A DNA stretch of 64,000 nt, taken from the NCBI GenBank assembly GCA_040437565.1, contig JBDOQK010000018.1, positions 434,001-498,000 of the forward strand, written 5' to 3'. The notes beneath the pieces were generated by a model. That model worked only from the letters and a program-made list of their open reading frames with translations. It made no database searches and was not told where the DNA came from. Made by a program: the position numbers and the translations under genes. Positions 1 through 64,000 of the stretch are shown piece after piece. This DNA is from Albugo candida (taxonomy: Eukaryota). Each line of letters opens with the position of its first letter. Position 1 is the stretch's first letter.

Positions 1-1507
1 TCTTCCTCTTGAAGATTACCGACCACGCGGTCGTGTAGTGTTTGTGCTCGAGGCAAGCTATAATGTGAGAAAGAAGGCTCATGAAGCCTCTCTGAATCTG
101 TTAAAAACTTCAGTTCGAAAGTATTAAGTCAGCCTCGTCCATATCGTGGCTTTTCTTCTGCCTCTACTTCTCCTGACGCAGATCCCACGACAGTGCGCAT
201 GTAGCACTCCCTGCCATCGCTGTCGAACAATACTGCACAGGGTGGATGAGAGTACAGCAGGATGAATTATCACCTGTGAGTATACCATCTGCGCAACCAG
301 GTATATGGCATATGATTATTATATTCTCTTTGACAATAACTTCCTGCCCTAAATGCTTGATGAAAATACCCAGAATAAATACATCAAGCTTTCATGAGCC
401 CAAAGCGAAAGTAGGGTCAAATTCGTATGGAATGAATGGCGGCTAAAATATGCTGTGCATGCCTCCGAGTCAAGAAGTACTTGCCACCTTCAGTAGCTGC
501 TTTAGCTTTTACTGTAGCTTAGAGACACGCGAATCAGCATGCTCTCCTTGAATAAAACATGCCGGGATCTTGCTCATATTCCGGATAAAATCAGGACGGA
601 TTTGAGTACCTACGTTTGCCGACTATAACAGAGTCTGTGGTAATGCTACGATCGACTACGTCGACTTGGATACACTATGGGCGATCAGTGAAAACGAGGT
701 CACCAACTTTAAGGGTGATGAACAACAAACAATCTCATACACGTCCTTCGAAAGGTTCGGTCTTGTAAGTTGGCCACGCACAAAATTTTCAACCTCAAGA
801 TTGCGCCCTTTCACTGAGCAGGGGTAATGAATGACGTTTTCTTCGGCTTCCTTAGCGTATCAGACTTCACGGTCCTACTGAACAGAATCCAGGAGTAGAT
901 AAAGCGGCGGTTTAATTGATTTGAGCCAAGTAGCAAATGTTCCCTGTATTTTTATCTTGCTGGTGATACTCTCAGTAGCACGCAAAAGCTAGCCTTATGA
1001 TGTGTCTGGCCTAATACGTTTGGGTATACACGCGCATTGTGGAACACTCTAATTGTAATCTAAGAGGGTGAGAAATTTTTCGATTGCGTTGTGTATTGTG
1101 ACAACAAGGAACCTGTTGGTATGGTCGTATGAAGACAATCAAATAGTGACGTTCACGTCCTTCCGTTCATCAATTTTGGCAGTTCCAAAGAGAGCGACGT
1201 GGATGAGAGCTTCAATTTTCGATGCTGCCTCTCTCACGCCTTACCGGCGTCACGTACGCACCCTGGGTTCTAATTCCGTTTTCGCTCGATCGCCATGTAA
1301 CGTTCGTATCCGGGCCTGAGAAAAAACGAGTTTTGCGTAGCACGTCCTAACATGAATGCGGAGACCTTTGAAGTGTCTACGTCCCACCCGAAAGTAGAGT
1401 CTAGCTAAAGCGCACACGATGCATAAAGTAGCAAAAGAATCGTACATGTGCACGTCGAAGCTCTGTTAACGCCTACATTCGAGGACAGAATATCTTCTTC
1501 ATTTATC

Positions 1508-2014
1508 ATGATTTATTCTTGCATATGCTCTGAGATGCGTGAGTTCGTACCAGACTATGATGTTGATTTCATGAAAAATGAATACCAAAGATGAACTACC
1601 AAAGTTGGTTGCGATAACATGCCCATCAATTCGTCGACGAAAAAATTTGTTCAACTAGCTCGAAGAGTCAGCTTGGCGCACAGACACGGCAAAAAATTAG
1701 ATAAGAAGAGACGAGAAGTTGAGTACATATAAGAGGATATATTCTACTGGATGCAAGACGCTGCCACTGCGGGCCTCAGCAGTTGGTGCAAAACGACTCA
1801 GGATTCAATTACCACAAACGGGATAGACCTAGATCGCATCATGAAGATTCTTAACCTGAACGTAACGAAGCTCAAGCTTCCATCAAGTTTTCTCGCTAAC
1901 AACGGTCTCAGCGTGGAGGTTGTGACACAATATGTTTCATCCGCTCACAAGTTTTCTACGACCCATTCTAGAAGCCACAAGAAAGTAGGGTGTTCTGGTG
2001 TTATTATTTTGTAG
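1508..2014 (+). pseudogene. Possible decayed ORF of unknown identity
   Basis: One frame runs from ATG 1508 (MIYSCICSEMREF...) into ORF 1751-2014 with only two in-frame stops. No domain recognised. The copy at 2192-2601 is a gap-flank duplicate. Confidence 0.25.
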
Positions 2015-3555
2015 ACCAGCCAGCAAGAGTATTTCATAGACGTCAACAAACGACAACACTTTTTACATTCTGAATAAGTCGTTTTTTTTTTNNNNNNNNN
2101 NNNNNNNNNNNNNNNNNNNNNNNNNNNNNNNNNNNNNNNNNNNNNNNNNNNNNNNNNNNNNNNNNNNNNNNNNNNNNNNNNNNNNNNNNNNAGACACGGC
2201 AAAAAATTAGATAAGAAGAGACGAGAAGTTGAGTACATATAAGAGGATATATTCTACTGGATGCAAGACGCTGCCACTGCGGGCCTCAGCAGTTGGTGCA
2301 AAACGACTCAGGATTCAATTACCACAAACGGGATAGACCTAGATCGCATCATGAAGATTCTTAACCTGAACGTAACGAAGCTCAAGCTTCCATCAAGTTT
2401 TCTCGCTAACAACGGTCTCAGCGTGGAGGTTGTGACACAATATGTTTCATCCGCTCACAAGTTTTCTACGACCCATTCTAGAAGCCACAAGAAAGTAGGG
2501 TGTTCTGGTGTTATTATTTTGTAGACCAGCCAGCAAGAGTATTTCATAGACGTCAACAAACGACAACACTTTTTACATTCTGAATAAGTCGTTTTTTTTT
2601 TATTCTGTGGTCAGCGCCAATGGTTTATTCAACATGATAATCCAGATCGAAGAGCAACCAGGAGCCCCAAGTCGATTGTCAGCACTTGAGAGGAAATCGC
2701 TAATGCCTCGGATTTTGAGGAGTGGTGCGAATATATGCGGAAAAAAGGCACCAAATGTTTCCAAAGTGAGGTCATCATTGAAATTTCGTGGGTAGGAAAG
2801 TTGCCAAACCTCTAATTTCGAGATTCGTAGCTTTCCATAGTGCATTCTTTCTCGTCATGACGTGAAAGGCGTGCTCTTGTCCCGCAGTTGCTGCTTCCGT
2901 CAGTTTGGACCTGCATTGTATCATCTCCTCAAGCAATAACTGAGTGTAGAAAAATACGTTTCACAATTCGTGATCAGTAGCTTCCAGAGCATTTATTAAT
3001 TCACAGCATCTGATGTCACAGGTTTTCTTATAGAAATCTGTGTGTGATGGTGCCAGCTTCCAAAAAAAAGGAAACACTACCAGATAACTGCTTCGATTTT
3101 GCATTCTTTCGCTCCACTTTTTGTAAGGTAACTCTAGCAATCACTTGAGGTAAATTTATCTGGGCGAAGAGAGAAGTCCTGATAAATGTGGCTTTGTTAA
3201 TTTGGTATCTGTCTGTTCATGTTCGCTTTTGAACAATTCTCTCTTGCGGAAGAACCAAGAGAATCGGCAGGTTTGTCCTCATTCGAAAGAGCTAATATCT
3301 TATTTAAGAAAAAGGAGTGTCCTGATGCTAATCAACACCGAGTTCTCCGAGCATCATACCTCGTCTTCACGGGCGTATAATTAAGATTAAAATCGGCTAG
3401 TTATTGTGATCTGTGCACCGAGACATAAATAATGCGCACATGCACTACTAATTTCTGATAGCCTCGAAACACCGTATTGCATTCATCGTTAACCTTGTGC
3501 TCTCTAATGAGATGCAACACTTTGTTCTTAGGCACGAGACCTTACTGAGCTATCT

Positions 3556-5161
3556 TCATTCGTTCTGTATCAGCCGTGGGGAGTAAGAAACACCCATCTC
3601 AAAAAACATTTTGTCAGTCAAGACTCGAAATTGTTGCTATATCAATCTTACCAGCGAAATGGATGCGACAATAATTCGTAAAATAAATGATGGATTGTTC
3701 GTTTCCAAAAGCACACTGGCATCACCCGGTTAATTAGATCATAATACTGCACAAATGTTTGATTGAAGGTACCTGTCGGAGAGCAGAAGACCAGAAAATC
3801 CCATGACGAGTGAAATGAGTGCAAGATTGGAATGCTTATGATCACGGAGGACTCTATAAGATGAAATGGCTAAAGCAATTGCGGCAATGCCAAAAGCGGC
3901 TAGCGCAACTTGCTGGTATTGCTTTTTTCAAAAGTATACAAGACAATATCAATGTCTTCCCAACAAAACATGCACAGGCGTGATTACATACCAAGGAAGT
4001 ATCAAACAGTAACACTGACTCTCCTGCTGTGCGCCAAGTCATAGATATTGCGATCCATTTGGCGAAAACTCGATCATCTTTTCGATGCAAATTGTACATG
4101 AATAAGAAGAGCGATACCGCAAAAAGTAGCCAGACTCGTCCTATATCTGCAATGAAGTGGCAATAAAAAATACATGAAAATTTCAAACCGGGAGTGCATA
4201 TGTATACGTACAGGCTACTGGAGGAATTATGTAGCCAAGATTCTCAAAAAAGGTCCAATATTGTGTTAGTAGCCACCGTGTTGACAACACTGGCAGCAAA
4301 GCAATGATGATGCCAGATACGCATATTGAAGGATGTCGCCATGAGCGTCGCTGATAGGTACTCTTTCTTTTAGCATACATAGAGGATGCACCACTTGCTT
4401 CATCTCGGCGTAGAATTTCATATTTGCTCTGACCACCGGTTTGGTAAATTTCCAAGAGCTCTTCCTCTTCAACTTCGGGTTCGCCATTGTAGTTTCGATG
4501 CGTTTTTCTTTGAATTCTGATGCTTTGTGCATTTTCTGGATCACCATTTTGCAGAGTTGTGTTAGCAGCTGCAACATTTGGAGGCTTTGACAATTTTTTT
4601 GTTACTTCTGATTCAAAAATCTCACGCATGTGAGAGCGGTGTTGTCTCGGGGATCGGCGAGTCGGTGTACTTGATTTCGCCGCTGCAGATTCGACATATT
4701 CTCGCGTTTTTGAAGTTCCTCCGTTCAAAGATATGCTATGCTTTTCTTCAAGTAGCAGTGAACTTGAGGAAGATGAAATTCGGCTTCTTCTTGGACTTGG
4801 TGTCTGGCTCCGAATGTGTGATCTCGCCGGGCTTCTGCCCCGTGCTGGGCTCTTTTTCCGCGTACGCGACGGTTTTCGAATCCGAAGAGGCGATCTTTCC
4901 GGAGAAGACTGATCGCTTAGGCTCGCAATGTCCTCTGTTTTCTTTCTTTCTCGTTCAAACGCACGGACGACAGATCCATGACCATCTTTCATCAAATCCA
5001 CACGGCTTTCCCTATTAGCAAATGATATTAGCTTGGTTTGAGATGAGCGTTGATGATACGAACCAAGTATTATTCTCTTCTCCGTATCCTTTCCATTTGA
5101 TCAGGTAGTACACACGATTGTGTCGCATATCACGATCGATAATTCGCTCAATCTTCGGCAT
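3556..5161 (-). CDS. Chromodomain + RS/SP-rich linker + multi-pass YhhN/TMEM86-like membrane domain, ~435 aa, 6 exons
   Basis: Manual splicing gives exons 5161-5064, 5011-4212, 4146-3992, 3921-3773, 3715-3652 and 3597-3556, all GT-AG, total 1308 nt in frame. N-terminus IERIIDR..YYLIKWKGYGEENNTWESRVDL is a chromodomain. The linker contains RKKSPARGRSPARS..PSPRRSR. The C-terminus has hydrophobic helices with WRTAGESVLLF and GFSGLLLSDSVLL. The last exon is least certain (GAG acceptor). Confidence 0.75.
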
Positions 5162-6897
5162 TACGATCAACCGTGCTTGAAAGAGTCTTCTATTATAGAT
5201 GGCAGAGTACCTTCTCGAAGCCAGCAGTTTTATTGACCGTCTAGTATTCATGTCAGCAGCGATCAGGTACATCAGTCTTATTCGGTGCGAAGCAGAGTAC
5301 GATTTAGATGCGTGCAAGGAGTACTTCTGCATGTCTTGCACTCATATGAGCTAGGCCTAAAAAAGACTGTTATGAGGAAGTAAGCAATGCTCCTTTACTT
5401 TTTCCAAATACTGTAAAGTACTATGCGGCAACTCGGTTACTATTCGATACCAAGGAGTGTTTTGATGCGGTTTTGCGCCTAGTTGGATTCACTTTCTTAT
5501 TGATAAACATCACCTTGCAGTCATTACGAAACATTGCTGTTAATACGAGGCAAGAAATGCTAGAAACTCCGCTTTGGCGATAGACATCTACTTAGTATAT
5601 ACACCCGCATTCACACTGATAGTCTCTTGAGCATATAAGGAGCTGATGACCCGAGGGTAAGACGTTTCTGGCTGAAGGATGTGCAACTGCGACAATGNNN
5701 NNNNNNNNNNNNNNNNNNNNNNNNNNNNNNNNNNNNNNNNNNNNNNNNNNNNNNNNNNNNNNNNNNNNNNNNNNNNNNNNNNNNNNNNNNNNNNNNNGTG
5801 TTTTGATGCGGTTTTGCGCCTAGTTGGATTCACTTTCTTATTGATAAACATCACCTTGCAGTCATTACGAAACATTGCTGTTAATACGAGGCAAGAAATG
5901 CTAGAAACTCCGCTTTGGCGATAGACATCTACTTAGTATATACACCCGCATTCACACTGATAGTCTCTTGAGCATATAAGGAGCTGATGACCCGAGGGTA
6001 AGACGTTTCTGGCTGAAGGATGTGCAACTGCGACAATGCGCACCGGTAAACACGAGATTTGGCTTTAGCAACGAAACGTGTGTTACTTACACCAGATTAC
6101 AGGAAGTCTCGAACGTAGCAACATTAAGCGATAATGCCTTCATATTACACTTTCTACAGCGACTTTCGAGTTTTTTTTTTACTTTTCCTGCAAAAAGAAG
6201 ACACCAATCTATCAGCCAGATAAGTTGTGGACCTCGCCATCTACGTCGCTTTGATCAGACCGGACGACGTACATTATCGTGTTAGATGCTTTTAGCTGAT
6301 TTTAATATTGATTTGCTGCAGATACATAGCTAAATAGAGCGGCATCATGAATGCTACATAATATGTACGCGAGAAAGAGTCTTCCTGTCGCTTCTCGCTA
6401 CTCTAGTAGTGTCACAACTCGATAGAGGACAATCTTTCTATGGAATAGCAACTGCATACATGCATAATATAAATACAACTCGTTATCACATCAAGCCTTC
6501 AACAGCTCAAAAGTGACATGTGACCAATGTTTATGGAGTATCTTGACTTGCAATGATGTGTTCAACTGTCGAGCGAAGGTTGAGCATTGTTATCCACTCA
6601 TTTGGCACTCGTCGGTGTTTTATACAGCAATGGCAAGCATATAAAAGCACCGAATACTGGATCTTTCGAATTGGTGCAACTGAGTCACAATGAGGTTGTA
6701 GGCGTTGCCTGTCAGCATATCAACTGGTTGCTATCCTGGACCATCATCCATATAATGCATTTTCCTCTAAAGCAGCTCGCCGAACATATCGGACCCAAAT
6801 GTTTCACTTCATCTACATGCATAGTCTTGTCACAATCCCTGTACAGCAGCTGCCATCTGTTATGTCATCAGTCCATAGTGAGCAAAAGGGTTGATAT

Positions 6898-9800
6898 CTA
6901 AACCCAGAACTTCAATTTCGAGCCCTGCAGTCCAGTGCTATATCGGCCGGTTTTCCTCAAATCATTCTCATGCACATAAATCACTCCAACTTGGTTAACT
7001 TGTGCCCGCATATTGGTCAATTTGACTGTATAGATTCCATTTTCTGGCTGGATAGCCACAACAATACCCGATCCGAAATTAGATGTTTGCACGTTCATTC
7101 CGACCAACGCTTTCAAAGTATACTTGATTGCGTGAAAATCCACTACCCGTGTCTCATCGGTATGATTAATCTTTACAACTGCTACCCCCTTGGCGTGATC
7201 TAGATCAGTGATTGTTCCGGAACCATACGGGGTAACAACAAACTGACCCACAGTACTCCTCTTGGAGACGTATTGCATTGTACTGGAGCAAATCTCGTTA
7301 GACGTTGTCATGGCATGTCGCAACGCATTCGCAAAAAGATTTGTCGATGGAGTTTGTGCTGAGTCGATAGCTAATTCCTTCTCGCCGTTGCTATCCAGTG
7401 GACTAGGTTGTACTGACGACCCTCTTGATGAATTGGATGATATTGTCAGAGAATTTTTTCTGGTACGACTCCTACCTGAAGACGTTAGGAAAGACGGTAT
7501 CTTCTTTACTCTTGCCTGACGATGAATATCCGTTTCGGAAAATACTTGCGCGTTTCTGGTTGGATTTCGTCCGGTACTTGGATCCACAGCAAGCTCTATG
7601 AGATACTTCCGGTCTTTTACCATATACTCAATGACACAACCTTCACCAGCTGGGGTCGTGACCCACTCGTGTCGTAAAGCGGGGATCACATGCATAGTAT
7701 GAGGCGTACGGCAGTACATCATCATAGGCATTGAACCTGCTTGTAATTTTACAATGACGAATATCTCACCTTTGAGGTTGCACGCGACGACAGTACCCAG
7801 CCCGTACTTTGTACTGACCTTGCATCCTGCAGTTAGCATTTGTTCTTCGTGATCGCTGAAAGAGCTGGAAGTTGTTGTGTCCGACGAGCGATCTGATTTT
7901 GGGGTAGGATTCACCTGAAAGATCATTTTGAGTGCTTGCATCCCGCTGTGAAGGTGATCTTTCAAGACCTCGGTAGGAGCTTGTGATGACAGGAATCGGT
8001 CGTTGTCTGAGGCAGATTTAGTACTTGACTTGAGTTCTTTCTCGTTGTAGTCACACCGAGGTGTTGCTGGTGAACTCTCTGGTGTTGCTGGAGTGGAAGG
8101 AAGTGAATCTGTTGTTTTGATGGATGACGACTCGTGGTGCTGCGACAACGTGCTTTCCGAGTAGGCTTCTTCATCTTGATCTGAAGAATTATACTCATTT
8201 ACTATTGAGCGATTACTGTGGCAAGCAAATCCATTCACTTCATGTCGAGGCGTTCCAATGAACATGTCCGACTTCTGCGATTTATCTGATGAGACAGCCT
8301 CCACAGAGTTTAATTTTTTCGGGAACCATTTAGACCATAAATTGCTGCGGTGCACCACGGAGCCGAATTTTGAGTTCAAGTCATGGTCCGTCGACGAACG
8401 GTTACATGAGGTGTCATGACTGGACATAGTCGATGCTCCGTGTGATAAGGTTACATGGTCATCTTGCATACAAGGTGGAGTAGACGAGTGTATTGGCTCT
8501 ATGCGGCTGATATCTTCGTCGACTGATGCTTTTGTTGACTCCGATTCGACTAATACAGTAAGAGCCACTAATCTGGACAATTCTACTGTTCTTAATTTCG
8601 ATGAGCAATAAGAATCGCTACTTGCGTGAAGTGATAGAGTTCGATCGCCGACGGTGAAATGATTCCCTGTTGATTTCGCTGCTCCCGCTCTGTTTGGCTC
8701 ATCATCGCTGAGTTCACGACAAACCTGAAAGCTATCAATTACTGAGCCACCGAGCTTCTTCAACCCCTTGTGTGGCAGCTCGTCTCCTTTTGTTGAAGTC
8801 AAAACAGCAATAGCGGAACTGGTTGTCTCTATGGATAAGCATGAGTGAAATGATTCTAAGCAATCCTCAAGCTTCGCGTCTTCTTCAGTCTGAGTTGAAT
8901 TCTGTAACTGGTTGTCGCATTTTAGGTCCCATCCTTTGAAGACTGTAGATCCAGGAGTTCCTGGCCCGGAATACATTGATTTGGTACTGGAGGGTAACGA
9001 TTCAAGAATTGCTTCGCTGCAATCGGATGACTTAGATGATTGTCCCAGCGCAATATGTGTTGACGTTGACGACACTCTGGGCGTATTAGGATCAGACTGC
9101 GCATCTTTTGTTCCACATATAGTCGAAAATGCTGATAACAGTTTCCAGCCGGTTGAGCTACTTGACGTGAAGGTGTGATTTGGCGTGTTTGGTAACGACG
9201 TTGCTTCTGATTCCGATGATATACTATTAGAATTGACGTCTTGGAGGGAGCGTTTGGAGACATTGATCGATGAACATGAATGGAAAGAATCCGTTGCTTG
9301 ATCACTCGGTGCAACAGTATGTGCTTCGGACCGGTACGAGCGTATTCCCAGTGTATCAGATTCAATAGAATCTGCTATTCCCAAATCAGTTGGTGTCTTT
9401 AAAATCAGGCTGCACTTCGTTGAATCAAATTCAGAATCTACATTTTGCAACCGTTTTGTTCCAAAGAAAGATGCATCATCTGATCCGCCATAATTGTTGT
9501 TTTCTGTTTCAGGAAGTATTGCCAAAGAATTGTTGACAAAGTATGAGCTTACTTCAGCATTTTGCCCCTCGAAAATGAAATCATCAGCATCCAATGTATC
9601 AATCAGGTTTGTGGTCCCCGAATCGATCGCAGAGCTACTGGAGTATGATAGACTTGATGTTGGTAGTGATTTCTTCGAGCATGTCGCTGATTGAGCTATG
9701 TCATCATTTTCAGTCTCGGATTTCGATGTTGGAGTTTGTAGAAATAAAATCGATTTGCTTGGCAGTAAAGAACTGTCTAGTGTTTCTGTTTCAGAGGTGT

Positions 9801-11952
9801 GTGTTGGTTCACAGGAGTCTTCAAACATCTTACCTGTCGATTGAATTGGTGTGGTGGTCGGTAAAGTGGCTATCGTTGTTGTAAACTCATGCAAGATCAA
9901 AACTTGTTCTATGCTACTCCCTTCAATTGGGTTTAGTCGAGCTGTTTTGGGGATTGGCGTCACCAAGCTGCTGATAAGTGAAGTCGTTGTGCTACTTTCC
10001 GAACCCTTTGTTTCAGATTGAGTTACGGAAATTTGAGCCGGCACCTTTGTATCTTCCCGAACAGAAATATCCATTTGATTTTCATCACACGCTACTGCGG
10101 GCTGTAGAGGGGGGTCTATACATAAATGATCTTCTACCATTGTAACACTGTGCCCTCTCTCTCCACAATCTGGACTGCACTGATTCACCTTGGGAGTATC
10201 CGACGGTATTTCTTCACCTTCCTTGTGGCATAATAGAGTTTCATCAGCAGATGATAGGAGTTGTAACTTCGGAGCTATCGAGAAGGTTTCCTCTTGTCTC
10301 ACTGGATTGATGATTTCTTCATCTGGGGGACTCAAAATTTCGCTAAGCTGTGTATTACCTGGTTCCTCTTGTTGTGAACAAGCTGTTCCAGGAGGGTAAA
10401 TTCCCTGCACTTTTGATGGTGCTGTAAAGCCTTCTTGTAGACTGCTCGGTAGCCCGTACGATAAAGTGACATTTTGCTCTACTGCCTGAGTTGGTTCTTT
10501 CAATTCTTCTCTGATAATTGGACGCGCATAGTCAGAAATTGACTTCTTCGAGTCTCTATGACCCCCCTCTCCTTCACTGAAAAGCACTTTTGATAGTCTG
10601 GACCGCATGGGTGCTCCCATTGTCTCCTGCTGAGTCGGTACTATCGAAATTGGATTGGAAGAGCTGTGTGAGGATTCTTGCGTTGCGTAATCCGGGAAAT
10701 TTCCAGTCGCTATTTTATTACAGAATTCCTTCAGTCGCGATTTTTCGAATTTAGTCTCTTCATTTATCGCATTCTTATTCTCAGTGTCCAGATCCATGGT
10801 ACTGATCGTCGATGATTCTCGATCACTTCTCTCTTTCTCACCTCTCGGTATAATAGACATAGCCTGAAGTGGCGAATCGGTAATGTTCCCAGCTCGTGCC
10901 AAATATGCCGCAAGTTTTAAATTGATGGTCTTCGATCCTACAGGTTGTGGCTTGATAGATACGTTGCTTGTATTCGGAGGTGTTTCTTTCACGCTCGTCC
11001 ACTTGTGGCCGACGACGGAAATGACTTTCGGTTCAGAATTTCCGGTAGAGCATACATCTTTTTTCGCCGCTGGACTCGCGCTAATCTGATTCGTTTTGAA
11101 GATAACGCTCATGGTCGGCCCAGATTGCAATCTCGAAGGTGTCAGCACTGGTGCTCCACTGATGTTGTCTTTTCTTCGTCGTCCATGCCGACTAATTGTT
11201 CCCACCAGTGTACAAGACTCGGCTATGGAATTGTCAGCTTCCCGAAAATCATGACGGGCCTTTCCACCACCAACTTTTGATTTTCTTAAGCTCAGCTCTG
11301 AGGGATTGATACTTTTTTTTTGAAGATGCATTAAACTTCCGTCCTGTTGATGTGCTTCTTTTCTTGGTGTGTTGATGGCGGTGGCGCACGGTTGGGTGGT
11401 CATTCTTTCAAATTTCGCTATTCTGGAATTGACAATTGATGGTAGTTTCCTGTCGTGTTTATATCGATCCAGCTTTGGCTGAAGACATGTCGTGTCGATC
11501 GTCTTATTAATTTGGACGTTCCTCTTCCCTCTTTGTTGTGTATCGGCGGGCACACAGACTCTACTCGCTTTCGGATAGATTGTCCTATGTGCTTTATCCG
11601 TGACTATAGTATCAAATCCCATGCCAGCAGCCAGATTGTCTTTACGACTCTCAGCCGTAGACCCACTCGCAATTTCCTCGGCTTGATTATCGGCTCGTCC
11701 AATAATCTGGCTGACGGCTACGGATGGTGGAGGATTCTTTGCAAGAAAAGCTGAAAGCTTCCCTGTAGCACCGACCCTCTCTGTGTTGGTAAATTGTCTC
11801 GATGCTGCGTTTATATTTGACGATGCGCTAGCTCTTTGTAAGAGCGTTGGATATTTGACGCTGATGTCAAACGTATGCGTACTGTTTCTGAACGGTGAGC
11901 TGTCACTACCGAACAAAAGATGCGACTGGATTTACCGACTGTGTTTTTTCAT
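6898..11952 (-). CDS. Large Ser/Thr-rich disordered protein with four C-terminal V-x-T-x-[YFA]-G-x-G-x-[VI] beta-barrel-like repeats
   Basis: 5-kb uninterrupted ORF. Probable start is ATG 11952 (MKKHSR), joined by a 48-nt GTAAAT..CAG intron. Repeats: KVSTKYGLGTVV, WVTTPAGEGCVI, FVVTPYGSGTIT, NVQTSNFGSGIVV. Confidence 0.85.
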
Positions 11953-12620
11953 AAATTCTGTGCCACGTATTCATCCGCTCTGGGCTCGCCTTTTGCTCTC
12001 TGCTTGCGCGCTGGTTAGGATTGATCAGCAGGACGCGCACAAAATCGAATCCAATGTATAGGTCAAACAAACTCTGTGGGATATCAAATATAGTGTATTA
12101 TGTAAGTGATTAAGATATCACATTGTAAATGCTCACAAGCTGCAATCTGATTTGAATTCACGCAACATGAGCAAAAAAGCAGCTCTGTCATATAAGTCTT
12201 AGATTCGTGAAGCGAAATTCATTCAAGTGGAGGCTTCATGGCTCAAGGATCAAGGACAGCACTGCGACAAGAAAGTCTGGCTGTGTGTTATTTGGACAAG
12301 TTTTTTCCTCAATGTATAAGATGACCTCGCACTGAATATATAATGCAAGCTACTACATGCCATTCTTCAATGTCGCAGTGACAAGATCAGATCGTTGATC
12401 ATGTACCATCCCTCGTTTCTGCTCTTATCGCCGATTCTCAACGATCAATACAAGGGTGTCACACTGACGTAGTAATGCAGTAATGCAGTAATGAGACCAG
12501 TAAAATCATGATTGACGTACCGAGTTCGTTACTAAAGAAGCCGGTCGTACGCCTGTCGTACCTGACACTCTTTTCTTGTCCTTCTTACTGGGAACTTTGG
12601 GTGGCATTAGTTTGCAAATC

Positions 12621-15600
12621 ATGATAGCGCTGCTTACACAAATCCTTGTTTGGATTCGTCTTTTCCATTTGACAGTATCAGATACTATTTCTCCTTATGA
12701 GATCGAAACTAACAACCTGACAATTTCCTTCGTGAATGGTACTGTTATGAGATTCTATTTCGAATTACACGCGAGATAGTAATCAATTTCTTAATAGAAG
12801 CAAATGCAATAACAAATGATAAATGGAGCGAGTCTAAACGTGCAACTCCACCCTTATATCCTTCTCAGCCTCCGACTTGGGAGAATGTGAATGACGACAA
12901 TATCGATACGCTGGGGTCGAATTATGTTGATGCTGCAAGAGTTCTTGATTTAACGACTCAGTCAAATACATATGCAGATTTGGAGACAACTACTTTACTT
13001 GGTCCTGAATCATTTGATGTTCCATCAGTTGCGAACAAGAAAGGAGTAGAATTATCGAAACAGATTGGTTCACAAAACATGATAGGTGACTGTAAAATCT
13101 ATGTGTCAGTGTACTATTCGTCCAATTGACCTTTTTGGTCCGCAAATGTACACAGTAGGCGCACGTATTTTCCAACAACATATCGGTGTGCCAGGCATCA
13201 TGAACTCGGAATCAGACCGACCACTACCATTTATCATGGTCAATGCCGCACAAGAAAACGATCGAATGCTACTGGCTGGCTCTACTTTTCAAAGAGGCAG
13301 TCGTCCTCTGCCATATGTACGCTGACCAGATGTTCTCATTTCCAAGGAAACCGAAAATGATGTTCTATTGCATAGTCCCCAATTTTTTATCAGGATAGTA
13401 TTTGTCGCTGTAGCCAAGCGCTTTGCCAAGCAAGAGAACGCGGACGTGGCATCCGTCACTCATGCGTACAGCCCTCAATCGATGGATCCTGCCCTTCAGG
13501 TTATCATCGATGTGGTCAGACTTTGTGCGTTCTGCCATGGTGAAGCTGTGACTTATTGTGTATGCTGTAGAAATCCATACAAATCTCTACCAAGTGACCG
13601 TCGAGCCCGCTGTTTCATATAGCGTCATTGACGTGTCTTTTTCTTTCCTGGTAACAGATATCTTGGAATCGGAGCGACACCTTCCAAGTACTTTTGTTGA
13701 AGGCTCCACAAGAACATGGTGGATGATTTTGTCGATCCCCTCGGATTGGCACTTTGTCACCTGGAACCACACTCTGGTAGAACTTCGGGTGAAGAACACG
13801 ACGACGGGTATTGACATCGTCAACTTTGTTCAGCTCAGTAGATGTCAACAAAGCATCATTGACGTGGAATGTCCTCCAATGATTGGAATGGGCCACTCAA
13901 ATTATGGATTGATGAAGTTACCAGACTGGTATTATGAGGCGAGTACTTCTCGTGAAATGCATGGAAATGTAGCAACATTGACTACACGTAAAAGTATCGT
14001 GAGCGGCTCGAGTCACACTACAGCTTCACTTCACATCTTTTTGGCATCCCAAGAACGAAGCCTGATACAGAATTTCGCAAAATCAAGTCCTATCATTCAC
14101 TCTGCTGTAAAGGAAGTCACTGTAAAAGACTCTGGATCAACACAAAATACGCAAAGGTTGCTTAAACAACCCCAGTCAGCTGGTTACAGATCACTTGCGT
14201 CCATGACAGTTCCATCGATAAAGGACGAGCATATACAATCATCACTCATATGGATAGAGCGAGATCGAAATCGACTTACTCTTTCGTTCACAACCTCAAT
14301 GGTTTTACAGAATGGAACAAGAGATTACAAAGTATGTCTCAATTTACATTCCCCAACCTGCAGAGCCATGGGCCCGCTGTCCGATGTATCTTTAATGCTT
14401 TCGAATACCGTTTCTGCTACGTACACACGCGATAGTAACCCCTTTTTGAACCTTTTTGCAGCCCCAAATGATCTGAACATGAGTGTGGTTTCGCTTGGAC
14501 CGGAGCACTTTTGTGTCGTCGGTTTGGTTCCCACCGGTTCATTGATGAATAAATCCTGGGAAATACGTGGTCGATTCAATTTCCAAATCCAGATCAATAA
14601 TGTGGTTGCAGAAAGCAAGTCAACCGAGATGGCATCGCGACGTGGCCGATTACCTTCACTAGGCCTCTTGGAGCTTCGAGATAGATTCGGCACAATTGCT
14701 ACAGATTGCCCACAAGTTCTGATTCATCAACAGATCGGTATGATAAACTCAAAGCAATACTTGTAATCGTTTCTGAGTCGCTGACAATGTGTTTGGACAG
14801 CAACAACTCGCGGCCTGAGTGTTTATAGTGTCATGTCTATCATAATACACTGTGTCGCAATGGCTGGTGCTATTCTGATCACACGGATGGTGAGTTTTCT
14901 GTGTGTGTCAATAAATGGAATCAACTGACAAAGTGTCGTAGAATGGAATTTCTTTCTCAAGCCAAACATTTTTCAACGATATGACAGCAACTTGTGCCAT
15001 CTTAATTTTCGCACTTGCCATCATCAAAAATGCCATTTGGTTCGTAGATATCAAATGCAATTTTTTGATCTCCAGTTGAATGTTGTGATAAACGCTAGGA
15101 TCTCAAGCTCTGTTGGATTGAATAGTTCGGCATCGCATGTCTACTTTTTGATTTCACAGATACGTGAGTGCGTGACATGGACTTTATTGACGGCGGTTTG
15201 CTGCCATTGGAGTGAGATTCTTCGGGTGGACAATCGCAATAAACTACCCACGTTGCTTATCTTCATTCTCGTAAACAGTATTTACTATGGTGTCAGTCTT
15301 TTTTTCATTATTAATTTAACGTCCATGTTTACATGCACGTACGATGATTACGTGGATAATCCTCTCTACGACAAACGAATATGTGGTAATGATCACTGTC
15401 CGGATCTGCAGCCTTACCAGTGGGAATTCGCTGTACGACAAGTTTGTCGTGATGTACCTCATTCGGGATGGTTCTTTCCTGTCATTGTAAGCCAACAGGT
15501 TCTCAATTCCATGGTCTCATTTGGATTATTAGTACTCGGCTTCCATGTCTGGCGTCGGGGCAACAGATTACTTCAACACTCGGGTAGTTATGTGAACAAT

Positions 15601-18600
15601 GAACATATATTGACCGCTATGAGAAGGTCTCTTGTCAAGTTTGTCGCTGTAATCGGTGCAGTTTGGGTTGCATCGAGTATTGGAGTCATCATTTATCTCT
15701 ACCTTTACATCAGTGATACTTTTATGCCGCCCGTACCATGGTACATATTCGTGATCTGGATCCCGGTCATCGTTCCTCCGTGTGCTCTGCTTTTATTGCA
15801 ATGGAATCCAAGACTGAAAAATCTGAGCTGGAAAGAATCAATGGAGGTAACAGGTAAACGCATGCGAACACAAGTCACTGCTGTTGACCCCGAGTCGGAA
15901 CTACATCTCGAAACAGGCTCTTGTTTCGACAACTACTTGGCACCTAATGAAACCAACGCTGGAAGAGACGACGAGTTTGAAGGTCCAGAACTTCCAGGTT
16001 ATTTTGCCATGTACACACCTGCTGCTGAAACGCACCTGGATAAGCTAGAAGGCACGATAGGAGTTGCCCTGCAACTATCGCTTCCAGTTTTAGACGATGC
16101 ATGTTCACTCTACTTTATCGAACTATATATGCTCGAAATGAGCAATGACATTATCGGTTTGAGCCCAGCAGCATACCTTCATGGAAATAGTGGACGAAGC
16201 CCAAATGTATGCTATGGCGACGATGATTTCAACTGCATGGAACCTCTACAGCAATCTTCATTCCAGTTGGAACGGTCAAGTATCAACGCATTGGTAAAGA
16301 CAAGCTTACAATGCGGTCCTTGGATCGGGAACACCACTGCGAATACTAGCACCAGCATTTCTACTGGAGCTCTAACATCGAGCGGGTACCGGCTCTCAAT
16401 GTTGTCCAAATCATCCCAATGGAAGCGAATTGGCGCTACCGAACCAGTTCAAGCAAGCACGGACGAGGGGAAAGTTCGTTTGATCAAATTTTCAACGATT
16501 TTGCAAATTGCTTCGGAGACAAGCAATCCTCTCGTCAGATTTGTGGTGTGCACAATTCCCCAACTTTTAAAAGATCAGGTGTCAACTATCAAGCAAAAAT
16601 TCGCTATTGCGACCGAGAATGGCGCAATATCTTCTTCAGTGTCCAGGCCGAAACTTCTATGTGAATTCTCATGCTTCTCGAATGAAATGCTTGGTAGCGC
16701 CGCACTCACAATCGTTGCTAGCAATACTATGCCCAGCGAAGTGTACGAATCAAATCGACACATATCCCCATCAGGCTTTGCTAAATCACCGCACAATCCC
16801 GAAGCCCTGCAAAGCCCCCAACTGCATGTGCAAGTCATGTCTGTTGCCGCGAAACCTCTGAATGAAAGCACCGACTTTTTGATATCCCGATGCTTTCAGT
16901 TCGGGGATGAGAATGAAATGGTGATTGAAGACATGATCGAGTGCGTCTTGACCAATGAAATTCCCATTCAAGTCCTGCAGATCCTACGTAAAGACCGAGC
17001 TGAAGATCTCATGTTAGCTCAAGCCGATCTGGAAGAATTCAAAGGAAAATGTCAAAGCGGGCTCATGGGTGGGCTGTATGATAGTGTGATTGATCAGATA
17101 CAAGACGAGAACGACCAATCTGCGATTCAAACTTGGCTACAAGACAGGGTGCAAAAACGTGCAGCTTATATCGAGCTGATGAAAAGATGTCACCAAGCAA
17201 GCTTCGATCGTGCTCGAGAAGGAAACTACTTCCGACCCAGTACGGAAAGAAAAAATGCTCTTTTACAATTCCTTCCCGTCAATATGGTACGTTGAGCATT
17301 GATGTAAGGTAGCTGTGCTGACCGACACTTCTTTGAACAGCATATCCAAGATATGTGGGTGGGTCCAACAGTAGATCTTCGTTCACAACAATCTCGTCGT
17401 GTATCTGAGTCTGTCAGCTGTTATTCAACGCTATCCGTTGGGGCTTTTGCCGCTCATTCTTTAGGATTTCGTCATGGAACTGGAATTCTCGGTCTAGAAG
17501 GAAAATATAACAAGTTGATAAATCGTCAGCCACGTCCTTTTGCAGATACCAATATAAGTAAAAGCAACAATACACCCCAAGGTGTTGACTGGAGGCGCCA
17601 TGAACACCAACAGGAAGATGATTTGCAATGGCACATCACAACCCGAATGGATATCTGCCTTACGCAAGCCCTAGCTGCTCTTGTAACTTCATTCTGTCGT
17701 CACTTTGAAATGGCATTACAGAATCGACGTTACCACCATCTTCTTATCATTCTTGAGCGCATTGGATTCTTGTTCCAGGTTGAAAGCTTATTATCTACTC
17801 ATGGCAAAGAGCTTGGAATGTTGGAAGATTTTGCAGCTGCAGTGGACATGTTGAAGCATGTAACTTTTGTCTTGGATTGTTCTGGTGACTCCTCCAAGTC
17901 AAATACGGCTTCCACGAAGATATTGTCGTCATCTTTGATCAACTTGCACATGAAGAACAGTGAGCTTCCTTGTATCGTGTCAGTTCGTGTCACTGGTGGT
18001 GCGCGAACTCGGGCTTATGTCGTAATTGTAAGTCTGCGCTGCACTTCAAGCGTTCTGGATGTCATTCCAACCGCACTGAGAGGACAGAAGGCGATTTCCG
18101 TGCTTCCAATACTTTTCACACAAGGAATTAATGAGATGCAAACATTAGCCAACAATTCGAGTGGAAAAAAAACTCTTTTACAGGACGCAATCAATCAGAA
18201 AAGCTGCATTGAGCTGGACACATTCATAAATGAGTACAAAAAAGTGGCTTCCATACAGGTATGTCTCATCAATATATATCCATATCGCCTCTAATGAGCC
18301 TTTTAGTCGGAGCCCTTTGCATCTAATATCTCCTTGATTGAGAATGTCGCGTCGGAGCTGAGAAATAGGATATTGCAAGCGAGTAAACGCGTTGTGAAAA
18401 CAAAAGATCCTGAAATTCTACAACTTGGATCGCGCTTATGCCGACTGCTTGGAGGTGGGCGTGCGACTTCATGCAAAAGTGCTAAAGATCGCACAGGAAT
18501 GTCTGTGACATTGGAACAAGGGAATCTTTTGGTAGCAAACCATGGTTTACCACAACACAGATTACCCACTGTAGTTTCCACCATGCGAAGTAGTGGTGTC

Positions 18601-18726
18601 CGACTCGAAAATGTTTATAAAAACACGCACAAATATCTGTATGCTTTCAACGCACTGCAGCGGTCCATGTTTCCCGAGAAATATCGTTGCCCGGAGGGAA
18701 CATACGGCCGTGGAAACGTTAGTTGA
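12621..18726 (+). CDS. GPCR-like 7TM protein fused to a type I inositol polyphosphate 4-phosphatase (INPP4) domain, multi-exon
   Basis: Catalytic motif SCKSAKDRTGMSVTLEQ, plus GFLFQVESLLSTHGKELGMLED, LFTQGINEMQT and YAFNALQ..P..YRCPEGTYG, all typical of INPP4. About seven hydrophobic helices lie in 14.8-15.8 kb. The N-terminus MIALLTQILVWIRLFHLTVS resembles a signal peptide. Joining the 12.6-14.8 kb exons to the rest is inferred. Confidence 0.8.
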
Positions 18727-18844
18727 GATTACTATGTCGAAAATACAAGCGCGTCTTCATTTCTATCGTGCAGCTTGAAACAAAATGCGCCTTCTCATCA
18801 AACGTCGCTGTTTGCGGCTTTTAATCTTTAAACTCACTCGAAGT

Positions 18845-20171
18845 ATGTCGGATGCCGAGAGCGTGCAACAAGAATTACAAGCGTACCTCCAGGCCAAAGG
18901 AATCAACTCTCTGTTTATCAGCATGGTTGAATCACTCTTGTTGGCCAAGCCTGATAATCCAATCGCACATATTATTGAGTACCTGCAAACTCACTTTCCC
19001 GAGAAAGCACAATTCTTACAGAGAAAACCATCGTATGTGGGTCAAAACAGCGACGTGGATGACGCGAAAGAGCTCCGACACGGCAATCCGGGTGAGTCTC
19101 CTGAATGTGATACGAATTCTATGGGCCTGATGATGTACGTATTTCTTAGTTGAAGCGTCTGACGAAGAATCAGAAAGCGAAGAAGAAGATGATGACAATT
19201 TTGGTGAAATCTACAAACCGATCGCTACAAAGCAGTTGACGACCAAAGGTCGACGCATTTCGGTGTCAGCAGAAGCTCTTAATCCTCATGATGCGAAAAA
19301 ATTTGAGCGAATTGTGCACAATAAAACCATCGAGGAAAGAGTTCGAATTAGTAAAATTGTGGCAGAAAACTTACTCTTCAAGTCGATGGATGAGAAGCAG
19401 CATGAAATTGTCATGGATGCGATATTTCCGAAAGAATTCGAGCCTGAAGATATCATTATAAGGCAAGGCGCTGATGGCGATAATTTTTATATTTTAGAAA
19501 GCGGTGTTTGCGAGGTTTACAAGGATGGCGTCTTAGTGCAAACTGTACGTACGCTCTTGATGCCAAAGTTCTTGAACGACAGTATCAAGTTTTCTGTATC
19601 ATAGTGCACAGAAGCCATGTCCTTCGGTGAGCTGGCCTTGATGTATAATGCACCGCGTGCGGCAACCGTGAAAGCGACAGAAAAGTCAAAAGCCTGGGCT
19701 CTTGATCGACAGACATTCAAATACATAATTATGGAAACCACAGTAAAACGGCGTGAAGCACATATTGGCTTTATTGAAAAAGTTCCTCTCTTGGAATCAC
19801 TAAGTGAATATGAACGACTCACTGTCGCAGATGCACTCAAATCCGAAACCTTTCACGACGGGGAAGTTATTATCCGTCAGTGGGACGACGGGAATCACTT
19901 TTACATCATCGAGGAAGGTACAGCTGTTTGTACAAAGCAGATTTCGCCAACAGAAGCTCCATCGGAGATAGGATTGCTAACATCTGGAGCGTACTTTGGT
20001 GAGATTGCATTATTGACTATGCGGCCTCGCCAAGCCACAGTCACTGCAAAGGGTACAGTCAAGTGTCTGTCGCTCGATAGGAAGACATTCAAAAGAGTCA
20101 TGGGACCATTAGAAGATATCCTGAAGCGCAATCTCGACGGGTACAACACTGTGATTGCCAATAACATCTGA
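18845..20171 (+). CDS. PKAR: cAMP-dependent protein kinase regulatory subunit (D/D domain, RRxS inhibitor site, two cNMP-binding domains), 3 exons
   Basis: D/D domain YLQAKGINSLFISMVESLLLAKPDNPIAHIIEYL. Inhibitor site GRRISVSAE. Phosphate-binding cassettes FGELALMYNAPRAATV and FGEIALLTMRPRQATV. Introns at about 19.09-19.15 kb and 19.55-19.60 kb. Confidence 0.95.
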
Positions 20172-20226
20172 GTCGAAAATGCACAGCAAATGCGAATGCA
20201 AAAGTCTCAGCTGCAATAAGTCTTTT

Positions 20227-21130
20227 CTATTGCTTTCTTTCTAATATCTCGACAACAAAGCTATGATTTGTATATACACAAACATCCGCTGCTATAGACA
20301 TTGCTTTACGTCCAACAGCTTCTGCATCCATTCCAGGCTGATCAATCAATGCTCGAGCAGCGGCTAAACGCGTGACGATGAGGATATAATCTTATGACTG
20401 GTTGATAGTGAAAAGTAGTTACTCACCCAAAGCATACTGCCCACCCGATCCGGTGCCAATGATTCCATCATGCGGCTCAATAACGTCCCCGTTTCCTGTC
20501 AATGTGTATGATTGATCAAGGTCGGATACAATCAAAATTGCCTATCGAATCCCTCCAGTTTACCGAACGCTACATCACATCAGCCAATCTTACATACTTC
20601 TAGATGCCGTAAATATTTGTCCATACGCCAATTCTTTGCAAGTTCGACACAGGCTCGAGTGAGTTGTCCTTGCAACGTAACGACTCAGCTTGTAATGTAG
20701 TCTCGGTATAACAGTACCTGGATACTCTTCTAATTTGCTTTCCAGACGTTCCATAAGTGTAAAAGCATCCGCGGTTGAGCCAGCAAATCCTGCGACAATT
20801 GTGTCATTGATTCGACGAACTTTTTTAGCGTTGGGTTTTACGACCGTATGGCCTAACGAGACTTGTCCATCGCCAATCAAACACTTGACAGCGACTTAAG
20901 TCCTTTATCATGAGTTCCCATTGTCATAGTAATGTACATTACCACTTTTCCGTCTTTCTTTACACACAAGATTGTAGTGCCATGCATCTTCACGTCAAGC
21001 AGAGTCAGAAAGTAAGTACAAATGACAAGAAGAAGCTTACAGCCGGTTGTGAGGAGAAATTGCACGACCCGTGTGAAAACTCCACAAATCTAGCTACTTT
21101 TACACAAGGTGGCATAACATGACGCAGCAT
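20227..21130 (-). CDS. hslV: ATP-dependent protease subunit HslV (ClpQ), probably mitochondrial, multi-exon
   Basis: Contains [78 protein letters not shown] and C-terminal [11 protein letters not shown]. An N-terminal presequence-like exon starts at ATG 21130. Confidence 0.93.
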
Positions 21131-21288
21131 CGATATAGATCTGCCGCGGACAAAAGAGCATGAGGACAGCATTATTTGATTCTCGTGGTGCACACGTATT
21201 TATGTATCCACAACACCAGTTTAGGTACTTACCTGATCGTGAGCCGCGCGTGTTTCGATAGACACTCGACACGCGACATCACTGCGAA

Positions 21289-24022
21289 ATGGAAAGCGTA
21301 GACAGCGCCTTACGATTCCTCCAAAAGCAATTTTCAGGATTCGAAAATGAAGCGATACAATGGAGTATTGAGAGAAGATGTTTAGAGGATAAAGTCAAAG
21401 AACTCGAGAATGAAAAAGTAGAACAAGAAGACCGATTCAAAGATGCTTTATTGCGCATCAAAATGCTCGAATTTGCACTACGGCAGGTTTCTGGACACAG
21501 TTTAGACGCTGATCTAATGAATGCATAACGTTTTTAGCTGTGTAGGAGCGCGGTCGATATTTGGTGTCGCCTGCACCGGTGACAAGCGTTTCGAATGTAT
21601 ACGCACGCAGAACGGCTTCCACTAGTAATAGTAATGGGCCATCAAATAGCGGTAATGGACACTTCAGAAAAACACCGTCTGGAGCAGAGATATTTCGACG
21701 TGTTTCTAGTGGCACTGAGCGAGCGCAAGAGACCGTTCAGTATACGACGCATTCGGATCCACCATCAAGCGAAAGCAAAATGGAGTCTCAAGTTTATCGA
21801 CTGGATGGAAATCTGAATGCGAAGAATAAATTACTGGAAACTGAAATCTCCCGTGAGATTTCGCGTCCTAAACGAAATTCACGGGTGAACATTAGCGGTA
21901 ATTCCGTGACAACGGATGGTACTGTAGCGAGATATCAGGGATGATAGCGGTATGACTTCCGTTATGTACAGAGTCATCCGCAAATAAGCCCTTTAGCATT
22001 CCTCAAGCAGCAAAAAGCAACCAATGCACACACAAGCTCAAAGTTAAGCTGCTCGGTCATCTGGTACGATTGCATACTTCACTCGAGCCAATCACGCCAA
22101 ATTCACTCTCAATGTAACTTCTAGGATGCAGTACGTTCACTATGTTTTCATCCAACGGAACCAATAGTAGTTTCAGGTAGTGAAGACTGCACCGTTCGAT
22201 TATGGAATTTGGCTGGAATGAGCAATGGACCACCGGCGCAGCGGTTGTGAAAATCTAGTCATTCCACTGCCCTACTGGAGTTACGCTGATATATCATGTG
22301 CATGGTTAGATCAGCAGAGCTAGATTCTTTTATCACTTTGCGTAAGCACAGCGATTGTGTACTCGCCGTATCCATGATCAGTTCAGAAAATTATCCGGGT
22401 GCTCAGCCTGAGCGACTTGGAGCGTTCGCGACAGCTGGACGTGATGGGTCTATATCACTGGTTGAAATTCCACAATTGGATACAGAGAAAGTCGAACCTT
22501 ACACGTATGAGGNNNNNNNNNNNNNNNNNNNNNNNNNNNNNNNNNNNNNNNNNNNNNNNNNNNNNNNNNNNNNNNNNNNNNNNNNNNNNNNNNNNNNNNN
22601 NNNNNNNNNNNNCACTCTCAATGTAACTTCTAGGATGCAGTACGTTCACTATGTTTTCATCCAACGGAACCAATAGTAGTTTCAGGTAGTGAAGACTGCA
22701 CCGTTCGATTATGGAATTTGGCTGGAATGAGCAATGGACCACCGGCGCAGCGGTTGTGAAAATCTAGTCATTCCACTGCCCTACTGGAGTTACGCTGATA
22801 TATCATGTGCATGGTTAGATCAGCAGAGCTAGATTCTTTTATCACTTTGCGTAAGCACAGCGATTGTGTACTCGCCGTATCCATGATCAGTTCAGAAAAT
22901 TATCCGGGTGCTCAGCCTGAGCGACTTGGAGCGTTCGCGACAGCTGGACGTGATGGGTCTATATCACTGGTTGAAATTCCACAATTGGATACAGAGAAAG
23001 TCGAACCTTACACGTATGAGGAGTATCAAGAGCTTAAAGTCTACACAGAGAAAAAGGCACACGATGACGCTATTTGGCATTTACACGCCCACCCGTTATC
23101 AAACATCTTGTTTTCGGCTGGGGCGGATGGTGTAGTGAGGACTTGGGGAATTAATAAAGGTGCGAAAATCGTGTAGAGACCCAGAAAGAATCATGTCTCA
23201 CCCTTGTTGCATACTTATAGAAATCGCCTTGAAAAGTGAGCTCCGATGTACGTCAAACTATGACTCACAAGCCACAGGTACGACGAAAGTTATGGTGTAA
23301 CTGAAGTGCTCAATACGTGACGCAGGCCGCAACGCTGTGGGGGCTCTAGTACCAACATCTGTGCACACTATACTTACAGATACCAAGACTTGTGCAGTTG
23401 GGTACACGTCAGGGGCAATTGGGCAATTTGATTTTCATGGAGAACAACTTATCCAGCTCGTGATGGCGCCAAACATTGATCGATTTGAAGCCAGAGAGGC
23501 TCAAGTCAACAAGGTTACAACCCTCTCACAAATTCCAAAGTCGTGATACTCAAATCTTACTGCTTAGGTTGTTTCTCATCCAACAATGCCACTCATTCTA
23601 GCTGGTCATCAAGATGGACGTATTCGAATTTATGACTTACGCGCAGGTAAAGACATTCTTCACGGCTTGTAGTGACCATTGTATAAGCTGAGCATCATGG
23701 GATAGGCGAATGTATCGCATCAGTCAATGCTCATTTGGATGCGGTATCTTCCGTATCCATAGATGCTGCTGGGCTTGCATTTACATCGATTGGTCATGAC
23801 GGTTCCTTTCGCGTTTGGTCGATCACCGATCGACTTTGTGTCTTTGAACACATGGCAAGTCGATTTTATGAATGTACAATGTAGATATTCCCCAATTTCA
23901 TATTTTGTTCGTAGGCTCACAAATCAAAGTATTCCGAGGCAGCACACGATATCGCTTATCATCCTTCACGCAATTTTATCGCGACAGCAGGAGCGGATGG
24001 TGTCATAAAAGTTTTCCAGTGA
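21289..24022 (+). CDS. STRN: Striatin family WD40 protein (STRIPAK scaffold), multi-exon
   Basis: N-terminal LRFLQKQFSGFE....WSIER..LEDKVKELE...DALLRIKMLEFALRQER is the striatin coiled coil. WD40 repeats follow (SGSEDCTVRLWN, HDDAIW, SAGADGVVRTW, IATAGADGVIKVFQ*). The gene contains a gap-flank duplication around 22.1-23.0 kb. Confidence 0.92.
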
Positions 24023-24684
24023 TCAGGTTACGATGATATAGAGACATTATCATAGTATTATACTAATTATGGTATGAGAGAGCTCACTATTTAAATCAGT
24101 ATTTGAGTCTTACTTTTCTAGCCCTATATCGTCATCCGATACGTGCGTGTCGCAAAAGTTGCATGTTCGATAAATCGTTAGGCATTACATTGATCAAGCT
24201 TTAGGTCGCATGATCGTGTTTTGACCCTTTTCGAAGCTTCCAGAACAAGCAAAATCCATAAGATCAAGGTCGCTTAGTCGAATTCCTACNNNNNNNNNNN
24301 NNNNNNNNNNNNNNNNNNNNNNNNNNNNNNNNNNNNNNNNNNNNNNNNNNNNNNNNNNNNNNNNNNNNNNNNNNNNNNNNNNNNNNNNNTTCGTAGGCTC
24401 ACAAATCAAAGTATTCCGAGGCAGCACACGATATCGCTTATCATCCTTCACGCAATTTTATCGCGACAGCAGGAGCGGATGGTGTCATAAAAGTTTTCCA
24501 GTGATCAGGTTACGATGATATAGAGACATTATCATAGTATTATACTAATTATGGTATGAGAGAGCTCACTATTTAAATCAGTATTTGAGTCTTACTTTTC
24601 TAGCCCTATATCGTCATCCGATACGTGCGTGTCGCAAAAGTTGCATGTTCGATAAATCGTTAGGCATTACATTGATCAAGCTTT

Positions 24685-24981
24685 AGGTCGCATGATCGTG
24701 TTTTGACCCTTTTCGAAGCTTCCAGAACAAGCAAAATCCATAAGATCAAGGTCGCTTAGTCGAATTCCTACGTTTTTCGAACATCTAGAACCTATTCTCG
24801 CTCATAGGTATAAAGACAGTGTTCAGTCAGCACGATCGATCGATAATATCAATACATTTTACAAGCTACACGTCGCGTAGTCGTAGCTCTACCCTTTCGA
24901 ATGTTCCAGAACAAAATTCTAGCTCAAATGTGCCACATCAACGGGGGTCAAGATGTAACTCTTCTGTATCAGTCAACATTT
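24685..24981 (+). promoter_or_regulatory. Repeated GTCGC-N-TTTCGAAnnTTCCAGAA elements (heat-shock-element-like) plus Inr/FPR-like core promoter
   Basis: GAAGCTTCCAGAA at 24715-24727 and GAATGTTCCAGAA at 24899-24911 match GAAnnTTCnnGAA, with a degenerate unit near 24779. TCAGTCAACATTT at 24969-24981 is Inr/FPR-like. Confidence 0.55.
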
Positions 24982-25030
24982 GAAGGAAATCAATATATGA
25001 TTCACTTTCAATACGCGACGGATATAACAA

Positions 25031-26778
25031 ATGAGTACCGACAACTGCATTGCTGCATCACACACGGGACTTAAGCCTTTATATAGAAAAGGTAGTGGGC
25101 GTATAGTCCAATTCACAGACGTTCATTTGGCTCTCAAATACAAGGGAACTCCCGAGAATAACTATCTTGATAAGGTCGAACCTGACGTCAAATACGGATT
25201 GGATCCCGGTGTCGAGTTGCTGGAAGCTGCATTAGAATGTGCGAAAAAAGTGATCCCAAAGCCGAACTTTTTCTTGTATAATGGTGATTCCGTTATCCAC
25301 GAGGGGAAACACGAAAATGAAAAAAAAGAAAAATTACATTTTCCAAGAACATATAAGTACCATAATAAGGTAATTGGCGCAGTTATGAGTCGCCTACGTA
25401 AGACCTATCCCAACTTGGATAAAAGTCGTTTTTTTGCCCTCGCCGTTGGGAATATGGAAACAAGTAAGAAATGTTTTCCAAACTGGTTTTGTAACTAACC
25501 TGTGGCGCATTATAGTCCCAGACTACGCGATGGACGTCACTGATGGACAAGAGATCAATCCAACTTTAAGCGAAATCAAACAAGGCTTTGAAAACGTACT
25601 CCTAGAAGGAGAAGAACAAGATTTTGTAAGACGTGGATACTCAAGGCGACAGATCGAAGATGGACTGTGGATGATCACACTGAATACGGCTGTCTACCAC
25701 CCGAGGCGCTCGGGCGATAGTAAAAATGGCAATCTCGAAGATCCACTTGGACAATTTGCATGGTTGAGAAAGACGTTGAGATCGATTGAACAAGAAAGGG
25801 AAAATTCATTAATATGTGGCCACGTTCCCCCGGTTCTGGCTTTGGCTGATGGAGTACAACAATGGGAAAAGGAATATATCGAAACGTATAAAAAAATCAT
25901 CACGGACTTCGCCGGCACTATCAAAGCTCAATTGTTTGGACACACGCATGATCACGAAATCCGTGATTATAAGGTTCCGCTCTACATTTCCGGACCCATT
26001 TCACCTTTGCACAAAGTTAATCCATCATTTACTGTTTGGGAATATGACAAGAAAACGTTTGAGATTCTAGATTCTCATGTCTACGGAACATTGGATCTGA
26101 AGAATTGGGGATACAGGTTCAGCGCAGTAAAGTAAGGACTCCAAATTACTCACAAGAATGTATACGAGTTCTCACGCTACGTTTATTTGTAGATCGTACG
26201 GGCTGACCGATCTGAGGAAAGGCAGCTTGGTGAAGCTACGCAATTACTTTGTCGATGAAGGAAATTTCAACCAAGAACAATTTAATCACTTTCATCTTCA
26301 AAGATATGTATACAGAGGATATAACCTCGACAACAAAGACAATTTAGTGGCGCCCGCCAATGTGAAAAAGTGCGACCACGTGGCATGTCTAGCCGCTATA
26401 CGATGTGCTTTCAAAAAGTGGTATAGCGATATTGTAGAACTCCAAGAATGTCACATCAAAGAACGGGCACATTTCGCGAGCAAGGGATTTAGAATTGAAG
26501 AGGACATGAGAATATTCAAAGAGACTGCTAAGGAAGTAGCCAGAAGAGAGAAAAAGTTGACCAGAAAGTATACCAGCACGGCGCGTATATTGTACCCTTC
26601 TAATGAGACTGGCCTCAAGGAAGAGCCTACATACAACCCTCTGTCGACTTGCGCTACTGTTTTCATGATGGTGATTGTACTCGCCGTCATTGTTCTCGTG
26701 TTGGATAAAGTTTTTGGAATCAAGTCTCGATGGACAAGATTGGTGAAAGGGATGCAGACGGAGAATCGAAGGCAATGA
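25031..26778 (+). CDS. Acid sphingomyelinase-like (calcineurin-like) metallophosphoesterase, paralogue 1, with C-terminal TM helix
   Basis: Exons 25031-25463, 25516-26131, 26193-26778. Motifs: FTDVH, YGLDP, NGDSVIH, GNME, LNT, DPLGQFAWL, GHVPP, FGHTH, SP...NPSF. TM helix VFMMVIVLAVIVLVL. Confidence 0.88.
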
Positions 26779-27354
26779 AAGTAGCACCATGATTTACGAT
26801 AGGAAACACCGTTACCTCTCAATATACTTTTCATTTTACTCCACTATTGCTTGACGTTTGTAAAAGTATATGTATTTTTGCTGAAATGTTGATGCGGCAT
26901 TCCCATTACTTGAAAGCTGCTAATGCGTTCTACTTAGTGTTCACCAAATTTGCATCAGAACGAAAGGGATCGCATGGAGATAGGACAGTGAAAGCGAGGA
27001 TGCTTCGCCACAATTCCCGATATCATATCTATCCGCAACACGCATTATGCTTCACGTTGTAGCAGATGTGCCTTGTGACTTCGTACAAGCAATTAAATAA
27101 TTCCGTCTTCTCGAGCATGGCACATACTGCCGGATATGGCGTCCATATCTCCCATGCTACTGGTAAGTAGGATTCTATTTAGCATCGAAAGCATATGAAG
27201 ATGTCAGATATAATCAAAGGACATGAAGTTACCGCGTTTGTATCCGCTGCCATAGTCTTCCTTGATGCTTTATGGATGGATGATCTTTTCGCAGATGACA
27301 AGCACGTCCTTAGAGTGAATACATTCATTTGTTACTGAACCATCCCCATAATTC

Positions 27355-27636
27355 ATGCGTCTGAGACAGTTTTGTCCCATTCGGATTGCAGGAGCACGTG
27401 TGGGTCTACTGGAGAAAGCAGGCAGAAGTGTCTTGGATCTGGCAGAATGCACCAAACGGGGCATCATGATAGTTCCTTTGGTTCGCAACGTTCTCAAGCC
27501 ACCAACTTGCGACACACAAAACGTACAAACGAATGATTGTGCGTCTTGCCACTTACTGTTCACAATTACTGTGCGACGCCACCAAGGCCGTCATTGTAGT
27601 CGACCCGTTTGTTACAATTGTTCCAGTGTCATTTAG
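27355..27636 (+). pseudogene. FYVE zinc-finger gene remnant
   Basis: CASCHLLFTITVRRHQGRHCSRPVCYNCS matches the FYVE pattern CxxC..F...RRHHCRxCG..xCxxCS with the ligand-binding HHC degraded. Flanking frames are closed by stops. Confidence 0.65.
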
Positions 27637-29479
27637 AGTGAAAATACCCTCCCGGATATCTAGAGGGTCAAAAGCAACAATTCTTTCCATTGATGTCTCT
27701 TGTAGACCATGAACTGAACATCCTACGGAGCAACTTGATAGATGCTTTTAAAAGAAGCCTTGACATATCTTTGCTCCGAATAATGCGCTTGTGAGCCACG
27801 CACAGATCTGATAAGCTTCTTCAAGGCAGCCATTTTTGTCGCTAAAGTTTCATCCCTCCCCCTCTTTTAATAATGAATGATGACAGAAAACTGATGCAGC
27901 AATTGCTGCCTGACGTGTGAAATATCATGGCATCTCATCTCCCTCGCTCCAGTTTGCACCATGGCCAAAGAAGTTCGTGCCACCAAATGGGAGTAATAGC
28001 GACCAGTATGACTCTGAGAAAAGACCGGAATAGCCAAATCAGCCACATCCCATTCCCTGAGCATCGTCTCAGTCAGCGAAATCACCATCATATGCTACGT
28101 TTAAGCAGCAAAATGCAATTGAGCCATATGGCGTTCACACTCCTCGAAACGCATATGCCCCACACATAAACGGATCTTTCGTAGGCAAAATTGTCGCTTG
28201 CTAGATCACAAGTAATGCCACCATATACAGCAGAGGTAAGTAGCGCTGTACAAGAAATTACCAGTACTTCCACAAGCGGTGATACGAGCAATTTNNNNNN
28301 NNNNNNNNNNNNNNNNNNNNNNNNNNNNNNNNNNNNNNNNNNNNNNNNNNNNNNNNNNNNNNNNNNNNNNNNNNNNNNNNNNNNNNNNNNNNNNTGAGCG
28401 AGATTAGAGCCTACAGAATCAATACTTCTTGGGACCGCTCATGACCGATGGATTCCGACTAAAATTGCTACGGCAAGTATCTCATCTTCAGCATGACAAA
28501 GAACGAAACCGAAAGTGATTTGCTCGCGTGGATCGTTCCACTCTGATTGTGTCGACTTCATTTGAACGATAAGACTGATCAATTCTCTGCGTAGTGAATT
28601 CTGACGTATTTTCGCGATTAGAGCGAATAGGGAATGGTCGCATCTCGTAGACGTCGAATTTGCAGAGAATTACTCAAGATCCCGACTCTTAAGCAAAAGA
28701 TGCGATCAATTTGCACAGCCAATCAGAAACCCAGACTTTTAATAGATTGGTTAATCTTCGGTTAAAAAAAGCTGATTTAAGAAAGACTTAAGCCCGTCAG
28801 TTTCCTTCCATCAATCACATATCCGCAAGATCATATCCCAGTGATAGCATTTGAAACAGATTGTACTCATCTCCTGTGCTAAGATCAATATTAAGAAAGT
28901 ATCCGTACCTGTCAGAATGATGGACATATCATATTGAGTAGTGATTCGGGACCAATCGATATCGCTCCATCGGCATATTATTGGTATCATTCGGATTGGA
29001 TCGTCCGACACTCGATGGATTGAATCATATTTCATCACGTTCTAAGCCACGGGTTCATATCCGGTTTTTTTAATTCAGAAAATATGTTGATAGATTCTCT
29101 ATTTACAATAAATAGTTTGTTGATCCATATCGCTCTTCTGTGTGTATTTGAAACAAAGCGACAGTGTAAAAACGTTGAATCTGCGCAAGTTGTGTGTATG
29201 CATTTGTTCTTGTGCTAAACATTGACCCATTGCGTATATAAAGCAATGAAAAGAAATTGACTCTAATTGCTCGTGGCTACGAATTCAGTCAACAGATGTT
29301 TAGGATTGCAAGCGTTGTATTTACGATGATGAAGGCTTATCCTCCTCAGAAGAGCTAAAAAATTGGATGAAAAGAAAAAAATTATTCGACCTTTTGATAC
29401 TTTTGAATTGTGGATTGCTTCTGTCGTAAGGTGCCTTCATGCTCATGCGGCTCTCATGCCGTCGTACTACATACTTGTC

Positions 29480-31800
29480 AAATGGGTTGCATGTTTAAGG
29501 CCCTGTATACGATACTTGGCATTCAGCAAAGTAGAACTCAATGGAATCCNNNNNNNNNNNNNNNNNNNNNNNNNNNNNNNNNNNNNNNNNNNNNNNNNNN
29601 NNNNNNNNNNNNNNNNNNNNNNNNNNNNNNNNNNNNNNNNNNNNNNNNNGGGTTGCATGTTTAAGGCCCTGTATACGATACTTGGCATTCAGCAAAGTAG
29701 AACTCAATGGAATCCTCGTTCTCGCTCATGTAGCCTTTTTAGTTCACCCTCGTAACCATCCGCAGGATAACTATCCTTCAAAAATCGGCACTCTCGGGTC
29801 GGTAGGATTTTTCTTCATATTTTCTATGAGTTTTCAAGTTCCGCTCAAAGTATTTATTGCGATCCCGTTAATACAACCATTCAAACTTCATATGATGGAT
29901 ATTTACCAGCATTTAAGATGTGATACATAATTCCAAATATTTGTTGCCAAACGGGTTTACCAGCAAAGTTACAGACTTTGCATTCTCTAGTGCTTTCTCT
30001 GACAGTATTTCAGTCACAGCATAAAATATCGATGCTGCTAATGACTTACCTACTAGAGCACTTGATGAAGTACCATGGAACAATTTTGCAAGAATCCTTT
30101 TTTTTCAAAAAGCAATGCGAGGTGTTGTGAATATACAAAACTTCCGATTCCTGAACTTGTAATCCTTTTTTCCAGCGTATAACACATAGGTGAATATGCT
30201 GAGGTCCACGAGGCATGTGTCAAAATCCAATCACAATGCTTGAAGATTGACGAGGGTAATATGGAAGGTTCTCAACTGTCAAATGAGGTCCTTATCATAT
30301 GCCAGATACAAAGCGTGCAATCTTCTTGACAATGTCCCTTTGAAGCGACCAGCCTATATGAGCAGCGTCGGATATTTGAATTATATTCCGACTTCAATCA
30401 TCCAAAATCTATGGAGCGTGCGTTGACCGAATGACTTGTAAACATTACCGAAACGTTTTTGTATCTTCAATTCCCTTGCAGCTATACGTATTGCGTCAGA
30501 AATAATTGGTTTACTGGAAGACCCTTTCAACACGTCTCCTGTGCTGCTCGGAAATCTATTATCAGCATTACACCTTGATAGATGATCGATTCATATGGGT
30601 AACAGCCATAATGACATGCTCACGTATCATAACCTGACGTATATCCATGATACGAGGCCTCGTTTACGCCGTAGAAGAATCAGAGGTTGTATAGCTTCGA
30701 TGATATCATGGCAGACCAATGATTGGATGGTGCTGATGTCCAAGTAGCACTTCCGACCCAAACAGCGCTCCATTTCGTTGTACAATCCTTACAAAGACTC
30801 TGTTAACGCAGATATAAGCTCCATCTAGTGACTAGTAAAGCTAGCTCTTACAGGTAAGTCAAGCAATTTGCCTAAATCAATGAATAGCGTCGACGTGATA
30901 TAAGCAGCGCACTTGCACATAATCGAAGAATCTTTCGAGTGACGTCTGCCCTGCGATGGAACCCATGGGATTGCTTCGTACCTATTCCATTTGGTCATAT
31001 CTGGTACAGTGCTTTCTGTGAGATCATGCGAATCATCGTGCTTCCATTCTTTCTAGTTCACGATATCGTGTGATGTTCGCTCCGTGTTTATTCTTTGCTG
31101 CTTGAGCAGGACTTGGTATATCAAATGCACCTATATCTTTCTGTCATGCTTTCTTGTGTCAAGGGCAATAGCCGGAGTAATATATCAATTGCATCCGTCA
31201 GCATTCCGGTAATGCAAAGATATCGTATCGATTGAGGCGCACGACAGCAGCAGATGAGATGTGTGGTCAGTTAGAAAATGAGCATCGAAAGAGAACGGTG
31301 TTGGTTGAATTGCACTAGATTACTTGAGCGCCAATGTCTTTGCAAGAGCTTTGCCGTAATCTAAGCAATATATTGTCAGACTTTCATCATTTCCTTCACG
31401 GGTTTGTTCGACGCTCTTGCTACTTCAGTGTCTTCATCATATTTTGCAAGAATCTCCTTGTTGTATTCAAAAGTGCAAGTCTTGTATCATACACTCAAAA
31501 CAGATCTTATGAAAACATAGTGTTGATGTCAAATTGTTTCACGATCTCATGCCAAATCCACGCCAATACTTATCCGTTCTAGCATCGAATCGCATTTGTC
31601 CTCGCTATAACTTCGCTAAGCCAAAAGACCAACTCTACCTTGACCACCGTCAAAAGCTCTTGATGAGCTACTATTTGATATAGATTACGTTGCATATGCA
31701 TCAGTACTAGAGGCTTCATCCGCTCGAGATCTATTGCCCACTAAGTGCTAAATCGGGAGGCTATTGCTGTATGGCCATTTTTGTCAAGTGGTCATCCACT
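29480..31800. repeat. Diverged duplicated segment X, copy 1 (probably a decayed gene, unidentified)
   Basis: Colinear matches to 41.0-43.9 kb: GCCCTGTA..ATACTTGGCATTCA (~29.50/41.02 kb), TACTAGAGCACTTGATG (~30.05/42.31 kb), CTGAGGTCCAC (~30.20/42.53 kb), GTTGC.TATGCATCA (~31.69/43.86 kb). Confidence 0.75.
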
Positions 31801-33539
31801 AGACCGCAATGATTGCACTTGATGATTGAAAATCCCTTGAGTTCATCCAAGTATGTAAACTTTTCTCATTAACAAGACAGACTGGTTCATACTGGTATCT
31901 TTGGTGATACGTCACGTTTACAAGTTGGTACAAAAAGAGGTCGATGGATTCAATGGACTCCCGACCTGTTCTGTAATTTCCACCTTTACCCGAATCACCA
32001 GATCCCTATTACGAGTTTGTATCCACTCCAACTTTATCTGTCTCGCTTCTGTACGTATTAATGAACAGTCCGCATCGAAATTAAAGTTTGTCAGCTACAG
32101 TCGGAAGAATGTAAACCCATTACGCTAATAATCATCCACTTTCCGGCTATGTTTTAAAAATACGGTGACTTACGAATTCGGTTATACCTTACATAGTCTA
32201 TGATAGTTTTGTAGACCAAATACGCGTTTCAGTTTTGTAAACCTTAGAATGAGAAATGTAGACCGTACACTTGAACTCAAAAGAGTAAAAGTGTTCTTAT
32301 GCAAAATCCTGGTACTGTAGATCCCATTATGTTACTCCATGAAAGTAGATATTCTTCGCCAAATATGTTAACCCATAGTCTTCCGATCACCGCTTGAACA
32401 ATCCCAGTGCATTGATGATTGACGCAGGCTACCCCAGTCTGCACGGTCTACGATAATGTCGTCCCAGATATGATATTCAAAGATGGGATGATCGTTTTAC
32501 ATCGAACCAGATGTTTAGTGACGTATGGTCTATTTGCTACCTCCAATTTCCCAAGACATCACTTTCCGCAGATGTACGGTCCAACTCGGGACTTATATCA
32601 AATACCGCATATCCCATTAATAGTTTTTGATACACGAGTGTGACAGTAGTTAAACAAGCCCGAAATAATGGGAGTAAAGAATCAAAATGTACATGTAGAC
32701 ACCGGCTCACTTTCGCTCAAATGTGTCGTACTATCAAGACATCAAACCCAAACGGCCGAAACAGCTTCTTAGTGACGCAAACATAATAGTGGCCTATTTT
32801 TGATGATGCTAATTGGCCCATATTCTCTGTGCTACTTGGTCGCCAGATCAGCCTTATTGAAAATACTTCGTATATATCGAGATGCCGACATCACCTTTTT
32901 TATTACAAAATTTTCTTCCATGTCCATGCACCGTGGTCGAGGCGTTGCTACATCTCAATCAAATCTTTAAACGAGTATCACCATTATAAGTCTTCTGCGG
33001 CATCAGCCAACCTACTTATCAAAGGGTGAGAGGCTCTTAACATCATCACGATAGACTCATGGGGCTGAATTAAAAGATGAGATCAGTCTGAGCCATCTGA
33101 AGAATCTATCATGTATCGATTGGGGATATGATGAAAAACGCACTGGACTTCTTTAGACTGGTCTAAACCATCAGGATCAGTATGGCTGTCGAAGTATTGC
33201 CGAATTAAGCATTTAGCGAAAGTAAGGGGTATGTCTTAGCAAGCGTAGCCGAGAACTACGTGTCAAGATTCAATTCATCCGACGGTTTCCAACTTCATTG
33301 TCTGCCTCTTTCTTCCAAAGATGGAGCTAGTAGTGACATATCAGTATTTACTTGACCGCTGCAATTGCTTCACTTAATACAGATGGGCACATTGCGATGA
33401 GCACCAGACGACACGATGATGTAGAATTACAATGAAATAGTTGATCTGTTGATGAGGAGACACTCGTCTTTTTCAGATAGTGCCCATTTTGATTTGTTCA
33501 ATTCATTCGCGCAAGACAAAACTGTCACAGTAGTCGCAT

Positions 33540-34500
33540 AGAAGCCATTGGAAGTAGGAAGATTGAGTAACATCAACTATCATTCCGAAACTCCTTCAGT
33601 ACCCACGCGATATAAAAGATTGAGATAGTAGCAAAAGGTGAAAAATGCCATCTGTAGCGGAAACTGTGCTTTTGATGCATATATTGAGAAGTCCTGACAT
33701 GAATATCTAATGATGCAGCTGTATGTGTCAGCATAATTGTTGATACAGAACAGTTCTGCATCTAGCTGGAAGAAGTATATCATTATAAAGGCAAATTATC
33801 GAAGATATAGAGCGGTCATCACATTTGATCACCGAAGTCATCAAAGCTCAATTTTCGACCGTGGATGCATTCGAACACGTCCGTTTGGGCCTTTAGAAGT
33901 GGTTGCTGCACGCTGTACTGTTGGATTAAATCCAACATAATGCAAGATAGTCGACGGATAGCGATCATGTTCCAACTGGGACAAACATCTACTTACCGAG
34001 AAAGATTCCGCTTTCCACGATACAACTTGCCTAGATCGAACCGTCTTACTTTTTGGGCTTCATGGTGCTCCTAATCAGCCTAAACACATTGATCGGACTC
34101 ATAAGAGCTGTCTAAACGCGATGAATTTTGTATCCATTGTCACTGACCAGAATCTTAATAGTAGTTGGTAGTTAGATGATGAGTGCTTGGTGACATGTCG
34201 TGCTGATATATTTTGTCTTTTTTAAGTGGTGCTGTACTCAAGCCGACCTCATGAGTTGTTAAACAAAGTGGGCAGCTTTAGGGCATGTTCTGCCCAATTC
34301 TCAAGATTGTGGATGAATATCATCTTACGTATCCAACCATTATAAGCAGCCTAGAGCACAAGCTAGATATATCCGTTTTGTGACATCTTATTTTCATTTT
34401 CTGATCGTTCTTATTCGTTTAGTGATTCCATGATCCCACTCGTGCTCAATCTTGGATAGATTTTACGTTTCTATTAATGAAGATTCGACGGATTTGGAAA
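33540..34500 (+). pseudogene. Fourth, disrupted copy of the metallophosphoesterase
   Basis: AAAGGCAAATTATCGAAGATATAGAGCGGTCATC...TCATCAAAGCTCAATTTTCG (~33.79-33.86 kb) matches paralogue 2 at ~37.48-37.55 kb. ~34.19-34.27 kb matches the CDHVACLAAIRCAFKKWY-coding segment of paralogue 1. No intact ORF; boundaries approximate. Confidence 0.7.
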
Positions 34501-34739
34501 TGTGTTCTTTGCTAAGGCTCGTCTCGTAGCATCTTTTAGGGTGTTTGATGCTCACCCTTGTCGCAGTTTGGACTAATTATCTTCCATGAAAGCAGAGGGC
34601 GTTCTAGACTTCAGGACCTTCTTCGAATGAGAACAAAAAGAGTACAGCATGGGCATGCAGCACTCAGAGCGTTCGATTCCGTCAATCGCAGGAACTGGAT
34701 GGGACACTCCAAATTCTCTATTGTTTTCAGAACTCTAAT

Positions 34740-35950
34740 CCAGTCGCAATGAGACTTCGGATGCAGTAGGTTTGCTATGATCCCATCCAGAAGCACCAAT
34801 AATACTCTTAAGTCGTCAAGACTGCATCATTCGCTTATGACACTTGACTGTAATGAGCAGTGACCACCGACGCAGCGGTTGAGAAGATTCATTTTTCCAA
34901 TTTCCCAATGGATCAATACTGATATTGATTGTGCATGGGTCGGGCCGGCAGAGCTAGATTCTCTATTGATACATCATCGATACGAGAATAACCACTGTAC
35001 TCTGCTCTAGCGGCTTGGAGTGCCTGTGACAGCTGGATGCGATGCGTCAATATCTGGGGCTGTAACACTGCAATTAAATATAGAGAGCATACATGTGAAG
35101 TAACAATTGGTTGAGGTCTACCCAGATTGTTGAAAAGGCACCCGGCGCTCGTTACGTGCGCAACAAAGTAGCCTCGAAAGCAAGTCCAATATATGTGAAC
35201 ACTACTCCCACTGGTATGACGAAAGTGTAATCTCACTTCTCTATATTTTATCGCAGGCACAATTTCCAATGGGCTCATTATATTATGTTCAAAATTCCCT
35301 TCAGGTAACAAGACGTGTGCAATTTGATGAATGTCAGATGCTACTGGATAGTTGAGGTCATGGTGAACAGCTTCTACAGCTCGTGGAAATGACAAATATT
35401 GTTCGATTCGAATCTAGAGAGGCTCAAGTCGACAGGTGACAACGGTCTCACCAAGCCTAAAGCTGTGATTTTAGATTGTCTCTCATCCGTCATTGTCGCT
35501 TATCTCATCTGGTCATCAAGACGGACGTGGTCGTTTTTCTGATTTGCGAGTAGGTAGTGACGGTCTTCGGAGCTGATGTGACCGTTGCAGAGGCTGAGCA
35601 TTATAAAATACATGGATGAATCGTAGTTTCCAACGCTTGATAGGATGAGCTATCCCATATTCACATACGTTGCTGAGCTTGCCTTCACATGACGGCTCTT
35701 TCCGCGTTTGGTCGAGAACCGATCGACATTGTGTCTTTGTATACTCAGTTAGTCAGCTTCATCAACGATTGATTACTTCTTCGCTGTGTATGAATGAATC
35801 AATTTATTCCAAGGTGACATACGCCTTTGCTTGCCACCCTTCACATATTTTGATGTCGACAGAAGCGGCTGAGGATTTAAATCAACATCACTTTTGAGCT
35901 CTAATATATTAATGCTATGATAATATTATAGTACGAAGGAGCTCACTATT
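34740..35950 (+). pseudogene. Striatin WD40-region pseudogene
   Basis: Colinear degenerate matches to 22.6-24.1 kb: GGATGCAGTA, GCAGAGCTAGATTCT, ACAGCTGGA, AGAGAGGCTCAAGTC, TCTCATCC..CTGGTCATCAAGA, ACCGATCGAC.TTGTGTCTTTG, GAGCTCACTATTT. Multiple stops and indels. Confidence 0.85.
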
Positions 35951-36711
35951 TGAATTATTGGAGCTCTCAAATCGCGATTGCATCATTATCTGATACAGTC
36001 ATGTCGTCTAGATTCCATGGAGTGCGGAATTGTAATTGATTACATCAGCCAAGCGCTAGGTCGCATTACCGTAATCTAATATTTCGAATTTTCCATAATA
36101 ATCTTCTCGCTCACCGATAGAAAAGCCTTTGTTTCGTAAACATGACATACTATGCAAGATCAATAAACATGTCAGGCTTGAGGTCGTGTGGTCTAAATTA
36201 CTTATTCTGCTAATTCCGAACAATCCAGAACAATCCTTAACCCACTGATAAGAAAGCATCTACCTTGTCAGCACGATAGATCAAGAAAAACCCATACATA
36301 GTCCAGGTTCTTGGTCGTGTGATTGTAATTCTAGCCTTTTTTCGAGATTCCATNNNNNNNNNNNNNNNNNNNNNNNNNNNNNNNNNNNNNNNNNNNNNNN
36401 NNNNNNNNNNNNNNNNNNNNNNNNNNNNNNNNNNNNNNNNNNNNNNNNNNNNNCTTTTTTCGAGATTCCATACAAACTTCATGCGCACTGATAGAAAAGC
36501 CAGTACTTGTTCCACACGACCCATAATATGGCAGATATACATGCTCCTAGAGGCCAAACGACGCGTATCTTCTACCTTTTTCGAATATCTCAGAAGAAAC
36601 ATGTACCCAATGCGACAAATCGATATGATGCCAAGATGCGGCTCTTCTATACCATTCGCCATTTTTGTATAAAAGTAGATTTACCTCATTACCAAAGACG
36701 ACCGATAACGA

Positions 36712-38738
36712 ATGAGTGCACCATGCAATGATGATCGATACAAAGTAGGAAGTGGGCGTATTGTGCAATTTTCTGACGTTCATTTAAGTGTCGCTGGTAA
36801 AGGTGTCGAACTTGAACTTAATTATGGCAAGGATCCCCCACTCGTGCTGCTTCAACGTGCATTAAAGTGTGCGAGAGAATTGATGCCATCTCCAGATATC
36901 TTTTTATATACCGGTGATTCTGTTGTCCACCAGAGACGGAGTAGTCAAGGGGATAGATGGCGTAAGGAGTACATACGTAAAGCAATAAAAAAGGTTATGC
37001 GGAACTTCAATAGCTCGTATCCAGTGAAAGGTAGAACAAAATCGATGACAACAACTGTTGGGAATGCCGATGTGTGTAAGTATCGTTTCACTATTCGGAT
37101 CATGTAACTAACATAGTTGCTCTTTGTAGCCCCAAACTATTATATGGCAATCACTAATGGAAACACTATCAATCCAACTTTGTCCGAAATATCTCGAGCT
37201 TGGGAAAAGCTACTCGAACCAGTGCAATTGAATGATTTTCGTAATAAAGGATATACGCTGAGAGATATCGATGAGAGATTGACCGTGCTCATATTGAACA
37301 CCGGTCCTTACGCAAAGAATCGTAATGGCGAATCGACTAACATCAGATTGGAGGATCCGCTTGGACAATTCGAGTGGTTGACAACCCAGCTGAAACAGCT
37401 AGAAAGCCAAAACAGATTGGTCTACATTTGTGGTCATATTCCGCCCATGCTGCATATGACTGACGGACAATATCAATGGAAAGGCAAATATATCGAAATG
37501 TATAAAGCGGTCATCGCCCCATTCGTTGCAATTATCAAAGCTCAAATCTTCGGGCACGTGCATGCTCATGAGATGCATCTGTTCCAGCTGAAAAACGTAT
37601 TTGTTCCGCTTTATACTGTTGGAGCCATTTCACCAAAGTATTGGAACAATCCATCCTTTGTTGTTTGGGAATATGACAAAGGGACGTACGAGTTCCTTGA
37701 CTATCATGTTTACGCATCAACCGAGCTGCCATTTGAGAAGTGGGGACATTTATTCAGTGCTACCGAGTAAGAAGCATAAATCACTCGAAAGTAACATCGT
37801 ATCTTACCGCGAGGTTTCTTTGTAGATCATTCGGTCTCACAAACCTGTCCAGCGATCAGTTAAGAGCTTTATCCGCGAGGTTTAAATCAGGGAACGCAGA
37901 TAAGCTGTATGGGATTTATCAAAAAAACAGATATGCGCACGCCCCAACCAAATCGCCAGAGTGCAAAGACGCAGCATGTCAGGCAGTTGTGGCTTGTTCT
38001 TTCGAATGGCACACCAACATATATGAACTTGCGGAGTGCCAAATAAAAAAAGCGAAGGCCTTGGAAGACAAAGGATTAGAGCGTGGTGGTGATTTGAGAA
38101 TCTTGGGTGTGATAAAAAGTATGATGGAATCAGAGTCCGGTGATCCTTCGAAAACGGCGGATGTGTTACATCCTAAAGGAGATTTAGAAGTTGATGGGTC
38201 TTTGAGATTAATGGATGTGACACGTGTCAGTCGTGTGTTAGATCCTGCTATGGAGACTGGCCTCGCGGAAAAACCTGCATCCAACATTCCTTCGACTTGT
38301 GCTACTGCATTCCTGGCATTCCTTCTACTTGCGACGATCATGCGCGTGTTAGATAAAGTTTTCGGAATCAAATTTCGGTGGAGANNNNNNNNNNNNNNNN
38401 NNNNNNNNNNNNNNNNNNNNNNNNNNNNNNNNNNNNNNNNNNNNNNNNNNNNNNNNNNNNNNNNNNNNNNNNNNNNNNNNNNNNAAGTTGATGGGTCTTT
38501 GAGATTAATGGATGTGACACGTGTCAGTCGTGTGTTAGATCCTGCTATGGAGACTGGCCTCGCGGAAAAACCTGCATCCAACATTCCTTCGACTTGTGCT
38601 ACTGCATTCCTGGCATTCCTTCTACTTGCGACGATCATGCGCGTGTTAGATAAAGTTTTCGGAATCAAATTTCGGTGGAGAAGATTGGTGAAAGGGACAG
38701 AAACGGAGAAATCGAGGGTAATGAAACTAGCACCATAA
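36712..38738 (+). CDS. Acid sphingomyelinase-like metallophosphoesterase, paralogue 2
   Basis: Exons 36712-37075, 37130-37766, 37826-38738; the last exon includes a gap-flank duplicate. Motifs: FSDVH, TGDSVVH, GNAD, DPLGQFEWL, GHIPP, FGHVH. TM helix AFLAFLLLATIM. Intron positions match paralogue 1. Confidence 0.88.
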
Positions 38739-41218
38739 TTTGCAAAAACCAACACGGTAAACATCCCCAATATATTTTACATTTCGCTTCATTATCAAAC
38801 GAAGAATTGTAGCAGCGCAAATTTAGTTCAAATCTTGATGTAGCATTCTCATTACTAAGAGACTGCTGCTGTATCGTATCGATTCATCGAGTTCGCACTT
38901 TGGACGCAATGGTTGCAAAGCATTTTACACTCGGGAGTACCCGAGTATTCCAAGCAAGAGCGATAAGGATTGCCATAAAAATAAACGACAGTGGTTGGCT
39001 TCATCATCTTAGATGAGGTGTACCAGCAAAAAAAAAGAGGATGTTTCGACAGAGCTCCAAATTCGATTATAGTCCGCAACACGCATTGTGCTCCGAGTTG
39101 TAATGCATTCGCTTGTTAAGTTCGTATGAGTCGCTGCAAGCGTACTTCCGTTCCCTCGTCGCACATTAAGCCCTATAAAGCGTCCGTATCTCTCGCAGTA
39201 CTGGTGGGTGTGAATCGTTTCAGGATAAAATGACACCAGCTAATTTGTACAAATGATCTAAAAAAACCAAGCACATTTTTTCTCCCATCGATACGAAAAG
39301 ATGCATCGAGTGCAGCATTTGTTTCAGCGGTCCCCAAGAAGTCACTAGATTCTATTTGTCCAGCCTCAGCTGTGTTACTCGTTGTGTTGTTTACTCCTTT
39401 ATGGGGAGCACAGTCGATCTGTTACTGTATCTAGTGAGCTGCACTGGTCTGAATAAAGATACCGTCCAAAACCATTTCTCTTCTTGTTACATTGGGGCGA
39501 TCCTATCGATTAATGTCCTTGCAAATCATCTACGGAAAAATCCCCACCAAACGTCCTGATAGATGCTCTTCCTACAAGACTTTTTCCATCTCTCCTTCAA
39601 TCGAAGCGTTTATCTTTTGATACGAGTCACGCAGAGGGCAAGCAAGCTTGTTAAGGTAGTCGTTTTGTAGCCGATAAAGTTTCATCTCTCCCATTTATCG
39701 AAAAAATAAACGATAAATCGTGCCACAATTGCTACCTTATGCGTGATATCTTGTGACCCGCATTTGAATTGCACCATGGACAGCGGATTACGTGCCAGTG
39801 TATGGATGAAAACCACCAAGATGACACTCAAAAGTATTCGATACTGAGTATGATGAATTTATCTGTTTCATTCCTTGCTGGTAAGGGTTGTCAAGGTGAT
39901 TCAGCGTAATCTCGAATAAACGCTCCGTTCCAATTGCTAAACCACATGGAGTATCTTCGTCATGACACATCATTCGCAGGGAAAATTGCCTCTTGCTGAA
40001 TCACGGATAATGCCATGAGAGGTACGAGAGGTAAGTAGCAATGTGCAGAACCCCCCCTTTATTTGTGGAAAGCAGTGCTGCAAACAACGTCGACATTGCT
40101 TCGGGATCAACTTCTCTTGTCATCTGATTAGAGAACGACGCTTGTTTGCAGGAGACTGCATTAAAGGTGTTTTGACCTTTGCGTGGATGAACAATCAAGT
40201 CGCATTCCCTAAAGTCACCTGTATTCCCCGAGTTCTCAATTCATCCTCATGCTGACGTAAAGCCAGACCAAACGGCATACGTACAGGATCACTTGACTTT
40301 GATGTCGCATGTAGTTCGATGCAAGTGATTGTATACTTGATCGTCTTGGATTGCGATTTACTAAGACATCCTAATATGCTTGATATCCTTGACTCTTCAT
40401 TCTTATAGAGCGGTCGAATTCCTATCGCAGATAACCAGTCGGAAGCCCAAACTTGAGCCAGTCCCTTTCGATCAACACTAGCAGAGATCAATATCAAAGA
40501 GTGTGTAGCCGTACCTGTCAGATTGGTGGATATCTCATATTCCAACTTGGTCAGTGAACGGAAAGCCATTCCAATATCGGTCCGTAACCATATTAATCTA
40601 CCATATTAGACATCTGAGAGTCTTTTACGCTTTTGCATAAGGATAGATTGCTTGAAACCCGACAAAAATATACGCGAGTTGGATGTATGCATGCACTCTT
40701 GTCCGATTGTTGACACATTGCGTCCAAGAAGTGGTGAGCTTTTCAAGATTCTATTTGCTTGCGGCTACGATTCCTGGTACAAAGATGCGGACTATTTAAG
40801 CCCTATATCTCCATAAAAGACGCTGAGAAAAACTCGACATCTAGATTTGATAAGTCAAAATTTCTCTGTTCGACATTTCAAGGCTTGGAGTAATCGATTT
40901 GGACACAGTCGTATTTTTTGTAGCCGAATATTGATTGCGAATTGCTTGTGTCATCAAGATGCATTCATGCAACTTGCTCGATAATATGTGGATATATAAA
41001 TTTAATGCTTTTGCATGCTCAAAGCCCTGTACACGGACAATACTTGGCATTCACAACAGTAATCCATAACATTCTTGGTTCGAGCACTGTGTCATATCGC
41101 AAGTCGGACAGGTGAGACTGGTATATTGGAAAAACCGATTATCCTGCCAAATATCAACGACATTTTCGGGCGGTTGCAATCTCTCTTGACATTCCTGCAA
41201 GCCTATAGATCCGCTTGA

Positions 41219-42152
41219 TTGTCAAGGATTTCATTACACTGTTTATCTGGTTCTTTAACGACCTTCCTTTTTCCATCGCGTGCCCCTGACCGTGTGAATA
41301 TCACTTAGGTCTGGCTTCAAACCTAGGGAGGCAGATATTTTCCAAGCTTTTAGCTTGGGTGGGCTTACACCGCTGGGCACACTGCCGGGGATCGAGCCAA
41401 CGACCTCCGTCAGGGATTCCGCTTTCTCAACCGACTGAGCTGGGGCCGGTTCCTTTCATCTCGACCACGTTGGTCGCAAATTGCATGTGCAATTGTGCCA
41501 GCATTACGGCCGACATGGAAAGAATATCAGCATATTATATCAGATTTATGGCCTTCGTTGCAGGCACTGACGCTTTACTTCGTCTGGACCGATCGAAATC
41601 CTCGTCTGTTCGATCAGCGATTAGTAATTCCGACAGTTCCAGCACCTTCCGTCATTTACACCACGTTTAGTGCGCACGATCGGTACTATCGAAGACAGTG
41701 TTACGACCGAGAAGAACGCATTTGGCTTGCTGGAGTTTTTGAGCAACTCTCAACGCAAAGATCATTTGGTGGATTTCTCAGAAGTCGAAGATCATTGCTA
41801 CGGGTACGCCACAGGCGAGTCGAAATGCAAGTGCAATTCGGATCCTAGTCCTAGTTGGCTGCTTATGCTCACCGTAGTGTGGCGCACACCAATTCGCACA
41901 GCACGGTACGTTTGGACCATTTACAACTTTTCAACATATATCCGTTACACGATGGATACACTCTCCTACTATAGTGGTGGACCCTACTGCAATGCAGGAC
42001 TAGCAACGAGGAACATATTATCATCTCTCACAGGTTTTTGCGAAACGTTTTTTATATGTATATATGTTATTTTAAGATAGCCTAGGCAACAAGAAGTCAG
42101 TTAGTCTAATTGTAGTAATATAGACACCTTCAACTGAGCCGGGGCGGACCCC
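41219..42152 (-). mobile_element. tRNA-derived SINE-like insertion flanked by a 17-bp target-site duplication
   Basis: Exact direct repeat CCTATAGATCCGCTTGA at 41202-41218 and 42153-42169. Minus strand reads ..CAGCTCAGTCGG.. (A-box-like) and GGCTCGATCCC (B-box-like, 41398-41388). The paralogous segment at ~29.80-29.90 kb lacks the insert. Confidence 0.75.
41450..42132 (+). mobile_element. 5'-truncated non-LTR retrotransposon (L1/Tx1-like ORF2 C-terminus plus 3' UTR) nested in the SINE
   Basis: ORF 41495-41848 contains LWPSLQALTLYFVWTDRNPRLF, resembling the W..RN..F motif at the end of L1-clade ORF2. It is flanked by ACTGAGC(T/C)GGGGC at 41434-41446 and 42133-42145. Confidence 0.55.
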
Positions 42153-44189
42153 CCTATAGATCCGCTTGAATGTACATAGTGGGCTATTCCTTGAATACAA
42201 CCATTTCAAATTTCAAATGATGGATCACAGATTCAAGTACATGGTGCCAGCTGTTGTCCCTAGTGAGTTTCACCAGCGCAAGGGCTGATGGCTGCCGATA
42301 TAGATTTTACTAGAGCACTTGATGGCGTACCAGTAGAATTTGCGAGGCCTGCGAAGTGTTCTACACATACAACAGTGGAAAGTATAATGCACGCTTATTT
42401 GATTCGCATCACCCGTGAAAGAAACATAGACCCATTTTCATAAGATACCGCGTTGTTCCATATTTCATACGAAGAAGTCCAAGACTACACGTGTGAATAC
42501 GCTTCTCATCGTAGTGTTGCATGGGTGAACAATCTGAGGTCCACTAAGCACATGTCGGAGATTCTTAATCATGGTTTTTAGAAATTGACGATGGCAGCGT
42601 GGAAGCTTTCGCCAGTCAAATGAACACATGCTCAATTATGAGGGACAAGATGTACGATGTACTTGTGAGCACATTTTTACTGATACATTCTGTGTTGTTG
42701 AGATCATTATAGCCACATGATCTACTCATGTATCAGTATTCACGTTCACTTCAGGCACAGGCCTTTGCTTACGCTGTATAGATGAATCAATAGCTATCGA
42801 ACTTTGAAAATTACGGCAATTGAATGACTTTACGAGAACAAGTACTTTCCAGCACAATAGCGCTGTCTCCATCACTTAGCAAAATACTAATTGGGTCCTA
42901 CGAAGACTATGCTCGGGCAGATATGAGCTGCATCAAGTGAATAATAAAGGCCCGAGCTCTTTACAGACAAGCCGAACGTTTTGCATCCTTCAATGGCATC
43001 TGTGTTGCGTAAAATAAGTAGCGCACTTAAAAATACTCTCCGGGCGATGTCCAGTCTGCCCGAAATCGCTCGGAATTGCTTCGTAGCCACTTTATTTGGC
43101 CCTATCTGCAGAAATCTGTAGTGAGATCAGGCGATTCATCGAGCTCTCATTCTTTCTAATCTATGGGCTCGTCTTTGTTCGCTCCGTTGTTTAGTTGTTG
43201 GTTGTGCAAGCTGTAAAACCAGAGCCACCAATTATGTTCATCTTTCAAGACGAAGGCAATGTTGACGGAATAACGTATTCACTGCACTTATCAACATCCA
43301 ACGTATGCAAAATATCGTTCCGATCGGAGCGCGCCACAGCAGAAGAAGAGTGATCATACGACCAGAACGAACGTCAGAAGAGAACGATGTTGAGTAGATC
43401 ATAGTAGATTCCACTAGGACGCCGCCGTCTTCGCGATAAATTCTCTGGAAATTAGATGGTTTGTTGTCAACCTTTTAGTGTCTTCTTTACGGGATTGTTA
43501 GAAGCTGTTGCCTAGTCCAGTGCCTTCATCAGATCTTGCAAGCATCTCCATGTAGTAATCAAAATGCGAATTTTACATGATACACTCGAGCAGATCTCAT
43601 ACAGATACAGCCCTAAATCCGGATTGTCTCACGATTTCTTGCCAAATTCACGCCCAGTACGTGTCCAGTACAAAAAACAATTGATACAGATAATGTTGAT
43701 GTGTTACATAAGGTTTGGTAAGAGATGGAGTTGCAAAACCACCATCACTAGCTTCAAATCACGCTGGTTCTCACCAAAGTAATAATGACCTGAGCCATCG
43801 ACTGTATTCGAAGCACCATCATGATCTTGATGTAAAAGATTTGATATAATGTGTGTTGCGTATGCATCAATGCCAGTGGCTTCATTCGATCAAAGTCCGA
43901 TGGCTACTGAGTTTGTAACAAGTATACCATCCCTGAAGGAACGCTTCTAAGTCACTTACACAATGCCTTGATGCCATTTGTAACGCCTGCTTAGTCTCGT
44001 GTACAAGATATACCGCTTTATATTGCTAACTTCGATAAAAAAAGCTGGCAAAAGGACCAAATCAATCTAATGCGAGGTGGAAGTGAGTATCGTTCCATCT
44101 GATGCATACATGGCGCTGCTATGATTGCCTTTATAGCTTCATCCAGACTTCATCAGATCCACAATTTGGCAGTACGACCACTTTCTTAC

Positions 44190-44355
44190 ATACTGTGGCA
44201 AACAATATCACTTATAAACGTTTACGCAGCAACAGGCACGAACGAATGGTGTCATAAGCAACTCCAGTGGTCGTCGCTTACAGCTTCTCTATAATATATG
44301 AATGTTTTTTTATCGTTGTCATTATTGTAATTATAGTGTGACAGAGCTCGGTACC
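44190..44355 (+). pseudogene. Remnant of the striatin last exon and 3' flank
   Basis: GGCAAACAATATCACTTAT...ATGGTGTCATAAGCAACTCCAGTG matches GCACACGATATCGCTTAT...ATGGTGTCATAAAAGTTTTCCAGTG (23.94-24.02 kb). The downstream AGAGCTC is also shared. Confidence 0.7.
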
Positions 44356-44465
44356 AACATTATTGCTGCATTCCTTGTCTCACGTGTCGCCGTCGTGTGT
44401 TACATTTATTTTGTGTAGGCAACATAATGCGCTTGATTGTATTTACAAATTCAATTGCAACTACT

Positions 44466-44782
44466 GTGTCGCTATCGTGGTCCTCCTCGATCTTTTCGAA
44501 CGTTCCAGAACTATTCCTAGCTCATTGCTAGAGAAGCCGTTGTTTTGTCGAAATGATATATAAGCAACATCGATACATTATTCAGGTCTCAGGTCGCAAT
44601 GTCGTAATTTTTCCCTTTTCGAACAATTCTTTTAAAACTTCTAGCGCAAGTAATAAAAATACATACTTTAAATTATTCGACGCGTGGCATCTACCCCTTT
44701 TAAGATTCTAGAATACATTAGCCCTATGCGACACATCGATATAGTGCCACGATGTAGAACTTCTGTACCAGTCATCATTCTT
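44466..44782 (+). promoter_or_regulatory. HSE-like repeat array and Inr-like element upstream of paralogue 3
   Basis: GAACGTTCCAGAA at 44498-44510, further units at ~44620 and ~44705 (TTCTAGAA), and CCAGTCATCATTCT at 44768. Confidence 0.5.
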
Positions 44783-44838
44783 ATCAAAGTATGCTTGCTT
44801 CATAATCAAACGCGACCGATACCGAAGCTTTCCGAAGA

Positions 44839-46442
44839 ATGATTGGGCGTATTGTGCACTTTTCCGACGTTCATCTGAATCTTTTAGATGATAACGTCAA
44901 ACTTCCACCTAAGTATGGATATGATCCTCCGATCCAGCTGCTTATGAATGCGTTGGAATTTGCGGCTAAAGAATTCCCAGATCCAGATGTATTTTTCTAT
45001 ACCGGTGATTCTGTTATCCACGAGCCTAAAGTTGGGAAAATAAGATTTCCCTGGAGTCAAGACGAAATACGCGCAGTAGTGGAAGCGGTTATAGAGAAGT
45101 TTTACTGCATATATGGAGAAGAAAGCGAAAGGAAAAAGAAAGTAAAAATGATCACCACAGTTTTTGGGAATGCCGATGCAAGTAAGTGTATATTTGATAT
45201 ATAGAACATGTCGCTGACAATTTGCTGAATGTAGCACCGAACTATGCCTTGGATATCACTGATGGAAAGACCGATAATCCAACGTTGAAAGTAATATCCA
45301 GTGCTTGGAAAACCCACCTGACAACTGAACAGTTGGAAGAATTCAAAAAAGGTGGATACACGTTTACACATATCGAAGAGAAATTGGCCGTGATCACATT
45401 GAATACGGCTCCCTATGCAGAGAAGCATCCTGGCGAAGATACCTTAGCCGATCCACTTGGACAGTTTGCGTGGTTGGAAAGAACGCTAGCAAATTTGGAA
45501 AGAAAAGGAATATATGTCTACCTTTTAGGTCATATTCCGCCAATTCTGCATGTGCATGACGAAGGATATCAATGGAAAAGCCGCTTTATCGAAAAATTCA
45601 AAGACGTCATCAAACCGTTCGTTAAAATCATCAAAGCTCAAATCTATGGACACGTCCATACTTTTGAACTCCGTGCGTTTGAGGTGGAGAACATACTTGT
45701 TCCGCTTTTTACAATTTCAGCCATTTCACCGAAGTACTGGAATAGCCCATCATTCACTGTCTGGAAATATGACAAGAAAACGTATGAGCTACTGGATTAT
45801 CAAGCCTACGGATCAAGGAAGGAGCCTTTCACAAAGTGGGAACCAATATTTAGTGCTACCCAGTAAGAATTTGAATTTTTTACAGAAACTTCAAAGAACT
45901 AAAATGCGACATTCCTTTGTAGACAATACAATCTCGAGGATTTGTCTAAAAAAAGCGTGAAGGAATTCACGGAGAAGTTTATCGAAAAAGGTAAAATCAA
46001 TAGCACGTTATTTGCGGCTTATGACTATAATAGGTATGTGCAATCACCATACGCGGAGGACTGTAAATGCGAAAGCGCCCAAGCTCGCGCAAATGTGCTT
46101 TGTTCATTTGTTTGGTACACCGACGAGAAAGATGTCCGAGAGTGCTTAAAGAAAAAAGCCACAATACTTGAGTCACTCGGGTCACCCAAAGGTGATCGTA
46201 TCAAATTGGTGGAAGGTCCTACAACGAAAGATCATATAGCGGAACATCGTATGCTGTATCCTGCTACTGAGGATGGCCCCACCAAGAAGCCTGCATTCAA
46301 TAAACCGTGGACCTCTGCTACTGTTTACCTGACGATCATTTCACTTTTGCTGATACTAATCATGCTGGCTAAAATACTTGGAATCAAAGCTCGGTGGACA
46401 AGATCGATAAAAGGAGACAGATGGATAGAGCGAACACAATGA
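44839..46442 (+). CDS. Acid sphingomyelinase-like metallophosphoesterase, paralogue 3
   Basis: Exons 44839-45181, 45235-45862, 45923-46442. Motifs: FSDVH, TGDSVIH, GNAD, DPLGQFAWL, GHIPP, YGHVH. TM helix VYLTIISLLLILIMLA. Confidence 0.88.
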
Positions 46443-46521
46443 AACTAGCACCATAGTTTACTTCGTTGTATTCTCCAATATATTTTACGCTATGATATGT
46501 GCTATTTACCGGACGTCTCTC

Positions 46522-48087
46522 TCAGTAATCGGGAGGCAACTGATTTGCCTTGTATACTCTTCGCCAAGGTCTCTTTTTGAATACAATATCTTCCATAAAA
46601 TCTCTACAAGTAAGTTGCAAAGACGTTTTCGCAGTAGGATTTAGTACTTTTTCTGGACGAGAACGTAGAAAGTAAGGCATGGACATGCGACGCGGACCAT
46701 CCCCGCTTCCATATATCGCAGGGACTCGATGAAGCGTGCCAGGTAGTCTACCGTTTGTAAGATATCCTAGCGTTTCGCCAGCAAACAAAGACACATGCTT
46801 GGCCTCGGCGCCCGATTCAATATCCGTCCACAACATCCGTTCCAAACTCCATATCTGAAGACCTGCAATTGTTGCTGTAGGTGAAATGGTAAGCAACCCG
46901 AGGTCTGCATGGACACCACATGAATCATTTGCAACCAGAGGCTGGCTGCTGGATATTGGAGCTTTGTTCCTGTAGTCATAGATTCGCAATACAGAAGCCC
47001 CATACTGATATGCTTCATCGGTAGTATTCGCAAGGACCATATTTTCTGGTAAAGACACATCATCGAGCAATTCCGCGAAAATATATTTCGTGTCAAGTTT
47101 CATTGTCTCGCAAACAGCAAGTAAACAAACACGTGCCAATTCATCCAAGCTCCTTAAGATTTTAAGCATTTCAAGTGCATAATTGCAGCCATCTTCTGTT
47201 CTGCTAAAGTATGCATGCGGCCATTTTGTACCGCTTTTGTGAATGGGATGGCGTAATTGAATGTAATCGCGGGAAGAATCTGACGAGTACCCAACGTACC
47301 GTCCTCTCGAAACCATGGATTGATTCCGCGCATGTAAATTTTGGACAAGCGGTATTGTTGTCTCTTTGTAATGATGAGTTCTTGCATCAACTAGATCACG
47401 CCATTGCTCTCTCTTGGGAAGTTCCCTTTGCCTTGCAAGCCACTTTCTGGTCATCTGATAGGCATTTTGTAGTGCGCTGGCCATTTCTTCAGACACCTCC
47501 AGCCTCACAAATCCATAATCAGAAAGATTTCGAATTATTTTCTCGGTCGCCCTTGCGCGTATACCAGGGTTGGCATTGGTACCAAGTTGGTCCACGAGAA
47601 CCGGATGGAAAGGCGAATCGGGCGGTACTGTTGGTACTGGCTGATTGAGCAGAAGGGTTTCTTTCACAGCAAGTTGAAAATGCAGGACCGGTGTACGCTC
47701 TTCTTCGTAATTCTCAAGTAGCCGTGCCACAATCGTGTTGACCATGGTGAAAGGAATCGGAGGACTATACAACTCATCAGCTGGAATAACGCCAAACACG
47801 CTCTCACTCCCTGTAATGTCAAATTGTTTCCGTAGCCATATCTCTAAATCCATCATACGTGTTCCTAAAAGTGTTGGATCGGAGACATTAGAGTGGGAGA
47901 CGGCTTTCTTTTGAATTCCGATTTTTGCTTTGCGTTGTATTACAGATTGTAGGTAATGTAATTCGTCCAATGTATAGACTAGTGGCATTTTTAGATTCGT
48001 GATAAAACAAGTACGCTTGTGTGCAAAAATGCAATGGACGGGTGGTCGTTCTGCCATCAACACTAAAGCATTCAAATGGTCACTCAT
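46522..48087 (-). CDS. 2-oxoglutarate/Fe(II)-dependent oxygenase (IPNS-like fold)
   Basis: SVLRIYDY, HADLGLLT (HxD), GLQI, GETLGYLTNG, TLHRV (distal His), RRMSMPYF (RxS). The true start may be a downstream ATG such as 47988. Confidence 0.88.
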   Translation of the reverse strand: MSDHLNALVLMAERPPVHCIFAHKRTCFITNLKMPLVYTLDELHYLQSVIQRKAKIGIQKKAVSHSNVSDPTLLGTRMMDLEIWLRKQFDITGSESVFGVIPADELYSPPIPFTMVNTIVARLLENYEEERTPVLHFQLAVKETLLLNQPVPTVPPDSPFHPVLVDQLGTNANPGIRARATEKIIRNLSDYGFVRLEVSEEMASALQNAYQMTRKWLARQRELPKREQWRDLVDARTHHYKETTIPLVQNLHARNQSMVSRGRYVGYSSDSSRDYIQLRHPIHKSGTKWPHAYFSRTEDGCNYALEMLKILRSLDELARVCLLAVCETMKLDTKYIFAELLDDVSLPENMVLANTTDEAYQYGASVLRIYDYRNKAPISSSQPLVANDSCGVHADLGLLTISPTATIAGLQIWSLERMLWTDIESGAEAKHVSLFAGETLGYLTNGRLPGTLHRVPAIYGSGDGPRRMSMPYFLRSRPEKVLNPTAKTSLQLTCRDFMEDIVFKKRPWRRVYKANQLPPDY

Positions 48088-49228
48088 TGTGATAAAATTT
48101 TTGACAAGGTAGAGGCCGATTTGATGTACACCACTCTATTCTTTTTACGGAATTGGTCGCGAGAAAATTTGTATTCGTATCTGTAGCCTTACATAAACAC
48201 AATACAAGAATGAACAGATCGATAGTCCAAATTAGCATGCGAAGAATAAAACAAATCATCCTTAAAGGCAAAGCCCCTTTACCAGACGTTTTACAAGCGA
48301 TGCAAACTCACAAAGCAAAGCTTGATCTTCCGAGGATTTCGAGATAATTTTACGCCAATTTGAGGACCTACAGGATCTAAAAGGCAGTCGCGCAAAAAAT
48401 TATATCACTCGTGAAGTTTGACTGATCGGATTCTCTTTATCAGAAACGCAAACAACTCCTTGAAGAAAAAGATCGTAATCCACGACATGCTTTACAGTCT
48501 CAGCCGGAGGTTGGTTATCAAGTTGCACTGACTCAGCTGGTGGGCCTGAAAGCGAAACAAATCTCAAATATTTGACATGGTCTCGTACTTTTATTCAAAC
48601 CATGATTTTATTGATCAACTCCCGAACATAAGCCACTACAAATCATACTCACAGCTCGTTGTAAAGAGTCATCCTCAAATTCAAAATTGTCGCTTCGTTT
48701 TGTGGCTCGATACACCTTCCCGATTGGATTCCCCGTACTGATGGAAAATTATAAAGCTCATTTTTGATGATTGCATCATATTTATCAATTTTAAAAGCCC
48801 AAAATGTAATTGAAGTTGCACTGACTCCGGCTGGCCTTCCACCTTTCAAGTAGAAATATCTCATATAGTGGCTACAGTTATGCCTCAGTTACGTGCTTCG
48901 CCGTCAATGCAAATGGTCTGCCTCCTGCTCATCAGGTCAAAGCTACTTTGACCGTACCATCCCTTCCAGAGGTTTGACATTTGTGACTTATCATATGAGA
49001 AAAGATAGCGTGAACCATTACAAATGACATTCTTTACATGTGTTTTGAGAATCTTTTTGCATGTATAAATGAAAGGAAATCAGTTTTGCATAATGTGAGA
49101 AAGAAATGAGCAAGGAAGGTATGGGACAGCGATTGACGCAGTAAATTACCAATCAGATAATGATACGATACTATACGCTGTTATCATTGGTAAAACAATT
49201 TGCTTCTGAGACCACATAAAGTAGCATT

Positions 49229-50472
49229 ATGAACGCGTTGCAACGGTCTGCCATTTTGCACTACAAAAGATCGACGTTTAAATTCTACGAGCATAAGAAT
49301 CATGTTATAGGAAAGGCTTTTATCGATGCTTCGAGTGGGAATCTCTCAAAGGAACTGTACCTGGTCTCGCGACGCAATATCCATCCAAGTGTAGTCCGAT
49401 TCTCATCCTACGATTCCATGATCGACCCACCATCTCGACTTCCAAGCACGCCAGTTAATATGGTATCACATTTTATTTTTAGCAGTGCGGATTGCTTACT
49501 TCATCAAAATTGTGCTCGTAGGGCGTTGTTATAGTTCCTCAACAAAGGGCTTGGATTGTTGAACGATTCGGAAAGTACCATCAGATTTTGGTCCCAGGAC
49601 TACACTTTTTAATACCGTTTGTCGATCGCATCGCGTACGTACATTCGTTGAAAGAAGAAGCGATCAAAATTCCAGGTCAATCAGCAATAACGAAAGATAA
49701 CGTGACGATCAACATAGACGGAGTCTTATATGTGAAGATAGTGGATCCTTATAACGCCAGTTATGGAGTTGAGGATCCTTTGTATGCAGTCACGCAATTG
49801 GCACAAACTATGATGCGCTCTGAACTTGGAAAAATCACGCTGGATAAAACATTTGAAGAACGTGAATCACTGAACAAAAATATTGTTGAGTCGATAAATC
49901 AAGCGTCTGCTGCTTGGGGTATCAAATGTTTACGATACGAAATCCGTGATATCACTCCGCCTAAAAGTGTGAAAGCTGCGATGGATATGCAAGCAGAAGC
50001 AGAACGTCGTAAGCGTGCTGAAATTCTGGACTCAGAAGGGGAAAGACAAGCATACATAAACGTCGCAGAAGGAAAGAAAAAAGCTGCTATTTTGGAAGCC
50101 GAAGGAGGAGCTGCCGCAATTCTTGCACGAGCAGAAGCATCGGCTGAAGCCATAAACCGGCTATCTGTTGCAATTGGAAAACGAGGTGGAAATGATGCTG
50201 TGTCATTACAAGTTGCTGAGAAGTACGTTGAAGCTTTTGGCCGTGTTGCAAAGGAGAGTACAACTCTATTACTACCGGCAGCTTCAAGTGACCCAGCGAC
50301 CATGGTAGCTTCTGCTTTAGCAATTTTCGGAAATCTACAAAGTCAGCAGCAAAAGCGAACCGAGAGGACAAAAAACGAGAATGATTTAAAATCGCAAAAT
50401 AGCGAGACGGACGACATTGATGATTATCAACTCGATGAGCTCAGTATAAATGACAAGGAGAGGATAGGCTAG
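49229..50472 (+). CDS. STOML2: Stomatin-like protein 2 (SPFH/Band 7), probably mitochondrial
   Basis: Exons 49229-49462 and 49522-50472. Contains [64 protein letters not shown] and [17 protein letters not shown]. The N-terminus resembles a presequence. Confidence 0.95.
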
Positions 50473-50679
50473 ACACACGACCCATCATGTGTCGACTTTT
50501 TGATCAGACGCATGCCACTTAGTTTCATGTTGAAAGCTTCGGACGCAAAATACGATTTCTTACGTCGTACGTCGTATGTCTGGGCTAATATACTTCGCAT
50601 CAAACAACCTTCAAAAAAAAATATTCTGTTCTCTATTGATTATCTGAGCTGGGCGCCATACAAGTGGAGCTAACTCAGT

Positions 50680-53600
50680 TTAGGAATATGAACTATTCGC
50701 TCGTTTTGACCTGCATGTAATTCCTTTCAGAACAGCAAACTTGCGCTTCTTTGCCTGCTTCCCAAACTTTTTCTGTTCATTTTTGTGCAACTTCCGCCTC
50801 GCAGCTCGTTCTGGATATTGAACCAATTCTTGCTTGCGCTTTGTTTTTCGATCCAATCGAAGTTGATGGATTTTTTGCTGCACAAATGTGTATTTAGGCA
50901 CGAACACGTCGGAGCCAATTTTCTTTTCAAGCAGCTCGACAACCTGATTAGCAAGAAACCGAGGGCTATCCTCGAGCTCGGAGGCAGACTTATTTGCCAA
51001 ATAATCCCCTTTTTCCTTCACATTATCTTGTTCTTGCTGCACACGCACAAGTGCATTCAACATATGAATGAGATAGTCCGAGACGTGTGAGGCATCCAGC
51101 AATTGCGTTATTGCCGCAAAAAGTTTGAATATCGTTGATTGCGCTTGCGCAGACACAGCTCGTACCATGTATGAAAGTCGAGTCATTATCCAGCCAAAAG
51201 ATGTCTGTTTTGCACCGGCGCCATAAAGAATCATATCGTCTGCTTCATCTGTTTCGAAATCTCGAGCCAATAAAGTGGTGTTTTGATTCATGTCGAAAAT
51301 TCGAGCGCATAGCCAAGGTAGAATGCCAAGTATCTCCAACTGCAGGGGATGAGATAGATTGGGTAGAGTCAATAGCTTGATGATTTGTGTGGTGATCTGA
51401 AATAAGTTCTCTTGACTATCCACCCACCTGAGTGATTGAGTGGGACGTATCATTGAACTCGATGAGGTGTCTGCCTTACGATGTCCGATGCTTCTTTTCA
51501 GGTAACCGCTTAAGATTTGGATTGTTGTCAAACGTACCCAAGGATGGGGATACACAACAAGTTCATTTACCAAAAGTTGCAAGAAAGCATCGCATTTTTC
51601 AAGGTAGTGATCCACGTATTTTGGAAACTTGTCCGAGGTCTGTACCATACAATTTAGTACAGAGAATATCACTTGCCAACAAGAGTGTTCTTCGACTTTA
51701 ACGTGAGCTGAATCAATGAATATATCCTCGACTAAAGCTTCGTACGAGTGCGATGTTTTCAAGCAGCATGTTTCGATAAAGCTTTTTGTTCGAGGTAGTA
51801 CGACATCCGGTATGATTCGACTTTTTTCAATGATTTCAGGCCGCGCTTCGACTAAAATTAAAGTCACTTGAGCTGCTGTGCATGCTAAACGATAATCGAA
51901 TGCATTCGTGGCCGGATCAATCGGCGCATTCCACCAGCTGTTGAGTAATATTGTAGTTTGCTGGAGTTCTTGTGCACCTGCACGTCGCAAAAGCACCTGA
52001 ATGACTTGAGCTGCATGCTCACGACAAGTTTTGCTTTCGTCATTGACAAGTCGAAGTACAACAGGTAGCAGCAAGAGCTGAAGATTTTCGTTTACTATCG
52101 GGACGGGAAGTTGCAAACCTAGTGCATGTAGGGCCTGTAGCACTCCAACTCGACCACTTTCGTACTGATAATTCAAGTTTTGCAGTAAAAAGCGAAGCTG
52201 CTGTGTTCGTCTTTTCGGACTCATTGGATAGTGTAAGACGAAAAGAACATATATACTGATACAATGTGTTTTTGCGCTTTGAGGCACGTTTTGTATCAGT
52301 AGTTCCCCCACGCGTTGGATTGTGTCATACATTTCTGATATCAGCAGCTTTCGATCGACTTGACACTTGCTACCATCTGTTTTGCTTTCACAAGACCAGA
52401 GTACCATGGATTTTAGAAGCGCAAAAGTGATCTGTTGATGATCCTGTACTTCTATGTCTGATCGCACAAAGTTGACAAGTACACGCCACTGAGCCTCTGT
52501 GAGTTTGAGCTCGGAGGCTTTCCGATGTCGCAGTAAAGCTGTCATGCAACGATAACATGCTTGCACTGTTTCATCACCAGCTGTCCCTGCTCCTGCCTTT
52601 TGTAAAATCTTGAGAATCCGGTGGATAAGGGGAGAAATTGTGGTTTTGAGAGAAGAGATATCGTCTCGATGGAGAAGCGTCGTCAGGCATCGTAAAGCTT
52701 GGATGACACCACGATCACTCTTGATTTCCGAAATGCAGCGAAATAAAATAAATACAAACGGGTCGACCAAAGACGCTGCAATCTCGTTCGCTGTTGTGGT
52801 AGAGCGGAGTGTATCTGTTAAAATCAGCAGAGCAAAATGAAGAAGTTCCTGAAGTAATCGAGTTCCCAGTTCACCCGATGTATCAATGACAGCACCTTTT
52901 GCGCTCTCCTTATGATTTTTACCATGTGGCACGCAGGTTTTCGTTCCAGGCACTGCATTTTGGAATCGATCAAAGCCTGTCATACGAGGCTGAAGCTGTA
53001 CACGTGCAGCAGATAGCGCATTTACACGAGTCGCAAGCTCCTTGGCCACTGCTTGGCATTTTTCATTCACTTGCCAGGATCGAACACTACAATCTTGATC
53101 GCTTGCATGAGTGTTGATAAGCGTTCGCACATGCTGTTGACGTTCTCCGTCGGTAAGGGGTCGAATTTTCTCGAGTGCTTCCCCCATCACATGATGCACG
53201 TACAAAAGAACGTAAGATTGCTCGGCATTTGCATTCTTACTCAGCCCTCGTGCCATAACTTTGAGTGCNNNNNNNNNNNNNNNNNNNNNNNNNNNNNNNN
53301 NNNNNNNNNNNNNNNNNNNNNNNNNNNNNNNNNNNNNNNNNNNNNNNNNNNNNNNNNNNNNNNNNNNNTTGATAAGCGTTCGCACATGCTGTTGACGTTC
53401 TCCGTCGGTAAGGGGTCGAATTTTCTCGAGTGCTTCCCCCATCACATGATGCACGTACAAAAGAACGTAAGATTGCTCGGCATTTGCATTCTTACTCAGC
53501 CCTCGTGCCATAACTTTGAGTGCATCTCGGAAAATCTGGAGAGCTTTCTCATGACCAGCAGGTTGTGTAACGATAAAGTCCCGATATCTCTGAACCAATG

Positions 53601-56600
53601 AAGTTATCATGATGTGAATACCCATGCTGTTGGGAAGGAAATTTATACATCGTGCAAGCAATTCTAGTGTTTGTAAGCTTGATTCCCCTTTTGCTTCCTT
53701 CATTTTCGATTTGTATTCCGTGCCATCTTGATTGACTCCAGAATTGCGAAATAGATTGGCCATAGTAATTCGAAGTATTCCACTCAGACAATCTTCAAGC
53801 GCGTCTATAGATGGCTCCGTGCCAGCTTGATCCTTGTCAATCCTTTCAGAGAGAATAGAGCAAGGTTTCGCGTAATGAATAAGAGGAAGCGTCTGCTCCA
53901 GAATAGCATGTAATGTGTAGGAAAATACTGGAATCATGTAGCCATCACGCAAGGTATGCTCCAGCTCCTGTACGATAATTCTGAGATATTTTGGCCCCAC
54001 CTCAACAGCGATCTTTGTCAGAGTTTTGCGTGCTGAAGTACGAACTGCTTCATCTCGGCTTCGTAACAGCTTTATGAAAGCGATCAGTAATATCGGAAAT
54101 TCTGCGTCGAACAGCTTCGTCGGATAAAGTTTGTAGACTTTTACCACTGCTAGAGCTAGAGGGATCCGAACTGTGTAATCTCTTCCTTGTTTGGATGCTG
54201 CCAGTTGCATGGCTTCACCCATACTGCGGTTACTATGCAAGGTAGATGATTTTTTCTCTTCACGAGAAGACACCTTCATCATGTACGTCTTCATCATCGG
54301 TACAATTTGCTGGTAAAGCACTTGTTGGATTCGATTCAGGCCAGAAAGCACAGTAATTTTCTGCGACGACTCCGATGGCACGTCTTTATCGCTTGCTATA
54401 GACGGAGCTGAGGTAGCAAGATCGACAGGTAATGAATCCGTAGAAAAGTGGAAATGGTCGACGACAGAACAGACAGTTGCAATAATTGCATTCTCCAACT
54501 CGGAATGTCCGTCGATAGACTTCAGCAATCGTCGTAGTAGAGCAAGATAATTCGTCCAGCCCAGATGTCGGGCCGCTACACCAACACACGTGGAGGCTTG
54601 CTGTTGAATGGATTCCTGGCTCTTACTCTGAGTCTCATAGATAAAGTGCATCATAATCGGAAGTATAAAGTTCTGTATGGTCGAACTCATAAATTTCTGC
54701 GAAGAAAGTATCTGCGTAAGATGCTGGAGTGCTTTCCGGCGTCTATGTAATTGAATATGCACAAGATTATTGTAGATATCAACTTCGGCGTCATCGGGAT
54801 TTCTCAATTTGCACAAATCTTCTCCTGGTACGAATGATAGTGTGTGTAAAGCTTTCATATCGGCAATTGTTGACAGTAGTTGGATGAATCCGTTTCGAGT
54901 CGCTTCAGCATACGATTTCATACTAGAACGAATGCAGGGAATGACAGTGGATTCGAGCACTCGTTGGGCAGTTACTGTACGATGACTGTGGGTCAAGTTC
55001 TCCTGTTGGATGTCGAGCGATAGCTGGGTCGCATCATTACAATAAGTGAGATATTGTTGCATGACAATTTGTGCACTGTGCCGGATGGAGTACTCATTAT
55101 CGTGCATCGAGAACATGAGCTGTGATAGTAAGAGACAGCACGCTGTCGCATCCTGACAGAAATTATCCCAAACCAGCGCCTTCTTCTCTTTCGTGTTCAC
55201 TGCTCCTCTAAGTTTCTCAAGTGCTGTCATACGTCGTTCGAAATCAATTTCTTCGATTTTAGACGGGTCAAAAGCATTCAAATCATCAATAAGACCAATA
55301 GCTTTGATAAGTTGAAGGGATATCTTGGATCCATTTTGCACAAAAGAGGTCAGAATATTGACCAGACTTTTGCGTATTGGTCGCTGTTGTAGGCAATCCG
55401 GGCCAGGAATCAAGTGCTTTGATATAGGTGCTAAATATTTGTTCATTTGATCACCAAGAAGAGGCACAAGCCTTCCAAGTAGTGTCAATATGTGTTCCTT
55501 GTCTTCCACTGATGTATGATGATTACGCTGCAAGAAAGGCAAGAGGAGTTGGAAAAGATTACTGGCGAACACGATTGTATTCTGAGGTACTGAACCAGAT
55601 AGAAAGAGGTCCGATAATCGACACAAGAAGCTGAATTCTTTTCTGGACGAGCCAGCATATTTGGTCTCGTTATATCGTTTCGTCTTGCTTTCAAAACGAG
55701 CTACAAATTGATCCATTACCACGGGTAGTAGTGGTAGTAGCTGAAGCTCTGACACATCCGTTTCTGCTTGCAGCTTGATTCGATCCGAATCAATCAGAAT
55801 TTCCATGAAAGATAATATTGAGNNNNNNNNNNNNNNNNNNNNNNNNNNNNNNNNNNNNNNNNNNNNNNNNNNNNNNNNNNNNNNNNNNNNNNNNNNNNNN
55901 NNNNNNNNNNNNNNNNNNNNNNCAGCATATTTGGTCTCGTTATATCGTTTCGTCTTGCTTTCAAAACGAGCTACAAATTGATCCATTACCACGGGTAGTA
56001 GTGGTAGTAGCTGAAGCTCTGACACATCCGTTTCTGCTTGCAGCTTGATTCGATCCGAATCAATCAGAATTTCCATGAAAGATAATATTGAGCTGAAAAT
56101 CTCAGGTGCCAATTCATTATATGTCTTTCCAGAGCTGTATTGACAAGAGATACAAGTGATCACATCAGAAATCACATTCTGAGGAAGTCTTCTGCCACTC
56201 TGTCGGGTAGTTTTGGCTAAGACAAGGAGCAATTCGAGCAGCACCGGAGTTTTATCCGCTCCAATGATTGTTTTACCAAGGTGAGTGATCGATGGATACA
56301 ATAAGTCAATCAGTTTGGTATTCCAATCGTCAAGCCGTATTCCATACGAAGAAAAAGAAGCATCGAATTGTTCCAAAAGCTGACAGTATCTGCGTAAGAC
56401 AAGTGCCCGACACTGCTTTTTATAGTCATTCGTGTTTGTACGAGTCTCAATGGGTATCTCTTCTACTGATTCACATTCTGTATTCCGATTCCCGACATCC
56501 AAACAAGTGGAATCATTCTCAATAATCACGTTTACTGGATCGTCTTTTTCTCGAAGAGCTTCCCGTAGTAGAGAAACCAGTAGGCTAGCAATCATTGATA

Positions 56601-59600
56601 TAAATGGAGCAAGACTTACACCAAGCTGCGTAAGTACGTCTTCCAACATATTCAAAAAACCGAGCTTTTTTGAAAGAGAAACTTCAGAGACGTCATATTC
56701 CTGATAGCTCTGTACCAATAGGTCGTCCACACTGGTAAAAGGTCGAACGGTCAAAGCTATAAAGTGACTCAACTCAGAGGTTTCCAAGGCTGAGATATAG
56801 GTCAGAATAGCAGCTCGACGAGCCGCAACCGTATCTCCCTTATTTCTTCCTTTCTTGCTAACACACTTTGCATACAGAAGGCGACATAACACTGGCAGCA
56901 GCTGTGATCGATGTTCCTGTAAAAGATTGCCTGCGTCTTTTTGCGCAGAAAACACTGTCAAGGTGTCTCTAAATGTTGCATCTTCCACCACTTTGTCGAT
57001 ATACTCCTTGTAAGGCATCATATATCCAAAATTGAATGTGTAAAGACATTTCAGCGCAAGTTTTGATACCATTGCATCAGCCTTCATGATCCATAAAAGA
57101 AAAAGTGTATGTAGAGTTCCTTGACCGAAAGCTCCTCTCATATTCTTGAATAGAGCGAAAACTCTCAGAAAATCCAGTAGTTTCGTTCGAATCTCGGGAG
57201 TTTTCATCGACCATTTTGGCGTGAAAGCTCCAGGGTTGAGCCAATCGATACTTATAAGTGACTCCGTTCTTTTTGAATTGGTATTCTGAATAGCTGCTTG
57301 CATTTCCGATAAGCAGGTCGATTCGATTTCGTCAGTGTACACCGTGACGTACTGATCACGAAGGAAGGCAAAGAACAGCGAGGAGAAATACCTTGTTTTT
57401 GTTTCAACGATATCGGAAAGGGGATGGAGAGCATCAAAGAGGATCGAATGATGCTTCGAGAGATCCGTTATCTGGTCCGGTACTGGTATTTGCATCTCTA
57501 GTTCAATCAATGTATAAAATTCCTTCATCGATACATCTTTTATCGTGCGTGAGTCGATGATCTTTGCTTCATTGCCAGAATGCTGTTGCAATGAAACTCT
57601 GCATAATTCTGTAGCCAAAAGTGGCCATAGCTCGTTTGCGTGTGTACGGACGCAAACTCCTATGACTTGTGCTATATGTGTCCAAATCGAGGCAAACTTA
57701 ACATGATACAGTCCAAACATGTGCAAGAGTGCGATGTGTTTATAAAGAATTGGCGTCTCTTTCTTGCCGCACAAAACCTTTAAGCGATTGAGCAACCGTA
57801 CAATCTCCCGCTCGTTCTCAATACTGACACTACCACAAATCTCTTCGAGAGAATGACAAAGTTCCACCAGATTACACGCTCCAATAAGACCACAAGCTGA
57901 TGTTGACGCAGAATCTTGCTCAAGTATGTCGAGAAAATCCAGTGGCTCGAATGCATTCAGCAGTTCTAGTGTCACAAAGCGTATCACGTGAATCGGTGAT
58001 CGAAGGTTGTTCGAAACGAATGGAAAAAACTGTTCGAGCTGATTCATTGGCAGGACAGCTCGCTGATTCTTGGAAGAATCCTTCAGCAATTGCGCAACAA
58101 ATGATATGACAGAGTAAGATTCCGCCACGTTTGATTGTAATCTTGGCATAATGGCTTGGACAGCAGACACTGCATCCGTACAAGAAACTTTAAGACGCCA
58201 CAATTCGGTCAAAATCGCGTTTTTTAAAGGATTTGACCGACCAGCATTATCTGCTATCTTTGCGAACGCCATGACATTTTTTGAATTAAGAAAACATTCT
58301 AAATCATCGCGTTCGATAGAGAACAGTGACATGACTTTGAGCGTTCTCCACGGTAGCAACCATTGTGTCATACTCGACATATCAAGCCCATTTATCGTGG
58401 TATCGACAGGAAGTCGCGCAAGAAGCTGCTCTGCCCGTTGAACTAACAAACCTCTGATATCTGTACTTACACTTTGCATCGGTGCCTTCAAGTATAAACG
58501 GTCATTGATGTACTCGACGCAATCCCATCCTTTACATGAAAACGTTTCTTTGTGCGCCAGAAGAAAATCATAAAGTCGGCAAAGCAGAAATGCCACAGGC
58601 GTTGAATCGCAAACACTCTCCTGGTTGAATGCCTCACAAGCCATTTCCAATGCAGAGGGAAGAAAGATACTCCAAAAGGGAACCTGACTCGCGCTCATAT
58701 CTCCATGTTGACTAACTTTACTGAGTACATAGTCTGTGAGCTGTGCCTTCCAAAAGCCCGCAACATTTCTATCTGTGTCCTTAGCAAGCGAGAAAGTTGC
58801 TACGATCTGGGATCTAGTGCTCGAAACTGACTCATCATCGGTATGAAATCGCCACCATACGGCATCACAAAGTGTGAGCATTGATACTTTTGCTNNNNNN
58901 NNNNNNNNNNNNNNNNNNNNNNNNNNNNNNNNNNNNNNNNNNNNNNNNNNNNNNNNNNNNNNNNNNNNNNNNNNNNNNNNNNNNNNNNNNNNNNGACTCA
59001 TCATCGGTATGAAATCGCCACCATACGGCATCACAAAGTGTGAGCATTGATACTTTTGCTACTTTGTTTCCGACTCGTAAAAGTTGTAAATTATCCAAAA
59101 ACATGAAGTTTGAGAGAAAATCTCGCACTTTGTGGCTGTGCCTTTCGGAAATATGACGCCCGGATCGATATTTAATCCACGATCGATACAAATCCAGCAA
59201 TTGACTAATGTATATCCAGAAATCATCGATGGATTCATCTTCCATTTTGTTGTGCATTGCTTGCCTCTCCTTGAGTAAAACTTTCTCATAAACTTCGCAG
59301 ACGTAGCTTGCATTGAATTCATTTGTATGTTCTTTCATTGCATTATTGATGCGCTGGATTATGTCGAGTAGAAAAAGCTTCTTTTGAGTAGCTGTTCCAC
59401 CCTTCGTATCTGATGAATCAGATCGTAATAACCGTAGTAATAAGTGAAAAATATCACTCATTCTTGAATGAAAGCCGCAATTGATACCACGTACAAGTTC
59501 AAAAACAAGTTTTGCTGTCCCGTCACGCAAATAGTCATTCTCTATCCCTGTACCACGTGTGAGGGCAACAAAGTAAGCCTGTAGATACTTCCGCACATGC

Positions 59601-60623
59601 TTTGCTGACTCCATGCGACGAAGCAAGGTTGCAAATGTCTGAGCAGCGAATTCGCGAACAAATGTTCTGTGATGGCCTAAAAAAGAAAAATAGAACTGCT
59701 GGATAGAGCCCATGTCATCCAGTAACTGTGTACGAAACAGCGCAAAAAGCGTTGCTAGTGTCTTAAACACTTGAGTGGTGAGCTCTGGCTGGATAAAAGC
59801 ATATTAGGAGCAGTTGATGATGCAATATCATAAGCACGTACGTTCTTGGTGTCTATGATGGCAAGAATAGCAGGTAAAAGCCCAGGAAAATGAGGATAAC
59901 ACTCGTTCTGAACTTCCCTCGCANNNNNNNNNNNNNNNNNNNNNNNNNNNNNNNNNNNNNNNNNNNNNNNNNNNNNNNNNNNNNNNNNNNNNNNNNNNNN
60001 NNNNNNNNNNNNNNNNNNNNNNNACACTTGAGTGGTGAGCTCTGGCTGGATAAAAGCATATTAGGAGCAGTTGATGATGCAATATCATAAGCACGTACGT
60101 TCTTGGTGTCTATGATGGCAAGAATAGCAGGTAAAAGCCCAGGAAAATGAGGATAACACTCGTTCTGAACTTCCCTCGCAAGTGCGACAATAAGCTTAAG
60201 TATTGCTATAACACACATCGTCCTTGTTGCTTGATCTTCCATCTCAATTGGTTTAGCTACATCAGAACTATGCATTTCACTTTCCACACTATTACTCGAT
60301 ACTTCTAGTGCACTGAGTAAACACTGGACGACGAACGGAAGATGATGTAAAAGTTGCGCTGTTGTTTGCACGACTGAGTACATCTCATGCACAATCACTT
60401 GAAAGGAAGAAATCGGTACCAATTCTGCTTGTAGCAGTAGCTCTTCGTTGAATGACAGAGTTGCATAGTCTGATTGAGTCGTTGCGTCCGTGTTGAGAGT
60501 TAGCGCACTTTTTTTTGAGTGAATAAGGAGGTCAGATTTGAGCTCTTGGACACGCTCATTAATTTTCTTAAATCGATGACGACATTTCTTAAACGCTTTT
60601 GGCTTGATTGTTGATTTTACCAT
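50680..60623 (-). CDS. UTP20: U3 snoRNP-associated HEAT-repeat protein UTP20 (SSU processome)
   Basis: ~10 kb helical-repeat ORF. N-terminal HRFKKINERV, then FVREFAAQTFATLLRR, NLVHIQLHRRRKAL, NLNYQYESGR, YPHPWVR and C-terminal KRKQELVQYPERAARRKLHKN. It is broken only by four N-gaps with duplicated flanks and one short 5' intron. Confidence 0.9.
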
Positions 60624-60734
60624 TGCGATTCGGATTGTATGGTGCGATTTGGCTGGTACTGTGCGACCGAACGTAAAACGAACCTACGTGTCAAACGTAC
60701 ATTAAGTACCTGAGCCACGACCTTTCATGCTACC

Positions 60735-63700
60735 ATGTCGATTGGCCTTGAGATAGCGCATGTGTTTGGATACGGGGGTGTGGGATTGCATATGGTTGAT
60801 GAAGATAGAATTATGCATTCCTGTGGTAATAATATCAAAATTCAGTCACTCAAAAATCATTCTCAGCAAATTCTGTCTCGTTCCAATTCACGTCCAGTTG
60901 TGACGATAGAGTACAGTCATAGGACCTCTTTGATCGCGCTCACTCAGCGTGAAAGTCATTTATATGTATACCTTTATAGTACGAAGGAAAAAGGTTTAGT
61001 AAAAAAACTGCAATGGCCAAAAAGTATCACCATTTGCGATGATGCAAGGCACTTGGCTGAAATCTCTCACGTGTGCTTTTCAAGTTGTGGAAGAAGACTT
61101 GCCGCTTTCAAAAAAGAACTCCAGAGCGATAGCTTGGTTGAGCTGTGTATTTGGGATATAATGGAACAGTTTATAATAGTGCAATTGGATATAGATATGA
61201 TTCAAACACTTGCTATATTCTCATTTGATCCCCATAATGTGAGTCACTTACTAACCGGAACGGAAAAAGGACTAGAAATATGGTACTTTTACCGAACAGA
61301 TGCTTCGTGCACACACATACGTAAAACAATGAATCTTTCACATGCAAGAGAACGTAATAATGATTCTCCTGATAAAATTGGACTGCATGAACGCAGAAAT
61401 CAAGCGATCAGTCATTGTTGGCTCTCTGACAAAGATGTTCTGGTCGGAAATAAAGCCGGGGAACTGGTACACATCGAACTATCAAGATCAGAGACCCAAC
61501 CAGTTTTGATTCCTGTAGCCACTCGGGCAGAAAACCCCAACATTATCTCAATTGTGCATGTCAATACGTATATTCTGCTCACCTACACCGATGGAGTTCT
61601 TTACTGGGTACGGATGAATGACTACCAAATTCTACATACAGCAAACATGTTCAATGAGAATGATTCTTTTGCGTCAGAACAGCCTACAAGAAGTGTAGTT
61701 TCGGTTGCACCGTCTCCAGAGAAGACTATTATTACTATCGGTACTAACGGAGGTCACATATTTACAGTTAGAACCGATATACCGAAAAAAGAAATTGAAG
61801 ACGATGAAGTGGTGGCGGGATTCACTGAAAATGAGGATCTCAATGCACGTGAAACTGACGCTGTATCGAGTAAATTGATTTTATCTCGTGGGTTGTTTCA
61901 TACCGGGGCGATTTGTGCTGCTGCTGTCCTCACTCCTTGTCGAAGTAATTACGAGGATGATATTATATGTGTGACTGGAGGAGAACGCGGAATCCTTTTC
62001 TTGTGGGATATTTGTATGGGTAGGATTCTGCATGGAATTAGTTTGGCATCTCTTGTTTGTCCATACTCAATTCCAGCAGACGCGTCCGATGACAGCGCGG
62101 CGTATGCGAGCACATACCTGAAATCTTGCCAGGCTGTCATCACGGCTCTAGACGCTCGCGTCACAGATCCCATAATACTTGTTGGTGACAGTATGGGTAT
62201 CGTCCGAGTCGTATATGCCAGCACTAGAGTTGAAGAAACCGAAAACGGATCAAAGTCGATAGAATTGGAACTGCTACACTCAGTACATTTGTTTCATTCT
62301 CTGATCGATCTGATTCAAATTCATCANNNNNNNNNNNNNNNNNNNNNNNNNNNNNNNNNNNNNNNNNNNNNNNNNNNNNNNNNNNNNNNNNNNNNNNNNN
62401 NNNNNNNNNNNNNNNNNNNNNNNNNNTCCATACTCAATTCCAGCAGACGCGTCCGATGACAGCGCGGCGTATGCGAGCACATACCTGAAATCTTGCCAGG
62501 CTGTCATCACGGCTCTAGACGCTCGCGTCACAGATCCCATAATACTTGTTGGTGACAGTATGGGTATCGTCCGAGTCGTATATGCCAGCACTAGAGTTGA
62601 AGAAACCGAAAACGGATCAAAGTCGATAGAATTGGAACTGCTACACTCAGTACATTTGTTTCATTCTCTGATCGATCTGATTCAAATTCATCATACCGAA
62701 CCTTTCTCGCTTATAACATCGACTTGTAGTGACATAGTCTATATTTTGTCCCTCGACGATAACAGTGTGTTCGAGATCGTGGCTTTTTGGAAGGTACCTC
62801 TCGGATCTTCGAGTCATAACGATAATGATACATGCACAGATGTACATTGGATTCCAACTGATCATCACAATGAATCATCTCTTGCGTTTATATGCCTGAC
62901 TATGCAAGGAAGAATACACGAAGTGCATTACGTCCCACAAGAGTCAAATGGTATAAATGCATCGACTTCTCGAACAGTAGAATTCTCCGATTTGCTCATG
63001 CAGCGATGTCCTGCTCAGCTGAAAGAAGAGATGGTCGCTACTAGCCACTCAGCTTCTCAAATTGATGCCACATCAACCAAGAAGAATTGTATTATCTTGC
63101 AGCCGATCAAAATTGCTCCCTTAGGATTTATGCTCTCGATAACACCATACCGGAACGATTTGATGCTATGGCAATATAAAAGTAAAGGTCGAGATGCGAA
63201 TAGAAACGATATCTCCCAGGACGTTCTCCCTGAAATAATTGAAGTCAAACACAAGATCATTGTGAAGGATGCACATGACAATGGGGTAACAGCAATTGCA
63301 TCGTTTCAATCGGCATGTTTCGGAAAAAAACAAGAGATTGTTGCAACTGGCAGCGTGAATGGTATAATTAATCTTTGGACGATATCCGACTTACCTATGG
63401 ACAAAGCGGATAGTGCCTTTCATGCTTCTAAACTCGATGACTTTAGGTTAGTGAAACGAAAAACGATTTCTGCTCACGCTGGTGCAGTNNNNNNNNNNNN
63501 NNNNNNNNNNNNNNNNNNNNNNNNNNNNNNNNNNNNNNNNNNNNNNNNNNNNNNNNNNNNNNNNNNNNNNNNNNNNNNNNNNNNNNNNACGACTTTGAAA
63601 TTCGTCTGCTTAAACAATGGATTACGGCTCATTTCAACTGGCAGTGACGGCGCGGTTTTAATCATACATGCACACATTTCAAATTTTGATGAAAAAAATT

Positions 63701-64000
63701 TTGGACGACTCCAGCCTAGCACTACTCGACAGAACCTTGCACGAGATGCTGCTAGCATAAGATCGAGAAAAATCAATAACGATGAAGGCAACGAAATTCA
63801 GGAAAGAGTACCCGTCAAATTTTTCAGCATGGGAAATGAATGTTTCACCAGTCGGTTACACGAAGAACTTGAATGTATCAGGCGAAGTCGAATCGATTCA
63901 GCAAAAGTAGATACACGACTTAGGTTAAGCGTTTTGAAGACAAGATTGGAACAACTGGTGAATGAAAATCGATCATATCCTGAGCAGGAGCAACTTGATA
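60735..64000 (+). CDS. CFAP43: Cilia- and flagella-associated WD40 protein, CFAP43-like; continues beyond the window
   Basis: N-terminus HVFGY..LHMVDEDRIMHSCGNNIKI...IALTQRESHLYVYLYS resembles the CFAP43 start. WD40 repeats follow (ATGSVNG, STGSDGAV), then a coiled coil LEQLVNENRSYPEQEQLD. CFAP44 is the alternative assignment. Confidence 0.7.

Follow-up and report, generated by a model that had tools for sequence, protein, structure and literature searches.

A single gene on the minus strand of the 64,000-nucleotide stretch of Albugo candida DNA that was analysed (the window) is expressed as a single transcript and encodes a multi-pass membrane protein, in which an N-terminal chromodomain is joined by a basic linker to six predicted membrane helices. 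The protein is put forward as a candidate tether between chromatin and the nuclear envelope with a membrane domain derived from the YhhN/TMEM86 family; that it acts through the mechanism proposed below is a real possibility, although one that we stop short of calling probable.

To our knowledge, little is known of the means by which chromatin is attached to the nuclear envelope beyond animals, yeasts and plants. The direct readers LBR and CEC-4 are each confined to particular lineages. One conserved gene with a putative histone-mark reader and a multi-pass domain offers a concrete and directly testable tether candidate.

Gene structure and transcription

The gene occupies positions 3556-5161 of the window and consists of six exons and five introns, all of the GT..AG type:

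CDS, 1308 nt, minus strand: 5064-5161, 4212-5011, 3992-4146, 3773-3921, 3652-3715 and 3556-3597, joined
5064..5161, minus strand: exon 1, carrying the ATG (5161-5159); aa 1-33, of which codon 33 contributes its first two bases; encodes the strands at the N-terminal end of the chromodomain
5012..5063, minus strand: intron 1, 52 nt, GT..AG; interrupts the chromodomain within the NTW/E codon; joint in X1 and X4 at 5010/5063 ('cut +1')
4212..5011, minus strand: exon 2, aa 33-300; remainder of the chromodomain, entire linker, membrane helix 1 and start of helix 2
4147..4211, minus strand: intron 2, 65 nt, GTACGT..CAG, phase 1
3992..4146, minus strand: exon 3, aa 300-351; helix 2, HRKDDR loop and helix 3 (W330, W337, R338, G341-E342)
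3922..3991, minus strand: intron 3, 70 nt, GTATGT..AAG, phase 0
3773..3921, minus strand: exon 4, aa 352-401; helix 4, then helix 5 as far as the SD motif
3716..3772, minus strand: intron 4, 57 nt, GTACCT..CAG, phase 2
3652..3715, minus strand: exon 5, aa 401-422; end of helix 5, loop and start of helix 6
3598..3651, minus strand: intron 5, 54 nt, GTAAGA..GAG, phase 0
3556..3597, minus strand: coding part of exon 6, aa 423-435; stop codon TGA at 3556-3558

Translation of the CDS, for which the equivalent intron 1 cut 5063/5010 was used, matches the protein P0001 in every letter, and P0001 is 100% identical to the 435-aa NCBI 'hypothetical protein ABG067_003272' of Albugo candida. All five introns are spliced out exactly within single contigs of two runs, a 1950-nt contig in X1 and a 1548-nt contig in X4; both runs belong to one study, and their run type, 'RNA', is a guess. 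These contigs connect the chromodomain exon with the final membrane exon, showing that the two belong to the same transcript and not to separate genes. The sequence-only reading had proposed an in-frame spliced protein of 435 aa with five introns, and both hold; the four open reading frames from which it built the protein are in fact six exons. The motifs it quoted (MPKIE, RKKSPARGRSPARS, PSPRRSR, TPTRRSPR, AGESVLL and LLSDSVL) are all found in P0001. Contigs of X5 and X6 comprise only short, unspliced pieces covering parts of the gene.

Transcript contigs extend into the 3' UTR at least to position 3450. At the other end of the gene, further ATGs occur in frame upstream of the start codon. 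The site of intron 4 is read through as 'DR[YC]' in 8 unspliced gene models from other oomycetes, and the position of this intron appears to be conserved among oomycetes. The adjacent large ORF at 6898-11931 gave no match to a Pfam family.

Conservation of the fusion in oomycetes

The earlier reading had named a lack of fused orthologues as grounds for refutation; an orthologue check found the fused architecture in Phytophthora, Pythium and further genera, and the proposal survives this test. It is present in Albugo laibachii (63% identity), Pythium oligandrum, Lagenidium giganteum, Peronospora belbahrii and ten named Phytophthora species, and an eleventh, Phytophthora lilii, is represented by a sole model that does not carry the Chromo domain. 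The Pfam Chromo domain was detected in 17 of the 27 family sequences, the remaining 10 being N-terminally truncated or unspliced read-through models. Identity between Albugo and the members from Phytophthora, Pythium, Lagenidium and Peronospora, together with the divergent member P0016, is 52-67% in the chromodomain and 34-39% in helices 3-6, both of which exceed the 18-27% of the linker; both ends of the protein are thus under selection.

The chromodomain

4951..5155, minus strand: chromodomain, aa 3-53, spanning intron 1; Pfam PF00385

The N-terminal chromodomain that was read from the sequence is supported by a PF00385 match to residues 3-53 of P0001 at 49.7 bits (gathering cut-off 25.1, E 3.5e-13), and the exon 1 ORF by itself matches Pfam Chromo with an E of 9.4e-12. 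The structural model (pLDDT 93-96) has strands at 4-13, 16-23 and 32-35 and helices at 36-41 and 45-68, and contains the three-stranded sheet against a C-terminal helix that constitutes the chromodomain fold. Foldseek matched it with a probability of 1.00 (TMt 0.77-0.89, rmsd 1.1-2.0) to the H3K9me3-bound chromodomains of HP1, MPP8, Rhino and CBX proteins. A PDB sequence search with the family profile likewise identified histone readers as the closest solved relatives (CBX5, E 2e-12).

The aromatic cage was mapped using residue identities and numbering that we take to be those of HP1. W23 and Y26 are present in Albugo, position 26 being F in most orthologues, and the first cage position is Pro2, two residues ahead of I4, meaning that the complete three-residue cage is absent from the Albugo protein. 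The earlier remark on the Pro in MPKIE holds, and extends to the family: in the alignment of 17 members this position is non-aromatic in 16, and only P0016 has a Tyr.

The linker

4345..4929, minus strand: basic Ser/Pro/Arg-rich disordered linker, aa 61-255 (~195 aa), with six [ST]P.[KR] sites

An Arg/Ser-rich basic region with candidate phosphorylation sites lies between the chromodomain and the membrane domain. Residues 72-242 have pLDDT values below 50, and aa 56-260 comprise 42 K+R, 48 S+T and 14 P. The six [ST]P.[KR] sites compare with 0.52 in composition-preserving shuffles, of which 0/2000 reached six. Enrichment was observed in all 16 full-length members, with 2-10 sites against shuffle means of 0.2-1.7, and for every member at most 5% of shuffles equalled the observed number. 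Both the composition and this enrichment bear out the description of the linker as RS/SP-rich. The SPxR/TPxR sites match the consensus for CDKs, and they also look like DNA-binding turns of the SPKK type.

Linker length is 183-242 aa in 14 of the 16 members measured; for the other two the regular expression overshot. A simple regular expression for a classical NLS matched 7/16 members (monopartite) and 6/16 (bipartite), with no conserved location. At least one [DE]xxxL[LIV] match, for example DDSVLL or EESVLL, occurs before or at the membrane domain in 15/17 members, although this expression is permissive; motifs of this type can act as endosomal sorting signals. Linkers outside Albugo share the short motifs D-D-S-V-L-L-R-S-T and L-S-Y-E-E-E, which are weak or absent in Albugo.

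The membrane domain and its probable relationship to YhhN

3559..4344, minus strand: six-helix membrane domain, aa 256-435, spanning introns 2-5
4019..4021, minus strand: codon of E342, invariant in 27/27 members; its alignment partner in YhhN is the invariant Asp of the GD motif (E. coli D66)
3775..3780, minus strand: codons of S399-D400; their alignment partner in YhhN is the SD motif (E. coli S171-N172)

The several C-terminal transmembrane helices of the earlier reading correspond to six predicted helices (approximately aa 260-290, 297-321, 326-347, 351-378, 383-406 and 412-432), of which five have a Kyte-Doolittle mean above 1.4. The model of the domain on its own has a pLDDT of 79.6 and a pTM of 0.69. 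D400 is invariant in 27/27 members, and the matching YhhN column is D in 26 of 31 YhhN sequences. R338, E342 and D400 sit inside the membrane and do not vary among members, which suggests that the domain is more than an anchor.

Profile comparison by hhalign against a diverse YhhN profile gave a probability of 79.3% (E 1.6e-5) in one run and of 83-85% (P 6e-6) in another, where reversed controls had P values of 0.08-0.6 and scores of 8-13; both probabilities are suggestive but fall short of the usual 90-95% level. With a YhhN HMM, 26/27 family members scored 5.9-17.9 bits and their reversed copies did not exceed 4.2, these cross-scores being directional. The hhalign signal is seen only with the diverse profile: with a narrow enterobacterial YhhN alignment the P values of 0.11-0.33 were no better than those of reversed controls (0.036-0.062), and among the best 80 of 498 matches a search for related loci with that alignment recovered only close enterobacterial YhhN genes. 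None of the 27 members reached the PF07947 gathering cut-off of 25.6 bits; weak matches at E<=0.1 were found in 13/27, the best with an E of 0.00099, and the Albugo protein searched against Pfam by exon and whole had no YhhN match even at E<=10.

YhhN/TMEM86 proteins have eight predicted helices and eight conserved residues (K, G, D, H, G, S, D and Y) that are proposed to be catalytic, according to the part of PMC11994398 that was available. The oomycete domain has two fewer helices, and its helices 5-6 find their best match in YhhN helices 7-8 (P 0.0038); therefore one hairpin appears to have been lost. E. coli YhhN numbering was mapped onto TMEM86 numbering by motif order, and the eight positions compare as follows. 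The K is replaced by F (in 23/27); the first G by A in 23/27 and kept as G in 4/27; the first D by E in 27/27; and the H by N in 21, A in 2 (including Albugo) and D in 1, with H in 2. The second G is retained in 18/19, the S in 19/19 and the second D in 19/19, while the Y is replaced by A in 15 and S in 4, the alignment at this position being of low confidence. Three of the eight activity-critical residues (K, H and Y) are thus lost.

The proposal that AGESVLL and LLSDSVL resemble the GD and SD motifs agrees with the suggestive profile alignment (79-85%, P ~1e-5, reversed controls at noise level), but membership of the YhhN family is not, since no member passes the Pfam cut-off, there are six helices in place of eight, and K, H and Y are missing. 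From these comparisons there is moderate support for a kinship of the membrane domain with YhhN, and the domain is probably a YhhN relic and not a lysoplasmalogenase.

Searches of other resources were less specific. NCBIfam gave only scattered weak matches across the 27 members (RhaT in 4/27, best 0.0048), the ESM Atlas gave a top feature score of 0.80 to unnamed clusters with no usable named match, and the PDB sequence search returned no YhhN-family chain. Foldseek with the whole and domain-only models found generic helical bundles, with nothing at E<=0.001 (best for the domain 0.18). A candidate internal repeat of helices 3-4 against helices 5-6 was rejected, as its P of 0.2 equalled that of the reversed sequence.

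Proposed role and alternative explanations

The role as a tether is an inference, and the likeness to LBR from which the term 'LBR analogue' derives is one of architecture. The membrane, orientation, ligand, tethering and regulation described here are likewise putative. The N-terminal ~255 aa would lie on the cytosolic or nucleoplasmic side of a protein inserted into the ER, as eukaryotic YhhN proteins are. The nuclear envelope is itself an extension of the ER, and the protein, with an extralumenal part of ~29 kDa, could diffuse to the inner nuclear membrane. There it would be retained by the chromodomain on a methylated histone tail and by the basic linker on DNA or nucleosomes, a retention that would pin chromatin onto the nuclear envelope, and proline-directed phosphorylation of the linker may loosen this grip at division. 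Mammalian TMEM86B is microsomal (available part of PMC3137066). The available part of PMC5630835 reports canonical lamins in oomycetes and a Tudor-LBR fusion limited to Metazoa, which makes a lineage-specific tether plausible. The present sequence and model data would fit residence in the bulk ER or in some other endomembrane just as well as at the inner nuclear membrane. Weighing against a tether are the incomplete aromatic cage, the lack of an NLS match at a conserved place, the acidic-LL matches ahead of or at the membrane domain, and the invariant residues inside the membrane.

The best-surviving alternative is that this is an ER or endomembrane lipid-handling protein (a diverged YhhN-type hydrolase, a lipid sensor or a transporter), the chromodomain and linker of which would form a cytosolic regulatory or protein-binding module off chromatin. 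Chromodomains can serve in this way, as those of chloroplast cpSRP43 bind non-histone partners. The relationship of the membrane domain to YhhN, the retention of S399, G392 and both catalytic acidic positions (E342 and D400), the invariant R338 within the membrane, the incomplete aromatic cage and the acidic-LL motifs of the linker are all consistent with it. However, no other module is as well conserved as the chromodomain (52-85% identity), whose nearest solved relatives are histone readers, the linker is of the SPxR-rich basic kind that characterises proteins of chromatin and the nuclear envelope, and two YhhN helices are absent. Furthermore, K, H and Y are lost from the eight YhhN residues, and in TMEM86A/B the replacement of K, D, D or Y by Ala leaves <10% activity (available part of PMC11994398). 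On balance this explanation is considered unlikely, though by no means negligible.

Improbable too, and distinctly so, is a chromatin factor parked at the ER or nuclear envelope from which signal-triggered cleavage frees a soluble chromodomain-linker reader, in the manner of membrane-bound transcription factors. The long disordered linker does separate a nuclear-type module from a membrane anchor, and its conserved motifs in members outside Albugo could be processing or docking sites; these motifs are nevertheless weak or absent in Albugo, neither a protease site nor a partner was found, and no observation requires cleavage. That an adjacent chromodomain gene and membrane-protein gene were wrongly merged in annotation, as is common for gene models in general and might be suspected from the 10/27 database models that do not carry a chromodomain, is, on the data at hand, refuted by the five in-frame splices within single contigs of two runs, by the one 435-codon open reading frame and by the fusion in 17 independent gene models from five genera plus P0016, the chromodomain-less models being N-terminal truncations or unspliced read-throughs.

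Returning to the chromatin tether, a fuller version is that the family is a convergent oomycete heterochromatin receptor of the inner nuclear membrane built on the LBR plan, with an HP1-type chromodomain with two aromatic cage residues, a phosphorylatable linker and a decayed YhhN/TMEM86 domain. This we advance more tentatively still, as a possibility worth pursuing. A literature search found no paper describing the architecture, containing the orthologue accessions or pairing YhhN with a chromodomain; nothing was found linking a chromodomain, the inner nuclear membrane and Phytophthora, and titles and abstracts show nothing on the family. Should the protein instead be a chromodomain-regulated lipid enzyme, it would represent an unusual non-chromatin use of a chromodomain. 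Either way, a family now annotated only as 'chromodomain protein, putative' or 'hypothetical' would acquire a defined membrane domain.

Comparison with known systems

The likeness to YhhN/TMEM86 proteins lies in a suggestive profile match covering YhhN helices 2-4(5) and, separately, 7-8. In it GE342 coincides with GD, and G392...S399-D400 with G...SD, the distance from G to S being equal in both. The oomycete domain differs in being fused to a chromodomain, a combination with YhhN that appeared in no paper found.

With HP1 and CBX proteins the family has in common a chromodomain similar in fold (TMt up to 0.89) and in sequence (CBX5 E 2e-12). It differs from them in having no chromoshadow domain, in its predicted attachment to a membrane, in a chromodomain that begins at residue 1-3 and in the absence of the first cage aromatic from 16/17 oomycete members.

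At the inner nuclear membrane of C. elegans, the chromodomain protein CEC-4 has been shown to hold methylated chromatin, a role that for the oomycete protein is only proposed. The available part of PMC4783997 reports binding of H3K9me1/2/3 by CEC-4 and a rim location that persists when lamin is missing, and does not mention a multi-pass YhhN-like domain for it. The oomycete chromodomain also differs from that of CEC-4 in the missing first cage aromatic.

In layout the protein resembles the lamin B receptor (LBR) of animals, in which a methyl-lysine reader of the Royal family at the N-terminus is followed by a phosphorylatable basic stretch rich in Arg and Ser and by a multi-pass membrane domain that retains reductase activity. 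Both proteins have the order reader, basic Arg/Ser stretch and multi-pass domain, the last being in the oomycete case also of putative ER lipid-enzyme origin. The reader is however a chromodomain where LBR has a Tudor domain, and a YhhN-like domain of six helices, with lipid-enzyme residues partly lost, takes the place of the ERG4/ERG24 sterol reductase of LBR. The available part of PMC5630835 describes LBR as a Tudor fusion with a C14 sterol reductase part. Pfam searches of the family members gave no ERG4/ERG24 match, Chromo being the only match above its cut-off, and Tudor-knot was found exactly at its cut-off in one member, overlapping the chromodomain. As there is no sequence homology to LBR, any likeness is therefore convergent. 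If the tether role is true, this would be the first fusion of such a reader to a membrane domain outside animals, and convergence would have converted a lipid enzyme to the anchoring of chromatin for a second time, with the same three-part design assembled again.

Gene model and transcription

Stop-to-stop open reading frames and sequence inspection suggested a six-exon gene on the minus strand at 3556-5161. With exon 2 as query, two proteins were recovered at E<=0.01 among 2233 candidates; the identical 435-aa P0001, 'hypothetical protein ABG067_003272 [Albugo candida]', and P0002, a 433-aa protein from Albugo laibachii. The exons joined from the window total 1308 nt and translate to P0001, which contains all of the motifs quoted in the sequence-only reading. 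Four public sequencing runs were mapped onto window 3450-5350. A single contig from X1 (1950 nt) and one from X4 (1548 nt), runs of a single study, each had the five introns precisely spliced out, as that reading had proposed along with a single spliced protein.

Introns of the gene, each GT..AG and absent from the X1 and X4 contigs
5012-5063, minus strand, intron 1, 52 nt
4147-4211, minus strand, intron 2, 65 nt
3922-3991, minus strand, intron 3, 70 nt
3716-3772, minus strand, intron 4, 57 nt
3598-3651, minus strand, intron 5, 54 nt

Runs X5 and X6 gave short unspliced pieces only. The runs are labelled 'RNA?' by guesswork; evidence for the cDNA origin of the two contigs comes from the splices. 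As all five splices lie within single contigs, the chromodomain and membrane exons belong to one processed transcript.

Three in-frame ATGs (5251, 5272 and 5332, minus strand) lie upstream of the annotated start at 5161 with no intervening stop; the X1 contig spans all three and the X4 contig stops at 5237. With a true 5' end further upstream, the protein could gain 30-57 N-terminal residues; the start at 5161 is favoured because orthologues begin at the MP..IERI position. Exact 241-nt copies at 5457-5697 and 5798-6038 flank a 100-N gap (5698-5797) ~300 nt upstream of the start codon. They are most likely unmerged overlapping contig ends from scaffolding rather than a biological duplication, and together with the gap they make the promoter region unreliable. 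Another assembly gap, an N run at about 2000-2150, interrupts ORF 1945-2253. The adjoining open frame at 6898-11931 (minus strand, 1677 codons) is Ser/Thr-rich and matched no Pfam family at E<=0.001.

Relatives in oomycetes

Residues 250-435, scanned against all 1.84 billion representatives, matched 16 proteins at E<=0.001, of which P0011 and P0015 were dropped as repeat proteins and the other 14 belong to the oomycete family; no stand-alone membrane-domain relative outside this family was found at that threshold. A profile search scored 8000 candidates, of which 15 reached E<=0.001, and brought in 11 named species of Phytophthora, including P. infestans, P. sojae and P. cinnamomi, and the Chromo domain is present in all of these except the P. 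lilii model. Pythium oligandrum, Lagenidium giganteum and Peronospora belbahrii are the other named members, and database names in the family, Phytophthora included, are 'chromodomain protein, putative' or hypothetical. In the family alignment A2, the orthologue search suggested earlier returned the same architecture, Chromo (Pfam) plus membrane domain, in 17 of 27 sequences, the remaining ten being short or late-starting; L275, D323, W330, W337, R338, A340, E342 and D400 are invariant. Eight of the ten without Chromo (P0006, P0007, P0008, P0010, P0012, P0013, P0017 and P0028) end in '[SA]DR[YC]' and unrelated residues, matching the LLLSDRY that results in Albugo when intron 4, which follows the SD motif, is read through. 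They are therefore ORF calls with the intron left in, and its position seems to be conserved across oomycetes.

Chromodomain and linker

The proposed N-terminal chromodomain is borne out by Pfam (residues 3-53, 49.7 bits against a cut-off of 25.1), by AlphaFold2 with the 27-sequence family alignment (residues 1-60, pLDDT 93-96) and by Foldseek matches to HP1, MPP8, Rhino, CDY and CBX chromodomains (probability 1.00, TMt 0.77-0.89, rmsd 1.1-2.0), the majority solved with H3K9me3 peptides. PDB sequence searches agree, with CBX5 at E 2e-12 using the family profile. The CBX5 alignment begins at I4, and two residues before this lies the position of the first cage Tyr in HP1 proteins. It is Pro2 in Albugo, a caveat correctly raised from the sequence, and is non-aromatic in 16 of 17 members; of the other cage residues, W23 is retained, as is Y26, which is F in most orthologues. 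Two-aromatic cages occur in other chromodomains, such as that of CHD1, so the oomycete chromodomain may still bind methyl-lysine. The only member with Tyr at the first position, P0016 (363 aa, full architecture), forms a divergent branch with P0014 and may represent an ancestral state with a complete cage.

The linker is modelled at pLDDT <50 (residues 72-242) and is basic and Ser/Pro/Arg-rich (42 K+R, 48 S+T and 14 P in residues 56-260). Its conservation is low (18-27% identity to non-Albugo members), and in the 14 members delimited by the boundary regex it is 183-242 aa long. Albugo has six complete proline-directed sites with a basic residue at +3, [ST]P.[KR], where composition-preserving shuffles give 0.52 (0/2000 reach six); the 16 full-length members all have 2-10, with shuffle means of 0.2-1.7. 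A pattern search found no conservation of classical NLS patterns among members. In alignments A1 and A2, the non-Albugo linkers share FVSRL...D-D-S-V-L-L-R-S-T-I-A-A-L and L-S-Y-E-E-E...V-L-L amid variable sequence. These motifs, weak or missing in the two Albugo proteins, may serve in docking or sorting or form an amphipathic helix.

Membrane domain

The several C-terminal TM helices noted earlier are predicted to be six (~260-290, 297-321, 326-347, 351-378, 383-406 and 412-432); a domain-only model has mean pLDDT 79.6 and pTM 0.69. The Kyte-Doolittle mean exceeds 1.4 in five and is lower in helix 3, which bears R338 and E342. Residues 1-250 contain no hydrophobic window (maximum 0.01) and hence no signal peptide, and the N-terminal 255 aa should lie on the cytosol/nucleoplasm side.

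The suggestion of a YhhN-like (PF07947) domain gained moderate support as remote kinship but not as Pfam membership. P0001 has no Pfam YhhN match at E<=10, and none of the 27 members reaches the 25.6-bit cut-off; weak matches occur in 13/27 (best E 0.00099), the top among membrane families (next cited: MerC, 8/27). With a narrow enterobacterial YhhN alignment, the match was no better than reversed controls. With a diverse profile of 30 genes (match in 29 of 151 sampled Pseudomonadota genomes), hhalign gave a probability of 79.3% (E 1.6e-5, score 43.7, 86 columns), and further runs gave 83-85% (P 6e-6, score 40); four kinds of single reversal score 8-13 (P 0.08-0.6), and double reversal returns to 37.6. 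These probabilities are suggestive but fall short of the usual 90-95%. The YhhN HMM gives 5.9-17.9 bits to 26/27 members (reversed copies <=4.2), and YhhN proteins score at most 23.3 bits with the family HMM (reversed <=0.2); the cross-scores are thus directional. In a split comparison, helices 2-4 of the family match the same-numbered YhhN helices (P 2.8e-5). Helices 5-6, from 19/27 sequences with the eight read-through models left out, best match YhhN helices 7-8 (P 0.0038, score 20.7; alternative on helix 5, 11.1; reversed, 12-13.7). Descent of the membrane domain from YhhN is therefore probable on these profile comparisons, in our reading minus one helical hairpin. The fold is unusable as a kinship test, as the PDB holds no YhhN structure and searches with whole and domain-only models yielded nothing beyond generic helical bundles at noise level.

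The GD/SD pairing drawn earlier is recovered in the alignment, G341-E342 pairing with G-D and the equally spaced G392...S399-D400 with G...S-D. One study (PMC11994398) proposes eight catalytic residues in TMEM86A/B and reports that replacing most of them with Ala leaves <10% activity. The same columns are the most conserved in the diverse YhhN alignment.

Proposed catalytic residues of YhhN and their state in the oomycete family
K: F
G (first): A or G
D (first): E (27/27)
H: N, with A in A. candida and A. laibachii and H in 2
G (second): kept
S: kept
D (second): kept
Y: A or S

The K, H and Y are thus changed, and a canonical lysoplasmalogenase is unlikely; the retained intramembrane E342, D400 and R338 may reflect a residual or changed function.

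Putative function

The earlier statement that this architecture is undescribed agrees with our searches of open-access papers and preprints, in which none was found citing the orthologue accessions, pairing YhhN with a chromodomain, or treating chromodomain, inner nuclear membrane and Phytophthora together; such work may be in print elsewhere. The text of a survey of chromatin-protein evolution has no mention of 'transmembrane', 'YhhN' or 'nuclear envelope'.

The best-supported reading, held tentatively, is a candidate chromatin tether at the inner nuclear membrane. It is suggested by the architecture, by conservation of the two end modules, and by the ER residence of mammalian TMEM86B (PMC3137066) and the presence of lamins without a Tudor-LBR in oomycetes (PMC5630835). 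The protein would be inserted in the ER and retained at the inner nuclear membrane via chromatin binding, and linker phosphorylation would loosen this hold. The reading is weakened by the incomplete cage, the lack of a conserved classical NLS and the acidic-LL motifs of the linker, possible endosomal signals. A lipid protein of the endomembranes whose chromodomain does not act on chromatin is a less likely explanation, and a cleavable membrane-tethered chromatin factor is unlikely. An annotation artefact is scarcely credible for exons found joined in two contigs.

The tether at the inner nuclear membrane is also favoured by precedent. We hypothesise that the reader-linker-lipid-enzyme design serves as a tether, a function for which the C. 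elegans chromodomain anchor CEC-4 (PMC4783997) and animal LBR are the precedents.
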